Shown in pieces: positions 1-64,000 of a stretch of 64,000 nt of DNA. The notes beneath the pieces are model-generated. The model searched no databases and was not told the DNA's origin. It saw only the letters and a program-made list of their open reading frames with translations. The stretch is taken from the NCBI GenBank assembly GCA_965116885.1, contig OZ220741.1, positions 2,528,001 to 2,592,000 on the forward strand, written 5' to 3'. The position numbers were made by a program, and so were the translations under genes. This DNA is from Candidatus Latescibacterota bacterium (lineage in GTDB: Bacteria; Latescibacterota; UBA2968). Every line of letters starts with the position of its first letter. Position 1 is the first letter of the stretch.

Positions 1-502
1 CAAAAAACCATTGCGTCTCCTCGACATTGTGCGGCAAGTAGTGAATTTCGGCGTGTTCGGGTTCCAGGTTGTGGTTTTCAAAATAGATCGCTACGTCGGT
101 TTTTTCCGCTCGATGTACCAGGCGTTTCATGCGTTCCATGACAGCATCCCGGCGCAAGGCTATATCGCCAAAGTGATAGCCCCCATGGCCGACGATCCAG
201 CCGCATCCCAACTGAACTGCCAGATCAAAATTGGCGTTTACATAGACATCGACTGCTTCGGATAAAATTGGGACATATTCGGCATTGTTAATGGCGGATG
301 AGGGGTGTACGCCGATTTGCACTGCGTGCTTTTCGCACAGGTCTCGAATGTGTTTTACGCGCGCATTGTCAAAAGAGGCGAGATTATTTGGGGGCATGTC
401 GGCTTGAAAGTCGATATAGCGAAATCCATTTTCTGCGCCCCATACAATACCCTCTTCAAGGGGTGTGGTTCTGTCCATGTTGTATCCAAATCGTCCGCTC
501 AC
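1..502 (-). CDS. Sugar phosphate isomerase/epimerase (xylose isomerase-like TIM barrel), 3' end runs off the window
   Basis: Not in ORF track. Manual minus-strand translation from GTG at 502 (GGAGG upstream): VSGRFGYNMDRTTPLEEGIVWGAENGFRYIDFQ...IGVHPSS...IVGHGGYH...IYFENHN, typical AP-endonuclease-2 barrel motifs. Confidence 0.7.
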   Translation of the reverse strand, partial: MSGRFGYNMDRTTPLEEGIVWGAENGFRYIDFQADMPPNNLASFDNARVKHIRDLCEKHAVQIGVHPSSAINNAEYVPILSEAVDVYVNANFDLAVQLGCGWIVGHGGYHFGDIALRRDAVMERMKRLVHRAEKTDVAIYFENHNLEPEHAEIHYLPHNVEETQWFF

Positions 503-532
503 TCTTGCCTCCATAAAGATGTAAAAAAATCA

Positions 533-1732
533 TTACTCAGTCAGTGCCTGGTACACGAGTGTCTTAAATTCAGCGCGAATGCGATAGTAATTTGCGGGCA
601 TAAATTGCGTGAGCAATAGCCCGACGAGTTCTTCTTCATAATCGATCCAGAACGCAGTTGTTGCCGCACCACCCCAGCGAAATGTTCCCACACTGCCGGG
701 ACCGCCAGCGGCTGCATCGAGCAAAATTGCGCCTCCCAATCCAAAACCTTCACCCGATAGATTTGCCAGTCCGAGAGAGATGGGCATCAATTCGTCGGGC
801 AAGTGGTTCATTGTCATTAGTTCGACGGTTTTGCGTCCCAGAAGGCGCACGCCTTGAAACGCGCCCCCATTGAGCATCATGTGGCAGAAGCGGATGTAAT
901 CAGAGGCTGTGGAGACCAATCCGCCGCCGCCGGAATAGAATTTTTGTGGACTGGAAAATTTGCTGGTTGCCGGGTCGTCAATTACGCGAATCCCACCTTC
1001 TTGTGTCGGGCCGTAATTTGTTGCAAACCGATGTCCCTGGCCCTCGCGCACCCAAAATTCCGTGTCTTCCATGCCCAGGGGATCTAAAATTCGCTCTCTG
1101 AAAAACGCATTGAGAGGCATGCCGGAGATAACTTCGACAAGATGACCGAGTACATCGGTCGATACGCTGTAGCGCCAGGCTGTACCCGGTTGATTCGCCA
1201 GGGGTAGCGTTGCCAGTGTTTGCACCATTTCTTTTGTGGAATGGTCTGGCCGATTAATTTTTGCCTGGTTGTACATTTGTTCGACGGGCGAGTTGCCCAA
1301 AAAGCCATAGGTCATCCCCGATGTGTGGGTCATTAAATGGCGAATCGTGATTTCTCGCTCCAGGTCTTCTGGTGGAACGTCTGTACCGGCGAAGACTTGT
1401 ACATTTTTTAATTCTGGAATAAAATCCGATACGGGGTCATCCAGTTGAAAAAGTCCCTCTTCAAAGAGCATCATGGCCGCGACAGTTGTGATCGGTTTGG
1501 TCATTGAATAAATTCGATAAATCGTATCGCGCGTTGTGGGTACTGTTGTGTCTTGCGTTCCAAAGCAAGAAAAATGCGCGATTTTGCTCTGCCGACAAAC
1601 CATCGTTATGATGCTGACGAGTTTGCCTTCGTCGATATAGCGTTGCATCACGCGGTTGATGCGGTGCAAGCGCGTAGCCGATAGTCCCACATCTTCTGGT
1701 GCAACGGTGGGAAGCCCTGGATCACTGTTCAA
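533..1732 (-). CDS. Serine hydrolase, beta-lactamase class C family
   Basis: IYSMTKP (SxxK), HLMTHTSG, WRYS, GGGLVSTASDY, WGGAA. Start moved to TTG at 1732 after an AAGGAG RBS (track ORF extends to 1933). Confidence 0.85.
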   Translation of the reverse strand: MNSDPGLPTVAPEDVGLSATRLHRINRVMQRYIDEGKLVSIITMVCRQSKIAHFSCFGTQDTTVPTTRDTIYRIYSMTKPITTVAAMMLFEEGLFQLDDPVSDFIPELKNVQVFAGTDVPPEDLEREITIRHLMTHTSGMTYGFLGNSPVEQMYNQAKINRPDHSTKEMVQTLATLPLANQPGTAWRYSVSTDVLGHLVEVISGMPLNAFFRERILDPLGMEDTEFWVREGQGHRFATNYGPTQEGGIRVIDDPATSKFSSPQKFYSGGGGLVSTASDYIRFCHMMLNGGAFQGVRLLGRKTVELMTMNHLPDELMPISLGLANLSGEGFGLGGAILLDAAAGGPGSVGTFRWGGAATTAFWIDYEEELVGLLLTQFMPANYYRIRAEFKTLVYQALTE

Positions 1733-1764
1733 AATTCGCTCCTTTTGATTAAAGTATGTTTCTC

Positions 1765-2925
1765 TCAATTCGCTGTCCCGTTCAGTCCGGCCACCAGATC
1801 TGACGGTATAGATGCCACGTGAATCTGGGGCTGTCCGCTCAGGTCGGATGTGAATACCAGCCACCGCATATCCGGAGAGGCGTAGGCGTGCGGATGCGCT
1901 TTTTTGACGAGGATTGAGGTGCGGGCATCGCATACGACCGCATTTTTTCCCGTCTGAATGGATCCCAGTATGAGCTTGCCGGACCCCTGCCAGTCATCGG
2001 CAAAAAAGTACTGGCCACACGGAGATGTCCCCAGGTGATTAAACCGGTACCCGCGCGAGACGCTCCGGGGCGGTGCCCCGGCTTTTACGCCCAGGAGGTT
2101 GCCCTTTTCGGGTGTGTAATCGCCTTCTGCAAAATACCATTCTTCGGGGCTGTGTAGCCCACGGGCGTTTGGGGCACGGACTGTGAGCAAGATCTCGTTC
2201 GTTCCCGCAATCCAGGCCTCGTGTCCCACGATGCTGGGCGTATAAGGTTCCCCTACCTGCAACCGCGTCACCTTTCCGCTCGGGATATCCAGGAGAAATT
2301 CCGTGGCACCCTGCTCTCCGAAAATTACCGCCCTGGTACCGTCGGGTAGCACCTCGCATCCCCGGTTGTGCTGTACCATAATTTGCTTGCCCCAGGTGGG
2401 CTCGAACTGGGTGTGGGGGTTGCAAATATCCGGATCGGTGTGGATGAGATCCCGCGTGCCGGTTTTCAAATCCAGCAGTTCGATCCCGAACATCTGGGGT
2501 TCCAGGCTGAGGGTGACGCCATAGGCATAGTAGCGCTCGTCGGGAGACACCGTGTCCATCCCCCGGTGCTGAAAATCTTCGGGAAATTCGAAAATTACCT
2601 CCCATTTGCCCGTGGCGAGATCCACCCGCCGCAGTTCCAGGCATTTTCCCTCCCGAACATGGCGGTAGTAAAAGATCCCGGTATGGCTCATCCCCGGTGC
2701 CCGCAGTCCCTGCCCCACAACCTCACGCTTCCAGGTCCCGAATTCGCAGGTCACATATTCGGTATGGTTCGGGCCGGGTTTCGGGTTTTGTTGTTCGTAC
2801 ACAAAAACCCGGGAATCCGCCGAACAGTAGGGTTGTTCGCAGTAAATATTGGATTTTTCGAGTGGGTCGTCGGTGATCTGATAGACGACAGCGCCGCTTG
2901 CATCTTCCTCAAGTATTCTGGCCAT
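1765..2925 (-). CDS. Oligogalacturonate lyase / TolB-like beta-propeller protein
   Basis: H-x-QF-x-P...HN, GHEAW, NH, C-terminal HPHAYASPDMRWLVFTSDLSGQPQIH. Confidence 0.65.
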   Translation of the reverse strand: MARILEEDASGAVVYQITDDPLEKSNIYCEQPYCSADSRVFVYEQQNPKPGPNHTEYVTCEFGTWKREVVGQGLRAPGMSHTGIFYYRHVREGKCLELRRVDLATGKWEVIFEFPEDFQHRGMDTVSPDERYYAYGVTLSLEPQMFGIELLDLKTGTRDLIHTDPDICNPHTQFEPTWGKQIMVQHNRGCEVLPDGTRAVIFGEQGATEFLLDIPSGKVTRLQVGEPYTPSIVGHEAWIAGTNEILLTVRAPNARGLHSPEEWYFAEGDYTPEKGNLLGVKAGAPPRSVSRGYRFNHLGTSPCGQYFFADDWQGSGKLILGSIQTGKNAVVCDARTSILVKKAHPHAYASPDMRWLVFTSDLSGQPQIHVASIPSDLVAGLNGTAN

Positions 2926-2975
2926 CGCTGGTCTCCTTTTTTATTGTCCTCCTGGTTCCGGTGGCCAATGTCCTG

Positions 2976-4127
2976 TTATGGTTCAATCAGATTGTCGTTA
3001 ATATAGTCCCAGTTGAAATCAAATCCCAGACCTGGTAGCTGAGGGAGGATGACATTGCCGTCATCATCCAGGGGATCTACAATGGAATTCAAATAGGGCG
3101 GTGGGGTTTCGTAGTCGAAGTCGGGACGCAAGAGGCCGCGTTCATAGTATTCACAGGTTGCTTCTGTTGTTGCGCCCAGGATTTGACAGTTTGCCCATCC
3201 GCCATAGTGCATTTCACACTGAATGCCGAAGGCCTGTGCCACATTCACCATTTTATAGCATCCCGTGATGCCGCCATAGTTTTGGTCAATGCGCAGCATG
3301 TCAGATGCCCCCTGGAGCACCCATTCGGCACGTGTGAAGACGCCGCCGGGAATGTGTTCTGGCGAGAGTATGGCGATGTCCAGTTCGCGGGTCAATCGTC
3401 GGTATGCTTCTGTTCGCGTTTCTACCATGGGGTGTTCGAGCCAGTAATAGTTCAGTTTTTCCAGTTCGCGGCCGACCCACAGAGATTGCTCCAGGGTATA
3501 TACGCCGAAGGGATCGAGCATCAAGACCATGTCGTCGCCGACCGCTTCGCGCACGGCTTTACATACTTCTATGTCTTCTTTGGGAAATCCGGGAACTTGA
3601 GGCGCAGGTTCCCAGGTGTGAGGATTCCAGCAGATGTACGCGTGAACTTTGTAGGCTTTGTATCCCTGTTTTTTGCATTCGAGCGCATGTTCGGCATAAT
3701 CTTCTGGTTTGCCGATGTTGGGATAGGTGCTGGCATAAGCTTTTACTTTGTCGCGGGCACCGCCGAGAATTTTGTGTACGGGCAGGTCAACCATTCTGCC
3801 GAACAGGTCCCAAAGGGCGCAATCGACTGCACCCATAACATGCTCGGGCAATGAATGACCGAAGGTGACCAACTGGTCCATCCAGTTCCAGATGGTTTCA
3901 CGCGCAAGAGGATCCTCGCCGATTAACATGCGCTTGATCGGACCTTCGAGATATCGCCGATCGCCGCCAACCATATATCCTTCAAGCCCTTCATCAGTTA
4001 CAATTTTGAAGATTGAGCTTGCCGACTCTTTTTGTTCTTCTCCCCAGACGCCGTAACCCCACTTACTCGGTCGAGACCTGCCGCCTGGCGTGCGGAATGT
4101 AATCACTTCGATGTCTGTAATTTTCAT
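2976..4127 (-). CDS. Mandelate racemase/muconate lactonizing enzyme family (enolase superfamily)
   Basis: MKITDIE start, VDCALWDL.G, GYKAYKVH (KxK), LMLDP, WLEHP, P..PGLG. Confidence 0.88.
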   Translation of the reverse strand: MKITDIEVITFRTPGGRSRPSKWGYGVWGEEQKESASSIFKIVTDEGLEGYMVGGDRRYLEGPIKRMLIGEDPLARETIWNWMDQLVTFGHSLPEHVMGAVDCALWDLFGRMVDLPVHKILGGARDKVKAYASTYPNIGKPEDYAEHALECKKQGYKAYKVHAYICWNPHTWEPAPQVPGFPKEDIEVCKAVREAVGDDMVLMLDPFGVYTLEQSLWVGRELEKLNYYWLEHPMVETRTEAYRRLTRELDIAILSPEHIPGGVFTRAEWVLQGASDMLRIDQNYGGITGCYKMVNVAQAFGIQCEMHYGGWANCQILGATTEATCEYYERGLLRPDFDYETPPPYLNSIVDPLDDDGNVILPQLPGLGFDFNWDYINDNLIEP

Positions 4128-4262
4128 GGGGACCTCAATTCAAAAGACGAAAAGGAATACAGATTACTCGCGATGTTTCAAATTAGCTTCTTATACTCAA
4201 AAATCAAGAATAATAGATTGACATTTGTTCATGGGTTTTAGATTGCCTTCTTTTTTTGCATT

Positions 4263-4297
4263 AAAAAAGGCTTACAAGAATTTTTGTAAGCCTTTTT
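4263..4297. terminator. Bidirectional intrinsic terminator downstream of tRNA-Val
   Basis: AAAAAAGGCTTACAAG-AAT-TTTGTAAGCCTTTTT inverted repeat with A/T tails. Confidence 0.8.
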
Positions 4298-4304
4298 GTG
4301 TTTA

Positions 4305-4381
4305 TGGTGGGCGATACTGGATTCGAACCAGTGACCTCCTGCTTGTAAGGCAGGCGCTCTAACCAGCTGAGCTAACCGCCC
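4305..4381 (-). tRNA. tRNA-Val(TAC)
   Basis: Reverse complement GGGCGGTTAGCTCAGCTGGTTAGAGCGCCTGCCT-TAC-AAGCAGGAGGTCACTGGTTCGAATCCAGTATCGCCCACCA: cloverleaf, TTCGAA T-loop, encoded CCA. Confidence 0.97.
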
Positions 4382-4395
4382 GGATAATGTTAAAC

Positions 4396-4650
4396 CTATC
4401 CCACATCAGTTGATGGCTCCTCTTCTTTCTGCCTGCTGAGCAGGGCTATTGGGATGAATACGCAGTAACCGAGCACGAGCAGCAGCGGGGCAAGCGTGAG
4501 GGACATAAAACCATCGACTGGCGGTAGGGAGAGAAAAATATAGCCCAGTGCAATGGCGACAAGTCCAAGCCCAAAAAGCCACATATTCCGTTCTGAATAG
4601 GGCAGCTTTGGCCGGGATTTGGGACGTTGTCGCGCTCGGCGAGGAGGCAT
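4396..4650 (-). CDS. Small 2-TM membrane protein, DUF3098-like
   Basis: LPYSERNMWLFGLGLVAIALGYIFL...SLTLAPLLLVLGY pattern; ATG at 4650. Confidence 0.6.
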   Translation of the reverse strand: MPPRRARQRPKSRPKLPYSERNMWLFGLGLVAIALGYIFLSLPPVDGFMSLTLAPLLLVLGYCVFIPIALLSRQKEEEPSTDVG

Positions 4651-4660
4651 AATAGAATTC

Positions 4661-5008
4661 CTATCGACGTTCTGTAATGCGGGCAGCACGACCGCGCCGA
4701 TCGCGTAGATAATAAATTTTTGATCGACGCACTTTACCGCGACGCAGTACGTCTATTTTAGCTATGCGAGGCGTGTGCAGTGGAAAGATGCGCTCTACCC
4801 CAACGCCCGCCGTGCTAATTTTGCGAACCGTAAATGTCGCGTGAATGCCCGGTCCTCGGCGCTGGATGACCACACCCTCAAAAAGCTGGATGCGTTCTTT
4901 TTGTCCTTCTACCACGCGGACATGCACGCGCACGGTATCGCCGGCTTCAAACTCGGGCACATCATCGCGCAGTTGTGCTTTGGAAACAGATTTCAAAATG
5001 GCATCCAT
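4661..5008 (-). CDS. rplS: 50S ribosomal protein L19
   Basis: [31 protein letters not shown]...GVERIFP...[15 protein letters not shown] 5008 has better RBS spacing than 5017. Confidence 0.98.
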
Positions 5009-5052
5009 GATGTACATACTCCTGAAAAAAATGAAAGTTCAAACAAAGTTGG

Positions 5053-5721
5053 TTATTCCAACAAATCGGGGCGTCGCTCAAGTGTGCGTTTTCGAGCGTT
5101 GTCCCGCCGCCATTGGGCGACTTTTTTGTGATCTCCGCTGAGCAATGCCTCTGGCACGGTCAGGCCTTCAAATTCACGAGGTCGCGTGTACCACGCACAA
5201 TCCAACAGACTATTTTGAAACGAGTCTTCAAGTGCCGACTCGGCATTGCCAATGGCACCCGGAATCAACCGGATCAACGCATCGATCAAAATGAGGGCGG
5301 GCAATTCACCACCGCTGAGGACGTAATCGCCGATTGAAATTTCATCATCGACATAGTTTTTGCGAACGCGCTCATCAATGCCGCGATAGTGACCGCACAA
5401 CAATACGAGATGGTCCGACAAAGACAATTCATTAGCGACAGATTGCGTAAATAGCCGCCCTTGAGGTGTGAGAAAAATCACGCGACCACCTGTGGGGAGT
5501 GCTTCTATCGCGCGTGCAATGGGTTCGGGTTTGAAGATCATTCCCGCGCCACCGCCATAAGGCGTGTCGTCGATTGTTTTGTGCTTGTCGTTTGCGTGGT
5601 CTCGAAGGTCGTGCGCCAAAACGTCGATCAATCCCGCATCAATGGCGCGTCGCGGGATACTGTACTTTAGTACATCCCGAATCAGATCGGGAAAAATTGT
5701 GATCACGTCTATTCGCATCAC
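5053..5721 (-). CDS. trmD: tRNA (guanine-N1)-methyltransferase
   Basis: DDTPYGGGAGM, CGHYRGIDERV, SIGDYVLSGGELPA; canonical operon position. Confidence 0.98.
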   Translation of the reverse strand: MMRIDVITIFPDLIRDVLKYSIPRRAIDAGLIDVLAHDLRDHANDKHKTIDDTPYGGGAGMIFKPEPIARAIEALPTGGRVIFLTPQGRLFTQSVANELSLSDHLVLLCGHYRGIDERVRKNYVDDEISIGDYVLSGGELPALILIDALIRLIPGAIGNAESALEDSFQNSLLDCAWYTRPREFEGLTVPEALLSGDHKKVAQWRRDNARKRTLERRPDLLE

Positions 5722-5732
5722 AGATGGTCGTC

Positions 5733-6266
5733 CTACAAAAGTCCTTCGATTTCCTGAACGACAATTTTGCCGGCTTTTTGATCCACGCGGACAATCTCGC
5801 GTACGGCTGGGATCAATACGTCTTCGCCGTTGCGATCCACCACATACACATCGTTGGCCGGATACGACAAGACTTCTACGACATGTCCCACCATGGTGCC
5901 AGATGCTGTTTCAACTGGCAATCCCTCGATTTCAAAAACGTAAAACGAATTGTCGGGCAAGGGATGCACGGCATCGCGAGCTACTAAAATGAAGTGCTCG
6001 CGCAATCGCCCCACATGTTCAGGGGTATCAATGTCTTGAAATTTGATCGCCAGGCGAGAACCATAAGCGCGTACATAAGCCACATTCAATACAGAATATG
6101 TGCCATCGGGTGCTTCGACGCGCACAGAGTCCAAATCGTCAAATCGCTGCGGAAAGTCGGTCAGCGGTAGCAAAAAAGCTTCACCCCGAATGCCTCGGGG
6201 TTTCATAATTTTGCCAACCGTGATAAAGTCTGTGCTGGAGTGGTTTAATTCAGTATCCGGCTCCAA
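5733..6266 (-). CDS. rimM: Ribosome maturation factor RimM
   Basis: VGKIMKPRGIRGE, FYVFEIEGL, ANDVYVV, LIPAV; between rpsP and trmD. Confidence 0.95.
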   Translation of the reverse strand: MEPDTELNHSSTDFITVGKIMKPRGIRGEAFLLPLTDFPQRFDDLDSVRVEAPDGTYSVLNVAYVRAYGSRLAIKFQDIDTPEHVGRLREHFILVARDAVHPLPDNSFYVFEIEGLPVETASGTMVGHVVEVLSYPANDVYVVDRNGEDVLIPAVREIVRVDQKAGKIVVQEIEGLL

Positions 6267-6269
6267 GAC

Positions 6270-6572
6270 TTATTCCTCAGATGGCGCGTCTGACTCAGCA
6301 TCCTCAGGTTGTGCGTCTTCATCGCGATTTTGTTTGAGCAGACCCTTTTGGCGAAATAAACTACGCACTGTATCGGAGGGCTGTGCGCCCACGCCCAACC
6401 AATACCTTATGCGGTCTTCTTTCAATTCGATAATCTGGGGATCTTTTGTCGGATTATAATGCCCCAAAATCTCGATGAATCGACCGTCGCGAGGTGAGGC
6501 GGAATCAGTCGCTACCACGCGGTAGAACGGCGCTTTTTTTGCGCCCATACGACGTAAGCGAAGTCGAACCAA
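6270..6572 (-). CDS. rpsP: 30S ribosomal protein S16
   Basis: [40 protein letters not shown]. Confidence 0.98.
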
Positions 6573-6588
6573 ATCAAACTCCTTTGTG

Positions 6589-7914
6589 TTATCCGAACAT
6601 CGGGATTGCCATTTTGCCCTGTTTTTCCATACGGGACATGCGTTTCATCATTTTTTGCATCATGTTGAATTGCTTGAGCAATTTGTTGACATCTTGAATA
6701 CTGCGTCCGCTGCCATTTGCTATGCGTTTGCGCCTGCTGCCATTAATAATATGCGGTTTGTCGCGTTCTGCTGGTGTCATCGAATAGATGATTGCCTCAA
6801 TATGCGAGAAGGTCTTTTCATCTACCTGCAAATCCGGCATGGACTTGCTTACTCCGGGAATCATTTTCATCAATTGATCTAAGGGCCCCATTTGCCTGAT
6901 TTGCGCCATTTGCTCGAGAAAATCGTCAAATGTGAAGGATGCCGAGCGGAGTTTTTGCTCGACTTTTCTGGCCTGTTCATCGTCAATGGACGCCTGTGCT
7001 TTTTCCACCAGTGTAACCACATCGCCCATGCCCAAAATGCGGGAGGCCATGCGGTCGGGATGAAATACTTCCAGACCATCGATTTTCTCGCTGACGCCGA
7101 TGTATTTAATCGGAACGCCCGCAACCTCGCGGATGGATAAAGCCGCACCGCCGCGGGTATCGCTGTCCATGCGCGTGAGTATCACACCCGAAAAATTGAG
7201 TTTTTCGTAAAAGGCCGAGGCTGACGATACGGCATCTTGCCCGGTCATGGCGTCGCACACGAACAGAATTTCTGAGGGCGATACGGCCTCGCGGATGCGA
7301 AATACCTCATCCATGCGCTCGTCATCAACGTGTAGCCGGCCCGCCGTGTCGAGAATTACCACATCGAAATTTTCATTTTTCGCCCGATCCATCGCTTGCG
7401 TGCAAATATCGACCGGATCGGTACCTTCTGGCGCCCGATGCACGGGTGCGCCTACTTGCTCGCCGAGTACGCAAAGTTGATCAATTGCTGCGGGACGATA
7501 AATATCAGCCGCCACGAGCAGGGATTTTTTGTTTTCCGATGCCAATAATCGGGCCAATTTTGCTGCGGCTGTCGTTTTTCCCGCTCCTTGAAGCCCGACC
7601 ATCATTATTGCTGAGGGCGGCGATTCTGCAAATTGCAACGCGGCATTTTGATTGCCCATCAACGCGATCAATTCGTCGTGGACAACTTTTACAACTTGCT
7701 GCCCGGGCGTGATGCTTTTGAGCACTTCACGCCCTATGGCGCGTTCTTTGACCCGCGCGATAAACGAGCGGGCGACCTTGTAGTTGACATCTGCCTCGAG
7801 CAATGCCCGGCGCACCTCTCGCATGGCGTCGTCGATGTTCGATTCGCTCAATCGACCGCGGCTGCGAAGTTGCTTAAAAACGCCATTGAGGCGCTCTGTC
7901 AACATTTCAAACAT
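6589..7914 (-). CDS. ffh: Signal recognition particle protein
   Basis: [30 protein letters not shown], Met-rich M domain. Confidence 0.98.
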
Positions 7915-8009
7915 AAATAAACCTTAAAAAATAACTGGGCAAGACGGAAGAATATAGAAGATTCGTCGATTTTATGCAAGAAATAAGCTGACGAAAAAAC
8001 CCCTCCTGA

Positions 8010-8666
8010 CTATCCCATTGCCGCCTGGCGAATGGTCTGTATGTTTTTTGCAATAGCCCCGTCGCGAAATACTGCCGAACCCGCTACGAGCACTTGTACG
8101 CCGGCTTCGACTACCTGATGCGCGTTTTCCACGCCAATGCCGCCGTCAATTTCTATTTCTACATCCAATCCCCGCCGCGCAATTTCGGCTTTTAATGCCC
8201 GCACCCGGTCGAGAGACGCCGGCATAAACGACTGGCCACCAAAGCCCGGTTCGACCGACATAATGAGTGCGAGGTCCAGGCTGGGTAACAGTGGAAATAA
8301 CGCCTCGATCTCCGTGCCCGGGCGCAGGGTAGCACCGGCTTTCATATTGGCTTTTCGGATGCGGTCCAACAGTGTGGGTACATCTTCTTCGACTTCGACA
8401 TGAACGGTCAAAATATCTGTGCCGGCATCGGCAAAGTCTTTCAGATATTTACCGGGTTCAGAGATCATGAGATGCACGTCCAGCACCAGGTCTGTTGTTT
8501 TGCGAATGGCTTCAACGACCAGCGCTCCAAATGTGATATTGGGCACAAAATGTCCGTCCATAATATCCAGATGGATATATTCGGCACCGGCCTCTTCGAC
8601 CAGACGCACCTGATTTTCGAGTGTGCGGAAATCGGCAGAGAGAAATGATGGGGCGATTTTTACCAT
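8010..8666 (-). CDS. rpe: Ribulose-phosphate 3-epimerase
   Basis: IAPSFLSADF, HLDIMDGHFVPNITFG, MSVEPGFGGQSF, DGGI. Confidence 0.97.
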   Translation of the reverse strand: MVKIAPSFLSADFRTLENQVRLVEEAGAEYIHLDIMDGHFVPNITFGALVVEAIRKTTDLVLDVHLMISEPGKYLKDFADAGTDILTVHVEVEEDVPTLLDRIRKANMKAGATLRPGTEIEALFPLLPSLDLALIMSVEPGFGGQSFMPASLDRVRALKAEIARRGLDVEIEIDGGIGVENAHQVVEAGVQVLVAGSAVFRDGAIAKNIQTIRQAAMG

Positions 8667-8688
8667 TTTAACCTCAAATAAGACTTTT

Positions 8689-9429
8689 TCACAGTTTGCT
8701 CACAATCAATAGGACAGGAGACCCGCGTTTTATTGGCGTGTCCGATTCTGGCGCCTGGCGGATTACGACGTCGGGTTCATAAGCGGTGCTAAATTCGTAT
8801 CGGATATTATTTGGCTGCAGACCGAGCGATAATAGCAAGCGCCGGGCTTCATCTAATTTTAGCTCGGTAACCCGGGGCATATTGACATAAGCGCGAGGTG
8901 GACCCGTGCTTACAATCAGTTCGACCTGCGTCCCCTGGGCGACTTTCTCGCCAGCTTTGGGTTTGTGATCGATAATATTGCCCTCTTTTATTTCTGAAGA
9001 TGATATTTCGGTGACTTTACCGACGGTCAAATCTGCCTGTGCAATCCACAACTGAGCCTGTCGCAAAGGACGGTTGAGAAGATCGGGTACGGCGTGGAGA
9101 CGCTGTCCCAAACTCGACGCGACATAGACCGTACGATTGGGTTTTACATGCGAGAGAGCAGACGGATTTTGCCACACAATTTGTCCTGCAGGCACAGAAG
9201 TATCCCAGCGAGGTTCTCGTTCTTTCATGCGCAGGCCCTTGTCTTGTAATCGCGCCTGTGCCTGTGAAGGAGTAAGCCCGATGAGATCGGGAACAGCGAC
9301 TTCTACGCCTTGCCGCACATAGATCGGCATTGCAATTTGATCGACCACAATCAATCCGACTATTGCCGTAAGTATGGCACACGTCCCAAAAAGAGCGATT
9401 TCGCGCAAAATTTTTAAACCCAAATTCAT
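8689..9429 (-). CDS. Membrane-anchored PASTA domain protein (3 repeats)
   Basis: N-terminal TM then three VPDL/MPRV...Q-P...VS repeats. Confidence 0.88.
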   Translation of the reverse strand: MNLGLKILREIALFGTCAILTAIVGLIVVDQIAMPIYVRQGVEVAVPDLIGLTPSQAQARLQDKGLRMKEREPRWDTSVPAGQIVWQNPSALSHVKPNRTVYVASSLGQRLHAVPDLLNRPLRQAQLWIAQADLTVGKVTEISSSEIKEGNIIDHKPKAGEKVAQGTQVELIVSTGPPRAYVNMPRVTELKLDEARRLLLSLGLQPNNIRYEFSTAYEPDVVIRQAPESDTPIKRGSPVLLIVSKL

Positions 9430-9499
9430 TCAGGCCTCCAACTCCCAAAATAGCTGAAGGCCCAAATCCTGTCAAGCGCGGATGCTTTATAACGCGGGG

Positions 9500-10309
9500 T
9501 TAATGCTCATAGATTACTGAAGCGCGATGCGTGATTCCCAGTATTGTATGCCATACTGCAGCATAGTCAATCGCAAAGCCGCCTGTTCGCAGGCCAAAGC
9601 CCGCGCTCAATCGTTCCGGCTGGCCGCCTGCACCCGTGCGCAGTACCAGTTGGGGATGGATATGATATATTATCCCTATGCCCGCACCTGTGGGGAAATT
9701 CGCTTCTTTCTGTATATCCGCCACCAGCGCGACCTGTGGCATGATGGCAATACCCATTCCCACGGTACCACTCTGTCCCAAAAGCGATGTATGACTGCCA
9801 CCTGCATTCCATATTGCTGCGCCGAGAAAGACGCCTTCGCGTATCTGCAATTTTATTCCCGCGTCGAATACTACCCAGTGTTGTGTGGGCATTCCCGCTG
9901 TGCTCAGTTGCAAGGCGCGTATGCCGAACCCCAGGCCCAGTTGTTGAAATACGCGCAGTCCATAAATGAGACCCAATACCTGTTCTTTGTATAGCGCGAA
10001 TCCAAATCCCGTATATCTCAGGCCCAGGCCGTGACGTCCAGTCCGCAGGCCAGCACTGAACGCATGGGTTGCCAGTTCGGCTATTCCAAAGGGCCGGTCA
10101 TACGTGCCAAACAAGCTTATTCGCTTGCCCCAGGCCAATGCTGCGGGATTCCAAAAAGCACCTGCGGCACCGGTAGCCAGTGCCACGCCTGCATCGCCAG
10201 TAGCGGAGGTATGGGCTCCAATGGGTTGAAATTCAAAGGCTGTGTGAGCAGATGAAGGGAGGAGTGTGAAAAGTAAAACAAGGATAATCTGACGATATTT
10301 TGTTCGCAT
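9500..10309 (-). CDS. Outer-membrane beta-barrel, PorV/PorQ/FadL-like
   Basis: Signal peptide, G-A-x-x-x-A-x-G...FWNPAAL motif, alternating beta strands, LGITHRAS C-terminus; start at ATG 10309. Confidence 0.6.
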   Translation of the reverse strand: MRTKYRQIILVLLFTLLPSSAHTAFEFQPIGAHTSATGDAGVALATGAAGAFWNPAALAWGKRISLFGTYDRPFGIAELATHAFSAGLRTGRHGLGLRYTGFGFALYKEQVLGLIYGLRVFQQLGLGFGIRALQLSTAGMPTQHWVVFDAGIKLQIREGVFLGAAIWNAGGSHTSLLGQSGTVGMGIAIMPQVALVADIQKEANFPTGAGIGIIYHIHPQLVLRTGAGGQPERLSAGFGLRTGGFAIDYAAVWHTILGITHRASVIYEH

Positions 10310-10713
10310 AAGCGGACTGAGAAACAGTTGATCTGGCATGTGAGACCACGTATGAAATGGGTTAGAGGATGCGTGTTGTCGCAATTTATCTGCAAATACC
10401 CTGCCAGACTGATGATTTTACCCATTTTCTTTTTAACTCGTTGATATTACACGCCAAAATCTGTCTTATTGCCAGTCAGGGCGAGCGGGTACCTGTCGGC
10501 GGATATGCGACAGAGTATTTCAATCTGTCGCTTGTTATTAGACAAGCGATGCGCGTTCTTCGGGGAGTAAAACGCGATGTCATAAGGAAATTCTTTTGAG
10601 GTTGGGGCATGGGAAGGATAAACGGCGGTTCGCTTCGCGTTTGATTTTTTTTACAAAAAAGCTGATATTTTATCCGTCCGGTTTCTGCGAATCTTCACCT
10701 GGGAGAGAAGGTT

Positions 10714-11451
10714 ATGGCTTATTTTACCGACGAAGAGAAATTGCATTTTAAAGAACAGGGGTATGTTGTCAAACGCGATGTCGTGCCGATGCATTTGATC
10801 GATAAGGCGGTGGATGTGTTGTGGGAGGAGATTGAGGCAGATCGCGATGATCCCGAAACGTGGATCAATGCGGGGCCGAAGGGAAATTTGAAATGCAGCA
10901 GTCATCCCGATGTGCGGGCGACGTTGACGGAGACGCCGATTCAGGATATGTGCGAAGAGATGGTGGGTAAAGGGACTCTGGCAGTGTCGAATTACACGTT
11001 TGCCAAGATGATTTATCCCGAAGGGCACGACAATTGGACGACGGCCAGACAGATGCATCTGGATGGCTATACGTGTGAAGGCGTGGTGGATACTTTTGCG
11101 ATCGCGGTGACGGTGAATATCAATCACGTTAAGCCGCGTTCGGGAGGGTTTTCGATATGGCCGGGTGCTCACAAGCGGGCATACGAGTATTTTAAGACGC
11201 ACAGTCTGGTGAATGGGTTAGATGCGTTTCGCAATGAGCGGGGGGAATATTACGACCTTCCCACGCCGGTTGATGTTACAGGGCCACCGGGTACGGTGAC
11301 GTTCTGGCATCATTTGATGTTGCACAGCCCCGGGGTAAATTGTGGGCGGGATATTCGCATGGCATTTGTGAGCCGATTTCGGCGGCGGGATAATAACGAT
11401 ATGCGCTTTGAGACGCCGGATGATATGTGGGCGTATTGGGATGGATTATAA
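10714..11451 (+). CDS. Phytanoyl-CoA dioxygenase family (Fe/2OG)
   Basis: F.EQGYVV, HLD, GGFSIWPGAH, GTVTFWHHLMLHS..N...R. Confidence 0.85.
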   Translation: MAYFTDEEKLHFKEQGYVVKRDVVPMHLIDKAVDVLWEEIEADRDDPETWINAGPKGNLKCSSHPDVRATLTETPIQDMCEEMVGKGTLAVSNYTFAKMIYPEGHDNWTTARQMHLDGYTCEGVVDTFAIAVTVNINHVKPRSGGFSIWPGAHKRAYEYFKTHSLVNGLDAFRNERGEYYDLPTPVDVTGPPGTVTFWHHLMLHSPGVNCGRDIRMAFVSRFRRRDNNDMRFETPDDMWAYWDGL

Positions 11452-11472
11452 GCCGATTTCTCGTTGAAAGAC

Positions 11473-11505
11473 AAAAGGCCAAGACAGCAAACGTCCTGGC
11501 CTTTT
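11473..11505 (+). terminator. Intrinsic terminator
   Basis: AAAAGGCCAAGAC...GTCCTGGCCTTTT inverted repeat after stop. Confidence 0.65.
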
Positions 11506-11607
11506 GTATTGTTGCCAATTAGATGAGCAGTCAAGTTGGTGTCAATTGACAGTTGATATGACTTTGCACATATTAGGAGCTACTAAACCAGTTGGTATTT
11601 TAGACCT

Positions 11608-14600
11608 ATGACCTCTAAAAACGAACAAATAAAAAAACGCAGATCACGCAGAAAGCGGCCGAGTCTGATGTCGGCTGTGTGGTCGCTGTTGCCCGCGTGT
11701 ATGCTCAAAGATGGCATGGAGATTGCGCGGCAGTTGCGGCAAATACAGCGGCAAAAGCGGCGCGATACGGCGCGGTTGAAGAAATTGAAGGTACAGGCAG
11801 AGCGGTCGGCGGCGTTGCGGAAAGACCGCGGGGAGAATCCGCTGTCTGTGACGTATCCAGAAGCGTTGCCGATTTCGGCGCGGAAGGATGAGATTGTCAG
11901 GGCGATTCGAGAACATCCGGTGGTGATTGTGGCGGGTGAGACGGGATCGGGAAAGACGACGCAGTTGCCCAAGATGTGTTTGGAGGCTGGCCGTGGTGTG
12001 GCGGCGAAGATTGCGTGTACTCAACCCCGGCGCGTGGCGGCGCTGTCGGTGTCGCGGCGTATTGCAGAGGAGTTAAATGTCGCGTGGGGTGCCGAGGTGG
12101 GGTGCAAAATTCGGTTTAAGGATGAGACTGCGCCCGAGACGCGGATCAAGATGATGACGGATGGGATGTTGCTCGCGGAGATTCAGGGCGATCCGAATTT
12201 GTATGAGTACGATACGATTATTATTGATGAGGCGCATGAGCGCAGTTTGAATATCGATTTTTTGCTGGGGTATTTGCGTCTGTTGCAAAAGCGCCGCCCC
12301 GAGTTGCGGATCGTGATTACATCGGCGACGATTGATACGGAGGCGTTTTCAAAGGCGTTTGACAATGCGCCCATTATTGAAGTGTCCGGGCGGATGTATC
12401 CGGTGGATGTGCAATACTGGCCTATAGAAGATCTCTCCGGGGAGACGTATATCGATGCGGCGGTGACCGCAGTGGATATGGTGGTTGATGCGGGACGCGG
12501 CGATGTTCTGGTTTTTATGCCCACGGAGAAGGATATCCACGAGACGCGCAGGCGTTTGGAGGGGCGACACTTCCGCTTTACAGAAATTTTGCCGCTGTTT
12601 GGGCGGTTGACAGCGGGCGATCAACAGAAGGTGTTTCACAAGCAGAGATATCGGCGCATTGTGGTGGCGACGAATATTGCGGAGACGTCGATTACGATTC
12701 CGGGTATTCGATATGTGATCGATACGGGGCTGGCGCGAATCAGCCGGCACAATCCGCGCAATCAGACGCATCGGCTACCGGTGGAGGAGATTTCTCAAAG
12801 CAGTGCCAGGCAGCGAGCAGGGCGGTGTGGGCGCGTGCAAAATGGGGTGTGTATTCGTCTGTACGATGAGAAGAGTTTTCTCTCGCGACCAGAGTACACG
12901 CAGCCCGAGATCCAGCGGTCGGATTTGGCTGAGGTTATTTTGCGGATGATTGCGCTGCGGCTGGGCGATGTCGAGACGTTTCCATTTATTGATCCCCCCC
13001 GTTCTCAGGCGATTCAGGGGGGATTTAATGTGTTGAGGGCGTTGGATGCGATTGATGATAACAAGCGTCTGACGCCGTTGGGACGCGATATGGCGCGTTT
13101 GCCGCTTGCGCCGACAGTATCGCGGATGATTTTGCAAGCCCGGAAAGAACGCGCTTTGCGCGAGGTGCTGGTTATTGCGTCGGCAATCAGCATTCAGGAT
13201 CCGCGCGTGCGGCCGCTCGAGCAAGAGAAGGCGGCAGATCAGGAACACAAGCGGTTTGTGGATGGAGAATCGGATTTTATCGCGCTGCTGAATATCTGGA
13301 AGGCGTATCACGATACGTTTGAGAAATTGAGAACGCAGAGCCAGATGCGGAGATTTTGCAAGCAGCATTTTTTGTCTTTTAATCGCATGCGCGAATGGCG
13401 CGATATTTATATGCAGATCCGACACACTCTGCGCGAGATGGGTGATTTTCGGATGAATCGGGACGATGCGGGATACGATGCGATTCATCGGTCGGTGGTG
13501 AGTGGGTTGTTGGGCAATGTGGCGCAAAAGAAGGAAGGCAATATGTATCGCGCAGCGCGCGGGCGCGATGTGATGTTGTTTCCGGGGTCTGGTTTGTTTC
13601 AACGGAGAGAGGGAAGCGAGGAAGATAAAAAGAATACACCCGGTTGGGTGGTGGCTGCAGAGGTGGTGGAGACGTCGCGTTTGTTTGCGCGCACTGTGGC
13701 TCGCATACAGCCGTCCTGGCTGGTGGAATTGGGCGCGCATTTGTGCCGGGCGTCTTATAAGGAGCCGTTTTACAGCGTGCGGTCGGGGCGGGTGCTGGCG
13801 ACCGAGACATTGACGTTGCACGGTTTGCAGGTGGGGCAAAAGCGCGTGGGATATGGACGCATAGATGCCAGTGCTGCGACGGAGATTTTTATCCGCGAGG
13901 CTCTGGTGAATGATGAGGTGGCGTTGCCATATCCATTTGTGACGCAGAATCGGGATTTGCGCGCGCGCGTGGAAACCTGGCAGATGCAACAGCGTTTGAT
14001 GCAATTTCTGGATCTGGACGAGGCTGCGTATCGGTTTTATGCCGAGCGATTGGAGAATATATCTTCCACGCACGATTTAAATCGCTTGATCAAGAGAAAG
14101 GGCGCGGATTTTTTGCTGATGTCCGAAAAGCATCTGGCGGGTGAGCAGGTGGATTTTGATCGGGATGCGTTTCCCGATTTTTTGGAGGTGGATGGCGAAC
14201 AGGTGCCGCTTTCTTATGCGTATCGGCCCGGACAGGATCGGGATGGCGTGACGTTGCAACTGCCGTACAAGATGGTGCATTTTGTACAGCCGGAGGTGCT
14301 GGACTGGCTGGTGCCGGGGTTGTTGGAAGAAAAGATCACGCATTTGTTGCGCGGGCTTCCAAAAAGTATTCGCAAGCGGTTTGTTCCCGTGCCGGATAAG
14401 GCGCGAGAGATTGCCGCGGTTTTGCAACCGACGCACAGTGCGTTTTTGGATTCGCTGTCTGCCCATATTTTGAGTCATTACGGTATTGAGATTTCTCAGA
14501 ACGATTGGAATGTGCGCGATTTGCCCGACCATTTGCAGATGCGCGTGGAAGTTCGAGACGAGAAAGAGAAGGCGATTGTGGCAGCGCGGGATTTGCGCGT

Positions 14601-15501
14601 GTTGCGCGAGCAGTTAGACGCGCGCGAAGAAGATGTGCAGTCCGATGCGTGGATGCGGGCGCAGAAGCAGGTGTCGCGCCGAGATGTGACGGGGCAGACG
14701 ATAGGTGAATTGCCCGAGCGCGTAGAGGTGATGCAAGCCGGTGGGATGCCGGTGTTTGGCTATGTGGGGTTGAAGCGCGAGGGGGATCGCGTGGATGTGT
14801 GTTTGTTTAAGCGCGCAGACGAGGCAGAACGCGAGACCCGGGCGGGTTGGATGCGGTTGTGCGAGCGCGAAATGCGGGATGAGATGCGGGCGTTGAAGCG
14901 GTCTTTGGGCGATTTGGCACAATTTGAGGGGGGGCGCGAGGCTTTGCGCGAGGGCGCGTACGCAAATTTAATGGCGCATCTGTTCACGCGCGAAGCGGCG
15001 TTTCCCATAACGCGCCAGCGCTTTGATTCGCGGGTTCAACAGGCGCGGTTGTATTTGCAGCATCTGGCGCCGCAATTGATTCAGGCGATGGCGTCGCTGT
15101 TTGAGACGCATCGAGAAATCCGCCTGTTGCGCGGTGGATATCCCGAGATGGAGGCCGATGTCGCGCGTTTGATGCCGACGGATTTTTTGCGACAAACGCC
15201 TTATGATCAGGTGTTGCATTTGAGTCGGTTTTTGAAGGCGATTGTGATACGGGCCGAACGCGCGATGCTCGATCCGATGAAGGACCGACAAAAGGCCGAG
15301 CAGGTTCAACCCTTTCAAGATGCGGTGGATGAGTTGATGGATTCGGAGTTGACGGGGGAGAAGCGCGATGCAGTGCAGGCACTACGGTGGATGGTCGAGG
15401 AGTTTCGGGTGTCGGTTTTTGCACAGGAACTCGGCACGGCGCAAAAGGTGTCGCCAAAGCGGTTGTACGATAAATTGGAGCAGGTGAGAGGGATGGCGTA
15501 G
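11608..15501 (+). CDS. hrpA: ATP-dependent RNA helicase HrpA
   Basis: GETGSGKTTQLPK, DEAHERS, SAT, QRAGRCGR, C-terminal WMVEEFRVSVFAQELGT. Confidence 0.96.
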   Translation: MTSKNEQIKKRRSRRKRPSLMSAVWSLLPACMLKDGMEIARQLRQIQRQKRRDTARLKKLKVQAERSAALRKDRGENPLSVTYPEALPISARKDEIVRAIREHPVVIVAGETGSGKTTQLPKMCLEAGRGVAAKIACTQPRRVAALSVSRRIAEELNVAWGAEVGCKIRFKDETAPETRIKMMTDGMLLAEIQGDPNLYEYDTIIIDEAHERSLNIDFLLGYLRLLQKRRPELRIVITSATIDTEAFSKAFDNAPIIEVSGRMYPVDVQYWPIEDLSGETYIDAAVTAVDMVVDAGRGDVLVFMPTEKDIHETRRRLEGRHFRFTEILPLFGRLTAGDQQKVFHKQRYRRIVVATNIAETSITIPGIRYVIDTGLARISRHNPRNQTHRLPVEEISQSSARQRAGRCGRVQNGVCIRLYDEKSFLSRPEYTQPEIQRSDLAEVILRMIALRLGDVETFPFIDPPRSQAIQGGFNVLRALDAIDDNKRLTPLGRDMARLPLAPTVSRMILQARKERALREVLVIASAISIQDPRVRPLEQEKAADQEHKRFVDGESDFIALLNIWKAYHDTFEKLRTQSQMRRFCKQHFLSFNRMREWRDIYMQIRHTLREMGDFRMNRDDAGYDAIHRSVVSGLLGNVAQKKEGNMYRAARGRDVMLFPGSGLFQRREGSEEDKKNTPGWVVAAEVVETSRLFARTVARIQPSWLVELGAHLCRASYKEPFYSVRSGRVLATETLTLHGLQVGQKRVGYGRIDASAATEIFIREALVNDEVALPYPFVTQNRDLRARVETWQMQQRLMQFLDLDEAAYRFYAERLENISSTHDLNRLIKRKGADFLLMSEKHLAGEQVDFDRDAFPDFLEVDGEQVPLSYAYRPGQDRDGVTLQLPYKMVHFVQPEVLDWLVPGLLEEKITHLLRGLPKSIRKRFVPVPDKAREIAAVLQPTHSAFLDSLSAHILSHYGIEISQNDWNVRDLPDHLQMRVEVRDEKEKAIVAARDLRVLREQLDAREEDVQSDAWMRAQKQVSRRDVTGQTIGELPERVEVMQAGGMPVFGYVGLKREGDRVDVCLFKRADEAERETRAGWMRLCEREMRDEMRALKRSLGDLAQFEGGREALREGAYANLMAHLFTREAAFPITRQRFDSRVQQARLYLQHLAPQLIQAMASLFETHREIRLLRGGYPEMEADVARLMPTDFLRQTPYDQVLHLSRFLKAIVIRAERAMLDPMKDRQKAEQVQPFQDAVDELMDSELTGEKRDAVQALRWMVEEFRVSVFAQELGTAQKVSPKRLYDKLEQVRGMA

Positions 15502-15504
15502 TTT

Positions 15505-17283
15505 ATGAGTCTCAATTTTTTTAAGCCCTTTGCGGAGTATGTATATCCCCATCGGTGGAAGATTTTTTGGGGATTGGTGCTGTTGCTGGGTACGCAAGCG
15601 GTTCAGGCGCTTGTTCCGTTGTTGATGAAATGGGCGATTGACACGGCCAAAGCGGGGCTGGATGCCGGGGATCTTACTGGTGATGTGGTCGATACAATCA
15701 CGGGTACCCCGATGGGCGATTTGCAGATGTACGGAGCACTCATGGTCGTGCTCGGTATCGCGCAATGGGGCATGTCCTTTGGGATGCGCTGGTTTATTGC
15801 CAGTGCTTCTCGCTTTATAGAGCGCGATATTCGCACGATTTATGTGCGACATATTGTGCGGCTACCGATGAGTTTTTTTCAGGCGCAGCGCGTGGGCGAT
15901 TTAATGGCGCGAGCGACCAATGATGTGGAAGCGATTCAGCGGTTTTTTTATTTTGCGTATCGCCTGTCGCTACAGGCGGTTTTGAGTTTTGTGATCAGTC
16001 TCATTTTGATGTGCATCATTGACTGGCAGTTGGCGCTTTTGGCGCTGGCTCCTATGCCCGTGATGGCTTTTTGTGCGCGGTGGGTCGGGCAAAAGGTGCG
16101 CGTGGGCTACCGACGGGTTCAGGAACAATTTGCCGCCGTTAGTTCAAAAATTCAGGAAAATTTGACGGGTATGCGAATGGTCAAAGCCTTTGCCCTGCGC
16201 CCGCTTGAGATTGTGGATTTCGGGATTCTCAATGAGGAGTACGTCACGCGCAACCGCCATCTGATTAAGATCCGCAGTCTGTATTATCCGTTCACGTTTT
16301 TGTTGAGTGGTGTTTCTATGATTGTGATTTTGTGGCTGGGCGGTCTGCGGGTGATTGAGGGGAGTTTGAGTCTGGGGGCATTTGTGGCGTTCAATGCGTA
16401 TTTGTTGCGTATGAGTCGCCCGATGTCGATGTTGGGGCGAATTGTCGATGAGTATCAACGCGCCGTGGCTTCGCTGAGGCGTATTGAAGAGGTTTTGAAA
16501 GTATCGCCGCAACCCGATGTGGTGGGTGGTACAACGGGGGATATCAGAGGGGAGATCGAGTTTCGCAATGCGAATTTTTCGTACAATGGTCAACGGGTGC
16601 TCAAAGATATCAATCTTCGGATTCCAGCGGGAAGTACGCTTGCGGTGGTGGGGCGCGTGGGGTCGGGAAAATCCACGCTGGCGCGGTTGATCCCCCGGTT
16701 GATCCAGGCGGATGAAGGGCGGGTTTTTATCGATGGCAAGCCGGTGGAAGAGATACCGCTTCAGACGATTCGAGACGCGACCGGGTATGTGCCGCAGGAC
16801 GCTTTTTTGTTTTCGGATACGATTCGGGAGAATGTGGCTTTGGGTACGCGGGCAGAGGGCGATGTTGCGCGCGCGACTGAGATTTCGCAGTTGGCTCCGG
16901 ATTTGCACCTTTTTCCCGATGAGTTGGAGACGATTGTGGGAGAGCGGGGGGTCACGCTTTCGGGGGGACAAAAACAGCGCACAGCAATTGCGCGCGCGGT
17001 GATCCGAGAGCCGCAGATTCTGATTATGGACGATGCATTGGCGAGTGTGGATACGCGGACAGAGGAAGAGATTCTCAAACAGTTGCGCGAGATTATGGCT
17101 TCGCGCACGACGATTTTGATTGCCCATCGCATTTCGACTGTGAAAGATGCCGATCATATTATTGTGCTGGATGAAGGGCGCATTGTAGAGCAGGGGGCAC
17201 ACGACGAATTGGTTGCACGCGATGGGATTTACGCCGATATGTTTCGACGCCAGCACCTGGCTCAGGAATTGGAGAGTTTTTAA
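15505..17283 (+). CDS. ABC exporter permease/ATPase, heterodimer subunit 1 (YheI/MdlA-like)
   Basis: TM domain, GRVGSGKST, LSGGQKQR, degenerate Walker B ILIMDDA. Confidence 0.9.
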   Translation: MSLNFFKPFAEYVYPHRWKIFWGLVLLLGTQAVQALVPLLMKWAIDTAKAGLDAGDLTGDVVDTITGTPMGDLQMYGALMVVLGIAQWGMSFGMRWFIASASRFIERDIRTIYVRHIVRLPMSFFQAQRVGDLMARATNDVEAIQRFFYFAYRLSLQAVLSFVISLILMCIIDWQLALLALAPMPVMAFCARWVGQKVRVGYRRVQEQFAAVSSKIQENLTGMRMVKAFALRPLEIVDFGILNEEYVTRNRHLIKIRSLYYPFTFLLSGVSMIVILWLGGLRVIEGSLSLGAFVAFNAYLLRMSRPMSMLGRIVDEYQRAVASLRRIEEVLKVSPQPDVVGGTTGDIRGEIEFRNANFSYNGQRVLKDINLRIPAGSTLAVVGRVGSGKSTLARLIPRLIQADEGRVFIDGKPVEEIPLQTIRDATGYVPQDAFLFSDTIRENVALGTRAEGDVARATEISQLAPDLHLFPDELETIVGERGVTLSGGQKQRTAIARAVIREPQILIMDDALASVDTRTEEEILKQLREIMASRTTILIAHRISTVKDADHIIVLDEGRIVEQGAHDELVARDGIYADMFRRQHLAQELESF

Positions 17284-17284
17284 T

Positions 17285-17450
17285 CCGCAGATGGGCGCAG
17301 ATAGGCGCAGATAAGAGGCGATAATTTGTAGGGGCAGTGCGTGAACGGGTCTGGACAGCGCCCCGTTGTAAACCGCTCGTGCCTGCCCATTGTAGGGGCG
17401 GTGCCCCTGTGCCTGCCCATTGTAGGGGCGGTGCCCCTGTGCCCGCCCAT
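17285..17450 (+). repeat. Composite intergenic repeat: 3x CGCAGATNNN plus GTAG-type REP copies (30-bp tandem at 17391-17420 and 17421-17450)
   Basis: TGTAGGGGCGGTGCCCCTGTGCCYGCCCAT repeated; variant at 17327. Confidence 0.85.
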
Positions 17451-17467
17451 AAGAGTAAGGTTCTACG

Positions 17468-19222
17468 ATGGAAGAAGAGGAAATTGGTCATAAGGGTTTT
17501 GATCTGCGTTTGATGGCGCGGTTGATGAACTTTCTCAGGCCCTACAAGTGGTGGGTTGTTCTGACGTTTGTGCTCATTATTGTCGCATCGGTTGTGCGGC
17601 AGGCCGGGCCTTATTTGACCAAGATTGCGGTGGATGATTATATCGTGCCGGGAGATGCGGATGGGTTGACCTATCTGGTCATGATCTATATCGGTCTGCT
17701 TGTCGCGCAATTCGGGGTGGGGTATTGCCAGAGTTGGACGACCAATATGATTGGGCAATGGGCTATGCACGATGTGCGGTTGCAGATTTTTATGCATTTG
17801 CAGCGGTTGCCCATGCGTTTTTTCGACCGCACGCCTGTGGGGCGTTTGATGGCGCGCAATACAAATGATGTGGATGCCCTCAACGAGTTGTTTACCGATG
17901 GCATTGTGTCGATGATCAGCGATATTTTTACGATTATTACGATTCTCGCATACATTTTTTATATGGATGTTACGCTCGGTTTGATGATCTGTCTCGCATT
18001 GCCGGTGGCTTTTGTCGCAACGATGTGGCTGCAGAATAAGACCTTTTTTGCGTATCGCGTTGCGCGCACGCTGTTCGCGCGATTTAGTTCTTCGTTGCAG
18101 GAGACCGTGTCCGGGATGGAGGTGGTGCAGTTATTCGGTTGCGAAGATCGCTGTGTGAAGCGGTTTGAAGATCCGAATAAGGAGTATCTGGATGCGCGGT
18201 TAAAGAGTGCGTATTACCATGCGATTTATTTTCCGATTATGGAGTTGGGCGGTGTTTTGTTGTCTGCTTTGGTGTTGTGGTATGGCGGCGCACGGGTGCT
18301 GGACGAGGAGATCCAGTGGGGCGTGCTCGTGGCGATGTTGCAGTATGTTCCGCGGTTTTTTATGCCTCTCCGCGATATTGCCGATCGCTTTACCGTGCTT
18401 CAGGTTGCGATGGCGTCTTCAGAGCGCATTTTTGAGTTGCTGGATACAAAACCAGAATCGCTTGGCGGCACTGTGAAGGCAGATCACTTGAAGGGCGAGA
18501 TCGAGTTTCAAAATGTCTGGTTTGCGTACAATGAAGGCGAATGGGTGTTGCGCGATGTGTCTTTTCGCGTTGCGCCAGGGCAGAGTTTGGCATTGGTTGG
18601 GGCGACGGGCGCGGGTAAGAGTACGGTGATTGGTCTGGTGTGTCGGTTTTACGATATTCAGCGGGGGGCGATTCTGGTGGATGGTGTCGATATTCGCGAG
18701 TGGGATGTGGAGGAGCTTCGCAGACGCATTGGGGTCGTGCAACAGGATGTTTTTCTTTTTGCTGGCGATATTGAAGACAATATTAGCCTGGGACATCCGC
18801 GCATTAGCCGCCAGGAGGTCGAGCAAGCCGCGCGCGATGTCAATGCGGACCGGTTTATCGACAAGTTGCCCGATACCTATCAGCACGAGGTCCTGGAGCG
18901 GGGCAGTTCTCTGTCGGTTGGTCAGCGTCAGTTGATATCTTTTGCGCGTACCCTGGCTTCTGGACCGGATATTCTCATTCTGGATGAGGCGACGGCGAAT
19001 GTGGATACGGAGACCGAGATGTGGATTCAGGATGCGGTGGCAAAGTTGATGCGGTCGCGGACTTCGATTGCGATTGCACACCGTCTTTCGACCATTCGAA
19101 ATGCGGATAATATTCTGGTGATGCACCGCGGGCAAATCCGCGAGGAAGGCGACCACGATACGCTGCTCAAGCAGAATGGGATTTATGCCCGGCTTTACCA
19201 GTTGCAGTATCAAGAGGAGTAG
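17468..19222 (+). CDS. ABC exporter permease/ATPase, heterodimer subunit 2 (YheH/MdlB-like)
   Basis: GATGAGKST, degenerate signature LSVGQRQ, ILILDEAT. Confidence 0.9.
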   Translation: MEEEEIGHKGFDLRLMARLMNFLRPYKWWVVLTFVLIIVASVVRQAGPYLTKIAVDDYIVPGDADGLTYLVMIYIGLLVAQFGVGYCQSWTTNMIGQWAMHDVRLQIFMHLQRLPMRFFDRTPVGRLMARNTNDVDALNELFTDGIVSMISDIFTIITILAYIFYMDVTLGLMICLALPVAFVATMWLQNKTFFAYRVARTLFARFSSSLQETVSGMEVVQLFGCEDRCVKRFEDPNKEYLDARLKSAYYHAIYFPIMELGGVLLSALVLWYGGARVLDEEIQWGVLVAMLQYVPRFFMPLRDIADRFTVLQVAMASSERIFELLDTKPESLGGTVKADHLKGEIEFQNVWFAYNEGEWVLRDVSFRVAPGQSLALVGATGAGKSTVIGLVCRFYDIQRGAILVDGVDIREWDVEELRRRIGVVQQDVFLFAGDIEDNISLGHPRISRQEVEQAARDVNADRFIDKLPDTYQHEVLERGSSLSVGQRQLISFARTLASGPDILILDEATANVDTETEMWIQDAVAKLMRSRTSIAIAHRLSTIRNADNILVMHRGQIREEGDHDTLLKQNGIYARLYQLQYQEE

Positions 19223-19272
19223 GGATCGGCGGAACGGTGTGCTATTGACCGCCTCTCAGGTTAGTTCATCAG

Positions 19273-19300
19273 TGTAGGGGCGGTGCCCCTGTGCCCGCCC
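19273..19300 (+). repeat. GTAG-type REP copy
   Basis: TGTAGGGGCGGTGCCCCTGTGCCCGCCC. Confidence 0.85.
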
Positions 19301-19351
19301 GTTTGGTGGGATGGATTCGTCTATTCGTTCTTTATTTCAAGGAGGTGCAAT

Positions 19352-20233
19352 ATGTTGTTCGGAGAAGGCGATTATCGGTACGAGGAAGTCGAGGGATGGG
19401 CGAAGTTGCCCGAGGGATGGGTGTTTACACAGGTGTCGGATGCCGCGGTGGATTCACAGGGCCGCATTTACGCCTTTACGCGCGGTATTCATCCCGTGGT
19501 CGTGTTTGATAAGGATGGCAATTTTATTACGTCGTGGGGGTATGGCGATTTTGGTATTTCGCCGAATTTGATCAGTCAGTCACACGGCATTTTTATCGAT
19601 CCGGACGATAAGGTGTTTTTGACGGATTCGTTTCAGCATATTGTCAGGCGTTATACCCGACTGGGGGAGTTGGAGCGCGAATGGGGCAATCGCGGGGTTC
19701 CGGGTCCGACATTTCACCGCAGGGAATACAATATGCCGACGGGTGTTGCTTATGCGCCAGATGGCAATTCGTTTTACGTGTCGGATGGGTATGGCAGCCG
19801 GTGTGTTCACAAGTATTCGCGCGAGGGCGAGCATATCGGGGTGTGGGGCGAGGGGGGCAGTGGGCCGGGGCAGTTTGCATTGGTACACAATATCGGGTGC
19901 GATAAGACCGGGCGGGTTCTGGTGTGCGACCGGGAGAATAATCGCATTCAGATTTTTGATCCAGATGGCAAGTTTATGGAGATGTGGACCGATGTGATGA
20001 TGCCGGGGGATGTGTGGATTACGGATGACAATACGATTTATGTGGCAGAGCAGGGGGGCGGGGGACGCATTAGCGTGTGGTCTGCGGATGGGGAGTTGAT
20101 TTGCCGCTTTCAAGATCAGAGTGCTGTGCAGTCGCCGCATGGGCTTTGCGTGGATGACGAGGGCAGTATTTATGTGGCTGAGATCGGTATGGAGGGAAAG
20201 GGACAGCGGTTGCAGAAGTTTGCGAGGGTTTAG
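19352..20233 (+). CDS. NHL-repeat beta-propeller (peptidyl-alpha-hydroxyglycine lyase-like)
   Basis: HGIFID, YVSDGYG, GPGQF..VH.I, VCDRENNRIQIFD; ATG 19352 after AAGGAGG. Confidence 0.85.
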   Translation: MLFGEGDYRYEEVEGWAKLPEGWVFTQVSDAAVDSQGRIYAFTRGIHPVVVFDKDGNFITSWGYGDFGISPNLISQSHGIFIDPDDKVFLTDSFQHIVRRYTRLGELEREWGNRGVPGPTFHRREYNMPTGVAYAPDGNSFYVSDGYGSRCVHKYSREGEHIGVWGEGGSGPGQFALVHNIGCDKTGRVLVCDRENNRIQIFDPDGKFMEMWTDVMMPGDVWITDDNTIYVAEQGGGGRISVWSADGELICRFQDQSAVQSPHGLCVDDEGSIYVAEIGMEGKGQRLQKFARV

Positions 20234-20266
20234 GTTTTTAAGTAATTACAACATAGCGAGGTTTTT

Positions 20267-21010
20267 ATGGCTACACCAAATCGCATTCTCGAGCGTTATC
20301 GCAATGGCGAAAAGGCCGTTGGCGTGCAGATGAGTTTTGTTTCGGAAATTGTGATTGAAGTGGCGGCTAAGATGGGGATGGATTTTATTTCGCTGGATGG
20401 GCAGCACGGGGCGTTGACGCTGCCGACTATTGAGACGGTTTGTCGCCTTTGCGATGCTTATGGTATGACGCCTACTATGCGGGTTGTGGATCAGTCCGAG
20501 GCGGCTATTTTGACGGCGCTGGACCGGGGTATGCAGATGATTACGGTGCCCAATTTGCAGACTGCTGAGGAGGCCGAGCGGATTGTGCAGTTTGGTTTTT
20601 ACGGGCCTTTGGGTCGGCGGAGCGCGATGAGCCAGCGCGTGGCTTATGGTTTGAATGATACCAGCGATAGTCGGAAGATTTTTGAGTTTACAAATGACAA
20701 TACGATTATTGTGCCGCAGCTCGAGAGCAAGACGGCTTTTGACAATTTGGATGAGATTCTCCAGGTTGATGGGCTTATGTTTTTTGCGGGCGGTCCGCAA
20801 GATATTGCGCAGTCTATGGGGTACCCCGGAGAGCCGAATCATCCAGAGTGCATAGCGGCGTATGAGGCGGCGTGTGAGAAGGTGCGCGCGGCAGGGAAGC
20901 ACATGAGTGGCGATGTGATGGTTAGTCTGGATGCCTTTGGGGCGATTTACGATGCGGGGAAGGCGTTGCTCGAAGCACACGGCCGCGAGTGCGGTATGAA
21001 GATTGGGTAA
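20267..21010 (+). CDS. HpcH/HpaI aldolase family
   Basis: DFISLDGQHG, ALDRG..ITVP, P.GRRS, QLES, GPQDIAQSMG. Confidence 0.85.
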   Translation: MATPNRILERYRNGEKAVGVQMSFVSEIVIEVAAKMGMDFISLDGQHGALTLPTIETVCRLCDAYGMTPTMRVVDQSEAAILTALDRGMQMITVPNLQTAEEAERIVQFGFYGPLGRRSAMSQRVAYGLNDTSDSRKIFEFTNDNTIIVPQLESKTAFDNLDEILQVDGLMFFAGGPQDIAQSMGYPGEPNHPECIAAYEAACEKVRAAGKHMSGDVMVSLDAFGAIYDAGKALLEAHGRECGMKIG

Positions 21011-21029
21011 AGATATCGGTGTGCGATAT

Positions 21030-21115
21030 TGTAGGGGCGGTGCCCCCGTGCCCGCCCGCTGGGTGGCTGGGTGGGGTTCGTTGATTCGCTGATTCGTCTA
21101 TTCGCTGATTCGTTT
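21030..21115 (+). repeat. GTAG-type REP copy followed by 8-mer GATTCGYY tandem
   Basis: TGTAGGGGCGGTGCCCCCGTGCCCGCCC then GATTCGCTGATTCGTCTATTCGCTGATTCG. Confidence 0.8.
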
Positions 21116-21126
21116 GCGAGGTACAT

Positions 21127-22536
21127 TTGTCTAAGGCACAGGTTGAACCCGGGGAGGCAGAACCGCTGTCTCCCCGGGCGGCTCGGCGCGTGTTGATTAG
21201 CCTGATGTTTTCGTCTATGCTGATGCCTATGGTGTCTGGCATGTCGCGGGTTGCATTGCCGGTTATTCGGGATGATTTTGGGATTCCCGCAGATTTGACG
21301 GCGTGGGTTCTGGCAGCTTTTATGCTGCCTTTTGTCGTTTTGATGCCGATTTATGGGCGTTTGAGCGATGGGGTTGACCGGCGGTTGTTGATTCTTTTGG
21401 GGACTGTGATTTTTGGCGTGGGTTCCGCGATGACGTTTATGGCGCCGAATATGCGCTGGTTGATGGCCGGGCGTGCGATTCAGGGGATTGGCGTGGGGGG
21501 GATGACGCCGATGGGTATGGCGCTGCTCGCGTCGATTTTTAGTGAGGGAGAGCGCGGGCGCGTTCTGGGTACGTGGAGTGCGGTGGGTCCGGCGATGAGT
21601 TTTTCGTCGTCGTTTGTCGCGGGTCTTCTCATTGCGCTTTGGGGGTGGCGCGCCGCTTTTGTGCCGGGGCTTTTGCTCAGTGTTGTGACTTTTGTCGCGA
21701 TTTACAGGGGGGTGCCTTCTCAGGTGATTGGTGAGGCGTCTAAATTTTTGCGGCAGTTTGATTGGGGTGGGGTCGGGTTGTTGTCGGGTGGGATTGTGTT
21801 TTTGATGTTTTATTTGTCCAGTCGGTCTGTGACGGGGGTTGCCCCGTTTGAGGATTGGCGGTTGCTTTTGGGCGCGGGGGTGTTTTTTGCGGGTTTCTGG
21901 TGGTGGGAGAGAGGGCGGAGAGATCCTTTTCTTCCGCTCAATTTTTTTGGCAATCGCATGTTTTGCCGGGTGACGTTTTGCGCTTCGATGCGGATGTTTG
22001 TGCAGGGCGGTATTGGGGTGTTGATGCCGCTGTATCTGGTCGATGTTCACCAGATGGGTCCGGCACTGTTGGGCGTGTTTTTGATTATTAGCTCTGCGGC
22101 GATGACGCTGATTGTGCGGTTCGGCGGGCAGATGTCCGATCGTTTTCAGAGTCGGTGGCTGGTGATGATTGGGATGTTTGTGCAGTTGACGGTGATGCTG
22201 GGCTTTGCCCATTTGTCCGATGCGATTTCGACATGGGTTATTGCTGGTCTGCTGGCGTATTATGGGCTTGGGGCAGGGTTGATGCTGGCTGCTTTGCACA
22301 GTACGGTTATGGGGACTGTCGATTCAGATCAGATGGGGGCTGCTGCAGGGCTTTATAGTATGCTGCGGTTTATGGGTATGGCGATCAGTACAGCCCTGAT
22401 CGGGGTGGTGTTGCAGTTTTTCTTCGATGCAAATTTATCTACTCTCGACGCGTATCAGAAGGTATTTATGGTGCTTGCGATATTTCCCGTTCTGGGGATG
22501 GTGGTGGCATTTGGATTGCGGGAAAAGAGGTTGTGA
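21127..22536 (+). CDS. MFS transporter (DHA2/EmrB-like)
   Basis: GRLSDGVDRR motif A, GRAIQGIG, about 14 hydrophobic segments. Confidence 0.88.
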   Translation: MSKAQVEPGEAEPLSPRAARRVLISLMFSSMLMPMVSGMSRVALPVIRDDFGIPADLTAWVLAAFMLPFVVLMPIYGRLSDGVDRRLLILLGTVIFGVGSAMTFMAPNMRWLMAGRAIQGIGVGGMTPMGMALLASIFSEGERGRVLGTWSAVGPAMSFSSSFVAGLLIALWGWRAAFVPGLLLSVVTFVAIYRGVPSQVIGEASKFLRQFDWGGVGLLSGGIVFLMFYLSSRSVTGVAPFEDWRLLLGAGVFFAGFWWWERGRRDPFLPLNFFGNRMFCRVTFCASMRMFVQGGIGVLMPLYLVDVHQMGPALLGVFLIISSAAMTLIVRFGGQMSDRFQSRWLVMIGMFVQLTVMLGFAHLSDAISTWVIAGLLAYYGLGAGLMLAALHSTVMGTVDSDQMGAAAGLYSMLRFMGMAISTALIGVVLQFFFDANLSTLDAYQKVFMVLAIFPVLGMVVAFGLREKRL

Positions 22537-22708
22537 TCACCGCTTGGGTATTTATCAATATTCTCTTAGATCCTACCTATAACCCTTTATTCTTTTTAAA
22601 ATCTGAAGCAGATCGGTCTTTTTTTAGGGAATTATATACAAAAGGGCCAGACAAATATTCCTATTAACGCGATTGACAAATGACCCGAACCTCACACATC
22701 CGTTTATA

Positions 22709-22919
22709 CCATTATTTTGAAAATTCGCTTTCCAACTGATAGTCAAAAAATTTGGTAGTGCCTCATTTTGAAAATTCTCGGATGTTTTCTCTCTAAATGG
22801 GTGTCTCTTTTTCAATTTAAATTGGGGCGCGAGGCGCGAGAAACTCAAGAGTATAAAGAAAAGTGTCTCACTTTGAAATCCATCTGAAATCCGCAACGAA
22901 AATTTCAAAGTGAGACACT
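22709..22919. repeat. Left cluster of GTGTCTCA-NNN-TGAAA motif copies
   Basis: Perfect 18-bp inverted pair 22862-22879 / 22902-22919; degenerate copies at 22709, 22757, 22801. Confidence 0.75.
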
Positions 22920-22938
22920 AAAAAAAGTTGAAAAAATT

Positions 22939-23193
22939 TTAGATGGACGAAATGCTTGAGTTTGGGACGCTATCGCCGAAACGAAATCTATTAAATTGTA
23001 ACTTGTCAAAGCGAGACAGTTGACGGTGCAATCCCAGTATCCCTTTGAAATAACACTCTGGCTTTAAGACGTTGCCATTTTCGTCTTTGCGATACACAAT
23101 AAACACGTCCTCGCGTGGACTACGCCTTGTAGCTGTAATTGTAGCGCAAGAGTAATCATCAGAAAATTCGAGTCGTACATTGGAAAATCCCAT
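22939..23193 (-). CDS. Hypothetical 84-aa protein starting MGFSN
   Basis: AAGGAG RBS before ATG 23193; leader and first 5 codons shared with 24191-24394. Confidence 0.55.
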   Translation of the reverse strand: MGFSNVRLEFSDDYSCATITATRRSPREDVFIVYRKDENGNVLKPECYFKGILGLHRQLSRFDKLQFNRFRFGDSVPNSSISSI

Positions 23194-23396
23194 GACTGTT
23201 CTCCTTACTTTGTGGTTGGAGCGGAATGGGATAGTGAGTGGGCGGTGGACAGACCGCCCACTCACGCTAAATTTTGATTATATTGGTAAAGATAGACAAA
23301 CGGAAGATTGCCTACAAGTTTTTCTCAATTCTAACAACAAATCCGTCTCGGAGTCATTGTGCCTTTTGGGGCGAGCGATTCAAAGAAAGGAAGTAA

Positions 23397-24167
23397 ATGA
23401 CACAATCTCGCATTATTGTAGAACCATCATGCAAATGGCGTCTGCAAGTAACTGAATTACAGGCATTATTAGAAAATGTAAGAGATGTTTTTGATGATCT
23501 ACTGGTTTGTCCGCCTGAATCTGGTATTATCGTGCGCTACTGTCCATCAGGTCCCAGAGTATTACACAAGCGGGCGGATGATGGATCGTATATTGTACTT
23601 CTTTTTGTATCGACTGATGGTTATGGTCAACCCATTTTTCAATTCGCTCATGAATACGGGCATATCCTCTCTAACTACCGATTTTATGGGCGTCACAAGA
23701 AACAGATTTGGTTTGAAGAATCAATATGTGCATTAGCATCTGCGTTTGCATTGAAAGGATTACAAACTAAATGGAATAACAGCGTGGACGATATGGCAAG
23801 AAATGTAAGGGCGTATCATGTGGGCGATTACTTTAAGTCCGCGTTTGGAGATATTTCTCGCCAATCAAATTTTGCACAATGGTACAGGAATAATAGAGAA
23901 GAACTTGAGAATATCGACTATCATCAGAGCGATAAAAAAGATATAGAACGTATTAGAAAGAAAAACGATATAGTGGCTATTGAGCTTCTTGATATTTTTG
24001 AAAAGTATCCCACTAAGTCGTGGAACGCCGTGCGCTACATGAATCAAGGTCACATAAGTATTGTGGACGAAAGCCTCACCCATTACTTAAACGACTGGCG
24101 TAAACGAACACCTGAACAGTGGCAATTTATAATAGGAAAAATTATGAAGCGATTTGAAATATCTTAA
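23397..24167 (+). CDS. Putative zinc metallopeptidase (HExxH; ImmA/IrrE/Lit-like)
   Basis: FQFAHEYGHIL...WFEESIC (gluzincin-like third ligand); AAGGAAG RBS. Confidence 0.65.
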   Translation: MTQSRIIVEPSCKWRLQVTELQALLENVRDVFDDLLVCPPESGIIVRYCPSGPRVLHKRADDGSYIVLLFVSTDGYGQPIFQFAHEYGHILSNYRFYGRHKKQIWFEESICALASAFALKGLQTKWNNSVDDMARNVRAYHVGDYFKSAFGDISRQSNFAQWYRNNREELENIDYHQSDKKDIERIRKKNDIVAIELLDIFEKYPTKSWNAVRYMNQGHISIVDESLTHYLNDWRKRTPEQWQFIIGKIMKRFEIS

Positions 24168-24190
24168 TCTGTTCACATTGGGCTTTCGCT

Positions 24191-24394
24191 CTAATTTCTG
24201 GCGGAATAAAGAAACTCGCGCAATACACTCAGAGGGTGAGTCTTAACCCAAACAGTTTCGGCATTGCCGTCATAGGTCGGAAACGTCTCGCCCTTAACAA
24301 TCATTAAATTCACCCTCCGGTCAGGTTTGTGTTCAGGGTTATAAATGCCAGGCTCCAGACACTTTTCGCCTGTTCTACCATTGGAAAATCCCAT
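24191..24394 (-). CDS. YjzC-like small protein
   Basis: TGEKCLEPGIY...IVKGETFPT...W pattern; AGGAG RBS. Confidence 0.6.
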   Translation of the reverse strand: MGFSNGRTGEKCLEPGIYNPEHKPDRRVNLMIVKGETFPTYDGNAETVWVKTHPLSVLREFLYSARN

Positions 24395-24537
24395 GACTAT
24401 CTCCTGCTATGGGGTTAATTGGGATAGTGTGTGGGTGGTGTCCCGACCGCCCACACACACTAAATTTTGATTGTTGCTTTCTATAATTTACGATAGTCCG
24501 ATTTTAAAGTCCAGGTTCAAACTGAGACACTTGTACA

Positions 24538-24582
24538 CAAAAAAGTCTGGCGAGCCATTTAATTAAAATGACCCGCCAGACT
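24538..24582 (-). terminator. Intrinsic terminator-like 17-bp hairpin
   Basis: Minus strand AGTCTGGCGGGTCATTT-TAATT-AAATGGCTCGCCAGACT-TTTTT; both mismatches are G-U on this strand. Confidence 0.7.
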
Positions 24583-24610
24583 CAGCACAACACAATTTTG
24601 GGTTGACTTT

Positions 24611-25384
24611 ATGGAGAAAATAAAAATGAATAAAGAATTTTTTGATTGTTATTCGGAAGTGATTAAAAGCATTGTTGACTTATCGAAAAAACGATGTGGG
24701 GAAGGTTCTGGTATTGAAGTTCTTTATAGGGGAGAGCCTCAAAAGTATTCTTATATATCTTCTGGTTTGTATCGTTTTCTTTCGGATGTGTATAAGTGGG
24801 ACGAATTAGATTATGTGATGAAAAATCGTATTATAGTCAAGTCTGAAGAACTTATTGCACGGGATATTGTTTCTTTTGAAGGTATTGATGGGCATTATGT
24901 GGATATATGGCGGAATCAGGGGTATATGCCAACTCAATTAGTTAAATATTTTGCTGAAATTCAACATCTTGGCGGTATGACTAATTTGATAGATTTTACA
25001 AAGGATATTAACATAGCGTTGGTTTTTGCATGCAATACTCCTGATAGTTTGTTGGGTGACGAAGAAGGGGATGGACGTATCATAATTTATTATCATGACC
25101 GAAAAAACAGAAATGGAAATGATGTCCTTCATTTTCCCAAAAGTGGTTATGGTCACTTTCAATCGAGTATTTTGATTCGTCCTTTTGAAAATGGGATTCT
25201 TAAAGAAGATCAGGATTTTGTTGATATATTTGATATACCGTTTGAGAAAAAAGAGCCAATTTTGATAGCATTAAAAGAATACTATAATTTAACTGCTCGC
25301 TCTATTTATTCTGATTTGAATGGCTATATTCGGAATCAAAAGGGGTTTCTTAAAGTTGCTCTTTCAAATTTGGCGAATAAATAG
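24611..25384 (+). CDS. FRG domain-containing protein
   Basis: LYRGE, ISSGLYR, AEIQHLGGMTNLIDFTKDINIALVFAC, TARSIYSDLNG. Confidence 0.8.
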   Translation: MEKIKMNKEFFDCYSEVIKSIVDLSKKRCGEGSGIEVLYRGEPQKYSYISSGLYRFLSDVYKWDELDYVMKNRIIVKSEELIARDIVSFEGIDGHYVDIWRNQGYMPTQLVKYFAEIQHLGGMTNLIDFTKDINIALVFACNTPDSLLGDEEGDGRIIIYYHDRKNRNGNDVLHFPKSGYGHFQSSILIRPFENGILKEDQDFVDIFDIPFEKKEPILIALKEYYNLTARSIYSDLNGYIRNQKGFLKVALSNLANK

Positions 25385-25399
25385 AGGCGAACCATCCAA

Positions 25400-25636
25400 T
25401 TAAAATGACCCACCAGACTTCACGCCAATAAAACTGAGAACATAATCGCGTAACACGCGCAGATGTCCAGTCTGTTTCCAGTTAGTTTCGTTATTGCAAT
25501 TATAGGTCGGAAATACCTCGCCCTAAAAAATGATTAAATTTACGGTCTGGTCATGCCAGTGCTCAGGATTGTAAACCCCTGATACAAGGCACTTTTCGCC
25601 TTGACCATCAATTGTTTTCAGCGTGTTGCATCTCAT
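25400..25636 (-). pseudogene. Second YjzC-like paralogue interrupted by an in-frame TAG
   Basis: Manual translation MRCNTLKTIDGQGEKCLVSGVYNPEHWHDQTVNLIIF*GEVFPTYNCNNETNW aligns with 24191-24394 (Lys codon replaced by TAG). Confidence 0.65.
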
Positions 25637-25922
25637 TGATGAGGTCAATAAGATGCTCGGTTAATGTGTCAATGCGCCTGAATGCGTCATTTATCCGCAT
25701 GTTCGTTTGGTTTATGCGACTGTAAATTTGATGTATTCGCCTGTCCGTTTCGATTCGTGATTCGCACATTTGGTCTGTGATTAGCCTATTCATATTAAAC
25801 AAATGTTCTTTCATGTGCTCTTGCTCGTCAATGTGCTCTTGAATATGCTCATGAATGAACCTGTGCAGAATCTCTGACAAGCCATTGACCTCTGTTGTTG
25901 AGTGTATTTCGTGTATAGTCAT
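25608..25922 (-). CDS. Hypothetical His-rich coiled-coil protein
   Basis: Heptad-like RIDT/RIND/RINQ repeats; GGAGAAGGA RBS. Confidence 0.55.
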   Translation of the reverse strand: MTIHEIHSTTEVNGLSEILHRFIHEHIQEHIDEQEHMKEHLFNMNRLITDQMCESRIETDRRIHQIYSRINQTNMRINDAFRRIDTLTEHLIDLINEMQHAENN

Positions 25923-26052
25923 TGTTCCTTCTCCCTTGCAATGAATATATAAGAATGTAGTTGTGCTGTTTGCAGGAGAAGATAGCGAAAACAGTATTGC
26001 GATGCAAGGGAAAAATTTGCGTAAGTTATTAAATTAAAATACTTTACAGCAG

Positions 26053-26196
26053 GTTTCTCACTTTGAAATTACAATCTAAAACTTTCAAAATGAGACACAA
26101 AAAGAAAAGAGTGCCTCGCATTTTACAATCATTTTGAAAGCGAGACACCCATGCAAATCTACGGCAAAAATGCTGATGAAATTTCAAACTGAGACT
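26053..26196. repeat. Right cluster of GTGTCTCA-NNN-TGAAA motif copies
   Basis: Copies at 26053, 26083 (inv), 26110, 26132 (inv), 26181 (inv). Confidence 0.75.
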
Positions 26197-26208
26197 TTAC
26201 CAAAAATT

Positions 26209-26949
26209 TTAACGAATCCGTATGATTGTTGCTCTAAAATCACAGGAACCCATTATACTCAACCTGGTTTGTAATAATGATAAATTTTCATCAAGTATCA
26301 CACCATTAGCTCCACGTCTTTTGGCATCCTCGCGCACAACTTCTAAAACTTCAAGAGGGGTAGAACGACGAATTACTTTAACAAAAATTTGTCCAATTTC
26401 TTCGTATTTCACGTTACTTGCACGATGTTCAAAAATTTTTACTTGCCCATCCCATTTCTCATACGTTTTTCCAGTCTCTAAAAACTCAATCTGAATATTA
26501 TTAGAAATAACACGTTTAGGCACAGTCTTAAAAACTCTCTTTGGAGATTCACTACCACCATCTCTAATATCTTTTAACCTATCTCTTATCCCATCAATAT
26601 CCCGCTTCATCTCCTCAATACTTACACGTACAGACCCAACAACCTGACCCAAATCATCCAGCCTTTTATTTTTTTTAATATTATTCCCTTTTAATTCAGA
26701 ATAATCTTCTTTGTCAATACCTGAATTTTTATTTTCTGAAACACCCTCATGAATCTCACGAACCTCACGCATTTCTAACCTGTAAACCTGATCGTACAAA
26801 GAATCAATTTTAACAGATAAAACATGCAACGAATCTTGTCCCTCACTATATAAATCATCCGTCCTAACAGATAATTGCTGTAAATTCAAATACAAAATCA
26901 CAGTAATTACAAAAAGTACAAACGTACATAACCATAACCCTTTGGACAT
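26209..26949 (-). CDS. Hypothetical membrane-anchored coiled-coil protein with C-terminal YbjQ/heavy-metal-binding-like domain
   Basis: N-terminal TM; YEEIG...VREDAKRRGANGVI; very AT-rich. Confidence 0.55.
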   Translation of the reverse strand: MSKGLWLCTFVLFVITVILYLNLQQLSVRTDDLYSEGQDSLHVLSVKIDSLYDQVYRLEMREVREIHEGVSENKNSGIDKEDYSELKGNNIKKNKRLDDLGQVVGSVRVSIEEMKRDIDGIRDRLKDIRDGGSESPKRVFKTVPKRVISNNIQIEFLETGKTYEKWDGQVKIFEHRASNVKYEEIGQIFVKVIRRSTPLEVLEVVREDAKRRGANGVILDENLSLLQTRLSIMGSCDFRATIIRIR

Positions 26950-27134
26950 ATAGATACTCCAGTCTAAAAAAATGAATATCTCATAAATACTGCATAGTTA
27001 CCATATTTAGTCCCGTCAAGAACACTCAAACTTTCCCTCGGCCCGTTTGTATATAATTCCCTTTTTTAAATGCAAGTTGTGAATGGGTACCATTTATATC
27101 GGTCAGAACCAAATTGCTGGACCTGATATTCATT

Positions 27135-27863
27135 TTACCACTCCCCTGATGTGTACTTAGTTTCCAATTCATTGAGTCCCATGAATTTCACACGTTTACG
27201 AATTTCGTGGAAAGTGTCCATTGAGATTTTGTCGGTAAAAATGTTTATCCGATGTTTTGGGGCAACAATGCTGAATTGTATATAAAAATCTTGCAGTTCG
27301 TTGAATTTAATCAACGAATTCTGCATATCCGTGGACATTTCAACTTCGAACATCGCTTCTGGCATCTTTCGTCGATTGAACCAGATAACATCCACGGTTT
27401 TGGCTTTACGCATAAAGTCTGGATAGCCAAAATTGGGTAGCTGCGTCGAATCGCATACATCGCCAAGTTTTTGATTACCGCCGAAGACTTGATTTTTGTC
27501 TTGAGCAGGGACATAGGTCTTGTAATCACGAGCCTTGCCGATTTCCACCAGCAAGCCCTGATAATGCGTGTGATTGCGTTTCTCCGCGTCACGCGGGATG
27601 TCGCCGCGTTGTGGGATTTTGTACTCTTTTTCAAATTCCTCGGCGCGTTCAGTAAGGCAATATAACCCCGGTTTGAGACGGTAAAAGTAGTCAGATTTTT
27701 CTTGCACAATGCGCCGAATGGTCGCCTCCGGTGTCTTGGTCTTCCAATTCACCCCAGCCCCGTTTGGCGGAAGAATATCGGAATTCAACTGTGATAATGT
27801 GGCGATACCACCCAGCCTTTTGAGTGCTTCTAAAACCTGCATCCACTGTGGAATACTTTTCAT
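27135..27863 (-). CDS. Winged-HTH plus PD-(D/E)xK restriction endonuclease-like protein
   Basis: N-terminal LGGIATL...WKTKTPEATIRRIVQ...PGLY; C-terminal HTHYQGLL, TVDVIWF, FEVEMSTD. Confidence 0.65.
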   Translation of the reverse strand: MKSIPQWMQVLEALKRLGGIATLSQLNSDILPPNGAGVNWKTKTPEATIRRIVQEKSDYFYRLKPGLYCLTERAEEFEKEYKIPQRGDIPRDAEKRNHTHYQGLLVEIGKARDYKTYVPAQDKNQVFGGNQKLGDVCDSTQLPNFGYPDFMRKAKTVDVIWFNRRKMPEAMFEVEMSTDMQNSLIKFNELQDFYIQFSIVAPKHRINIFTDKISMDTFHEIRKRVKFMGLNELETKYTSGEW

Positions 27864-28017
27864 CTATTTCCCCGTTTGGGCTTAGTCCTTTGGATTTGGA
27901 CTTGACCCGTTTTAGCGGACAACTTATCTCTTTCATGGATTCCACTAGACATAGGAGAGATCTCCTTTGCTGTAACAATGACTTCCATTTCTGAGCTCTC
28001 TAATTGATCTAACCTGT

Positions 28018-28599
28018 CTAATAGTTTTTTGTCCATAATTCCTCTTCTTCGGTCTCTGGCCTAATTTGTTTCTTCCTCAATTCTTCAAACTCATAATTAT
28101 CCAGTTCGATTTTGAGTTTAGTAAGATCTATCATTCGGACCAGCAAACAGAAAACATACCCTATTGCCACTGATATTAAAATAATAGACACAAAGAGCAT
28201 CCAGTATAGCTTAGGCTGTGTGGCGTTAGCGGATGTGTCATTTATTGGCGGATTTATTATAATCGCACAGAAAACAGCCAACATAGAACAGGCGACCACA
28301 AAGATCCAGCGCCAAATCAGCTCTATTTGCACATCTCCCAATTTATGAAAGAGTTCTTCTGCTCTATCGGAGTATTTGATGCCCTGTATCAGTGTTCGAG
28401 TTTGCGATATCCAACCGATACTCCATCCAACCAGAATTCCGGCAATAGCCGAGAAATTCCCAAGTGTCCGGACTATTTCAGTTGCTGTTTGAGGCGTTGG
28501 AAATAAATTAAATAAATAGACACACATAGACCCCAGGGAACCCAGAGCTCCAAAAAACATTGCCTGAATGAGGAGTTTTTTTGCCATATTCATGCCCAT
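28018..28599 (-). CDS. Hypothetical 4-TM membrane protein
   Basis: Four hydrophobic segments and a charged C-terminal tail; directly downstream of 28664-29620. Confidence 0.7.
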   Translation of the reverse strand: MGMNMAKKLLIQAMFFGALGSLGSMCVYLFNLFPTPQTATEIVRTLGNFSAIAGILVGWSIGWISQTRTLIQGIKYSDRAEELFHKLGDVQIELIWRWIFVVACSMLAVFCAIIINPPINDTSANATQPKLYWMLFVSIILISVAIGYVFCLLVRMIDLTKLKIELDNYEFEELRKKQIRPETEEEELWTKNY

Positions 28600-28663
28600 T
28601 TCTCAGTTTATTGGATACATGGATATACTCTCTAATTGCTTATTCAAAAAGTATTTATTTCCA

Positions 28664-29620
28664 TCATATATGTTCTTGTAGAGCCAGAGAATTATGCCAT
28701 TCGATCATTTTACGAAAAATATCTTGGTCATCAGGCATGTCATTTATGTGGACCACATCTTTTCGGGTGCTTAGCCGTAATTCATCGTATTTTAGCGTGC
28801 CTGAATCGGTTTCTACTTCAATGTGAATGTCTGTGTCATCGCCAACATGGCGAAAAGTGTTTGCCAGCGCGTCAATTTGGTCAGAAAGCCTTCTTGTCCC
28901 TCTCTTTTTTTTCAAAGCGAGAGATAGAGTGACTTCAATATCTTGGTCTTGGGTAACTCCGCGTGTGTATGTCTCTGTGATGTGTTCAGAGGATAGACCT
29001 GTCATTGCTTTTATCGCATCCCATCCACGTCCTATAGGCGGTAATGACCTTCTGGTTTTCAAGTCAGTGCTCAGAGGGGCTGAAATGTTGATTCGTCGTG
29101 CCCCTCTGATTTTGTCTCGGGATTTTCTCGATATTGTTCGCCGAATTATCATTTGCCGTTCTTTGAAAAATCCTGTCGCGCGTTTACAAAACATACTATT
29201 GAGATATTTTTCCAAGTGTCGCACTTGAAGGTGCTGATCTTGGGCGGCAATCAAGTAATTACGATAGCAGACAAAATAAAGTTTTCCCTTAAGAAATTGT
29301 TGATCAGTTCCATCCTGAGCAGGTGGGGCTTTGAGCACACCAGCCTGAAGTTCTTCACTATCAAGATCTTCTTTAATTATTTCTCCAATTCCATTCTTGT
29401 CATACTGGAAGAAGTTGGCACAAAAGAAACCTCTATAGATACTATTATAGTTGATGAGGTTGAGGCGGTTCGCTGCTATGTATTCATCAACTTCACGCAG
29501 CCGATCCCTAACTTTTGTATCTCTAAAAACATATATCAATAGATCTTGTAGTGTATAATTGTAGGGTTCATTAAACTGAGCCTGCCAATAAGTGAAACTT
29601 TTCTTTTTGAAATTAGCCAT
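28664..29620 (-). CDS. Hypothetical soluble protein (about 318 aa), basic, alpha/beta
   Basis: Long ORF in AT-rich island, no recognisable catalytic motif. Confidence 0.7.
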   Translation of the reverse strand: MANFKKKSFTYWQAQFNEPYNYTLQDLLIYVFRDTKVRDRLREVDEYIAANRLNLINYNSIYRGFFCANFFQYDKNGIGEIIKEDLDSEELQAGVLKAPPAQDGTDQQFLKGKLYFVCYRNYLIAAQDQHLQVRHLEKYLNSMFCKRATGFFKERQMIIRRTISRKSRDKIRGARRINISAPLSTDLKTRRSLPPIGRGWDAIKAMTGLSSEHITETYTRGVTQDQDIEVTLSLALKKKRGTRRLSDQIDALANTFRHVGDDTDIHIEVETDSGTLKYDELRLSTRKDVVHINDMPDDQDIFRKMIEWHNSLALQEHI

Positions 29621-29779
29621 AACTGTCAATGTCTTCCAAGCTTTTGTAAATACTGCGCTAGTGGGTATTTATATCTCTAAGATTTTATCTTCTTGAGAAG
29701 ATTCGATAGACTCCATTTAGACGCAAAATAAGAAAACGGTTAGAACTGAACCAGCTAAAAGCTGTCTGTGGCGTATATT

Positions 29780-29986
29780 TCAATTTTTTTTATTTGCTTT
29801 TCTCTGTTCCATTGCAGCTTTGCTTATCTCAGCGACATTTCTCTCGGACCAGAGGTTTTGCTGCCATTTCGTATAATCGAATGGCTCTCGCAAGATCAAG
29901 CTGATAAATTTCTCAGCTTCAACATCTCCCAAAACATCTACCAGTGCGCGTAGTCCATTTACTCGTATTTCAGTATCGGTTCTCAT
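29780..29986 (-). CDS. Putative antitoxin partner of PIN protein
   Basis: EIR..G..AL...LG.V.A.KFI......DYTKW pattern; start overlaps PIN stop (ATGA). Confidence 0.65.
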   Translation of the reverse strand: MRTDTEIRVNGLRALVDVLGDVEAEKFISLILREPFDYTKWQQNLWSERNVAEISKAAMEQRKANKKN

Positions 29987-30417
29987 AGATTCATCTCCCG
30001 AACAAAAGAGGTTGGATCTAAAACACTAATCCCCTGTATGTTTTGGCTACGCTTGAGGATTCTGTCATCCGTTGTCAAAAAATGACCACATCCTCCAGCT
30101 ATGGCACACGACAAGTGTAAAGCGTCCTTCGGCTTTAGCCCAAGTTTAACCAGATCGTCCGCTTTTTGCAAGATTACAGTCGTTTCCTCAAGATCGATAG
30201 CCGCGTATCGCTTCCAGTTAGTGATTACCGCGCGTCGCTCCTCAAAAGGATTCGCTTCGTTCTCAGAATCGATAATATATGACCAGACAAGTTCCAGCGT
30301 ACCCTCCCGAATATTCTCCTGAATACACAGCTTCGCTTCCGCTTCAAGGCGGACTCTTGTTTGCCCTTGATCATCAAATGGGCGATTGAAACAACAGTTA
30401 TCGAGATAGACTCTCAT
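29983..30417 (-). CDS. PIN-domain ribonuclease toxin (VapC-like)
   Basis: RVYLDNCCFNRPFDD, DALHLSCA, FLTTDD; ATG 30417. Confidence 0.85.
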   Translation of the reverse strand: MRVYLDNCCFNRPFDDQGQTRVRLEAEAKLCIQENIREGTLELVWSYIIDSENEANPFEERRAVITNWKRYAAIDLEETTVILQKADDLVKLGLKPKDALHLSCAIAGGCGHFLTTDDRILKRSQNIQGISVLDPTSFVREMNL

Positions 30418-30473
30418 ATCCGATCTCACATTTTTTGAGGACTTCTGCGGGGGAAAATCAACGGCACTTAACT

Positions 30474-31334
30474 TCAATCATCACCCAATAGCTTCTGTGC
30501 GTTTTGATATGTTATTTTGTCGAATGCTTCTTTCGGCAGGTTCAGGCGTTGTAGATAGTCCATCAGGCGCGTGTCGAAGTAATCCCTTCCAAATAACAGG
30601 CTATCTTGAAAATCGATCAGGAATTGCCTGCCAAATGCTTCGTCTCTGCTGATTGCGGTCAGTCCCGATCCCGCTGAGAGGTCGGCGTATAGATTGTCGT
30701 ATTTTTTGAGCATCTGGGGGACTTTGCCGCCGGGTTCAATTGGACCTGTGGGATAGGCTTCTTTGTCGAATTTGCCGTCGCCGGAAATGTGCGCCCAGAA
30801 TCCCGGGGCGTGGCCGATGAAGTTGGTTTCGGGACATGCGATAATTGCCCGTTCAAATGCTTCGATGCTGCCGCCGTACCACCAGTTTGGTCGCGGGTAA
30901 TCCCCGCGTCCGTGGTCGATGGGATAGTCGAGATGGATTGTGATTGGCAGGCCCATTTCTCCACAGGCATGATATAGTCTGAGGGCATCCGGGTCGTCAA
31001 ATACCACCCGCACCTTTAGTTCGCTGGCAACCCGAATCCCGTGAATTTCTACGGCTGCTTTCAGGCGGTCAATTGCGTCGGGCCGCTTTGGGTGTGGCAT
31101 GTATCCCAGTACAAATCGGTCGGGGGCTGTGCGCCCTACCTGTATCACGTCTTCGAGGGGGATGCACACGCCTGTTGGGGGCAATACTTTGTGATAGCTG
31201 GGACTGTATTCATCTTCTGGCGCTTCCCAGGAAAAGAGCCACATCTGGTCGATGTTTTGCTCGTCCATGTTTTTCAATATTTTTTCGGCGTTGAATCCGT
31301 GCCAGTTTGGGTGATTGTGCGCGTCGATTAACAT
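30474..31334 (-). CDS. Amidohydrolase_2 family metal-dependent hydrolase
   Basis: IDAHNH, PITIH, FIGH, NLYADLSA, LFGRD. Confidence 0.85.
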   Translation of the reverse strand: MLIDAHNHPNWHGFNAEKILKNMDEQNIDQMWLFSWEAPEDEYSPSYHKVLPPTGVCIPLEDVIQVGRTAPDRFVLGYMPHPKRPDAIDRLKAAVEIHGIRVASELKVRVVFDDPDALRLYHACGEMGLPITIHLDYPIDHGRGDYPRPNWWYGGSIEAFERAIIACPETNFIGHAPGFWAHISGDGKFDKEAYPTGPIEPGGKVPQMLKKYDNLYADLSAGSGLTAISRDEAFGRQFLIDFQDSLLFGRDYFDTRLMDYLQRLNLPKEAFDKITYQNAQKLLGDD

Positions 31335-31345
31335 GTGGTCTCCTT

Positions 31346-32419
31346 TCAAACCAGATATTCGCCATCCCGGATGATTTGACGTGTCTTCCCGTCTGCTGAA
31401 ATCAACAGGAGTGACGCCACTTGAATCGGGCTGTCTTTGGCATAGACGATGTCCTGGTGAACAATGTGTGCGGGGGATTTGAATTGTTCTGGCCCAATTG
31501 TGCCGCCGAGATGTTCGCTGCGTCCGTAAGCCCAGTGAAAGCCCGCTTTTTCATCTTCTAAGACATTGCCCCAAACAACGGCTTTGGGATTGCATCCCAG
31601 GGCGAGTTCGGCGATGTTGCCGCGTATTGGATCTTCTTCGAAATAGGCTTTGAAACTCGCGGCCTGTGTTGTTTTGCCCGCGACATCTACTATCCGATTG
31701 TTCTCGACTCGAAATACGATGACATCGCCATTATCACTGACGGGTATTTCGCCTTCCGTGCGGCTCGGTTCGCCCTTTCTTTCTCCTTCGTAGGGGACCT
31801 GGAAACTTTCCCCACTCGGCAAGTTGATGATGGGGAAGTCCGAGTTTGCCTTTTCTCGGGGCAGTTGCCCGTCGTCTTTGTGGGCTTCGCGGTAGCGCAG
31901 GTCAACGGTCCATTTGTGGCCGGTTGAAAAAATAACCCGTGCGGATTCTGCTTCGGAGAGGGCGTCCATTAATATCTGGCAGCGGCGCGCCACTTCGGTA
32001 TAATCCGCAGAGAGTGCGGTTTCTTCCATGCGTCGCGCAACGCCTGGCAATGATGCGGCGCGAAAATCATCGTGTGAACGCGCCCATGCAGATAGGGGTG
32101 CCGTGGCGGAGAATTGCGTGAGTGCATTTACTATTGTCGCACGCGCCAGGCCGTCGCGCAAGGGGATGGGGTCGCCTTTATCGAGGGGCAAATTGCCATT
32201 GTGCGCGCCGGTCGCGGGAAAGGTGATGAGGGGCAGGACGTCAAAGCCGATTTGTTCGCCGAGGGATATCCAGGCCGCACGCCATTCGGCGGCCATTTCT
32301 CTGCGCTCGCGCCAGGTCGCGCTATCGCGCAGTTCACCGTGCGGGACATCGGCTATGACGGCTACTGTTTCGTCGGGTTCGGGATGAAATACATCTGTGA
32401 ATAATTTGTGTAAGTCCAT
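31346..32419 (-). CDS. Aminopeptidase-like protein (M29/thermophilic metalloprotease fold)
   Basis: NLPSGE, NIAELALGCNP, LEDEK, HWAYG, HQDIV. Confidence 0.7.
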   Translation of the reverse strand: MDLHKLFTDVFHPEPDETVAVIADVPHGELRDSATWRERREMAAEWRAAWISLGEQIGFDVLPLITFPATGAHNGNLPLDKGDPIPLRDGLARATIVNALTQFSATAPLSAWARSHDDFRAASLPGVARRMEETALSADYTEVARRCQILMDALSEAESARVIFSTGHKWTVDLRYREAHKDDGQLPREKANSDFPIINLPSGESFQVPYEGERKGEPSRTEGEIPVSDNGDVIVFRVENNRIVDVAGKTTQAASFKAYFEEDPIRGNIAELALGCNPKAVVWGNVLEDEKAGFHWAYGRSEHLGGTIGPEQFKSPAHIVHQDIVYAKDSPIQVASLLLISADGKTRQIIRDGEYLV

Positions 32420-32420
32420 T

Positions 32421-33233
32421 TTACAAATTGTCCAATACAGCGCGCAGTTGCCGCACGCCTTTTAGCATGAGTTCTGGGGATCCCCAGTGTTCGATGCTCA
32501 CGTTGCCCGTATAACCGTCTGACAGGACCATTTTGAGCAGGTCTTCGTATTTTATATCGCTGTCGCGAATGGGGTCCAGCTCTTTGTCGGGGTTGGGTTT
32601 GACGTGCAGGTGGGTGATCCGTCCTTTGATCTGTTCGTAGCCATCTGGGATGGCTTGTTCGCCACATCCGATGCCGTTGTTTACGTCCCAGCAGAAGCTG
32701 AATCCCGATGTGTCGCCCAGGGCGTCGGCAACTGTTCTGGCTTCCGCGCAACTGCCGGCGATGGTCGCGCCTTCATTTTCCAGCGATAGGGTGACGCCTT
32801 CGCGTTCGGCAGTTTTTGCAATGGGTTCGAGAAATGGCACGATGACGTCGAGATAATTCTCAACGCCGGGTCGATTTGCCCGGTCTCCTTTTCGCCGATT
32901 GGGATTCCAGAGGGAAAATCCGCGGATGACGGTTGTATCAAATGCTTTTGCGAGTTCGATCATGCGGTCAAACATGCGCTGGTGTTCGGCTTTTTCTCGG
33001 TCGCTGTCGTGCGCGCATTTGCCCACGGGCGATCCGACGGACATAACCGTTACATTGTACTTTGCGAGTACGTCCTGGACGCGCTGCAATTCGTCGTTGT
33101 CGATTTCCTGGACGCGTTTGCCCCAGATGCCCCCGCGCAGTTCAATGCCCGTTGCACCCGCTTCTACGCCCAGGCGCACAGATTTATCAAAATCAGCTTT
33201 GTCGATTTCATCTGCAAAATAACACAGTTCCAT
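32421..33233 (-). CDS. Sugar phosphate isomerase/epimerase
   Basis: FADEI, IELRG, GSPVGK, IRGFS, LENE, WDVNN, HLHVK, SIEH; ATG 33233 after AGGAGG. Confidence 0.85.
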   Translation of the reverse strand: MELCYFADEIDKADFDKSVRLGVEAGATGIELRGGIWGKRVQEIDNDELQRVQDVLAKYNVTVMSVGSPVGKCAHDSDREKAEHQRMFDRMIELAKAFDTTVIRGFSLWNPNRRKGDRANRPGVENYLDVIVPFLEPIAKTAEREGVTLSLENEGATIAGSCAEARTVADALGDTSGFSFCWDVNNGIGCGEQAIPDGYEQIKGRITHLHVKPNPDKELDPIRDSDIKYEDLLKMVLSDGYTGNVSIEHWGSPELMLKGVRQLRAVLDNL

Positions 33234-33310
33234 CCGTTCCTCCTGTGAGTGGTTATACGAATCTACGGAGCGTTGTACAACTGGTTCAGGCCAGTTCATC
33301 GGCAAATCAA

Positions 33311-33338
33311 TGTAGGGGCGGTGCCCCTGTGCCCGCCC
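33311..33338 (+). repeat. GTAG-type REP copy
   Basis: TGTAGGGGCGGTGCCCCTGTGCCCGCCC. Confidence 0.85.
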
Positions 33339-33453
33339 GTAGGGTGGCTTGGCTACAATAAATATAATATCTCCCTTCACAGTCAAAGAAAAACGCGACC
33401 CACAGGTGTTTATTTTTAATTTTTAATTTCTGGTTTTTAATTATCATGATTGT

Positions 33454-33774
33454 ATGAACGAACAGACGCGAAAGAAAATTCTGCAATCCACACCACACCC
33501 GAAGGGGATTCGCAAGGTGGATAGAAAACGCCTGCTGGCACAATTGTCCCAGGCTGATCCACCGCCCGATTACGACCGGTATATACGATCCAAGTCATGG
33601 CAGATTAAGAGGCAGAAGTTTCTCACCCATTACAATTGCCAGTGCGTTTTGTGCGGGAGTAAAGCGCATTTGCATGTGCATCACTTGCACTACAAGACGC
33701 TGGGGAATGAGGGTGTGGAGGATGTGATTGTCTGTTGCAGGCGTTGTCATTTTATAGAGCACTTTAAGAAGTGA
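33454..33774 (+). CDS. Small HNH endonuclease
   Basis: Y..YI.S..W...R, CxxC, VHHLHY, CxxCH...H. Confidence 0.8.
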   Translation: MNEQTRKKILQSTPHPKGIRKVDRKRLLAQLSQADPPPDYDRYIRSKSWQIKRQKFLTHYNCQCVLCGSKAHLHVHHLHYKTLGNEGVEDVIVCCRRCHFIEHFKK

Positions 33775-33789
33775 TCCAGCGGTTTTGTC

Positions 33790-33854
33790 TGTCATCGCGG
33801 CATGCTTAAAGCCGCGATCCAGTATTTTGTAGGGGCGGGCCCCCGTGCCCGCCC
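33790..33854 (+). repeat. TGTCA...TCCA palindrome followed by a GTAG-type REP
   Basis: TGTCATCGCGGCATGCTTAAAGCCGCGATCCA (33790-33821); TGTAGGGGCGGGCCCCCGTGCCCGCCC (33828-33854). Confidence 0.75.
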
Positions 33855-33872
33855 GCACTTCCGGAGATTTTT

Positions 33873-35153
33873 ATGCCGAATATTATAATTATTACCACGC
33901 ACGATACAGGTCGGCATTTTGGGTGTTATGGTGTCGATACGGTGCATACACCCGCGATTGATGCGATTGCCGATGATGGGTTCAAGTTTACCAATTATTT
34001 TACGACGAGTCCGGTGTGTAGTCCCAGCCGGGGGGCTATGCTTACGGGGCGCTATCCGCAGAGCAATGGGTTGATTGGGTTGACGCATTCGCCGTGGGAT
34101 TGGTGTTTTAATGAGGGCGAGCGACACCTTTCGCATATTTTGCGCGATGCGGGCTATTACACGGCTCTTTTTGGGTTGCAGCACGAGGCGTCCAATACTG
34201 AGGATTTGGGTTTTGAAGCGTCTTTTGCACAGCGCGATGAAACGGGTCGCCGCGCAAACGCGCTTGTGGTTGCCCAGGCTCTGGGGGATTTTCTCAGGGC
34301 TGACGCGGGTTCCAAGACGCCGTTTTATGCACAAGTCGGTTTTTTTGAGACGCATCGTCCGCACGATTTTGGCGATGTGGGGCCTGATGATAGTAAGGGT
34401 ATTGATGTGCCGCCTTATCTGGTTGATGACGAGACGTCGCGCCGGGAACTCGCTTTGCAACAAGGTGCGATTCGCCGCGTTGATGAGGCGGTTCAGATTA
34501 TTGCCGATGCATTGAGGGAGAGTGGGTTGGAAGACGATACGCTGCTGGTTTTTACGGTTGATCACGGTATTGAATTTCCCCGGGCGAAGTGGTTTTGCTA
34601 TGACGCGGGTATTGGCGTTGCATTGCTTATGCGCTGGCCCGGTGGGGGTGTTCGGGGTGGACGGAGCTGTGACCATTTGCTCAGCAATGTCGATTTTTTG
34701 CCCACGCTTATGGATCTCATAGATCAGCCCATTCCGGATAATGTGGAGGGTTTGAGTTTCGCCAGTGTGTTCAAAAGTCCGGATGCGGAACCCACGCGGG
34801 ATGCGGCTTTTTCGATTTTTCAGGGTAGCGATAGTCGGAGTGTTCGCACCGATCGCTATAAGTTTATTCGCAATTTCAGTCCGCGGCGTCTGATAGATGT
34901 GCCCGTGGATATGACCGATCCCCCAAGGCCGCGCATCAAACAGCCGGTGGCGCAACTCTACGATCTGGAGAAGGATCCCAACGAATTTGAGGATGTCGCC
35001 GATAAACCCGAATACCGGGATGTTTATAATGCGTTGAGCCAGCGCCTGTGGCGATGGATGGAAGATGTGAATGATCCGTCACTCAAGAGTCCGATTCCCA
35101 CGCCGTATTATTGGGAGGCGATGGCAGAATATAACACGAGAAAGGAAGGGTAA
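33873..35153 (+). CDS. Sulfatase (Cys-type, formylglycine)
   Basis: PNIIIITTHD, CSPSRGAMLTGRY, DHG, LYDLEKDPNE. Confidence 0.93.
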   Translation: MPNIIIITTHDTGRHFGCYGVDTVHTPAIDAIADDGFKFTNYFTTSPVCSPSRGAMLTGRYPQSNGLIGLTHSPWDWCFNEGERHLSHILRDAGYYTALFGLQHEASNTEDLGFEASFAQRDETGRRANALVVAQALGDFLRADAGSKTPFYAQVGFFETHRPHDFGDVGPDDSKGIDVPPYLVDDETSRRELALQQGAIRRVDEAVQIIADALRESGLEDDTLLVFTVDHGIEFPRAKWFCYDAGIGVALLMRWPGGGVRGGRSCDHLLSNVDFLPTLMDLIDQPIPDNVEGLSFASVFKSPDAEPTRDAAFSIFQGSDSRSVRTDRYKFIRNFSPRRLIDVPVDMTDPPRPRIKQPVAQLYDLEKDPNEFEDVADKPEYRDVYNALSQRLWRWMEDVNDPSLKSPIPTPYYWEAMAEYNTRKEG

Positions 35154-36358
35154 TGTCCAGAGGAAAAATTGTAAATCTCGCGCTCGTCGGCTGTGGCGGT
35201 ATTGCCGGCGGGCATCTTCGGCGGTATGGAGAGCTTATTGACAGTGGTGAAGATCGTTTTCGCATTGTCGCCACGGTTGATAGCGATATCAGTCGCGCAC
35301 AGGCATTTGCCGATCAGATTAATGGCAAGACCGGGTGGGAGGTCAATAGTTATCTCTCGGTTGAGGATCTGCTCAATTCAGAGTCCAATTTCGATGGGGC
35401 CGATATATGCAGTCCCCATGGCCTTCATCACGTGCTCGCCTGCGAGTTGCTCGAAGGCGGTGTGAATATTTTGTGTGAGAAGCCCATTGGTATAACGGTT
35501 AAAGCCACGCAGAAAATTATCGATACAGCCAGGCGCCATCAGAAGATCGCCGCGAATGCCGAGCAGTGTCGGCGCAGTGTTGGACAGCGCACGATTCACT
35601 GGGCGTTTAACGGTGGTCCGCTCGGCGAACCCAGATTGTGGTACGCGATCAGGTCGGGGTGGCAGGATCCCGCAGATTATCCCGATTGGCACTGGCGCGT
35701 GGATCGCAAACTGGGCGGTTGCGGGATGGTTATGGATAGCGGTGCGCACTGGGTGGATACGATGCGCTACTGGTTTGGGGAAGTGGAGAGTGTTTATGCG
35801 CGTGTGGAACAAATGGAACAGCGTCCCCATAAGAAAGGCGATGATCTGGTCGATGACAGCCGCGAGGATTTTTGGACCAGTATTTTCAATTTTGAAAGTG
35901 GCGTGATCGGCACGTGGTCGTGGACGGTTAGCGCGCCGGGGAAGGGTTTTACACAACTCAATCTCACCGGGAGCAAGGGTACGATTGTCGAGAGCGATAT
36001 TTTTCATCCGGCAGCGTCTCAGGCGCGCGGTGAATGCAATTTTATAGATGGCACGGCTTATGGCGTGTCCCAGCTTCAGGATATGTTTCTGGATTCACTG
36101 AGTCAGGGTGAAAAGGACCGCCTCTTTCCCTATGGGCTAACCGATGGCATGGCGATTGAGTTGTGGGATTTTATCGATGCTCTGAGTGTTGGGCGCGATG
36201 TGGAAATCGATGCGGAAGAGGGGCTTAAGAGCAAGGCCGTGAGCGAGGCAATTTACGAGTCTGGGAAAAGCGGACAGGTCGTCAAGGTGGGCGATGTGGT
36301 GTCCGGAAAGGTCTGCGCGTATCAGGAGGATATTGATCAGATGTGGGGTTTGGCGTGA
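35153..36358 (+). CDS. Gfo/Idh/MocA oxidoreductase
   Basis: VGCGGIA, LCEKP, GMVMDSGAHWVD. Confidence 0.9.
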   Translation: MSRGKIVNLALVGCGGIAGGHLRRYGELIDSGEDRFRIVATVDSDISRAQAFADQINGKTGWEVNSYLSVEDLLNSESNFDGADICSPHGLHHVLACELLEGGVNILCEKPIGITVKATQKIIDTARRHQKIAANAEQCRRSVGQRTIHWAFNGGPLGEPRLWYAIRSGWQDPADYPDWHWRVDRKLGGCGMVMDSGAHWVDTMRYWFGEVESVYARVEQMEQRPHKKGDDLVDDSREDFWTSIFNFESGVIGTWSWTVSAPGKGFTQLNLTGSKGTIVESDIFHPAASQARGECNFIDGTAYGVSQLQDMFLDSLSQGEKDRLFPYGLTDGMAIELWDFIDALSVGRDVEIDAEEGLKSKAVSEAIYESGKSGQVVKVGDVVSGKVCAYQEDIDQMWGLA

Positions 36359-36378
36359 GGGTTGGATGGGTGACTGCT

Positions 36379-36423
36379 GAAAAAACAGGCCGCGGTCTCA
36401 AGGGATCGCGGCCCGATTTTTTT
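36379..36423. terminator. Bidirectional terminator between convergent genes
   Basis: GGCCGCGGTC-TCAAGG-GATCGCGGCC flanked by A6 and T7. Confidence 0.7.
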
Positions 36424-36815
36424 CACGCATTTCCCGGACGACCGATTTCGATGAGGTTGCCATCCGGGTCGTGTACGAAAACATAGCGCGTGCCGTCGTG
36501 TGGACGCACGCCGGGACCGGAGGCAACGCGCACGCGTTCGCGGTCGAGCGAGGTGATGACGCGATCGAAGTCATCGACTTCAAAGGCGATGTGGCGGCGC
36601 GAGGGGCGGGGGTATTCCTCGGCGAGGATCAGGTGAATTTCGATGTCGCCACAGCGATACCAGGCACCTGCAAAGTCGTAATCTGGCCGGGGAATGGGTT
36701 GCAGCCCCAGGAGCTTTTCGTAAAATGCCGATGCGCGCTCGAGGTTACCTGTAACCAATGTGATGTGGCTGACGCGGGTGATGCCCACACCAGCCGATTC
36801 CATGCGATTGGCCAC
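36423..36815 (-). CDS. VOC/glyoxalase family protein
   Basis: HITL, AFYEKLLGL, HIAF, DPDGNLIEI. Confidence 0.88.
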   Translation of the reverse strand: MANRMESAGVGITRVSHITLVTGNLERASAFYEKLLGLQPIPRPDYDFAGAWYRCGDIEIHLILAEEYPRPSRRHIAFEVDDFDRVITSLDRERVRVASGPGVRPHDGTRYVFVHDPDGNLIEIGRPGNA

Positions 36816-36819
36816 CGGA

Positions 36820-37701
36820 TCAATTCTCCATCAGTAAGGTTCTCATTTTTCGCATACGAGAGGGATGTTTGAGTGCCGCCAGGGCTTTGTCGCGTATCTG
36901 GCGCACGCGCTCTTTGGTCAGGTTGAGGATGTTGCCAATTTGCTCCAGCGTCATTGTTTCACCGCTGTTAATGCCAAAATAGAGGCGCAATACGCGAGCA
37001 TCGCGCGGAGCCAATGTGTTGAGCGCGGTGTGTATTTCCTCTGCCATAGAGTTTTCGAGCATGGCCTCTTCGGGGGTTTCCTGATCGTTGTCTGACAACA
37101 TTTCCAGCAAGCTGGTGTCAGGACCGTCTTCAAGAGGCATGTCATAAGAAATATGCCACCGCGAAGCGCTGAGGAGGTCTTGTACTTGTTTGGGGTGCAA
37201 TTCGGCCTGTGCGGCGATTTCTTCGATACGCGGTTCGCGCCCCAGCGATTGTTTGAGTTCCGAGGATATGCGTTCCAATTTGCTCAGGTGTTTGATTTTG
37301 TTGACGGGCAGTCGCACCATGCGGGCTTTTTCCGCCAATGCGGATAAGATACCCTGCCGGATCCACCAGACTGCATACGTGGTGAATTTGACACCAACGG
37401 TTTCGTCATAGCGGGTAGCTGCGCGCACAAGCCCCATGTTCCCTTCTGCAATGAGGTCTTCCAGGAGCAAGCCGCGTCCCTGATATTCTTTGGCTATGGT
37501 AATGACAAATCGCAAATTGGATTCGATCATTTTATTGAGGCTTTTGCGATCCCCTGCGCGGATGCGCTTGGCCAGATCAATTTCTTCCTGTGGCGTGAGC
37601 AATTCGCTATAGGCGATGTCTTTGAAATAGAGTTCCAGTGCAGAACTACTGCCTCCATTTGTTCTGGTTGAGGTGCTGGAACTCATGAGTGCGGCAGACA
37701 T
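36820..37701 (-). CDS. RNA polymerase sigma-70 factor, group 2/RpoD-like lacking region 1.1
   Basis: NLRFVITIAKEY, DLIAEGNMGL, KFTTYAVWWIRQ, TLEQIG..LTKERVRQI. Confidence 0.93.
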   Translation of the reverse strand: MSAALMSSSTSTRTNGGSSSALELYFKDIAYSELLTPQEEIDLAKRIRAGDRKSLNKMIESNLRFVITIAKEYQGRGLLLEDLIAEGNMGLVRAATRYDETVGVKFTTYAVWWIRQGILSALAEKARMVRLPVNKIKHLSKLERISSELKQSLGREPRIEEIAAQAELHPKQVQDLLSASRWHISYDMPLEDGPDTSLLEMLSDNDQETPEEAMLENSMAEEIHTALNTLAPRDARVLRLYFGINSGETMTLEQIGNILNLTKERVRQIRDKALAALKHPSRMRKMRTLLMEN

Positions 37702-38017
37702 GTATTTCCCCCGTGACTGAGAAAACGACTCTCTTGATCGAGTGTCTTGTGTTTCAACTCGTCAAAGGTGTACAATAGCATAAGCTGTGACACCTTCCGA
37801 CTCCTGTATGGGAGAGAATCGGTTGTTGTCAGAATATATGGCACATCGATCATGGGGAGACCAATGGCCTGATTATGTGACAACCTGGTTTAGGGGAGTG
37901 TTACTTTGGGGAGTCGATCTGGATGGGGAAACGACCACGAGCCGCAGGGGAGCGGTGTGCTCGACCAAATCATAGTGTGGGGCAAGTATTGAGGGGAAAA
38001 ATAATACTTGGGCAGAC

Positions 38018-38046
38018 AAGATAGCGGATTCAATTCTGTAATGCAA
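38018..38046 (-). promoter_or_regulatory. Sigma-70-like promoter for the sigma factor gene
   Basis: Minus strand TTGCAT-N17-TATCTT. Confidence 0.55.
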
Positions 38047-38198
38047 CCCTTTTTCTATACCATTCTCCTGATATTTTGAAACTCAAGGCCATATTTTTTA
38101 GTTTTTTTAATGAAATACTTATTGGCATGTTGAGAGAAAATAATAAATAGAGTTTTATTTGTCAATAAATAACTCTTGTTTAACAAGTTACAGGCTTG

Positions 38199-38717
38199 CT
38201 ACTGGCCCTCGGTAGTGTCTGTGCCGTTGAGTCCTCGCTGGGCGAGGTCGCGGTCGAGTAAGAACAAGCCGTTGCCCTCTATGCCGACCAGCTTGATCGT
38301 GTCGATCAATTCTCTGACAATGGCTTCTTCTTCGACTTGTTCGGCAATAAACCACTGTAGAAAGGTATGGGTGGCGTGGTCGCGTTCGGACAGGGCGAGA
38401 TCGGCGATGTTGTAGATGCTTTGAGAGACTTTTTGCTCCTGGGCAAGGGAATCTTCAAATACTTCTAATGGGCTGTCCCAACTTTGTTTGGGGGTCTCAA
38501 TGGCGCTAAAGCGTATATCGGCTTCGCGGTCGTCGAGAAAATCGTATATTTTCATGCCATGGGTGAGTTCTTCCTGGGCTTGAACGCGCATCCAATGGGC
38601 AAAGCCGTTGAGATTTTGCGTGAGAAAATACGCGGACATTGCCAGATAACTATACGCCGAGTAATATTCCATATTGAGTTGTGCATTGAGCGCGGCGGTT
38701 ATGTTTGTGTTAATCAT
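38199..38717 (-). CDS. ftnA: Non-heme ferritin
   Basis: E..S...YL.M, EELTH, QEQKV, FLQWFIAEQVEEE; ATG 38717 after AGGAGG. Confidence 0.92.
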   Translation of the reverse strand: MINTNITAALNAQLNMEYYSAYSYLAMSAYFLTQNLNGFAHWMRVQAQEELTHGMKIYDFLDDREADIRFSAIETPKQSWDSPLEVFEDSLAQEQKVSQSIYNIADLALSERDHATHTFLQWFIAEQVEEEAIVRELIDTIKLVGIEGNGLFLLDRDLAQRGLNGTDTTEGQ

Positions 38718-38982
38718 GGTGTCCTCCTGTTGCGAGAGGGAGAAAAAAGCAGTATCCAAAAGGGGGAGGGTAAGTATAAGAAAAATATGGGTTTTGTCAA
38801 CCTATTAAAATAATTTGTTGATTATACGTTATTTAGAGCAATAAATCCCCAATGGTGTAGTGAATTTTTCTATTGATTCTTTTTGCGAAATTGCGTAAAA
38901 CTTTAGCAACTTTTAGACGTGGAGCATTTGACTACCCTATTGTGGCCCATAAGTCACCCAACAGGAGGTTTGTTTTTTTCTT

Positions 38983-39462
38983 ATGATTCCCCAAAAGGTC
39001 CTCATGGCCTTGAACGAGCAACTCAATTTTGAGTTTCATTCGGCGTTTCACTATCTCGCCATGGAGACGTATTTTCACGGGGTAAATCTGCCCGGGTTTG
39101 CCCATTATATGCGCGAGCAATACAAGGAAGAACGGATGCACGCGCTCAAGATTGTGGATTATATCAATGCGCGGAACTGCCGGGTTCTGCTCAAGCAGAT
39201 CGCCGAACCCCCTTCTGAATGGGCATCTCCTCTGGAGGTTTTTGAAGATGCGCATCGGCAAGAGCAGAAATCCAGTGGGATGATCAATGATCTGGTCGAT
39301 CTCGCACTGAATGAGCGCGACCATGCAACGGAGATTTTCTTGAAGTGGTTTATCGAGAAGCAGGTAGAAGAGGAGGCGCAAATCAGCAGTATTGTGCAAA
39401 AGTTGAAGCTGGTGGGCGATGACGCTTATGGATTGTTTTTACTGGATCGAGATATGGGGTGA
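38983..39462 (+). CDS. Non-heme ferritin, second divergent paralogue
   Basis: E..S...YL.M, EERMH, FLKWFIEKQVEEE. Confidence 0.9.
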   Translation: MIPQKVLMALNEQLNFEFHSAFHYLAMETYFHGVNLPGFAHYMREQYKEERMHALKIVDYINARNCRVLLKQIAEPPSEWASPLEVFEDAHRQEQKSSGMINDLVDLALNERDHATEIFLKWFIEKQVEEEAQISSIVQKLKLVGDDAYGLFLLDRDMG

Positions 39463-39507
39463 TAGATACTTGTATCTGCTGGAGACTAAAATGGTTGCGC
39501 CACAGAG

Positions 39508-39542
39508 AAGCACCCTAAGATTGCACTGAGGGTGCTTTTTTA
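39508..39542 (+). terminator. Intrinsic terminator
   Basis: AAGCACCCT-N12-AGGGTGCTT followed by a T run. Confidence 0.7.
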
Positions 39543-40322
39543 TATGGGTACAATGAGAGGAAATTTTTTGACGGGATGGGCAATTTGCTGTACGCGAATA
39601 TCAAATGCATCTGAAACCACGTCTGGCGTCAGTACCTGATCGGGTACACCACTGGCCACTTGTTCGCCATTTTTCAACACATGTACCTCGTCGGCATATT
39701 GGGAAGCTAAGTTGAGGTCGTGCAACACGCAGAGCACACCTGTTTCATTACTGGCCCATTTTCGTGCCAGTTGCAATACCTGATGCTGATGCGATAAATC
39801 CAGGCTTGTCGTTGGTTCGTCCAGCAGCAGATAGCGCCCTGCGGTGAGATGTTTGTCCCAGATTTGAGCCAGTACGCGCGCAAATTGTACCCGCTGTTGC
39901 TCTCCTCCCGATAATGTTGGATAAACGCGCTGTTCCAGGTGCGCCACGCCTACCCGTTTCAAAGCTTTCTGTGCAATCTCATAATCTCGTGCACTTTCTA
40001 TGCCTTTTACGTGTGGGAAGCGCCCCATGAGCACCACGTCTAAAACGCGGAAGGGGAAAGTTAAAAAAGACTGTTGTGGCAAGATCGCGCGCTGTTTCGC
40101 ACAGTCAACAGGTGTTAAATCGGCAATTGGACATCCATCTATCCAGATCGTTCCCTCAGAGGGGATCCATTCACCACACATCACTTTTACCAATGTGGAT
40201 TTGCCCGCGCCATTTGGCCCGAGCACAGCCACAACTTTGCCCGGTGCGATCTGGATCGAAACGCGTTTGAGCAGATAGTGCCCATCAATCAGAACAGAAA
40301 CCTGACGCGCTTCAAACATCAA
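39540..40322 (-). CDS. hmuV: Heme ABC transporter ATPase
   Basis: GPNGAGKST, YPTLSGGEQQRVQFARVLAQIW, LLLDEPT. Confidence 0.92.
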   Translation of the reverse strand: MMFEARQVSVLIDGHYLLKRVSIQIAPGKVVAVLGPNGAGKSTLVKVMCGEWIPSEGTIWIDGCPIADLTPVDCAKQRAILPQQSFLTFPFRVLDVVLMGRFPHVKGIESARDYEIAQKALKRVGVAHLEQRVYPTLSGGEQQRVQFARVLAQIWDKHLTAGRYLLLDEPTTSLDLSHQHQVLQLARKWASNETGVLCVLHDLNLASQYADEVHVLKNGEQVASGVPDQVLTPDVVSDAFDIRVQQIAHPVKKFPLIVPI

Positions 40323-41419
40323 AATACCTGTCGGTTGCGGTTTTGTAGCAATAAAAAGAGGAAAAAGGGTACGCCGATGACTGCGGTTACAATGCCTATG
40401 GGCAATTCGGCAGGTGCGACAAGCGTGCGTGCTACCAGATCAGCGGCCATCAATAGAGAAGCCCCCAGGAGTGCTGCTCCAGGGATTAAGTAGCGATGAT
40501 CTGGCCCAATTGACAACCGCAGAAGGTGCGGCACCACCAGGCCGACAAATCCGATTATGCCCACCACAGAAACCGATGCGCCCACAGCGAGCGCGGCCAG
40601 TGTCACCACTTCGCGCTTCATGCGTTCGATAGATACGCCCAGATGTCTGGCTTCGGCTTCGCCCAATAAAAAGATGTTGAGCGCGCGTCCATAGAGACCG
40701 AGCAAACAGACCGATATAATAATAAAAGGCGTTACCACGCTCACTGATGTCCAGGTCGCGCCACCCATGTTGCCCATGCTCCAGAATGTGATATTGCGCA
40801 ACTGGGCATCTGTTGCCACAAATGTCAATAAACCGGTTAATGCACCGCTCAACGCATTGATGGCTATGCCGGCCAATAGCATTGTTGCCACAGCTACGCG
40901 TCCACTTGTCGCGGACAATTGATAGACCAGTAGTGTTGCAGCGACTCCACCGATAAATGCGGCAATGGGCAGTGTAAAGATGCCCAAAATCTCCGAGAGG
41001 CCCTTCAATACAGTCGCGCCCAGGACAATCACCGATACCGCAGCTAATGCGGCGCCACTTGACACGCCTATCAAACCGGGGTCGGCCAATGGGTTGCGGA
41101 AAAGCCCCTGCATGGCAGCGCCTGATACAGCCAATCCGGCTCCGACGAGCACGTTCAAAAGGACTCTCGGCAGCCGAATGGCGACGACAACGGCTTCCTG
41201 GTGCGATTGAAATGTTTGCTCAACAGAAAACCCCATTCGTTTTGCAAAGATCGACAGAATCTGTGTAGGTGTAACGGATACTGCGCCAATGCCCACCGAG
41301 GCCACTACCAGTACGCATAGCAATACGCACAGTGCCAGCAATATCAGAGAAGTTCGTTTTATTTGTAAGCGAGAAATGCGAATACCATCCCGTTGTAAAA
41401 CTGTTGGTGCCGCGCTCAT
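40319..41419 (-). CDS. hmuU: Heme ABC transporter permease
   Basis: IRLPR, QGLFRNPLADP, IGFVGLVVPH, PAELPIG. Confidence 0.9.
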   Translation of the reverse strand: MSAAPTVLQRDGIRISRLQIKRTSLILLALCVLLCVLVVASVGIGAVSVTPTQILSIFAKRMGFSVEQTFQSHQEAVVVAIRLPRVLLNVLVGAGLAVSGAAMQGLFRNPLADPGLIGVSSGAALAAVSVIVLGATVLKGLSEILGIFTLPIAAFIGGVAATLLVYQLSATSGRVAVATMLLAGIAINALSGALTGLLTFVATDAQLRNITFWSMGNMGGATWTSVSVVTPFIIISVCLLGLYGRALNIFLLGEAEARHLGVSIERMKREVVTLAALAVGASVSVVGIIGFVGLVVPHLLRLSIGPDHRYLIPGAALLGASLLMAADLVARTLVAPAELPIGIVTAVIGVPFFLFLLLQNRNRQVF

Positions 41420-42273
41420 GACCCATCTTTCAATTGTGGGTGTAATAGATGAGACAGGTCGCGCACCGCATCGGCCAATCGGGGACCGAATCCCAACAGA
41501 TAAATGCCATTCATCGTCACAATGCGCCGTTTCTGTCCCGCCGGTGTCAATGCTACGCCGGGTACTTTGAGCAGGTCATTCTCACCGCCCAGACTTTCCA
41601 GCCCACTGTCGAGCATCAAAATGACATCGGGTGCAGCAGCGACTAATGCCTCAGATGTTAAAGGTTTATATCCGTCGTATTCGGTCACGGCATTTACGCC
41701 ACCTGCCAAGTTGATCACGGCATCGGCAGATGTATTTTTCCCCGATACTAACATTGTGCCCTGCCCCCGTGCATAGATAAATAATACGCGGGGATGAAGA
41801 GATACTTTCGCGAGCAATTGGCGCGTTTGCTGCATATTGTCAGATAATTTTTGTGCGAGAGCCTCCCCTTTTTCCGTCTTTTTTATTGCGCTGGCAATCA
41901 CACGGATCTTTGTTAAAGCTACATCTACGGTATGTGAGTCGGGCAGTACCACTACCCGTACGTCGGCCTGGCGAATTTGTTCCAGAGCCGCGGGTGGTCC
42001 AGCATCTGCACTGGCCAATACCAGGGTTGGGTTTAGAGACAATACGCCTTCGGCTGAGAGCCGGCGCTGGTATCCCACTTTGGGCAGGGATGTCGCGGCT
42101 TCGGGATATTGGCTGGATGTATCTACACCTACCAGGAGTGAATCGGCGGCGAGTGCGTACACAATCTCTGTGACGTCGCCACCTACCGATACGACGCGCT
42201 GTACGTGTTCATCGGTATGGCCTTGTGTGAATAATCCACAACACAGGATTAGAAGAATGATTACGCGACGCAT
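41416..42273 (-). CDS. hmuT: Heme ABC transporter substrate-binding protein
   Basis: GGDVTEIVYAL, VGYQRRLSAEG (Tyr ligand), LLGFGPR. Confidence 0.9.
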   Translation of the reverse strand: MRRVIILLILCCGLFTQGHTDEHVQRVVSVGGDVTEIVYALAADSLLVGVDTSSQYPEAATSLPKVGYQRRLSAEGVLSLNPTLVLASADAGPPAALEQIRQADVRVVVLPDSHTVDVALTKIRVIASAIKKTEKGEALAQKLSDNMQQTRQLLAKVSLHPRVLFIYARGQGTMLVSGKNTSADAVINLAGGVNAVTEYDGYKPLTSEALVAAAPDVILMLDSGLESLGGENDLLKVPGVALTPAGQKRRIVTMNGIYLLGFGPRLADAVRDLSHLLHPQLKDGS

Positions 42274-42596
42274 TAGACCGTCTCCTTGCGCTCAGAGTCC
42301 AGAAAAACCTCGTGAATCTCCAATTGGTTTGAACCTGTAAACGCCTCTTTGGGTAATGATCCCGACCTGGCATGGCCTTTTTGGAATGCCTCGGAATTGA
42401 CCCAATTTTTGAAATGTTCGTGCGATTCCCAAAAGGTGAGCACGATATAGGGATGATCCTTTTTTTTGGGTCTTAATACTTTGTTGGAGATAAAACCCGG
42501 CATGCCATCCACCAGGTGTGCTCGATTGCGAAAACGCTCTTCAAACTGCTCGGCGTATTCTGGATTTACAAAGATGCGATTGGCAACAGCTATCAT
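42273..42596 (-). CDS. IsdG/HmoA-like heme-degrading monooxygenase (ABM domain)
   Basis: N at residue 6, FEERF..R, PGF, W.S...F..W..S.AF..GH (Asn/Trp/His triad pattern); heme operon context. Confidence 0.8.
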   Translation of the reverse strand: MIAVANRIFVNPEYAEQFEERFRNRAHLVDGMPGFISNKVLRPKKKDHPYIVLTFWESHEHFKNWVNSEAFQKGHARSGSLPKEAFTGSNQLEIHEVFLDSERKETV

Positions 42597-42622
42597 AACA
42601 GACCTCCTGTCTCGTGTTTCAA

Positions 42623-43387
42623 TTACCGAAGCGAGCGCGTCCCGTCGGGTTGAAACGTGTAAGTGAAATTGTAAAAACGCGATTGTGCACCAGCGGATGG
42701 TATTGCGCCACCGCCTTTGTAATAGCTCGTAAATTTGAGCTTGGCATAACGTCTATCTGCGGTGCGTATAATCAGTACGACCCCTGGATTCATCAGGATG
42801 GCATGAGGTGGAAAACCCTCAGGCCCGGTATATGTGTACCATGCTCTGCCGATAGCGGGTAATCCGGTCTGGTCCTGTACATATCCCGATTCAGGCACTG
42901 TGGAAAGGGTATCGTAGTCTGTTGCCGTGAGCGCGATTGCACCGCCTTGACCGGGACCACTGCTGCCGCTGTTGGTTAAGACGGTCGTGGATTTAAACGC
43001 GAGATCCCATTTTGTGGAATTGGAATCTGCCGGTGATACAATGGCACTGTCTCGAAGGCTGTAATACGTGAAGACGTCCTTCCTGTCCGGATCGGCGGGA
43101 ATATCCCGAACGACCACTTCTGTTAGCGTTGTAATGGGCGCAGGGGCTGGCGCGGCTTCACTGCCGAATACCTGGACAAAGAGTAAGAAGTCTGCAAAAT
43201 CAACCGTTCCATTGTTGTCGAGGTCATATAAGGCCTCTGTTGTGCCAAAAGCCTGGGCAAACTGGAGAAAGTCGGGGAAATCGACTGTGCCACTGCCGTC
43301 AAAATCGGCATTGGACGGTGTTTGTGCCAGGGCTGGCGCTGTTGCTAAAACAAAAATACAAAGGGCCAGCAAGTTTAGAGTTTTCAC
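42623..43387 (-). CDS. HmuY-family hemophore with N-terminal dockerin/EF-hand pair
   Basis: Signal peptide; DFDGSGTVDFPDF and DLDNNGTVDFADF; WDLAF, NSGSSGPGQGG, WYTY, IRTADRRYAKL..SYY. Confidence 0.8.
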   Translation of the reverse strand: MKTLNLLALCIFVLATAPALAQTPSNADFDGSGTVDFPDFLQFAQAFGTTEALYDLDNNGTVDFADFLLFVQVFGSEAAPAPAPITTLTEVVVRDIPADPDRKDVFTYYSLRDSAIVSPADSNSTKWDLAFKSTTVLTNSGSSGPGQGGAIALTATDYDTLSTVPESGYVQDQTGLPAIGRAWYTYTGPEGFPPHAILMNPGVVLIIRTADRRYAKLKFTSYYKGGGAIPSAGAQSRFYNFTYTFQPDGTRSLR

Positions 43388-43417
43388 GACGGTATCCTCC
43401 CTGAAAATTTGAAGTGA

Positions 43418-45748
43418 TTAGAAGCTCTTTGTCAATCCCACATAGAGTGTTCGCCCGGGCAGTGAAGGGGTGTAGTCCAGTCGTTTTTCATCGAATATGT
43501 TGTCGATGCCCAATTGAACTGTCGCGACTTTGCGTATGTGTTGGGATATGGAGATGTGCCAGAGGTCATAACCCGGTGCATATTCTTCTGGTGCGTCTAA
43601 GATGGTATTTAAGTTGCGGTCGCGATAACCGTATCGCCCTCGATAAACACCGCGCAAACTTCCACTAAAACCGAGTTTCTCATTGTGAAAAAAGAATCGC
43701 ATCGTGGCCATGTGTTTTGAGCGATTGTACAAACCGCCGTATTCGGATATTTCAACGTGGCGCAGCTTGTTGGTTTCTGTGTCAATTTTTACAATTTGAT
43801 CGGCTTCGATTTTGTCCAGGACTTCTTCGTCTCCGGTTTCCAAATACTGATAGCCCGCGGATAAGGTTACGCTTGAGAATGGGCGTAGCGTGAGGTCGCT
43901 TTCTATGCCTTTTGTAAAGACGCGATTGAGGTTGAAATAGGTATAGACACTCTGCCCGCTCATTTTGCGCGCGATGGGCGAGGCTTCAATGAGGTCCTGT
44001 ACGTTATTGCGGAAGAAATTGATTTTGGCGGATATACTGCGTAGGGGGGCGATTTCAATGCCTCCGTTATATGAAACCGCACTTTCAGCGCGAATCTGTT
44101 CCAGTGATTCAACATCTTGCAAGATGGCGGCAATACGGCCTTCGCGTTGTAGTAATGCCAGGCCTTCGTGCATGTATGTCGATCCCAACACGGAATAACC
44201 CACGGAGGGATTTGTAAAATCCAGATACAATTGCTGAAAGGTAGGTGCTTTGAAACCGCTGCCGATAGAGGCGCGGAGGCGCAGAGAGGGTATCGGTTTG
44301 ATGAGGAGTGCTGCTTTGGGGCTTAAACGGGTTGCGTAATCGCTGTGTGCATCAATGCGTCCGCTGAGGACGATGTTGAGATAGGTGGTGGGCAACCATT
44401 CTTCTTGGAGAAAAGCAAAGGCATTTTGCGAGGTTTGCCGTCCACCTGTGATGCGGTCTGCTTTGACCGATTCCCAAATGCCTCCTGCGCCCATTGTGAT
44501 GAGATTTGTTTTTCTCAAGAGCTTTTGGGCCTGTACTTCGGCTTTGTGATAGGTTTGGGCAAAGGTTGAGGCAGAGTAGGTCTCGCCGCTGTTGCGATAG
44601 GTGAGTTCGCTTTTGGTATGGTACCTGGTGGTATAAAATTTTCCCGTTATCTGGAAATCGGGTGTCCATTGAAAGACGATTTTGGGATTGATATTCCAAT
44701 CCGTCAGTCGCGCATCACTGTGGATGGCCTCTATCGCACCGTTTGAGTAGATCTCATCCAGGTTGTACTGGTCTTCTACAAATACCCGCGCTGCAAGCGA
44801 TAGCGTGGTTCGTTGATTGGGGCGGTAAACGATTTTGGGATTTAACGTGTAGGTGACATATTCAGGTGTGGTTGGAGAAATCGTTTCGGGGGTGTGGTCA
44901 TATCCGTCACTTTGGCCTCTGTCAATAAAGAATGAGGTTCCAAGCTCGCGTTGGTGGGTTTCTAATTCGCCGGTGATATTCAAGGAGCCGAAGCTGCCAT
45001 AGCGCGGACGCACAGATATGGAGAATGGTTTTTCAGGCATTCGCGTGATGAGGTTAATCACACCGGCGAGTGCCTCACTGCCATAGAGGGATGATGTAGG
45101 CCCTTTGACGATTTCTACTTGCTCGAGATTGTTCACCAAAAAGCGGTCCAGGTCGAGCGTTCCCGCTGTGCGGCCGATAATGGGTTCGCCATCCAGGAGA
45201 ATAAGCGTATAATCGGGGTCAAAGCCCTGCATCTGTACGCCCATGCCGTGATCTGATATGACGGCCAGCCCGGTTTGTTCTGCCAACAAGCCTCTCAGAT
45301 TTATTACGCCAGAGGCATCAATTTCTCGTTTGGTAATGACCTGCGTTTGGATGGGCGCATTTTCGACTTTGCGAGATGATTTGGTGCCTGTGACAACAAT
45401 CGGCGGTAATGCAATATTCTCGGGTGTCAACATGATGGTCATTCGAGCGGTGGTGTTTGTCGAGATTTTTATCTCTTTTTTTGTGGGATGATATCCTACC
45501 AGACGCGCTATTAGGACGTAATCACCAGCCGGCACATTGTTGAAAGAAAATCGTCCTGTCGATGAACTCACAGTTCCCAATGATGTATTTGCAATGGTGA
45601 TATTCACATTGGACAACGGCGTTCTTTCAGATGTTTGCACCACTCCTTGAATCCGACCTGTTTCATGTTTTGCAGCGACGGCATTGCATTGCCAGGTCAG
45701 GAAGAGGAGCGGTCCAATCCATTTCATTCCATTCATTATGTATCTCAT
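43418..45748 (-). CDS. TonB-dependent receptor (heme, HmuR-like) with N-terminal carboxypeptidase-regulatory-like domain
   Basis: IVVTGT, EIVKGPTSSLYGSEALAGVINLIT, GFKAP, GIDNIFD, terminal F. Confidence 0.92.
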   Translation of the reverse strand: MRYIMNGMKWIGPLLFLTWQCNAVAAKHETGRIQGVVQTSERTPLSNVNITIANTSLGTVSSSTGRFSFNNVPAGDYVLIARLVGYHPTKKEIKISTNTTARMTIMLTPENIALPPIVVTGTKSSRKVENAPIQTQVITKREIDASGVINLRGLLAEQTGLAVISDHGMGVQMQGFDPDYTLILLDGEPIIGRTAGTLDLDRFLVNNLEQVEIVKGPTSSLYGSEALAGVINLITRMPEKPFSISVRPRYGSFGSLNITGELETHQRELGTSFFIDRGQSDGYDHTPETISPTTPEYVTYTLNPKIVYRPNQRTTLSLAARVFVEDQYNLDEIYSNGAIEAIHSDARLTDWNINPKIVFQWTPDFQITGKFYTTRYHTKSELTYRNSGETYSASTFAQTYHKAEVQAQKLLRKTNLITMGAGGIWESVKADRITGGRQTSQNAFAFLQEEWLPTTYLNIVLSGRIDAHSDYATRLSPKAALLIKPIPSLRLRASIGSGFKAPTFQQLYLDFTNPSVGYSVLGSTYMHEGLALLQREGRIAAILQDVESLEQIRAESAVSYNGGIEIAPLRSISAKINFFRNNVQDLIEASPIARKMSGQSVYTYFNLNRVFTKGIESDLTLRPFSSVTLSAGYQYLETGDEEVLDKIEADQIVKIDTETNKLRHVEISEYGGLYNRSKHMATMRFFFHNEKLGFSGSLRGVYRGRYGYRDRNLNTILDAPEEYAPGYDLWHISISQHIRKVATVQLGIDNIFDEKRLDYTPSLPGRTLYVGLTKSF

Positions 45749-45792
45749 AAGAGCCTCTTTTCCAGGTATTTGCTGCTGGAAATAGTGTTGGT

Positions 45793-46212
45793 TTAGTTGA
45801 GATGAATCTGCTGCGGGTTGTGATGTATTTGAGGCAAGGGGGGTAGTATTGCACCCGAGAAATCATCGCATTCTTTTTGTATGGGCAAAATGTCTGCAAT
45901 CTCGCAGTCTTCGATAAATTCCAGGCGTTCCTGGGCGCTGGCGAGACTGTCGCTCATAAGGCAAAATTCATCTGTGGGGAGCACCAGCGTTGTTGAGCCA
46001 TAATTGACCGTAATATGTGATGCCTCAATCGTGCCCTGTTCGACCTGACTGTGTATTGCAAAAATTGATTGACACAATTTGGCGAAGCAAGTCAGGCACA
46101 TGCAGATGTTGACATAGCCGTAAAAGAGGCAAATGTGGTCTTCTTTGTAGCGATATACACAGATTGGATGTGTGCCTTCGGTGTTGTTCGCCAGGATTTG
46201 TGAATTGTCCAT
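45793..46212 (-). CDS. Hypothetical Cys/His-rich protein with internal duplication
   Basis: GGAGG RBS before ATG 46212; two H-I-x-[LV]-x-YG...F..[LM]..S units. Confidence 0.6.
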   Translation of the reverse strand: MDNSQILANNTEGTHPICVYRYKEDHICLFYGYVNICMCLTCFAKLCQSIFAIHSQVEQGTIEASHITVNYGSTTLVLPTDEFCLMSDSLASAQERLEFIEDCEIADILPIQKECDDFSGAILPPLPQIHHNPQQIHLN

Positions 46213-46377
46213 GGTGTGTTCCTCCAAATAGATGGATTGTGAGAATTTTGGTTGCATGCATGTATGAGATTTATTTTTTTTAATATGCTGCGCCTCCTTT
46301 GAGGTGTGGCTCTCTGCCATCGGTTTTCTGCTTTGACGGGCGATAACCGGTGGCATTTTTGTTTTTTGTGCAGAACG

Positions 46378-47763
46378 CTACAAGGATTGCAAAAAGGCGA
46401 GCAATGCGTCGCGGTCTGTTTTGGATAAGTTTCGCACGGCTTCGCGCGATTGTTCGGCTTCGCCGCCGTGAAACATAATGGCTTCGAGCAAGGTTCTGGC
46501 TCTGCCATCGTGTAAGTAGGCTGGAACGCCGCTGACGGTTTCCGTGAGTCCAATGCCCCACAGTGGGGGCGTTTTCCACTCGCGGCCATCGGCTTCGTAG
46601 TCCGGGCGATTATCGGCGAGGGCTTCGCCCATGTCGTGGAGCAACAAATCTGTGTAGGGGTGAATGATTTGATCCGATAGTGACGAGATGCTGTGGCTGC
46701 CTGTTTTGAATGTGGTGGTATGGCAACTTGCACAACCGGTTGATTCAAAGAGTGCTTCGCCTCGCAATGTCTGTGGGTCGTCCCACAGACGTCGTGCGGG
46801 TACGGCGAGTGTTTGTAAGTAAAATGTGGTGATGTCCAGTGTCTCCTGTAGGATTTCCGGATCGTCGTTGCGGCCGTCGTGCTGGGGTTGTCCCAGGACG
46901 GATTCCCGAGGGAAATAGGGGTTGGTAACGCCCATGTCTTCGTTGTATGCGCCAGCGGTCTGTTGCAAGAGATCGGGGTTGTTGGCTTTTAGTCCAAAGC
47001 GCCCCAGTTCCATTTGGCCCGTTCGGAAATTGTACACGTAATTGGGGCGGCCCGATATGCCGTCCCGGTTGGCATCTCCGGGATCTGATAGGGCGAGGAT
47101 ATCGGCCTCGGGGATGGCTTCCAGGAGGCCGCGTCCAAATACGGGCGGGGCCATGCGCGCGGACAGGAGTACGCCAGCGGGCAGTGGTTGATATGCGTCA
47201 ACAATGGTGTAGATGGGGTGTTTTAAGTAAACCTGTTCGCCATCGGATAGGGTTTCCGTTGTTTCGTAAAAGCTGACTTGAACACGCGCTTCGAGTGCGA
47301 CGCCATAGTTTGAGCGGTCGCCGAGTTGGACGCCAAAGCCGGGGACAGGTACAGGGCCGCCGTGTGGGGTGAATCCGGGCAGGCTGACGCGCATGAGCAT
47401 GGAGCCGACAAAGGGTGGTTCAGCGCCAAATGCACCGCGTCCCCGTCCGTCGCGCAGATGACATCCCACGCAAGAGGTGTGACTAAATACGGGACCCAGG
47501 CCGGGGTTGACGTCTGCAGGAGCCGTGACAAAGACCTGTTCAAAGGCGAAATCCCCCGCAAAAAATTGGTCGAGTTCGTCGGGTGAGAGTGTTGGTATGG
47601 GCATTTCAAAAGCCTGGCTGGATGCGTCGAAGACGGTTGCCGCCTCCCCGCCAGATAGGGCACTGTCCTCTGAGGGAGTAGGCTCAACTGGATTTTTGCT
47701 GCTACACGCAGAGAAGAACAGCATTGCAGCTATGGTGGATAAAATATGGCGATCTATTTTCAT
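46378..47763 (-). CDS. Di-heme oxidoreductase family lipoprotein (DUF1111)
   Basis: Lipobox FSAC; CVGCH and CASCH; GLGP, YTDLLLHDMG, TPPLWGIG, YLHDGRARTL. Confidence 0.9.
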   Translation of the reverse strand: MKIDRHILSTIAAMLFFSACSSKNPVEPTPSEDSALSGGEAATVFDASSQAFEMPIPTLSPDELDQFFAGDFAFEQVFVTAPADVNPGLGPVFSHTSCVGCHLRDGRGRGAFGAEPPFVGSMLMRVSLPGFTPHGGPVPVPGFGVQLGDRSNYGVALEARVQVSFYETTETLSDGEQVYLKHPIYTIVDAYQPLPAGVLLSARMAPPVFGRGLLEAIPEADILALSDPGDANRDGISGRPNYVYNFRTGQMELGRFGLKANNPDLLQQTAGAYNEDMGVTNPYFPRESVLGQPQHDGRNDDPEILQETLDITTFYLQTLAVPARRLWDDPQTLRGEALFESTGCASCHTTTFKTGSHSISSLSDQIIHPYTDLLLHDMGEALADNRPDYEADGREWKTPPLWGIGLTETVSGVPAYLHDGRARTLLEAIMFHGGEAEQSREAVRNLSKTDRDALLAFLQSL

Positions 47764-47855
47764 AATTCACTAAAGACACTGAACAGTTCACGACGCGAAG
47801 AATAGCCTGCCCAACCCTACCTCAGGACGGAGGAGTTGGACAATGCAAGATCTGG

Positions 47856-48926
47856 CTACTGTTCTGCTACTACGAGAGACATAACATCCCCTTCGAGCGT
47901 TTGTTGCAAGGTTGCAATGGCCTGTTGTGCCGCTGTTATTTGTGCGGCATCGGTGGCGAGGGCGTCGCGGAATGGGAAGGAGATTTTGCCAATTTCTGTG
48001 ATGGTCGCCTGAATTTCCGCTTTGACACGCTGGTCGAGGGCGGAGTTTTTGCTTTTGATAAATTCATCGAGGCCCATTGCTTCAACATTGTGTCCCCCTT
48101 CATAAACATTTTGAATGCTGCGCATGTTGTCTTGAAAATCGAGGAGGGAGTTAAAGCTGAATTGCGATTCCACCAGGCGCGTGTCTTGTTCGGTAAAGGG
48201 ATCGGCTATTTTGCCGTTTCCGACTTCGTCGGCAATGCCAACCATGCCGTTGACCATTTCCTGGACAGCGGCTTTTTGCGTAGTGTAGGCACTGCTCCCC
48301 GCGCCGGCATTGACCACCTGTGCGCGGAAGTTTTCGCCCGAGGCTATCCAACTCGTGTGCAGTGCTACTGCCGCATCTACGAGCAATTCTGTTGCCGCGA
48401 TCAAATAATCGTATTGACGCGGGGTAAAGTCGTCGATGGTTTTGCGGCTGCCCTCGTCAAAGAGCAAAAATTCAATGGTATGAAATCCTTTGAGTTCGTT
48501 GGCGAGGTTGTTGACGGATGTTTTGGTGAGGGGATCGTTGCTGCCCAGGACACCTTCGAGGTCTGTGCGGTTGACCGGCCAGGAATCCAGCGCGGGATCA
48601 TAGCCGCTAAAATCAACGGGTCCGAACAAAAAACCCTCGCTTTGTTCCCAGGGAATACGCGATGCTACCCATTTTGCTCGGGCGGTTGCCAGCGTAGCTG
48701 TCGAGGGATTGTTCTTGAGATTGTTCACCGCGGCGAGGAGATCTCTGGCGGCGGTGTCGAGGTGTTTGTAGGTCGGGATGACTGTTTTGTCGGCAAAGTC
48801 TGCCAAGATGGGTGAAAAATCGTATCCGGGATCGGGTTCTGGTTCTGGCGCGACCGGGCTTGCACCCTTGCTGCTGCATGCCGCGAGGGATAGGGCGAGG
48901 ATGATACTGAGGGTAATGTGTTTCAT
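47856..48926 (-). CDS. Imelysin/IrpA family iron-regulated lipoprotein
   Basis: Lipobox LAAC; WEQSE.F.FGP, DSWP, KGFHTIEFLLF (GxHxxE), ESQFSFNS. Confidence 0.9.
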   Translation of the reverse strand: MKHITLSIILALSLAACSSKGASPVAPEPEPDPGYDFSPILADFADKTVIPTYKHLDTAARDLLAAVNNLKNNPSTATLATARAKWVASRIPWEQSEGFLFGPVDFSGYDPALDSWPVNRTDLEGVLGSNDPLTKTSVNNLANELKGFHTIEFLLFDEGSRKTIDDFTPRQYDYLIAATELLVDAAVALHTSWIASGENFRAQVVNAGAGSSAYTTQKAAVQEMVNGMVGIADEVGNGKIADPFTEQDTRLVESQFSFNSLLDFQDNMRSIQNVYEGGHNVEAMGLDEFIKSKNSALDQRVKAEIQATITEIGKISFPFRDALATDAAQITAAQQAIATLQQTLEGDVMSLVVAEQ

Positions 48927-48944
48927 GGTGATTCTCCTTAAAAG

Positions 48945-50186
48945 TTAGAATTGAAAGCCGAGTGCAAAACTGGCGGTATTTTCGCCGTTGAAGTTGCCCG
49001 TGCCCAACCGACGCATGGCATAGTCGCCTTTCAGGACGACGGCATTGCCCATGGTGTAGTTGATGCCGAGCGTGTAAACGCGGCGTTGGAAACGCGGGTT
49101 GTCAAAAAAGTTCTGTGGCATTTCGGCCATTGTATCGTAGCTATCAAATCGAAAGAACAGGTGGCATTGATCCTCTTTACGCGAAGTGAAGAAGGGCATG
49201 ATGTCGTAACCGGCTTCGGCGTAAAATGCGTACGCTGCACTGGCAACGGGCGTTCTCAAGACGTCGAGGTTGTTGGATAATGTGCGGTTGCGCTCGCTGA
49301 CAATGTCCGCATTTTGCAGGTTTCCGTAGAGGTACATGCCCTGTGCGCGGAAGCGATTGTATCGCAGCACAGCGTGAACGTCAAAAATGGATATGTAGGC
49401 GTCCGTATCTTTCATGTCGGGTTTGGGGCGGTTGTCGGCGCTGTTGCCGCGGTAGCCCGATACGCCAAAGGTGAGACCGTTGATGAGGCGGTAGTCCAAC
49501 CGGCCCACAAGGGCCATGTTGGTTGCGCGGACTTCTTCAAAGCGCGTTTGATGCCCGCCCACAATCCAGTTTTGCGAATCGAAGCCCGTGGCGTCTAAGC
49601 CGTTGACGAGTTGGAGTTGGTAGGTCAGGCGATTGGTATGACCGCTGATTTCAATACCTGTTTCGTGCCATATTGCTGGAATAACCGCGGTCTCCGATTC
49701 GGAGCGGCGGGTGCCAAAAAAATCTGTGGGGTGGTATTGCTCTGTGGTGAGGCCCACCGCGACGTAGAAGTGGCCCAGGCGGATGTTGAAGGCGTCGCTA
49801 AATTCGCGTTTGATGTAGAGTTCTTCGAGGATGACTTCTCCGCCTTTTTCCACTTCGGTTTCGTATTCGCCGAATTCCTCGTATTCGATTTCGAGGGCAC
49901 CGCCTGTGCCGCCGTGTTCGATTTCTACTTCGGTTTCCAGTTCGACACCGCGCAGCAGACGCAATTCCATTTCGAGTGCCAAACGCGCAATATCTATGGT
50001 GGCGCGGCTATCTGGCGGCGAACCCGCTGGGCCGCTTTTCTGGTCGGGACCGTAATCAAAGTGGGAGTAGATGAGTTCACCGTATCCCGTGATTTTAATT
50101 TTGGGTGCTGACTTATGGTCTTCTGCCATGATGCTTATTGGCAGCGCGAGCGTTAGACAGATGCGAAATAAAAGAAGTCGGTTCAT
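48945..50186 (-). CDS. Outer-membrane porin associated with imelysin operons
   Basis: Signal peptide; EIEHGG, acidic EYEEFGEYETEVEKGGEV loop, IPAIWHETG, terminal F. Confidence 0.8.
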   Translation of the reverse strand: MNRLLLFRICLTLALPISIMAEDHKSAPKIKITGYGELIYSHFDYGPDQKSGPAGSPPDSRATIDIARLALEMELRLLRGVELETEVEIEHGGTGGALEIEYEEFGEYETEVEKGGEVILEELYIKREFSDAFNIRLGHFYVAVGLTTEQYHPTDFFGTRRSESETAVIPAIWHETGIEISGHTNRLTYQLQLVNGLDATGFDSQNWIVGGHQTRFEEVRATNMALVGRLDYRLINGLTFGVSGYRGNSADNRPKPDMKDTDAYISIFDVHAVLRYNRFRAQGMYLYGNLQNADIVSERNRTLSNNLDVLRTPVASAAYAFYAEAGYDIMPFFTSRKEDQCHLFFRFDSYDTMAEMPQNFFDNPRFQRRVYTLGINYTMGNAVVLKGDYAMRRLGTGNFNGENTASFALGFQF

Positions 50187-50206
50187 AAACCTCCCCTGTG
50201 TGAGTA

Positions 50207-50328
50207 TTGACGCTTAAAAGGCGTGCTGTTATATTGTGTTTTGCAAGCGCAGAGGGTTTGATCTCTCTGTCGCGTGCGTGCGGGTGATCGGTGATGGCCG
50301 GCAAGTCAGAACCGATCGCCCTTTTTTT
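50207..50328 (+). ncRNA. Putative antisense small RNA unit (promoter, about 85-nt transcript, terminator)
   Basis: TTGACG-N17-TATATT (50207-50235); hairpin 50282-50321 with T7. Confidence 0.45.
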
Positions 50329-51083
50329 CATGTCCGACGGCGCTTTCGGGTGCGCCACCAGATGACCAGGCCAGAGATGGACAGGCCGATCAGGCCCCAG
50401 GCGGCGATGTCGTAGAGATAGACAAACCAGTCGGCGAAGAAATAGCCGGTATGAATCTGGTGCATGATCGTGTAGAGATCTCGTCCGGGTTTTGCGGATT
50501 GGCCTACAGAGGCCCAGGTTTTTCCGCCATTGGAACTGGTGAGCAGGCCGCCCGATGTCCACAGGTTCAAATTTTGGGTGGAGCCTATGCCAATGCGCTG
50601 GAGGCGAATGCCTTCGGCAAGAGGCATAAATCCGAGGCCGACTTGTTCCCATACGATGCCGCCGTCGGTTGAGCGAATGAGGCCCAGGTCTTCGAGGACG
50701 ACGTATATGTGATCGGGATTGTCGGGCGCGTAGGCGATATCCACAGCGCGTTCTGCCGCGAAGAGCATTGGGACTTCGGTCCAGGTTTTTCCGCCGTCTT
50801 CAGAAGAATAAAGTGCCGAGCGCGTGCCGCGATAGAGGTGTTGGGGATCGCGGGGGTCAACCGCAAATGAGAGGGTGCGTTCAGAGGGCGCGCCGAGCAG
50901 ACTGGGGTGATTGAGCAAAAAACCCGAGACAGCGAGGAGTGATAAAAATATGAGTGCGCCGATGCCGACATAGCGATGGAGTTTGCGGAAAAATTCGGCG
51001 CGTTTTTTGCGCGTTTTGGGCTGTTTCTTGTGAAGCGGGATGGTTTTGTTCCGACGTGTGTAGGCTTGAGGTGTAGCACTCAT
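50328..51083 (-). CDS. PepSY-associated TM protein with inserted BNR/Asp-box repeats
   Basis: RKLHRYVG, SGFLLNH, SEDGGKTW/STDGGIVW/SSNGGKTW, HQIHTG, SGLVIWW. Confidence 0.8.
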   Translation of the reverse strand: MSATPQAYTRRNKTIPLHKKQPKTRKKRAEFFRKLHRYVGIGALIFLSLLAVSGFLLNHPSLLGAPSERTLSFAVDPRDPQHLYRGTRSALYSSEDGGKTWTEVPMLFAAERAVDIAYAPDNPDHIYVVLEDLGLIRSTDGGIVWEQVGLGFMPLAEGIRLQRIGIGSTQNLNLWTSGGLLTSSNGGKTWASVGQSAKPGRDLYTIMHQIHTGYFFADWFVYLYDIAAWGLIGLSISGLVIWWRTRKRRRT

Positions 51084-51667
51084 TGGGATTCTTTTTTTGG
51101 GTAAATGACATCGAGGACGGTGAGAACTCTCTTGACGCCCGCGTTTAAGGCGCGCACCGATAGGGTTGCGCCACTGATGCCGATGATGTCGCGGTTGAGA
51201 CGAATGTGATGATTGACATTTTTATTTCTATATTGGGTCAAGAACCGCTGGCGCTTGACCTGACCGCCTCGCGATTCGCGATAGACCATGATCCATACAC
51301 CGCCAACGCGGTGGTCGGGTTTGACCTTGACGATGAAGGTGATGGGTTTGTAGAGGCCAATTTGATTCGCGATGATCGCGTATCCCTGATGTCGGTCATT
51401 TTTTTTTGCCTGAAAAATCGTGAAATCGGGTTCTTCGAGGCGCCACCCCAACCGCCGTTCAATGCGCCGCCGTTCTTGTGGGGTTGGGGTCCAGACTTCG
51501 CTCCAGAGCGTGTCTGCATCTGGGAAGGCTTTTTTTAGAGCCTGTTCTTCTGTGAGATATACAGTGATAGCCTCTGGGCCATCGGGACCCTGCGCGAATC
51601 CGAGTCCCGACAGGAGGCAGACCATGATACAGAGCACGTACTTATTTTTTATCACTGTTTTCTCCAA
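51080..51667 (-). CDS. Extracytoplasmic FMN-binding protein
   Basis: Signal peptide; YRESRG, DIIGISGATLS flavinylation motif. Confidence 0.85.
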   Translation of the reverse strand: MEKTVIKNKYVLCIMVCLLSGLGFAQGPDGPEAITVYLTEEQALKKAFPDADTLWSEVWTPTPQERRRIERRLGWRLEEPDFTIFQAKKNDRHQGYAIIANQIGLYKPITFIVKVKPDHRVGGVWIMVYRESRGGQVKRQRFLTQYRNKNVNHHIRLNRDIIGISGATLSVRALNAGVKRVLTVLDVIYPKKESQ

Positions 51668-51676
51668 CTCCTTTTT

Positions 51677-52795
51677 TTAGAAATACGATGCAATCGAAAA
51701 GAAGAGGCGTCCAATGCCGTCGCCTTTGTCGCCATTTGCCGGGGTCTTATAGGTGGTGTTGTAATCCAGCTTGAAAGCCGTGTCTTCAACGGGGCGGAAG
51801 TTCAAACCAAAGGTGATCCCGTATTCCGAATCGCCACTTACCGAGGTATCAAAATCGACCCAGTCCCAGCGCGCGATGGCTGTGAACACGGATTCTGACA
51901 AGAAATGATCGTGCCCAAAATGAAAGTTGGTTTGTGCATAAGCACCGCGCTGGTCGCCATTAAATCCATCGGCGGTGGCTTGTCCGTATTCGCCCTGAAG
52001 TTCAAAGGGTCCCTGTGTAAATTGCGCGTCGGCTCCGAAGATGGAGAGGCGGTTGTTGCCCGCATCGTCGTATTTGCCCGTGTGAAGAGATGCGCCGAGG
52101 TCAATGCCCAGTCGCGGGCTGAAGCCGAATCGTCCGACGAGTGCTTTGTCGTGGTTGTTGTCCGATTTTTGGCTGCCCCGTCCGCTTCGAATGCGGAGAT
52201 TGCCGCTGGAGTTGACTTTTTCGTTGAATCCGTTGACGAGGTAGATTTCATAGGTTGCTACGGAGAGTTCAGAGGGGTAAAAGGTGCCAAAGAAGCCCAT
52301 TCCCGCTTCTGAGAGGGTGGATGGCATGATCTGACGGTTCACGGTGGGGCGTTCGGTGAGGTCGTTGAGCGGGCTATCGTGCAAGAGGTTGAAGCGCCCA
52401 AGTGGAGAGAGTATGACACCGCCCCGATAGTTGAAGGCTTCTGTAAAGGTGAAGTCCATGATGGCGAATTCGAGTTTGATTTCGCCATCGGTGTTGCTGC
52501 TGCCTTTGACGAGCCCCCCGTGTTCAAATTCGATTTCGCATGAAACGTGAATTCGGTCGGTGATTTCCGAAAAGATGAAGGGGATAAAACGGTGCTGGTC
52601 AAAGGTGCTGTCTTTTCCTTCTGTCCATTCAAATTCGTGGTCAATATATCCGCCGATAGCTACATTTCTGCCCATGCGTTTGATATAGGGTTTGTCGTAT
52701 ATGCTGCCGGGCAATTCGGGCCGTTTGTTTTCTTCGGCTATGGTGGGTAGTGCGAGTGTGAGAGATAAGAACGAAACGAGCAGTTTGAAGCGCAT
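51677..52795 (-). CDS. Outer-membrane porin (OprO/P-like)
   Basis: Signal peptide; IGGY, EIEFEHGG, GRFNLLHDSP, GLNFRP, terminal YF; ATG 52795 after AGGAG. Confidence 0.78.
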   Translation of the reverse strand: MRFKLLVSFLSLTLALPTIAEENKRPELPGSIYDKPYIKRMGRNVAIGGYIDHEFEWTEGKDSTFDQHRFIPFIFSEITDRIHVSCEIEFEHGGLVKGSSNTDGEIKLEFAIMDFTFTEAFNYRGGVILSPLGRFNLLHDSPLNDLTERPTVNRQIMPSTLSEAGMGFFGTFYPSELSVATYEIYLVNGFNEKVNSSGNLRIRSGRGSQKSDNNHDKALVGRFGFSPRLGIDLGASLHTGKYDDAGNNRLSIFGADAQFTQGPFELQGEYGQATADGFNGDQRGAYAQTNFHFGHDHFLSESVFTAIARWDWVDFDTSVSGDSEYGITFGLNFRPVEDTAFKLDYNTTYKTPANGDKGDGIGRLFFSIASYF

Positions 52796-52835
52796 GCTTT
52801 TCTCCTGTGTAAAACACAAGACCATTCAAAGTGGG

Positions 52836-52946
52836 TTGACATGGTGCGCGAGAAACCCTACTTTGAATGTGAGTTGTGCTTTTGGTGTGACTCAGACCAT
52901 CTTCCGCCGGGCTGGCAGGCTCTTAAAGCGGGAGGTGGTCTTTTTT
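52836..52946 (+). ncRNA. Putative antisense small RNA unit (promoter, about 75-nt transcript, terminator)
   Basis: TTGACA-N17-TACTTT (52836-52864); hairpin 52894-52941 with T run. Confidence 0.45.
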
Positions 52947-52956
52947 GTTTGGTGGT

Positions 52957-53034
52957 CTATAAAAATGTTTTACTAACAAAACACTCGCCCAACAAATAAA
53001 ACAAGTGTTGGGCTTATGTCAATATTTTTTTAAT
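52957..53034 (-). promoter_or_regulatory. Promoter/operator of the iron operon, copy 1
   Basis: Minus-strand TTGACA; CCCAACA-N11-TGTTGGG and TGTTTT-N6-AAAACA palindromes. Confidence 0.6.
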
Positions 53035-53305
53035 AATTCAGGGGATATGTCAACATATTTTTTAATAACTGATGTTACGCAGTTTGTCGAAAAGTACGCC
53101 ATTTTTGCACAATAATATAGAGTTCTGTGTAAGATCAGTTATTAGTCTATTCCGATTTTTAGTTGGAAAGCACCAGAATGAATGAGTGAATCATCCGTAC
53201 ACTAAAATCGGTCGGGCCACCAAACGTGTGGATGACCGGGTGGAAAGAGAGCTTCCAGTACAGGAATAATTTCCTCTGTTATTCTCACACATTACATTTG
53301 GGACT

Positions 53306-54025
53306 TCAGAGTCGCTCATTCGCTGTCGATTCCCGGTTTTGCATCGCCACGAAATGGCGTTCCACCCGGCCTGTCGCCAACATCGTACCGATGAGCAGTA
53401 ACCATAGAACGAAGGCTGGCCCACTGAAATGATGCATACCGATCACTGCGTCTGTCCATATAAATTGCATGGCGATGCCGATAACTGCAGATGCGGGTGC
53501 GACATATCTGAGTTGACCGCCGACTTTCCACTGGTACCGCGCCGCGAGGATGAGTGCCAATCCAGCTGCCGAGAAACCGATTTTGCCGGTGAACCATCGA
53601 AGGTATTCGGTCGTCTCTGCCGTGGCGGTCACTTCTGGAGCAATGGCAACAAGCGCGATTGTACACGCCCCGGAAATGATCGTAAAAAGTCCAGACACAG
53701 CGAACAGCACCGGTACCAGAGGCGTACCCAGTCGCTCCTTGATAATCCAGGTTCTCGACAAAAACCACGCACCTGCAACCAGCGCAACCCCCGAGAGCAG
53801 CCTGCCGACACCTCCCGTAGCGTAAAGGCCACCACTCTCTGAGATCGCGACGAGCGATTCAGCAAACGTGGATTGATCCGCGTCGGCAGCGACTCGTCCA
53901 ATAACGGCAACACCTGTTGCTAATGCAGTCAATATCAGAGATAGCCCTCCTTTGCGAGTGCTGGCATCCTGTGGCCGATCAACTATCTCCTCGCCCGAAG
54001 TTGATGGATGCGATGATTCTTTCAT
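53306..54025 (-). CDS. Hypothetical multi-pass membrane protein
   Basis: About 6 hydrophobic segments; AAGGAG RBS. Confidence 0.7.
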   Translation of the reverse strand: MKESSHPSTSGEEIVDRPQDASTRKGGLSLILTALATGVAVIGRVAADADQSTFAESLVAISESGGLYATGGVGRLLSGVALVAGAWFLSRTWIIKERLGTPLVPVLFAVSGLFTIISGACTIALVAIAPEVTATAETTEYLRWFTGKIGFSAAGLALILAARYQWKVGGQLRYVAPASAVIGIAMQFIWTDAVIGMHHFSGPAFVLWLLLIGTMLATGRVERHFVAMQNRESTANERL

Positions 54026-54058
54026 AGTGATTACTCCTTTTATGTGGGTACAGCGGAG

Positions 54059-54628
54059 TCAATCCGTCCAGTTCAGCACCTCTTCGAGAGGTTTGCGCCT
54101 CGGTTCAGGTATTTCATCGGGATATCCGGTATAGAAAAATCCGATGATGTATTCGTCCTCGGTATCTACACCCAACAATTTGTAGGTGTTTTCTTCCAGC
54201 GTGATCGGCCCCGTGCTCCACTGCATGCCAACCCCTTCTGCCCAGGCGGCCAACTGTACATTTTGCATGGCGCAACACGCAGCCGCATAATCTTCTCTGT
54301 TCTTGATGTCATCGCCATCTTGCAAACACACCACCGCAATAATTGTGGGCTTTGACATGAACTTGTCATAACCGGCATCTTTTAATATGCGCCTGGCCTC
54401 GTCGCTGGCACCTTCAGCCGCTTTTGCCTCCTGAATTTCGCTGTAGCGTTGCGCCAGTATTTCTTTGGTTTCTTCTCCCAGGACTACAAACCGCCACGGT
54501 TCTGTCAAATGGTGATTGGGTGCCCAAAGACCGGCCTCAAAAGTTTTTTCAATCACATCTTTGGGCACACCACCCGGTTTGAACTTAAAAATTGTGCGCC
54601 GTGTGTGAATGGCTTCCAAAACGTCCAT
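54059..54628 (-). CDS. Nitroreductase family protein
   Basis: AIHTRRTI, WAPNHHLTEPWRF, AMQNVQLAAWAEGVG. Confidence 0.9.
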   Translation of the reverse strand: MDVLEAIHTRRTIFKFKPGGVPKDVIEKTFEAGLWAPNHHLTEPWRFVVLGEETKEILAQRYSEIQEAKAAEGASDEARRILKDAGYDKFMSKPTIIAVVCLQDGDDIKNREDYAAACCAMQNVQLAAWAEGVGMQWSTGPITLEENTYKLLGVDTEDEYIIGFFYTGYPDEIPEPRRKPLEEVLNWTD

Positions 54629-54704
54629 TGCTTGCCTCCTGTTGGGTTTCGGTAAAAGAAAGTCTTAAAGTTTGGTTTGGTAGTAATCTTTTTTGTTTTG
54701 TGAA

Positions 54705-54784
54705 CTATAGAATTGTTTTGCTGGTAAAACAATCGCCCAACAAACAAAACAAATGTTGGGTATATGTCAACAATTTTTTTAATA
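54705..54784 (-). promoter_or_regulatory. Promoter/operator, copy 2, upstream of nitroreductase
   Basis: Near-identical to 52957-53034, both palindromes conserved. Confidence 0.6.
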
Positions 54785-54845
54785 GTTTAGAGGATAAAGC
54801 AACATTTTTTTAATAATTAGCCGTCAGTGGTCAGCAAAAATCTCC

Positions 54846-54950
54846 TGGATCGCAGTTCGGCCCTGTCCCTGCGGGAGTAAGCAGGGGATCTTGCCGCGAT
54901 GACGATCGCTATGCCCGTTGTCACGCCTGCATGCCTTAAGCAGGCGTCCA
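54846..54950. repeat. Two oppositely oriented GTCA...TCCA REP-like palindromes
   Basis: TGTCACGCCTGCATGCCTTAAGCAGGCGTCCA (54919-54950) and inverted TGGATCGC...GCGATGAC (54846-54903); related to 33790. Confidence 0.6.
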
Positions 54951-55052
54951 AAAAGAGGGAGGCTGATCGCTCTTGGCTCATCACTTTACACTTTGCACTT
55001 TGTACATAACCGTCTATTTTGCAGAGGAGTTTTGGCAATGAGGAGGTACGAA

Positions 55053-56030
55053 ATGTCTGAAAGGTTGAAGGTCGCTGTTATTGGTGCGAGTGGCATTGGA
55101 CAGCACCACGCGCGATGGCACCATTTGTCGGGGTCTCGAGTGGTGGCATTTGTGGGTACTTCGGAAGAATCGTGTGCAAAGACCCGATCGCAATTGCAGG
55201 CGTATTTTGGCTTTGATGGGCACGCATATACGGATGTGGCACACATGCTGGCGACTGAACAGCCCGATGTAGTCGATGTTTCAAGTCCTTTTAATTTGCA
55301 CAGAGACCATGCAATTATGGCTCTGGAAAGTGGGTGCCATGTGGTGTGTGAAAAGCCCTTGTGTTGGGATGTGGATAGGGATTTGGACGATATTCTGGCA
55401 GATGGACAGGCTGTGGTGCGTGCGGCGGAACAGGCGGGGAAGTCGCTGGTGATGTCTGCACAGTATCCCGCGGGGATTTCAGTTTATCGCGATTTTTACG
55501 CGCGTGTGCGGGGGGCGTGGGATAAGGTTGAATCGCTTGAGATGGAGATGGAGGTGAAGGGGCGGGGGGGACCAAAGACGCGGGAAGCTATCTGGATTGA
55601 TGTGGCTTCCCATCCGCTGAGTTTGGTTCTGGGGTTTTTGCCAGGGGGAGAAATCGATTGGACAACGGTCTCATGTGCAATAGGCGAGCGGGAAAATCGC
55701 GCGGGTTTTGAGGTAGTTACGCCCAGTGGACGGTGCGATGTGCGGTTTGTTTTGCGCGATATCGATGAGGGGGTGCCTGCGCGGCAATTTGGCGTGAATG
55801 GCTTTTTGGTGAATTGGGAAGGGTTTGCCGATGAGGAGGGTATTTATCGCGCGCGATTGGTCCACGGAGACGAGGCTGTGATTTGTGACGATTTTATGCA
55901 TATTTTAATCGATGAATTTGGCAAGTATGTGCGCGGCGAAGGTGGGCGGGTTGTTGTTTCTGGCGCGGATGCGTTGGTGAATTTACAGTATCAAATTGCT
56001 CTGTTAAAGCTGGCGGAGTGGCCTGTATGA
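55053..56030 (+). CDS. Gfo/Idh/MocA oxidoreductase
   Basis: VIGASGIG, VVCEKP, DVASH; ATG 55053 after AGGAGG. Confidence 0.85.
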   Translation: MSERLKVAVIGASGIGQHHARWHHLSGSRVVAFVGTSEESCAKTRSQLQAYFGFDGHAYTDVAHMLATEQPDVVDVSSPFNLHRDHAIMALESGCHVVCEKPLCWDVDRDLDDILADGQAVVRAAEQAGKSLVMSAQYPAGISVYRDFYARVRGAWDKVESLEMEMEVKGRGGPKTREAIWIDVASHPLSLVLGFLPGGEIDWTTVSCAIGERENRAGFEVVTPSGRCDVRFVLRDIDEGVPARQFGVNGFLVNWEGFADEEGIYRARLVHGDEAVICDDFMHILIDEFGKYVRGEGGRVVVSGADALVNLQYQIALLKLAEWPV

Positions 56031-56770
56031 GTGCAGATATTGGGGTGGTGATTACCACGCATAATTACGGGCATTATCTCGCCGCGTGTTTGGAATCGGT
56101 TTTGTCACAGACGCTTTTGCCCCGTCAGGTGGTGGTGGTTGACGATGCGAGTGAAGATAATGCGGCAGATGTTGTGGCATCTTTTTCCGATGTGCAGTAC
56201 TGTCGCGTGGATTTTCGCAATGGCAACCGCGCTCGGAATTTTGGGTTTTTGAAGGTTTCGACTCCTTATGTCGCGTTTTTTGATGCCGATAATGTGATGA
56301 TGCCGCGTTTTCTATATGTGCTTTACGGTGCGTTGCAAGAGGTTCCCCGCGCGGTTTATGCTTATGGTGATCGCATTGTGTTTGCCGACGGCGATTTACA
56401 GCAGGGCGAACGCGAGGTGTCTGGCCCGTTTGACGTGCGGCGATTGCGCGCGGGAAATTATATCGATCTCGCCGCGTTGATTCGAGCTGATCGCTTTCCC
56501 GGATTTGATCCCGATGTGCGCCGATATCAGGATTGGGATTTGTGGTTGAATATCGCGCTCAAACAGGGGGGGATTGGGCAGTATGTGCCCGGGGCATTAT
56601 ATTATTATCGGGTGCATGCTCAAAGTGTAAGCCAGCGCGAAGATAGAGACCGGGCTATGTGGCGTATCCGCAGAAAATATCGTCTCGGATGGGGTGCGCT
56701 GCCCTTGCTGCGCCATTCTTTCAAGCTCTATCAACTCGCGCGGAAGACGAAGTCGGTGTGGACGGGGTGA
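56027..56770 (+). CDS. Glycosyltransferase family 2
   Basis: VVITTHNY, VVDDASED, ARNFG, FFDAD, QDWDLWL. Confidence 0.9.
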   Translation: MSADIGVVITTHNYGHYLAACLESVLSQTLLPRQVVVVDDASEDNAADVVASFSDVQYCRVDFRNGNRARNFGFLKVSTPYVAFFDADNVMMPRFLYVLYGALQEVPRAVYAYGDRIVFADGDLQQGEREVSGPFDVRRLRAGNYIDLAALIRADRFPGFDPDVRRYQDWDLWLNIALKQGGIGQYVPGALYYYRVHAQSVSQREDRDRAMWRIRRKYRLGWGALPLLRHSFKLYQLARKTKSVWTG

Positions 56771-56884
56771 GCGGTTGGAGGGAACTTCTGACCGCTGCCA
56801 TCTTGACATGATGCGGTGTAGGCGTTACTTTTTTCGGGTGTGTACATATACTCAATAAGGGCATTCATAAAAGTGGAGATTGCC

Positions 56885-59683
56885 ATGTCATTCGATATTG
56901 CTGCAATTGCCAATGCCGATTATATCGACGCGATGTATGAGAAATACAAACAAGACCCAGATCTGGTGGATGAAAGATGGCATATATTTTTTGCGGGTTT
57001 TGATTTGGGGGTGCAGCGCGATGGTGCCGACATGACTCCAGATGCGTCAGATGAAAGCCAGGCGGAGAAAGAGGCGATGGCGTTTCTCGACGCTTATGAC
57101 ACCTTGGAGGAATATACCCGTATGGATGCGAATAGGCAGCAGGGGGCTATGGCTCTGGTCAATGCCTATCGCACATGGGGGCACCTTGTCGCCGATATCG
57201 CGCCGATGAGTTATACGCGTCCGCCGTATCCGTTGTTGGAGTTGTCTGAATACGGCTTTACAGAAGAGGACCTGGATCAAATTGTCGGCAATGGCGGATT
57301 TCTCGGTCCTACGGACGGGACGTTGCGCGACCTCGTTGCAAAGCTCAGGCAAACATACTGCGGTTCTGTGGCGGTAGAATATACGGACATTCCGTATAAG
57401 AGCCAGCACGAGTGGCTGGAACAGCACATGGAGCCGATATTAAATCGGCCGAAACTTAGCGCAGAACAATGCCGAGACCTGCTGAAAAAATTGATTGAGG
57501 CACAGGAGTTTGAACAATTTTTGCACGTTAAATATATTGGGAGAAAGCGATTTTCTATTGAGGGCGGCGAAGCACTTATCCCGATGTTGCACGCGCTTAT
57601 TGAAACGGGAGCTGCGTTAAATGTCCAGGAAATGGTGATGGGGATGGCGCATCGCGGCAGGCTCAATGTGCTCTCGCATATCATGCAAAAGCCCTATCCG
57701 GAGATATTCAGTGAGTTTGAGGGCGTTGAGGTGGGGCGCTCCGAGGGGTCGGGCGATGTAAAATACCACATGGGATTCGCCCATGAGTATGTCACGCGCG
57801 ATGGTCACACGGTGCATTTGGGTTTGACGCCCAACCCGAGTCACCTCGAATTGGTCAATCCCGTGATTGAGGGCATTGTTTGTACGAAGCAAGAGACAAA
57901 AGGCGATGTTCAGCACGAGCATATCGTACCGCTGATCATTCACGGCGATGCCGCTTTTGCCGGGCAGGGCATTGTGCCAGAGACGATTTGTTTGTCCCAT
58001 CTGGATGGCTATGATAATGGGGGTACGATTCACATTGTTGTGAATAACCAGATCGGTTTTACTGCGTTGCCCCGGGAGTCCCGTTTTACAGCGTATCCAA
58101 CAGATGTGGCGAAGATTGTTAAGATGCCCATTTTTCACGTCAATGCCGATGACCCCGAAGCTGTGGTACACGCGGCGCGCATGGCTATGGCTTATCGCCA
58201 GGCAGTGAAAAATGATGTGATTATCGACCTGTGGTGTTATCGCCGATACGGCCACAATGAATCCGACGATCCGGCTTTTACACAGCCTCTGCAATCTGCT
58301 GAAATCGCCGGGCATCCAACGGTTGTCGATCTGTATTCGAGGCGTTTGATTGAGCAAAATATCGCAACAGAAGATGATGTCGATGCGATGAAGCAGGCTG
58401 TGCGTGAGAAACTCGAGGCGGCATTCGTCGATGCGAAAAATCAAAAGACAAAACCGCGCGAGCCAAGATTTGGAGGCGCGTGGAAGGGGTTTGGGAAGGC
58501 GGGCGCAGATCGCACGGCAAAAACTGCGGTAAGCAGAGAAATATTGATTGATATTGCCGAAAAGGCGACGACGGTGCCCGAGGGATTTAACGCCTATCGC
58601 AAATTGGTGCGCCAACTCGATTACCGCATGCAAATGGTCCACGGTCAGGTGGGTATGGACTGGGGCTGTGCGGAGATGCTCGCGTTTGGCAGTTTGTTGG
58701 TCGATGGATTTCCGGTGCGATTGGCCGGGCAAGATTCACAACGGGGGACATTTAGCCACAGGCAAGCGGTGTGGCACGATATCGAAAATGGCGCGATTTA
58801 TTCACCGCTGAACCATCTATCGGATGGTCAGGGTGGTTTCAGGGTTTATAATACCATGCTTTCGGAGTTGGCGGTGCTGGGCTTTGAGTTTGGCGTGAGT
58901 TATGCCAATCCCAATAAATTGACGATCTGGGAAGCCCAGTTTGGCGATTTTGCCAATGGCGCGCAGATGATTATCGATCAGTTTATTTCCAGTTCTGAGG
59001 CCAAATGGCAAAAGATGAGCGGACTGGTGATGCTGTTGCCACATGGGTTTGAAGGCCAGGGGCCAGAGCATTCGAGCGCGCGGTTAGAGCGTTTTCAGGC
59101 GCTGTGTGCCGAAGACAATATGCAGGTGGGCTGTCCCACGTTGCCCGCGCAGTATTTTCATTTGCTGCGTCGCCAGATGCTGCGCGCATTTCGCAAGCCT
59201 CTCGTTTTGATGATGCCAAAGAGTTTGTTGCGGCTCAAAGGATCAACCTCAACGCTCGAGGATTTGTCCGAGGGGGCGTTTTATCCCGTTTTAGACGATC
59301 CCGCACAGCCCGATCCCGGCGGTGTGAAGCGCGTTGTTTTTTGTACGGGAAAGGTTTTTTTTGATCTTAAAGAAGGGCGGGACAAAAAGGGCGAGGAACG
59401 GCTCGCACTGGTGCGGATTGAGGAGCACTATCCCTTTCCGTGGGATGAGGTGGGTGCTATACTCGAGAAATACGGCGATGCGGATATTTTTTGGGGACAA
59501 GAAGAGCCGCAAAATATGGGTAGTTGGGATTTTATGGAGCCAAAACTCCGCCGATTGCTCGATAACAAAGAGCCCGTGCGCTATCTGGGTCGAAAGCCCA
59601 CGGCTGCAACGGCCACGGGTATTCAGTCGGTGCATTTGGCCGAACAGCAAGAGATCGTGGAGATGGCTCTGGATTTTTCTTAG
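56885..59683 (+). CDS. sucA: 2-oxoglutarate dehydrogenase E1
   Basis: GMAHRGRLN, GDVKYH, HGDAAFAGQG, WEAQFGDFANGAQ, GQGPEHSSAR. Confidence 0.97.
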   Translation: MSFDIAAIANADYIDAMYEKYKQDPDLVDERWHIFFAGFDLGVQRDGADMTPDASDESQAEKEAMAFLDAYDTLEEYTRMDANRQQGAMALVNAYRTWGHLVADIAPMSYTRPPYPLLELSEYGFTEEDLDQIVGNGGFLGPTDGTLRDLVAKLRQTYCGSVAVEYTDIPYKSQHEWLEQHMEPILNRPKLSAEQCRDLLKKLIEAQEFEQFLHVKYIGRKRFSIEGGEALIPMLHALIETGAALNVQEMVMGMAHRGRLNVLSHIMQKPYPEIFSEFEGVEVGRSEGSGDVKYHMGFAHEYVTRDGHTVHLGLTPNPSHLELVNPVIEGIVCTKQETKGDVQHEHIVPLIIHGDAAFAGQGIVPETICLSHLDGYDNGGTIHIVVNNQIGFTALPRESRFTAYPTDVAKIVKMPIFHVNADDPEAVVHAARMAMAYRQAVKNDVIIDLWCYRRYGHNESDDPAFTQPLQSAEIAGHPTVVDLYSRRLIEQNIATEDDVDAMKQAVREKLEAAFVDAKNQKTKPREPRFGGAWKGFGKAGADRTAKTAVSREILIDIAEKATTVPEGFNAYRKLVRQLDYRMQMVHGQVGMDWGCAEMLAFGSLLVDGFPVRLAGQDSQRGTFSHRQAVWHDIENGAIYSPLNHLSDGQGGFRVYNTMLSELAVLGFEFGVSYANPNKLTIWEAQFGDFANGAQMIIDQFISSSEAKWQKMSGLVMLLPHGFEGQGPEHSSARLERFQALCAEDNMQVGCPTLPAQYFHLLRRQMLRAFRKPLVLMMPKSLLRLKGSTSTLEDLSEGAFYPVLDDPAQPDPGGVKRVVFCTGKVFFDLKEGRDKKGEERLALVRIEEHYPFPWDEVGAILEKYGDADIFWGQEEPQNMGSWDFMEPKLRRLLDNKEPVRYLGRKPTAATATGIQSVHLAEQQEIVEMALDFS

Positions 59684-59695
59684 GGAGGCGCGTAC

Positions 59696-60877
59696 ATGCC
59701 TGTTGATGTGGTTTTGCCCGAATTGGGAGAGTCGGTGACCGATGCCATTCTGGTCGAGTGGTTGAAATCGGATGGCGAGGCCGTGACGGTGGATGAACCT
59801 TTGGCGGTTATTGAAACGGATAAAGCCGATGTCGAGTTGCCCGCGCCTTCGGCGGGTGTGTTGCATACACTGAAGGCCGATGGGGATACGATTGAGGTCG
59901 GCGAGACTATTGCCACAATCGATGAGGATGGCAAAGCCGTTTCAAAGGTTGAAGTATCGGAGAAGGTCGATACGCCTGTAGAGGCCGATGGTTTGAGTCC
60001 GGCAGTGCGTCGGTTGGTGACAGAGCACGATCTCGATCCCACGGCGATTACGGGTACGGGGAAAGACGGGCGGTTGACCAAAGAAGATGTGCTGGCGCAC
60101 CTTGAATCTGCCGCGTCCGATCCGCCCGTTTCTGAACCCGAAGCTCCTGCGCCACCTCCTGCGCCCGCTACTTCGAGCGATGGCGAGCGGCGCGAGCCTA
60201 TGAGCCATATTCGCACGCGCATTGCCGAGCGTCTGGTTTCTGCACAGCAGACAGCGGCGATGTTGACGACGTTTAATGAAGTCGATATGAGCGGTATTTT
60301 TGATTTGCGCGCGAAATACAAAGAGATGTTTGCCGATGTACACGGCATATCCCTGGGTTTGATGTCCTTTTTTGTGCGTGCCTGTGTTATTGCTTTGCAG
60401 GAATATCCCGATGTCAATGCCAGTATCGATGGTTCTGATATTGTCTATCGCGATTATGTCAATATGGGCATTGCTGTGGGTACTGATCGCGGTCTTGTCG
60501 TGCCGGTTTTAAAGTCGGCAGAGCGCATGTCTTTTGCTACTATTGAGTCCGAAATTAAGCGCGTGGCGCTCTCTGCGCGAGAAGGCAAGCTGGGGTTGGA
60601 TGAGTTGAGCGGGGGCACGTTTACAATTACCAATGGCGGGGTGTTTGGGTCGCTGTTGTCAACGCCTATTCTCAATCCGCCTCAGACGGGTATTTTGGGT
60701 ATGCACGCGATTCAGAATCGGCCTATCGCCGTGGGGGATGAGGTGGTTGTTCGCCCGATGATGTATCTGGCATTGACTTATGATCACCGCCTGATTGATG
60801 GTCAGACTTCGGTTACGTTTCTCGTTCGCGTAAAAGACTTGCTCGAAGACCCCGCGCGTATGATGCTGGAAGTGTGA
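59696..60877 (+). CDS. sucB: Dihydrolipoamide succinyltransferase E2
   Basis: Lipoyl [37 protein letters not shown]. Confidence 0.97.
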
Positions 60878-60878
60878 T

Positions 60879-60944
60879 CCGCAGATGGACGCAGATGGAC
60901 GCAGATGACGGATAAACCGTAGGGGTGATCCCTCCTGGGTGCCC
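60879..60944 (+). repeat. Composite repeat: 3x CGCAGATGGA plus GTAG REP variant
   Basis: CCGCAGATGGACGCAGATGGACGCAGATG then GTAGGGGTGATCCCTCCTGGGTGCCC; same layout as 17285. Confidence 0.7.
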
Positions 60945-60974
60945 GAATTTTTTACCGATTTTGAGGAGCCTCTC

Positions 60975-62363
60975 GTGGCAGATGATAATACATTCGATCT
61001 CATTGTTATTGGTGCTGGACCGGGGGGATATGTGGCGGCGATTCGCGCGTCGCAATTGGGTATGCGTGTGGCATGTGTTGAGAAACAGGCATTGGGAGGT
61101 ACATGTCTGAATGTGGGCTGTATTCCGAGTAAAGCCCTTCTGGAGTCGAGTGAGTTGTTTCATCAGGCAGAGTCTTCGTTGGGTATTCACGGTGTGAAGA
61201 CCGGTGGTGTGGAACTGGATTTGATGGGTATGATGAAGCGCAAGTCCAGTATTGTGCGGAGGATGACGGGGGGTATTCGCGGGCTGTTTCGCAAGAATAA
61301 TGTGACGCATATTTCGGGGCTGGGGCGGTTGGCTGGCGATGGAAAGGTCGATGTTGACGGGGATATTTATTCGGCAGAGCGTATTTTGATTGCTACGGGT
61401 AGTTCTGCTATTGAGTTGCCCAATTTACTTTTTGATGGTGAGTATGTGATTAGTTCTACCGAGGCGTTGGCACTGGATGAGGTGCCCGGGAAGATGATTG
61501 TTATTGGCGCAGGTGCGATCGGTCTCGAGTTGGGGTCGGTGTGGCATCGCCTGGGGGCAGAGGTGCATGTGGTGGAATTTCTCGATGGGGTGACGCCGAC
61601 GATGGACCGCGAATTGTCCCTCGGTTTGCAGAAGGTGCTGGAGAAGCAGGGGCTGAGGTTTTCGTTTGAGACGCGCGCGGAGTCGGCGGAGGTTCGCGAT
61701 GGGAAGGTGGTTGTGACTCTCGCACAGGGCGAGGAGACGACTTCTGAGATGTGTGACCGATTGCTGGTCGCTGTTGGGCGAAGGCCAAATACCGATGGGC
61801 TGGGTGGCGAAGATGTGGGGTTGGAGATGGATGACCAGGGGCGCATTCTGGTTGATGAAGTATTTGAGACAAATTTGCCCGGTGTCTATGCGATTGGCGA
61901 TGTGATTCCCGGTCCGATGCTGGCGCACAAGGCAGAGGAAGAGGGTGTGGCTGCGGTGGAATGTATGGCGGGAGAGGCGGGGCATGTGAATTATGGCGCG
62001 ATTCCCAATGTGGTGTACACGCATCCAGAACTGGCATCGGTGGGGCTGACAGAGGAGCAGGTTGTGGCGGATGGCATTCCCTATAAGGTGGGCAAGTTTC
62101 CAATAGCAGCCAATGGTCGCGCACATACGCTACAGGCGGTGGATGGAGAGGTGAAGATTATTGTCCACGAGAAGACGGATCGCGTTATGGGTATTCACAT
62201 TCTATCTGCACGCGCGTCCGATATGCTCGCCGAAGGGGTTCTGGCAATGGAATTTTCCGCGAGTGCAGAGGATATCGCGCGAACGATGCACGCGCATCCC
62301 ACGCTTCCAGAGGCGTTGAAGGAGGCCGCGTTGAATGTGGAGGATGAGGCGATTCACATTTGA
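60975..62363 (+). CDS. lpdA: Dihydrolipoyl dehydrogenase E3
   Basis: GAGPGGY, GGTCLNVGCIPSK, HAHPTLPE; GTG 60975 after GAGGAG. Confidence 0.97.
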   Translation: MADDNTFDLIVIGAGPGGYVAAIRASQLGMRVACVEKQALGGTCLNVGCIPSKALLESSELFHQAESSLGIHGVKTGGVELDLMGMMKRKSSIVRRMTGGIRGLFRKNNVTHISGLGRLAGDGKVDVDGDIYSAERILIATGSSAIELPNLLFDGEYVISSTEALALDEVPGKMIVIGAGAIGLELGSVWHRLGAEVHVVEFLDGVTPTMDRELSLGLQKVLEKQGLRFSFETRAESAEVRDGKVVVTLAQGEETTSEMCDRLLVAVGRRPNTDGLGGEDVGLEMDDQGRILVDEVFETNLPGVYAIGDVIPGPMLAHKAEEEGVAAVECMAGEAGHVNYGAIPNVVYTHPELASVGLTEEQVVADGIPYKVGKFPIAANGRAHTLQAVDGEVKIIVHEKTDRVMGIHILSARASDMLAEGVLAMEFSASAEDIARTMHAHPTLPEALKEAALNVEDEAIHI

Positions 62364-62369
62364 GAAAAC

Positions 62370-62658
62370 TTGACATTGCCTGTTTATATATGTAGCTTTA
62401 AAAACATCACCTTTAAGGTTTAATCTAATGACATCCTCTGACACGCATACATCTATCGCTCACCAGACTATGATCGTTTTGCTGGTGAGAAAGGCCGCGT
62501 CCTGAAGACGGGTTTTAGGGGATAGGTGTGTCTATGCGTGAAAGAAGGGATCTTGCCTGATTTGTTCATAAAATAAATAAAATGAACGGTTTAGGCTTGA
62601 TTGCAATTTATTTTTTAAGGCTGTGGCACACATTGTGACCACAGCCTTTTCTTTTTTT
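62370..62658 (+). promoter_or_regulatory. Promoter, structured leader and attenuator-like terminator upstream of ABC-F
   Basis: TTGACA-N17-TAGCTT; nested stems 62442-62540; AAGGCTGTGG...CCACAGCCTT plus T tract (62617-62658). Confidence 0.65.
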
Positions 62659-62671
62659 GAAAGTGCGACCA

Positions 62672-64000
62672 ATGACCATTTTAGAATTACATCATATTGC
62701 AATGGCTTACGGTGCTCAGGATGTGCTGATCGATGTGTCTTTTAAGATCAATAAAGGTGAGAAGGTTGGTTTGATCGGTGACAACGGCTGCGGAAAGACC
62801 ACCATTTTAAAACTGATTGCTGGTATTGAAAGACCCGTTTCTGGCACTGTGAGTAAGGTAAAAGGCATATCTACGGGGTATCTCGCGCAGCATCTGAAAT
62901 TTCAGGCGGGAAGGCGTGTTGAAGAAGAAATCGCCTCGGTATTTGAAGCAGTCAATCGGATGCAGCGCAAAATGCGCGAACTGGAAGCTCAGATGGCAAA
63001 TGGTGCGTCCGATCAGATTAATGGGGTGATGGAACAGTATGGGCGCTTACAGGAGGCTTTTGAGCGGGCAGATGGCTATGCTTGTCAGGCAAAAATTGAT
63101 GCGGTCATAGATGGACTGGGTATAGGGGCTTGGCGGGACCAATCTGTCGATGTATTGAGTGGCGGCGAAAAGAATCTGGTGGGCTTGGCAAAAATTCTGC
63201 TGGGGGAGCCTGATCTGCTGTTGCTGGATGAACCGGGCAATCACCTCGATTTTGAAGGATTGGCCTGGTTAGAGGCATTTTTGCAAAATTTGGATCGAAC
63301 GGTGATTCTGGTATCACATGATCGCTATATGCTGGACCGGGTTGTGAATCGGGTCGTGGAAGTTGAAGATGGAAAAGCCAGCACATATATGGGCAATTAT
63401 TCGGCCTACCGCGCAGAAAAAATGCGTCAGTTGCTCTTGCAGAAAGCGGCATACGACAACCAGCAGAAAGAAATTCAACGACTGGAGGAGATGATCAAGC
63501 GTTTTGAATTGTGGGGTGGAGAAAAAAATATACGGCGTGCGAGAAATAAGGGAAAAATGCTGGACCGCATGGACCGGATCCATCGACCAGTCATGGACCG
63601 CCAGCGCATTGATCCTGCATTTGGCGCGATTCAAGGCAGTGGAAAAATTGCTTTAGAGTTGCGAAAGTACGGACGCAAAGCGGGTGAGCGCACGCTGTTT
63701 CGAGATGTTGATTTGCTGGTGCAATCGGGTGAGCGCGTCGGATTGGTTGGGGGTAATGGGACAGGTAAATCCCTGCTATTTAAGGATATTGTTGCCGAGG
63801 CTGCCTGGGAACATCCCACAATGCGAATCGGTCCACGCATTCAATTGGGATATTACGCACAAGAACACGAGACCTTAAATGACAACCGAACCATTCTCGA
63901 AGAGATCTGTTTGTCGGGTGAGTTGAACCGCGATCAGGGAGGTGGAGTGTTGTCCAGGTTTTTATTTGGATGGCGTGATTTGGACAAAAAGGTCGGCAAT
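62672..64000 (+). CDS. ABC-F family ATPase (ribosome-associated), 3' end runs off the window
   Basis: Not in ORF track. Manual translation MTILELHHIAMAYG...GDNGCGKTT...LSGGEK...LLLDEPGNHLD...VSHDRY...YMGNYS...GGNGTGKS; two NBDs, no TM. Confidence 0.92.
   Translation, partial: MTILELHHIAMAYGAQDVLIDVSFKINKGEKVGLIGDNGCGKTTILKLIAGIERPVSGTVSKVKGISTGYLAQHLKFQAGRRVEEEIASVFEAVNRMQRKMRELEAQMANGASDQINGVMEQYGRLQEAFERADGYACQAKIDAVIDGLGIGAWRDQSVDVLSGGEKNLVGLAKILLGEPDLLLLDEPGNHLDFEGLAWLEAFLQNLDRTVILVSHDRYMLDRVVNRVVEVEDGKASTYMGNYSAYRAEKMRQLLLQKAAYDNQQKEIQRLEEMIKRFELWGGEKNIRRARNKGKMLDRMDRIHRPVMDRQRIDPAFGAIQGSGKIALELRKYGRKAGERTLFRDVDLLVQSGERVGLVGGNGTGKSLLFKDIVAEAAWEHPTMRIGPRIQLGYYAQEHETLNDNRTILEEICLSGELNRDQGGGVLSRFLFGWRDLDKKVGN

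Follow-up and report, generated by a model that had tools for sequence, protein, structure and literature searches.

The gene cluster described here belongs to an uncultured sponge-associated bacterium of the Latescibacterota whose 5.56-Mb genome is 98.4% complete, and it was analysed within a window of 64,000 nucleotides to which all coordinates refer (Table 1). Eight genes on the minus strand form an iron-uptake operon, and on the strand opposite them, as judged from the sequence, are three short and strongly conserved candidate RNA genes, one in the leader and two between genes. Unit 2 occupies the predicted leader, flanked by a putative operator/promoter of the DtxR type and by the ribosome-binding site (RBS) of the first gene, and units 1 and 3 occupy intercistronic spacers. 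Each RNA is, from end to end, a perfect complement of the operon mRNA; the units stay clear of every RBS and end 55-70 nt from the start codons. A preliminary description of the locus had recognized two units, one upstream of each porin gene, and this count proved too low, since a third unit is present between the genes for the di-haem oxidoreductase (DHOR) and the 139-aa protein, the latter followed by the TonB-dependent receptor gene.

Table 1. Coordinates of the operon, the three candidate RNA units and the associated control elements in the window
Feature	Position	Strand	Basis or remark
Target operon	43418..52795	-	eight genes
TonB-dependent receptor	43418-45748	-	target operon
139-aa protein	45793-46212	-	target operon; real start is the ATG at 46212
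DHOR	46378-47763	-	target operon; stop codon 46378-46380
Imelysin	47856-48926	-	target operon
BBP2 porin 1	48945-50186	-	target operon
PepSY_TM/BNR	50328-51083	-	target operon
FMN_bind	51080-51667	-	target operon
Porin 2	51677-52795	-	first gene of target operon
Unit 3 promoter-like site	46248..46277	+	TTGGTT-N18-TATTTT; hexamers in 10/11 orthologues
Unit 3 RNA	46281..46368	+	folds, strand bias, orthologues
Unit 3 hairpin 1	46287-46310	+
Unit 3 terminator hairpin	46315-46355	+	followed by T-tract
Unit 1 promoter	50207..50235	+	TTGACG-N17-TATATT; consensus scan and orthologues
Unit 1 RNA	50240..50328	+	folds, covariation, orthologues
Unit 1 hairpin 1	~50244-50281	+
Unit 1 terminator hairpin	50282-50321	+	T7 at 50322-50328
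Inverted repeat enclosing unit 2 promoter	52823..52869	.	arms 52823-52836 and 52855-52869
Unit 2 promoter	52836..52864	+	-35 TTGACA 52836-52841, 17-nt spacer, -10 TACTTT 52859-52864; read from sequence and orthologues
Unit 2 RNA	52866..52952	+	predicted ~52871 to ~52950; folds, covariation, orthologues
Unit 2 hairpin 1	52871-52893	+
Unit 2 terminator hairpin	about 52894-52940	+	T-tract from 52941
Palindrome TGTTTTACTAACAAAACA, candidate operator	52966..52983	.	genome-wide palindrome scan
Predicted operon promoter	52994..53022	-	-35 TTGACA 53022-53017, N17, -10 TTATTT 52999-52994; conservation boundary and paralogous modules
Paralogous promoter/operator module	54680..54790	-	upstream of nitroreductase gene (54059-54628)

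The operon transcript is predicted to start at about 52987, so that the leader would measure about 190 nt. Two other leaders carry, at the position that aligns with the operon promoter, TTGACA-N17-TATAAT (L030) and TTGACT-N17-TATAGT (L029). The palindrome TGTTTTACTAACAAAACA is the probable operator of a DtxR-family metalloregulator; it recurs upstream of the nitroreductase gene (at 54714) and, at another place in the genome, ahead of a DtxR-family repressor-feoA-feoB locus, and the copies keep the same spacing to a TTGACA-N17-TTATkT promoter. Because this palindrome also precedes the repressor-feoA-feoB locus, the operon can be linked to iron. The module ahead of the nitroreductase gene has kept the A/T-tract and has no antisense hairpins. 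The inverted repeat that had been reported around the unit 2 promoter is present; in the minus-strand leader it would fold, by prediction, into a hairpin immediately ahead of the RBS. It is degenerate in G004.

Unit 2 is kept in 16 of the 53 genomes of the order, spread over three genera. In every case the conserved promoter/operator module stands on one side of the unit and the first gene on the other, even in G004, whose first gene is porin 1. A consensus promoter scan omits its promoter, as TACTTT scores just 3/6, yet TTGAC[AT]-N17-TAnnnT ends 1 nt ahead of the model match in all 16 orthologues. The whole unit folds at -35.4 kcal/mol on the + strand (z -3.1) and at -19.7 on the minus strand, the terminator hairpin with its T6 accounting for -26.9 kcal/mol. 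Among 15 sequences from the three genera, 98.8% of 409 cells are paired on the + strand versus 71.9% on the minus strand (37-48% in slid controls), and 13 of the 28 pairs have changed on both sides, a number reached by none of 500 shuffles. With 110 G·U and no A·C cells, the structure is one that folds only on the + strand. A model-independent MAFFT alignment of 12 sequences agrees (328/331 cells pair on the + strand and 234/331 on the minus strand), and its 94 G·U and 0 A·C cells extend to 12 genomes the preliminary observation that wobbles pair on the + strand alone. The apex of the terminator hairpin, GGGCTGGCWGGCT, is invariant across the three genera above a stem that covaries.

The promoter of unit 1 matches the consensus at 10 of 12 positions and has a TG ahead of its -10 hexamer; TTGAC[GA]-N16/17-TATATT is found in 12/12 orthologues, with unrelated spacers in G010, G016 and G001. 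The promoters first proposed at 50207 and 52836 are thus both in place, and the hairpin and T-tract after each are real (-25.5 kcal/mol with T7 for unit 1), each preceded by a first hairpin. The fold of the whole unit reaches -47.5 kcal/mol on the + strand (z -4.1) and -33.1 on the minus strand. Pairing across orthologues is 96.4% on the + strand versus 86.2% on the minus strand, with 47 G·U versus 7 A·C cells and six pairs changed on both sides. The 3' end of the unit adjoins the PepSY_TM stop codon. In G015, unit 1 is cleanly absent from this spacer and the PepSY stop abuts the RBS of porin 1, which argues that the two genes are co-transcribed and that the unit 1 spacer is part of the mRNA. 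Unit 1 stands directly behind the same promoter and operator in four relatives without the first three genes (G010, G012, G014 and G016). G002 and G015 carry a unit-1-like copy in the leader of a different TonB receptor gene, again behind the promoter/operator, which is a further departure from the two-unit picture.

Unit 3 was absent from the preliminary description. Its promoter-like site is, by sequence, the weakest of the three in this genome, and relatives have TTGCAT-N17-TATGTT or TTGGAC-N17-TATTTT. The + strand fold reaches -40.7 kcal/mol (z -6.25) versus -25.1 on the minus strand, and orthologues pair at 98.5% versus 76.9%, with 59 G·U versus 1 A·C cells. The orthologue alignment holds no pairs changed on both sides; the sequence is ~90-100% identical, and third codon positions there are 67-88% identical.

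Comparison among genomes establishes the structures of the units, their strand, their predicted promoters and their conservation. The -35 and -10 hexamers stay at a fixed distance, across spacers that vary, in 16/16 (unit 2), 12/12 (unit 1) and 10/11 (unit 3) orthologues, so that a putative sigma-70-type promoter on the strand opposite the target is conserved for all three; a promoter of this type also precedes a tRNA gene in this genome. The terminator hairpins are GC-rich (-22 to -27 kcal/mol), have covarying stems and are followed by T5-T7 on the + strand only. Conservation of the units is at least that of third codon positions in flanking genes. Promoters and structures are therefore conserved in orthologous loci, and the earlier view that the + strand holds small transcription units of its own, running antisense to the operon transcript, gains support from the sequence comparison. 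Terminator-like hairpins opposing co-directional genes are common in the genome (173 in antisense versus 253 in sense orientation), and, genome-wide, antisense-oriented terminators are preceded by a strict promoter motif within 150 nt no more often than by chance (6/173 versus 7.1 expected from the intergenic background, using crude longest-ORF gene calls). Since promoter and terminator co-occur at the background level, it is comparative evidence, rather than single-sequence motifs, that lifts the units above chance.

The two units first noted had been considered paralogous, a relationship that the alignments contradict. Local alignment of units 1 and 2 is no better than that of shuffles (z -0.45 and -0.14), the T-tract side of units 2 and 3 being the sole exception between units, and a unit 2 model fails to find unit 1 and scores unit 3 at just 21 bits. 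The apical motif that units 1 and 2 were said to share, GGC-YGGCAR-GYY, does exist in this genome, but it amounts to no more than chance, and G002 and G003 have not kept it in unit 1, where they read GGACCGCCAAG. Units 1 and 2 each occur once in the 5.56-Mb genome, which rules out a repeat or mobile element. A 52-aa + strand ORF (52841-52999) was rejected as a small-protein gene, as its start falls within the promoter spacer and its frame is disrupted by 1-nt indels in G003 and G007. Rfam 15 gave no match on either strand at E up to 1 for 43000-48000 and 48000-55000, and a full-text literature search combining Latescibacteria and small RNA found no papers on RNA regulators in Latescibacterota. 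Assembled RNA contigs from four RNA runs in three studies labelled sponge/metagenome cover only coding parts (50342-52848), with none on unit 1, the unit 2 RNA or 52849-53100; such contigs cannot reveal small RNAs, strands or ends, and the coverage is neutral as to whether the units are expressed. Two of the contigs, each from a different study, terminate at 52845 and 52848, which is uninformative on leader length.

An obvious question is how these RNAs might act on the operon. The reading that we favor, with a probability of roughly 0.55, is that they are three separate two-hairpin RNA genes of ~80-90 nt encoding cis-antisense countertranscripts to the operon mRNA, which would act through RNase III processing and/or promoter interference; here the sense start site, pairing with the mRNA, cleavage by RNase III and the direction of regulation are inferences. 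Transcription would proceed from the sigma-70-type + strand promoter of each unit to the second hairpin, which would serve as an intrinsic terminator. The stable, well-folded antisense RNA may then pair with the poorly folded complementary stretch of mRNA, and RNase III, which is encoded in the genome (130 bits), would cut the resulting 80-bp duplex. At unit 2, the cut would deprive the leader of its protective 5' end, and at units 1 and 3 it would uncouple gene modules from each other. The face-to-face promoters, about 115 nt apart, may add transcriptional interference. The net effect would be that leaky expression of the outer-membrane channels is damped under iron sufficiency and that the switch becomes sharper once the repressor leaves. 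Translational control by occlusion of the RBS was rejected, since the unit ends lie away from the start codons and masking the antisense site leaves predicted RBS accessibility unchanged in nine leaders (0.19-0.58 versus 0.16-0.49, with a masked stretch that is too long at its 5' side). Counting against cis action are the invariant apex of unit 2 and the near-invariance of unit 3, which exceed the needs of purely cis pairing, together with the lack of pairs changed on both sides in unit 3, its weak promoter in this genome and the background-level frequency of the motifs.

That same excess of conservation could be explained if the RNAs acted in trans, in the manner of RyhB/PrrF or MicF/MicC, with other mRNAs as their real targets and a location beside channel genes that serves only co-regulation. 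The unit 2 apex above its covarying stem and the identity of unit 3 relative to third codon positions both fit this idea, and micF is itself situated divergently upstream of the porin gene ompC. Trans action is nevertheless rather unlikely. Hfq (PF17209) was not found in the genome, by a search that was positive in 5 of 14 reference genomes as a control, and the metalloregulator palindrome lies at none of the three unit promoters, the genome-wide scan placing it in the window only at 52966 and 54714. In a crude test (a simple duplex fold without accessibility), duplexes with the locus's own nine start regions take ranks 219-1315 by energy among 1500 background start regions, and the same kind of fold yields no duplex that stands out for reciprocal MicF/MicC-like targeting of the other porin. 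The sole perfect genomic complement of the unit 2 apex is the cis site; none of 14 one-mismatch sites falls in a sense 5' region, and every unit is single-copy and always lies in a transcribed spacer of the operon. RyhB and PrrF, to which the preliminary description had likened the units, are also small terminator-ended RNAs tied to iron homeostasis, but they are trans-acting, are under Fur repression via a box in the sRNA promoter and mostly require Hfq; none of these three traits was found for the present units. A seed of that type gave no signal against the locus start regions in the crude duplex test, and the genome has no second apex site in a 5' region.

The frequency of antisense-oriented terminator-like hairpins in the genome, with promoter co-occurrence at background, invites another explanation, namely that the units are orientation-specific insulators whose + strand terminators block stray antisense transcription into the operator/promoter or upstream genes, the hexamers being incidental. 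The T-tract, which belongs to the conserved promoter/operator module even without a hairpin in the nitroreductase leader, is in line with such a function. It seems quite improbable, however, as the non-terminator hairpin 1 is likewise conserved and shows the + strand G·U bias too, the hexamers hold their distance while the spacers diverge completely, and a decayed copy in G001 has lost both its terminator arm and its promoter. It is very unlikely that the structures instead belong to the minus-strand mRNA, as a leader or riboswitch-like sensor, processing sites or stabilizers, with no separate RNA. Minus-strand folds do beat shuffles (z -3.2, -2.1 and -3.35), and only on the mRNA could the inverted repeat that encloses the unit 2 promoter form an RNA hairpin; between genera its arms are replaced yet complementary. 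Strand evidence for this repeat is mixed, with mRNA-strand G·U pairs in L020, L027 and L049 and a preference for the + strand in L046. Against mRNA structures stand the 110, 47 and 59 + strand G·U cells versus 0, 7 and 1 A·C cells, since these G·U pairs would be mismatches in the mRNA, as well as the T-tracts that follow hairpins on the + strand only and the lack of an Rfam match on either strand.

Within cis action, the antisense RNA may cause premature termination of the nascent operon transcript rather than its cleavage, as in RnaG/icsA or pT181-type attenuation. The leader of this genus is predicted to pair AAAGCACAAC, a stretch of the antisense site, with GUUGUGUUU, which follows directly on the inverted-repeat hairpin, and antisense binding would free the hairpin followed by the U-rich GUCUUGUGUUUU. 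By the cited account, RnaG acts in this way at a gene for an outer-membrane protein whose sense and antisense promoters converge (PMC2879508). We consider this variant highly improbable here, as the candidate leader hairpin with its U-rich tract is found in this genus only, being absent from four leaders of other genera (L053, L049, L050 and L046), and units 1 and 3 have nothing comparable.

Returning to countertranscripts that promote RNA cleavage, GadY of E. coli would be the best model for units 1 and 3. GadY is a cis-antisense RNA encoded in the spacer of two co-transcribed genes, and its pairing leads to RNase III-dependent cleavage of the bicistronic mRNA; it overlaps the gadX 3' untranslated region, acts positively on gadX and is unconnected with iron or outer-membrane channels, and it has no sequence or structural similarity to the units. 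The likeness to plasmid countertranscripts that was drawn at the outset is upheld. CopA/CopT of R1, RNA I of ColE1, RNAIII of pIP501 and the pT181 RNAs are short, highly structured, terminator-ended countertranscripts that control replication genes. They arise from a convergent promoter within the leader region of the mRNA that they control, and they recognize their targets through hairpin loops. The present units differ in being chromosomal, in lying behind a metal-regulated promoter and in comprising three non-homologous RNAs at equivalent places. RnaG is several hundred nucleotides long and overlaps the start of a coding region, whereas the units here are ~80-90 nt, have their own putative intrinsic terminator and avoid the RBS; the terminator-forming switch of icsA is not conserved at the present locus. 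RnaG is described as a cis-encoded antisense RNA in the icsA leader on the Shigella flexneri virulence plasmid, and the likeness extends to its place in the leader of an outer-membrane protein gene, to a strong antisense facing a weaker sense promoter, and to regulation by RNA pairing plus promoter interference, as far as the cited account goes (PMC2879508). RNA-alpha of the fatDCBA operon on Vibrio anguillarum pJM1 is likewise an antisense RNA inside an iron-transport operon, and by the cited accounts it is encoded inside the fatB coding region, its synthesis requires Fur, and under iron-replete conditions it reduces expression of the genes for outer-membrane and periplasmic transport (PMC7968456, PMC5524678). 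Set against RNA-alpha as those accounts present it, the units here are three in number, lie in non-coding spacers, show no regulator box at their promoters and belong to an unrelated phylum.

A tentative extension of the cis-antisense reading, which we regard as possible but doubtful, is that the promoter/operator module and its embedded countertranscript form a portable switch cassette, in which a metal-repressed sense promoter faces a constitutive antisense promoter whose short RNA, rich in G·U, would fold on its own strand only. Three unrelated RNAs would have been recruited to the same slot before different outer-membrane channel genes, and the cassette would move with gene modules between operons. 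Such a cassette would be a chromosomal counterpart of plasmid copy-control circuits and could afford an all-or-none iron-starvation response in a phylum lacking Hfq. If the cis-antisense proposal itself holds, metal-regulated outer-membrane uptake genes of this lineage would be under two levels of control, a repressor and built-in countertranscripts, in a modular design that has served for RNAs of unrelated sequence. The three candidate RNAs of this locus are well supported, and their boundaries are clear enough to test. Their very strong G·U bias (as many as 9 of 28 pairs) renders the hairpins specific to one strand and may serve as a signature by which antisense RNA genes can be recognized in uncultured organisms from sequence alone.

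Three predicted small RNA genes (units 1, 2 and 3) lie on the + strand of the window, antisense to an eight-gene iron-uptake cluster on the minus strand, and the structured RNAs that they would encode are probably real, conserved and equipped with promoters of their own. The preliminary description had proposed two such units, one upstream of each of two porin genes. Both are present, each with a promoter, a first hairpin and a terminator hairpin with a T-tract, but the count of two has to be revised, as the covariance model of unit 2 found a third unit within the cluster. The predicted fold of unit 1 has an energy of -47.5 kcal/mol on the + strand versus -33.1 on the minus strand, and that of unit 2 an energy of -35.4 versus -19.7 kcal/mol. 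Neither of these two units has a further copy elsewhere in this genome, and neither matched an Rfam family.

Features of the iron-uptake locus and of the nearby nitroreductase gene (window positions)
Feature	Position	Strand	Remarks
TonB-dependent receptor	43418-45748	-	
139-aa protein	45793-46212	-	without Pfam match; true start ATG at 46212, GGAGG ahead of it
Unit 3	46282-46366	+	match to unit 2 model
Di-haem oxidoreductase (DHOR)	46378-47763	-	
Imelysin	47856-48926	-	
BBP2-type porin 1	48945-50186	-	
Unit 1 promoter	50207-50235	+	TTGACG-N17-TATATT
Unit 1 terminator hairpin	50282-50321	+	followed by T7; first hairpin ahead
PepSY_TM/BNR protein	50328-51083	-	
FMN_bind protein	51080-51667	-	
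Porin 2	51677-52795	-	true start ATG at 52795, AGGAG ahead of it
Unit 2 promoter	52836-52864	+	TTGACA-N17-TACTTT
Unit 2 hairpin 1	52871-52893	+	
Unit 2 terminator hairpin	52894-52940	+	followed by T6
Palindrome TGTTTTACTAACAAAACA	52966-52983		10 nt downstream of -10
Nitroreductase	54059-54628	-	
Module upstream of nitroreductase gene	54680-54790		palindrome at 54714-54731

The source genome is complete (5.56 Mb), and contigs from runs labelled sponge metagenome match parts of the locus identically. Porins 1 and 2 are distant paralogues (24% identity, E 2e-10), and a listed 187-aa ORF (45793-46356) is an over-extension of the 139-aa gene across unit 3. The cluster is built from gene modules: porin 2-FMN_bind-PepSY occurs in 12 of the 12 relatives fetched, porin 1-imelysin-DHOR in 7 and the pair of the 139-aa gene and TonB receptor in 1 (G002). 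The cluster is shortened in G017, G009, G005 and G019, after PepSY_TM at loci L019, L022 and L023 and after DHOR at L125, and at these four loci a convergent gene with its own terminator replaces unit 1 or unit 3; the C-terminus of its product looks ferritin-like by eye.

Hairpins and promoters of this kind carry little weight in a single genome. A whole-genome scan with crude gene calls found 173 antisense versus 253 sense terminator-like hairpins between co-directional genes, and at -22 kcal/mol or below 19 antisense versus 29 sense, which is a weak sense bias. Terminators in antisense orientation may be frequent in this organism, and antisense RNAs perhaps too. A strict promoter motif (TTGACN-N16-18-TAnnnT, at most 150 nt upstream of an antisense-oriented hairpin) was not enriched, being found with 6 of the 173 antisense hairpins versus 7.1 expected from the intergenic background; among the six cases are units 1 and 2, a tRNA gene and members of a further sRNA-like family. 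Since such motifs in a single sequence are at chance level, the case for the units rests on relatives.

Of 53 genomes of the order, 16 have a single match to the unit 2 model, and these belong to one family: 12 are among the 21 genomes of this genus, with this genome counted, one is the only genome from a second genus, and three are all those from a third. The copy stands upstream of the porin 2 orthologue in 15 of the 16 and upstream of porin 1 in G004. The promoter noted in the preliminary description is conserved as TTGAC[AT]-N17-TAnnnT in 16 of 16, ending 1 nt before the model match, with spacers that vary and are unrelated in the third genus. On a 15-sequence alignment fitted to the covariance model, 98.8% of 409 cells are paired and 13 of 28 pairs have changed on both sides, a covariation reached by none of 500 shuffles, and slid controls pair 37-48%; an independent MAFFT alignment of 12 sequences had 99.1% of cells paired and double changes in 4 pairs. 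The earlier suggestion that wobbles pair only on the + strand is unambiguously upheld, with 98.8% standard cells on that strand versus 71.9% on the minus strand and 110 G·U versus 0 A·C cells; the MAFFT alignment has 94 and 0. Of the 28 pairs, 9 are G·U in this genome. It follows that the + strand is where the hairpins form and that the complementary stretches of the mRNA fold more weakly. The apex GGGCTGGCWGGCT does not vary, and the stem beneath it has been replaced.

The unit 1 model found 12 strong copies (84-113 bits), all within the genus, and here too the promoter is conserved (TTGAC[GA]-N16/17-TATATT in 12 of 12), with unrelated spacers in G010, G016 and G001. Across 14 sequences, a set that takes in two weaker unit-1-like copies (42 bits), 96.4% of cells are paired and 6 pairs have changed on both sides; the double changes in hairpin 1 come mostly from the two weaker copies. 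Pairing on the minus strand is 86.2%, and there are 47 G·U versus 7 A·C cells.

Unit 3 was matched by the unit 2 model at 21 bits (E 0.002 in the window). The DHOR stop codon is on one side of it and the true start of the 139-aa gene on the other. It folds into two hairpins with a T-tract (-40.7 kcal/mol on the + strand, z -6.25; -25.1 kcal/mol on the minus strand) and has no Rfam match. Its own model gave a strong match (52-116 bits) in each of 11 genomes of the genus, and the unit follows the DHOR gene in all 10 copies checked (L151, L153-L156, this genome, G002, G003, G007 and G015), whichever TonB receptor comes next. The sequence is nearly invariant; no pair has changed on both sides, and the stem changes are all one-sided, by way of G·U pairs on the + strand (59 G·U versus 1 A·C; 98.5% paired on the + strand versus 76.9% on the minus strand). 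A promoter-like TTGnnn-N17/18-TAT[GT]TT precedes 10 of the 11 copies; the copy without it, that of G001, is missing the terminator's 3' arm as well. The units had been described as paralogues that share an apical motif; paralogy is not borne out. Pairwise local alignments were no better than shuffles for unit 1 against unit 2 (z -0.45 for the full unit, -0.14 for the RNA part) or unit 3 (z -0.80 and -0.15), the values for units 2 and 3 (z 1.7 and 2.4) stem solely from the 3' arm and T-tract, and the motif is altered in unit 1 of G002 and G003.

Orthologous loci of unit 2 in 11 congeneric genomes, and in one from another genus, align between the start codon and about 53022, and conservation beyond the unit 2 terminator reaches a minus-strand TTGACA at 53022-53017. 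Distant loci without unit 2 have TTGACA-N17-TATAAT and TTGACT-N17-TATAGT at the same aligned place. An 18-bp palindrome (consensus TGTTTTAyTAryAAAACA) stands 10 nt behind a TTGACA-N17-TTATkT promoter, and an A-rich tract follows; this module would be the metal-regulated promoter of the porin 2 operon. It recurs upstream of the nitroreductase gene, as a paralogue of 52946-53060 that keeps the T/A-tract and is without the antisense hairpins, and at G000:C1:4008177 in this genome, where it precedes a DtxR-family repressor gene, feoA and feoB, in that order. Fourteen palindrome sites have at most one mismatch per half-site, 4 of them at most one overall, and the palindrome is probably an operator that defines a small metal regulon. 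The operon leader is predicted to be about 190 nt long, with roughly +35 to +116 complementary to unit 2. A tandem direct repeat of about 30 nt at 53015-53075 (tatgtcaatattttttt-aataa / tatgtcaacatatttttt-aataa) yields two minus-strand TTGACA boxes, and the proximal box alone is conserved in relatives.

The first module of genes is absent from G010, G012, G014 and G016, and unit 1 in these genomes is located in the porin 1 leader directly behind the promoter/operator module. In G004, unit 2 and the module directly precede porin 1, and in G002 and G015 a unit-1-like copy occupies the leader of another TonB receptor gene, with the module again following it. These placements therefore point to a common design, in the order metal-regulated sense promoter, operator, antisense unit and RBS of an outer-membrane channel gene, in which the antisense unit stops just short of the operator. 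What is left of the PepSY 3' end and of the terminator arm of unit 2 marks G020 as a deletion derivative. G015 is cleanly without unit 1 at the PepSY-porin 1 junction, and about 30 nt separate the PepSY stop codon from the start of porin 1 there; both genes would therefore share a transcript, to which the spacer with unit 1 would belong here. Unit 1 in this genome would have become intercistronic through fusion of two operons. At L179 in G010, a tandem heptamer, GGCAAGA, in more than 10 copies adjoins the module about 330-430 nt upstream of porin 1.

What might the antisense units do? Control of the operon in cis is the best reading, and we put its probability at about 0.55. The units stay 55-70 nt clear of the ribosome-binding sites, and masking the antisense site left predicted RBS accessibility unchanged in nine leaders, which makes direct translational control unlikely. 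RNase III is encoded in the genome, Hfq was not found there, and a perfect duplex of 80 nt is the sort of RNA that RNase III is known to cut. Together, these points favour a mechanism by which the unit RNA would pair in cis with the operon mRNA and the duplex would then be cleaved. Cleavage at unit 2 would remove the 5' triphosphate end and a 5' hairpin that the operator palindrome is predicted to form, and at units 1 and 3 it would split co-transcribed modules, much as GadY separates gadX-gadW. The convergent promoters, about 115 nt apart, would also be expected to interfere with each other; interference of this kind has been demonstrated for RnaG and icsA (PMC2879508). For the sign of regulation, RNA-alpha from the iron-transport operon of Vibrio anguillarum (PMC7968456, PMC5524678) offers an analogy, which would mean damping while the sense promoter is weakly active.

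An alternative to cleavage, an RnaG-like attenuator, is conceivable in this genus. Part of the antisense site is predicted to pair, within the leader, with a U-rich stretch located behind the hairpin of an inverted repeat; this stretch is not conserved in other genera. The inverted repeat encloses the unit 2 promoter, and its complementarity is kept between genera as its sequence is replaced. The left arm lies upstream of the unit 2 -35, so an RNA hairpin is possible on the mRNA only. Among 13 distinct sequences, G·U falls on the mRNA strand in L020, L027 and L049 and the opposite way in L046, and the rest do not discriminate between strands. The repeat is degenerate in G004, where the unit 2 promoter is retained. 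Neither the invariant unit 2 apex nor the near-invariance of unit 3 is explained by control in cis, and it had been suggested that the RNAs act in trans on other mRNAs, as RyhB does. Two crude tests found no support for such targets: start regions of nine locus genes ranked 219-1315 among 1500 background regions, and the sole perfect complement of the unit 2 apex in the genome was the cis site.

Cis-encoded countertranscripts are a well-known kind of regulator, and a literature search on antisense RNA, iron uptake and outer-membrane leaders with convergent promoters returned known systems only. One full-text search on small RNAs in Latescibacteria gave nothing but an unrelated paper. The novelty lies in the phylum, in the three RNA families, in a slot that recurs behind a predicted metal-regulated promoter and in an extreme G·U design specific to one strand.

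The other sRNA-like family is multi-copy, with members outside the window on contig C1 of this genome at about 1938144-1938180, 1939165-1939201 and 1833844-1833880 (minus strand) and 5488356-5488392 (+ strand). TTGACA-N17-TAnnTT lies upstream of 3 of the 4 copies, and all copies share the terminator GCCGCYGACA...TGTCGGCGGC with T5 and contain a small hairpin, either CTCAAG..CTTGAG or AAGCTC..GAGCTT. Two copies are antisense inside one + strand gene cluster.
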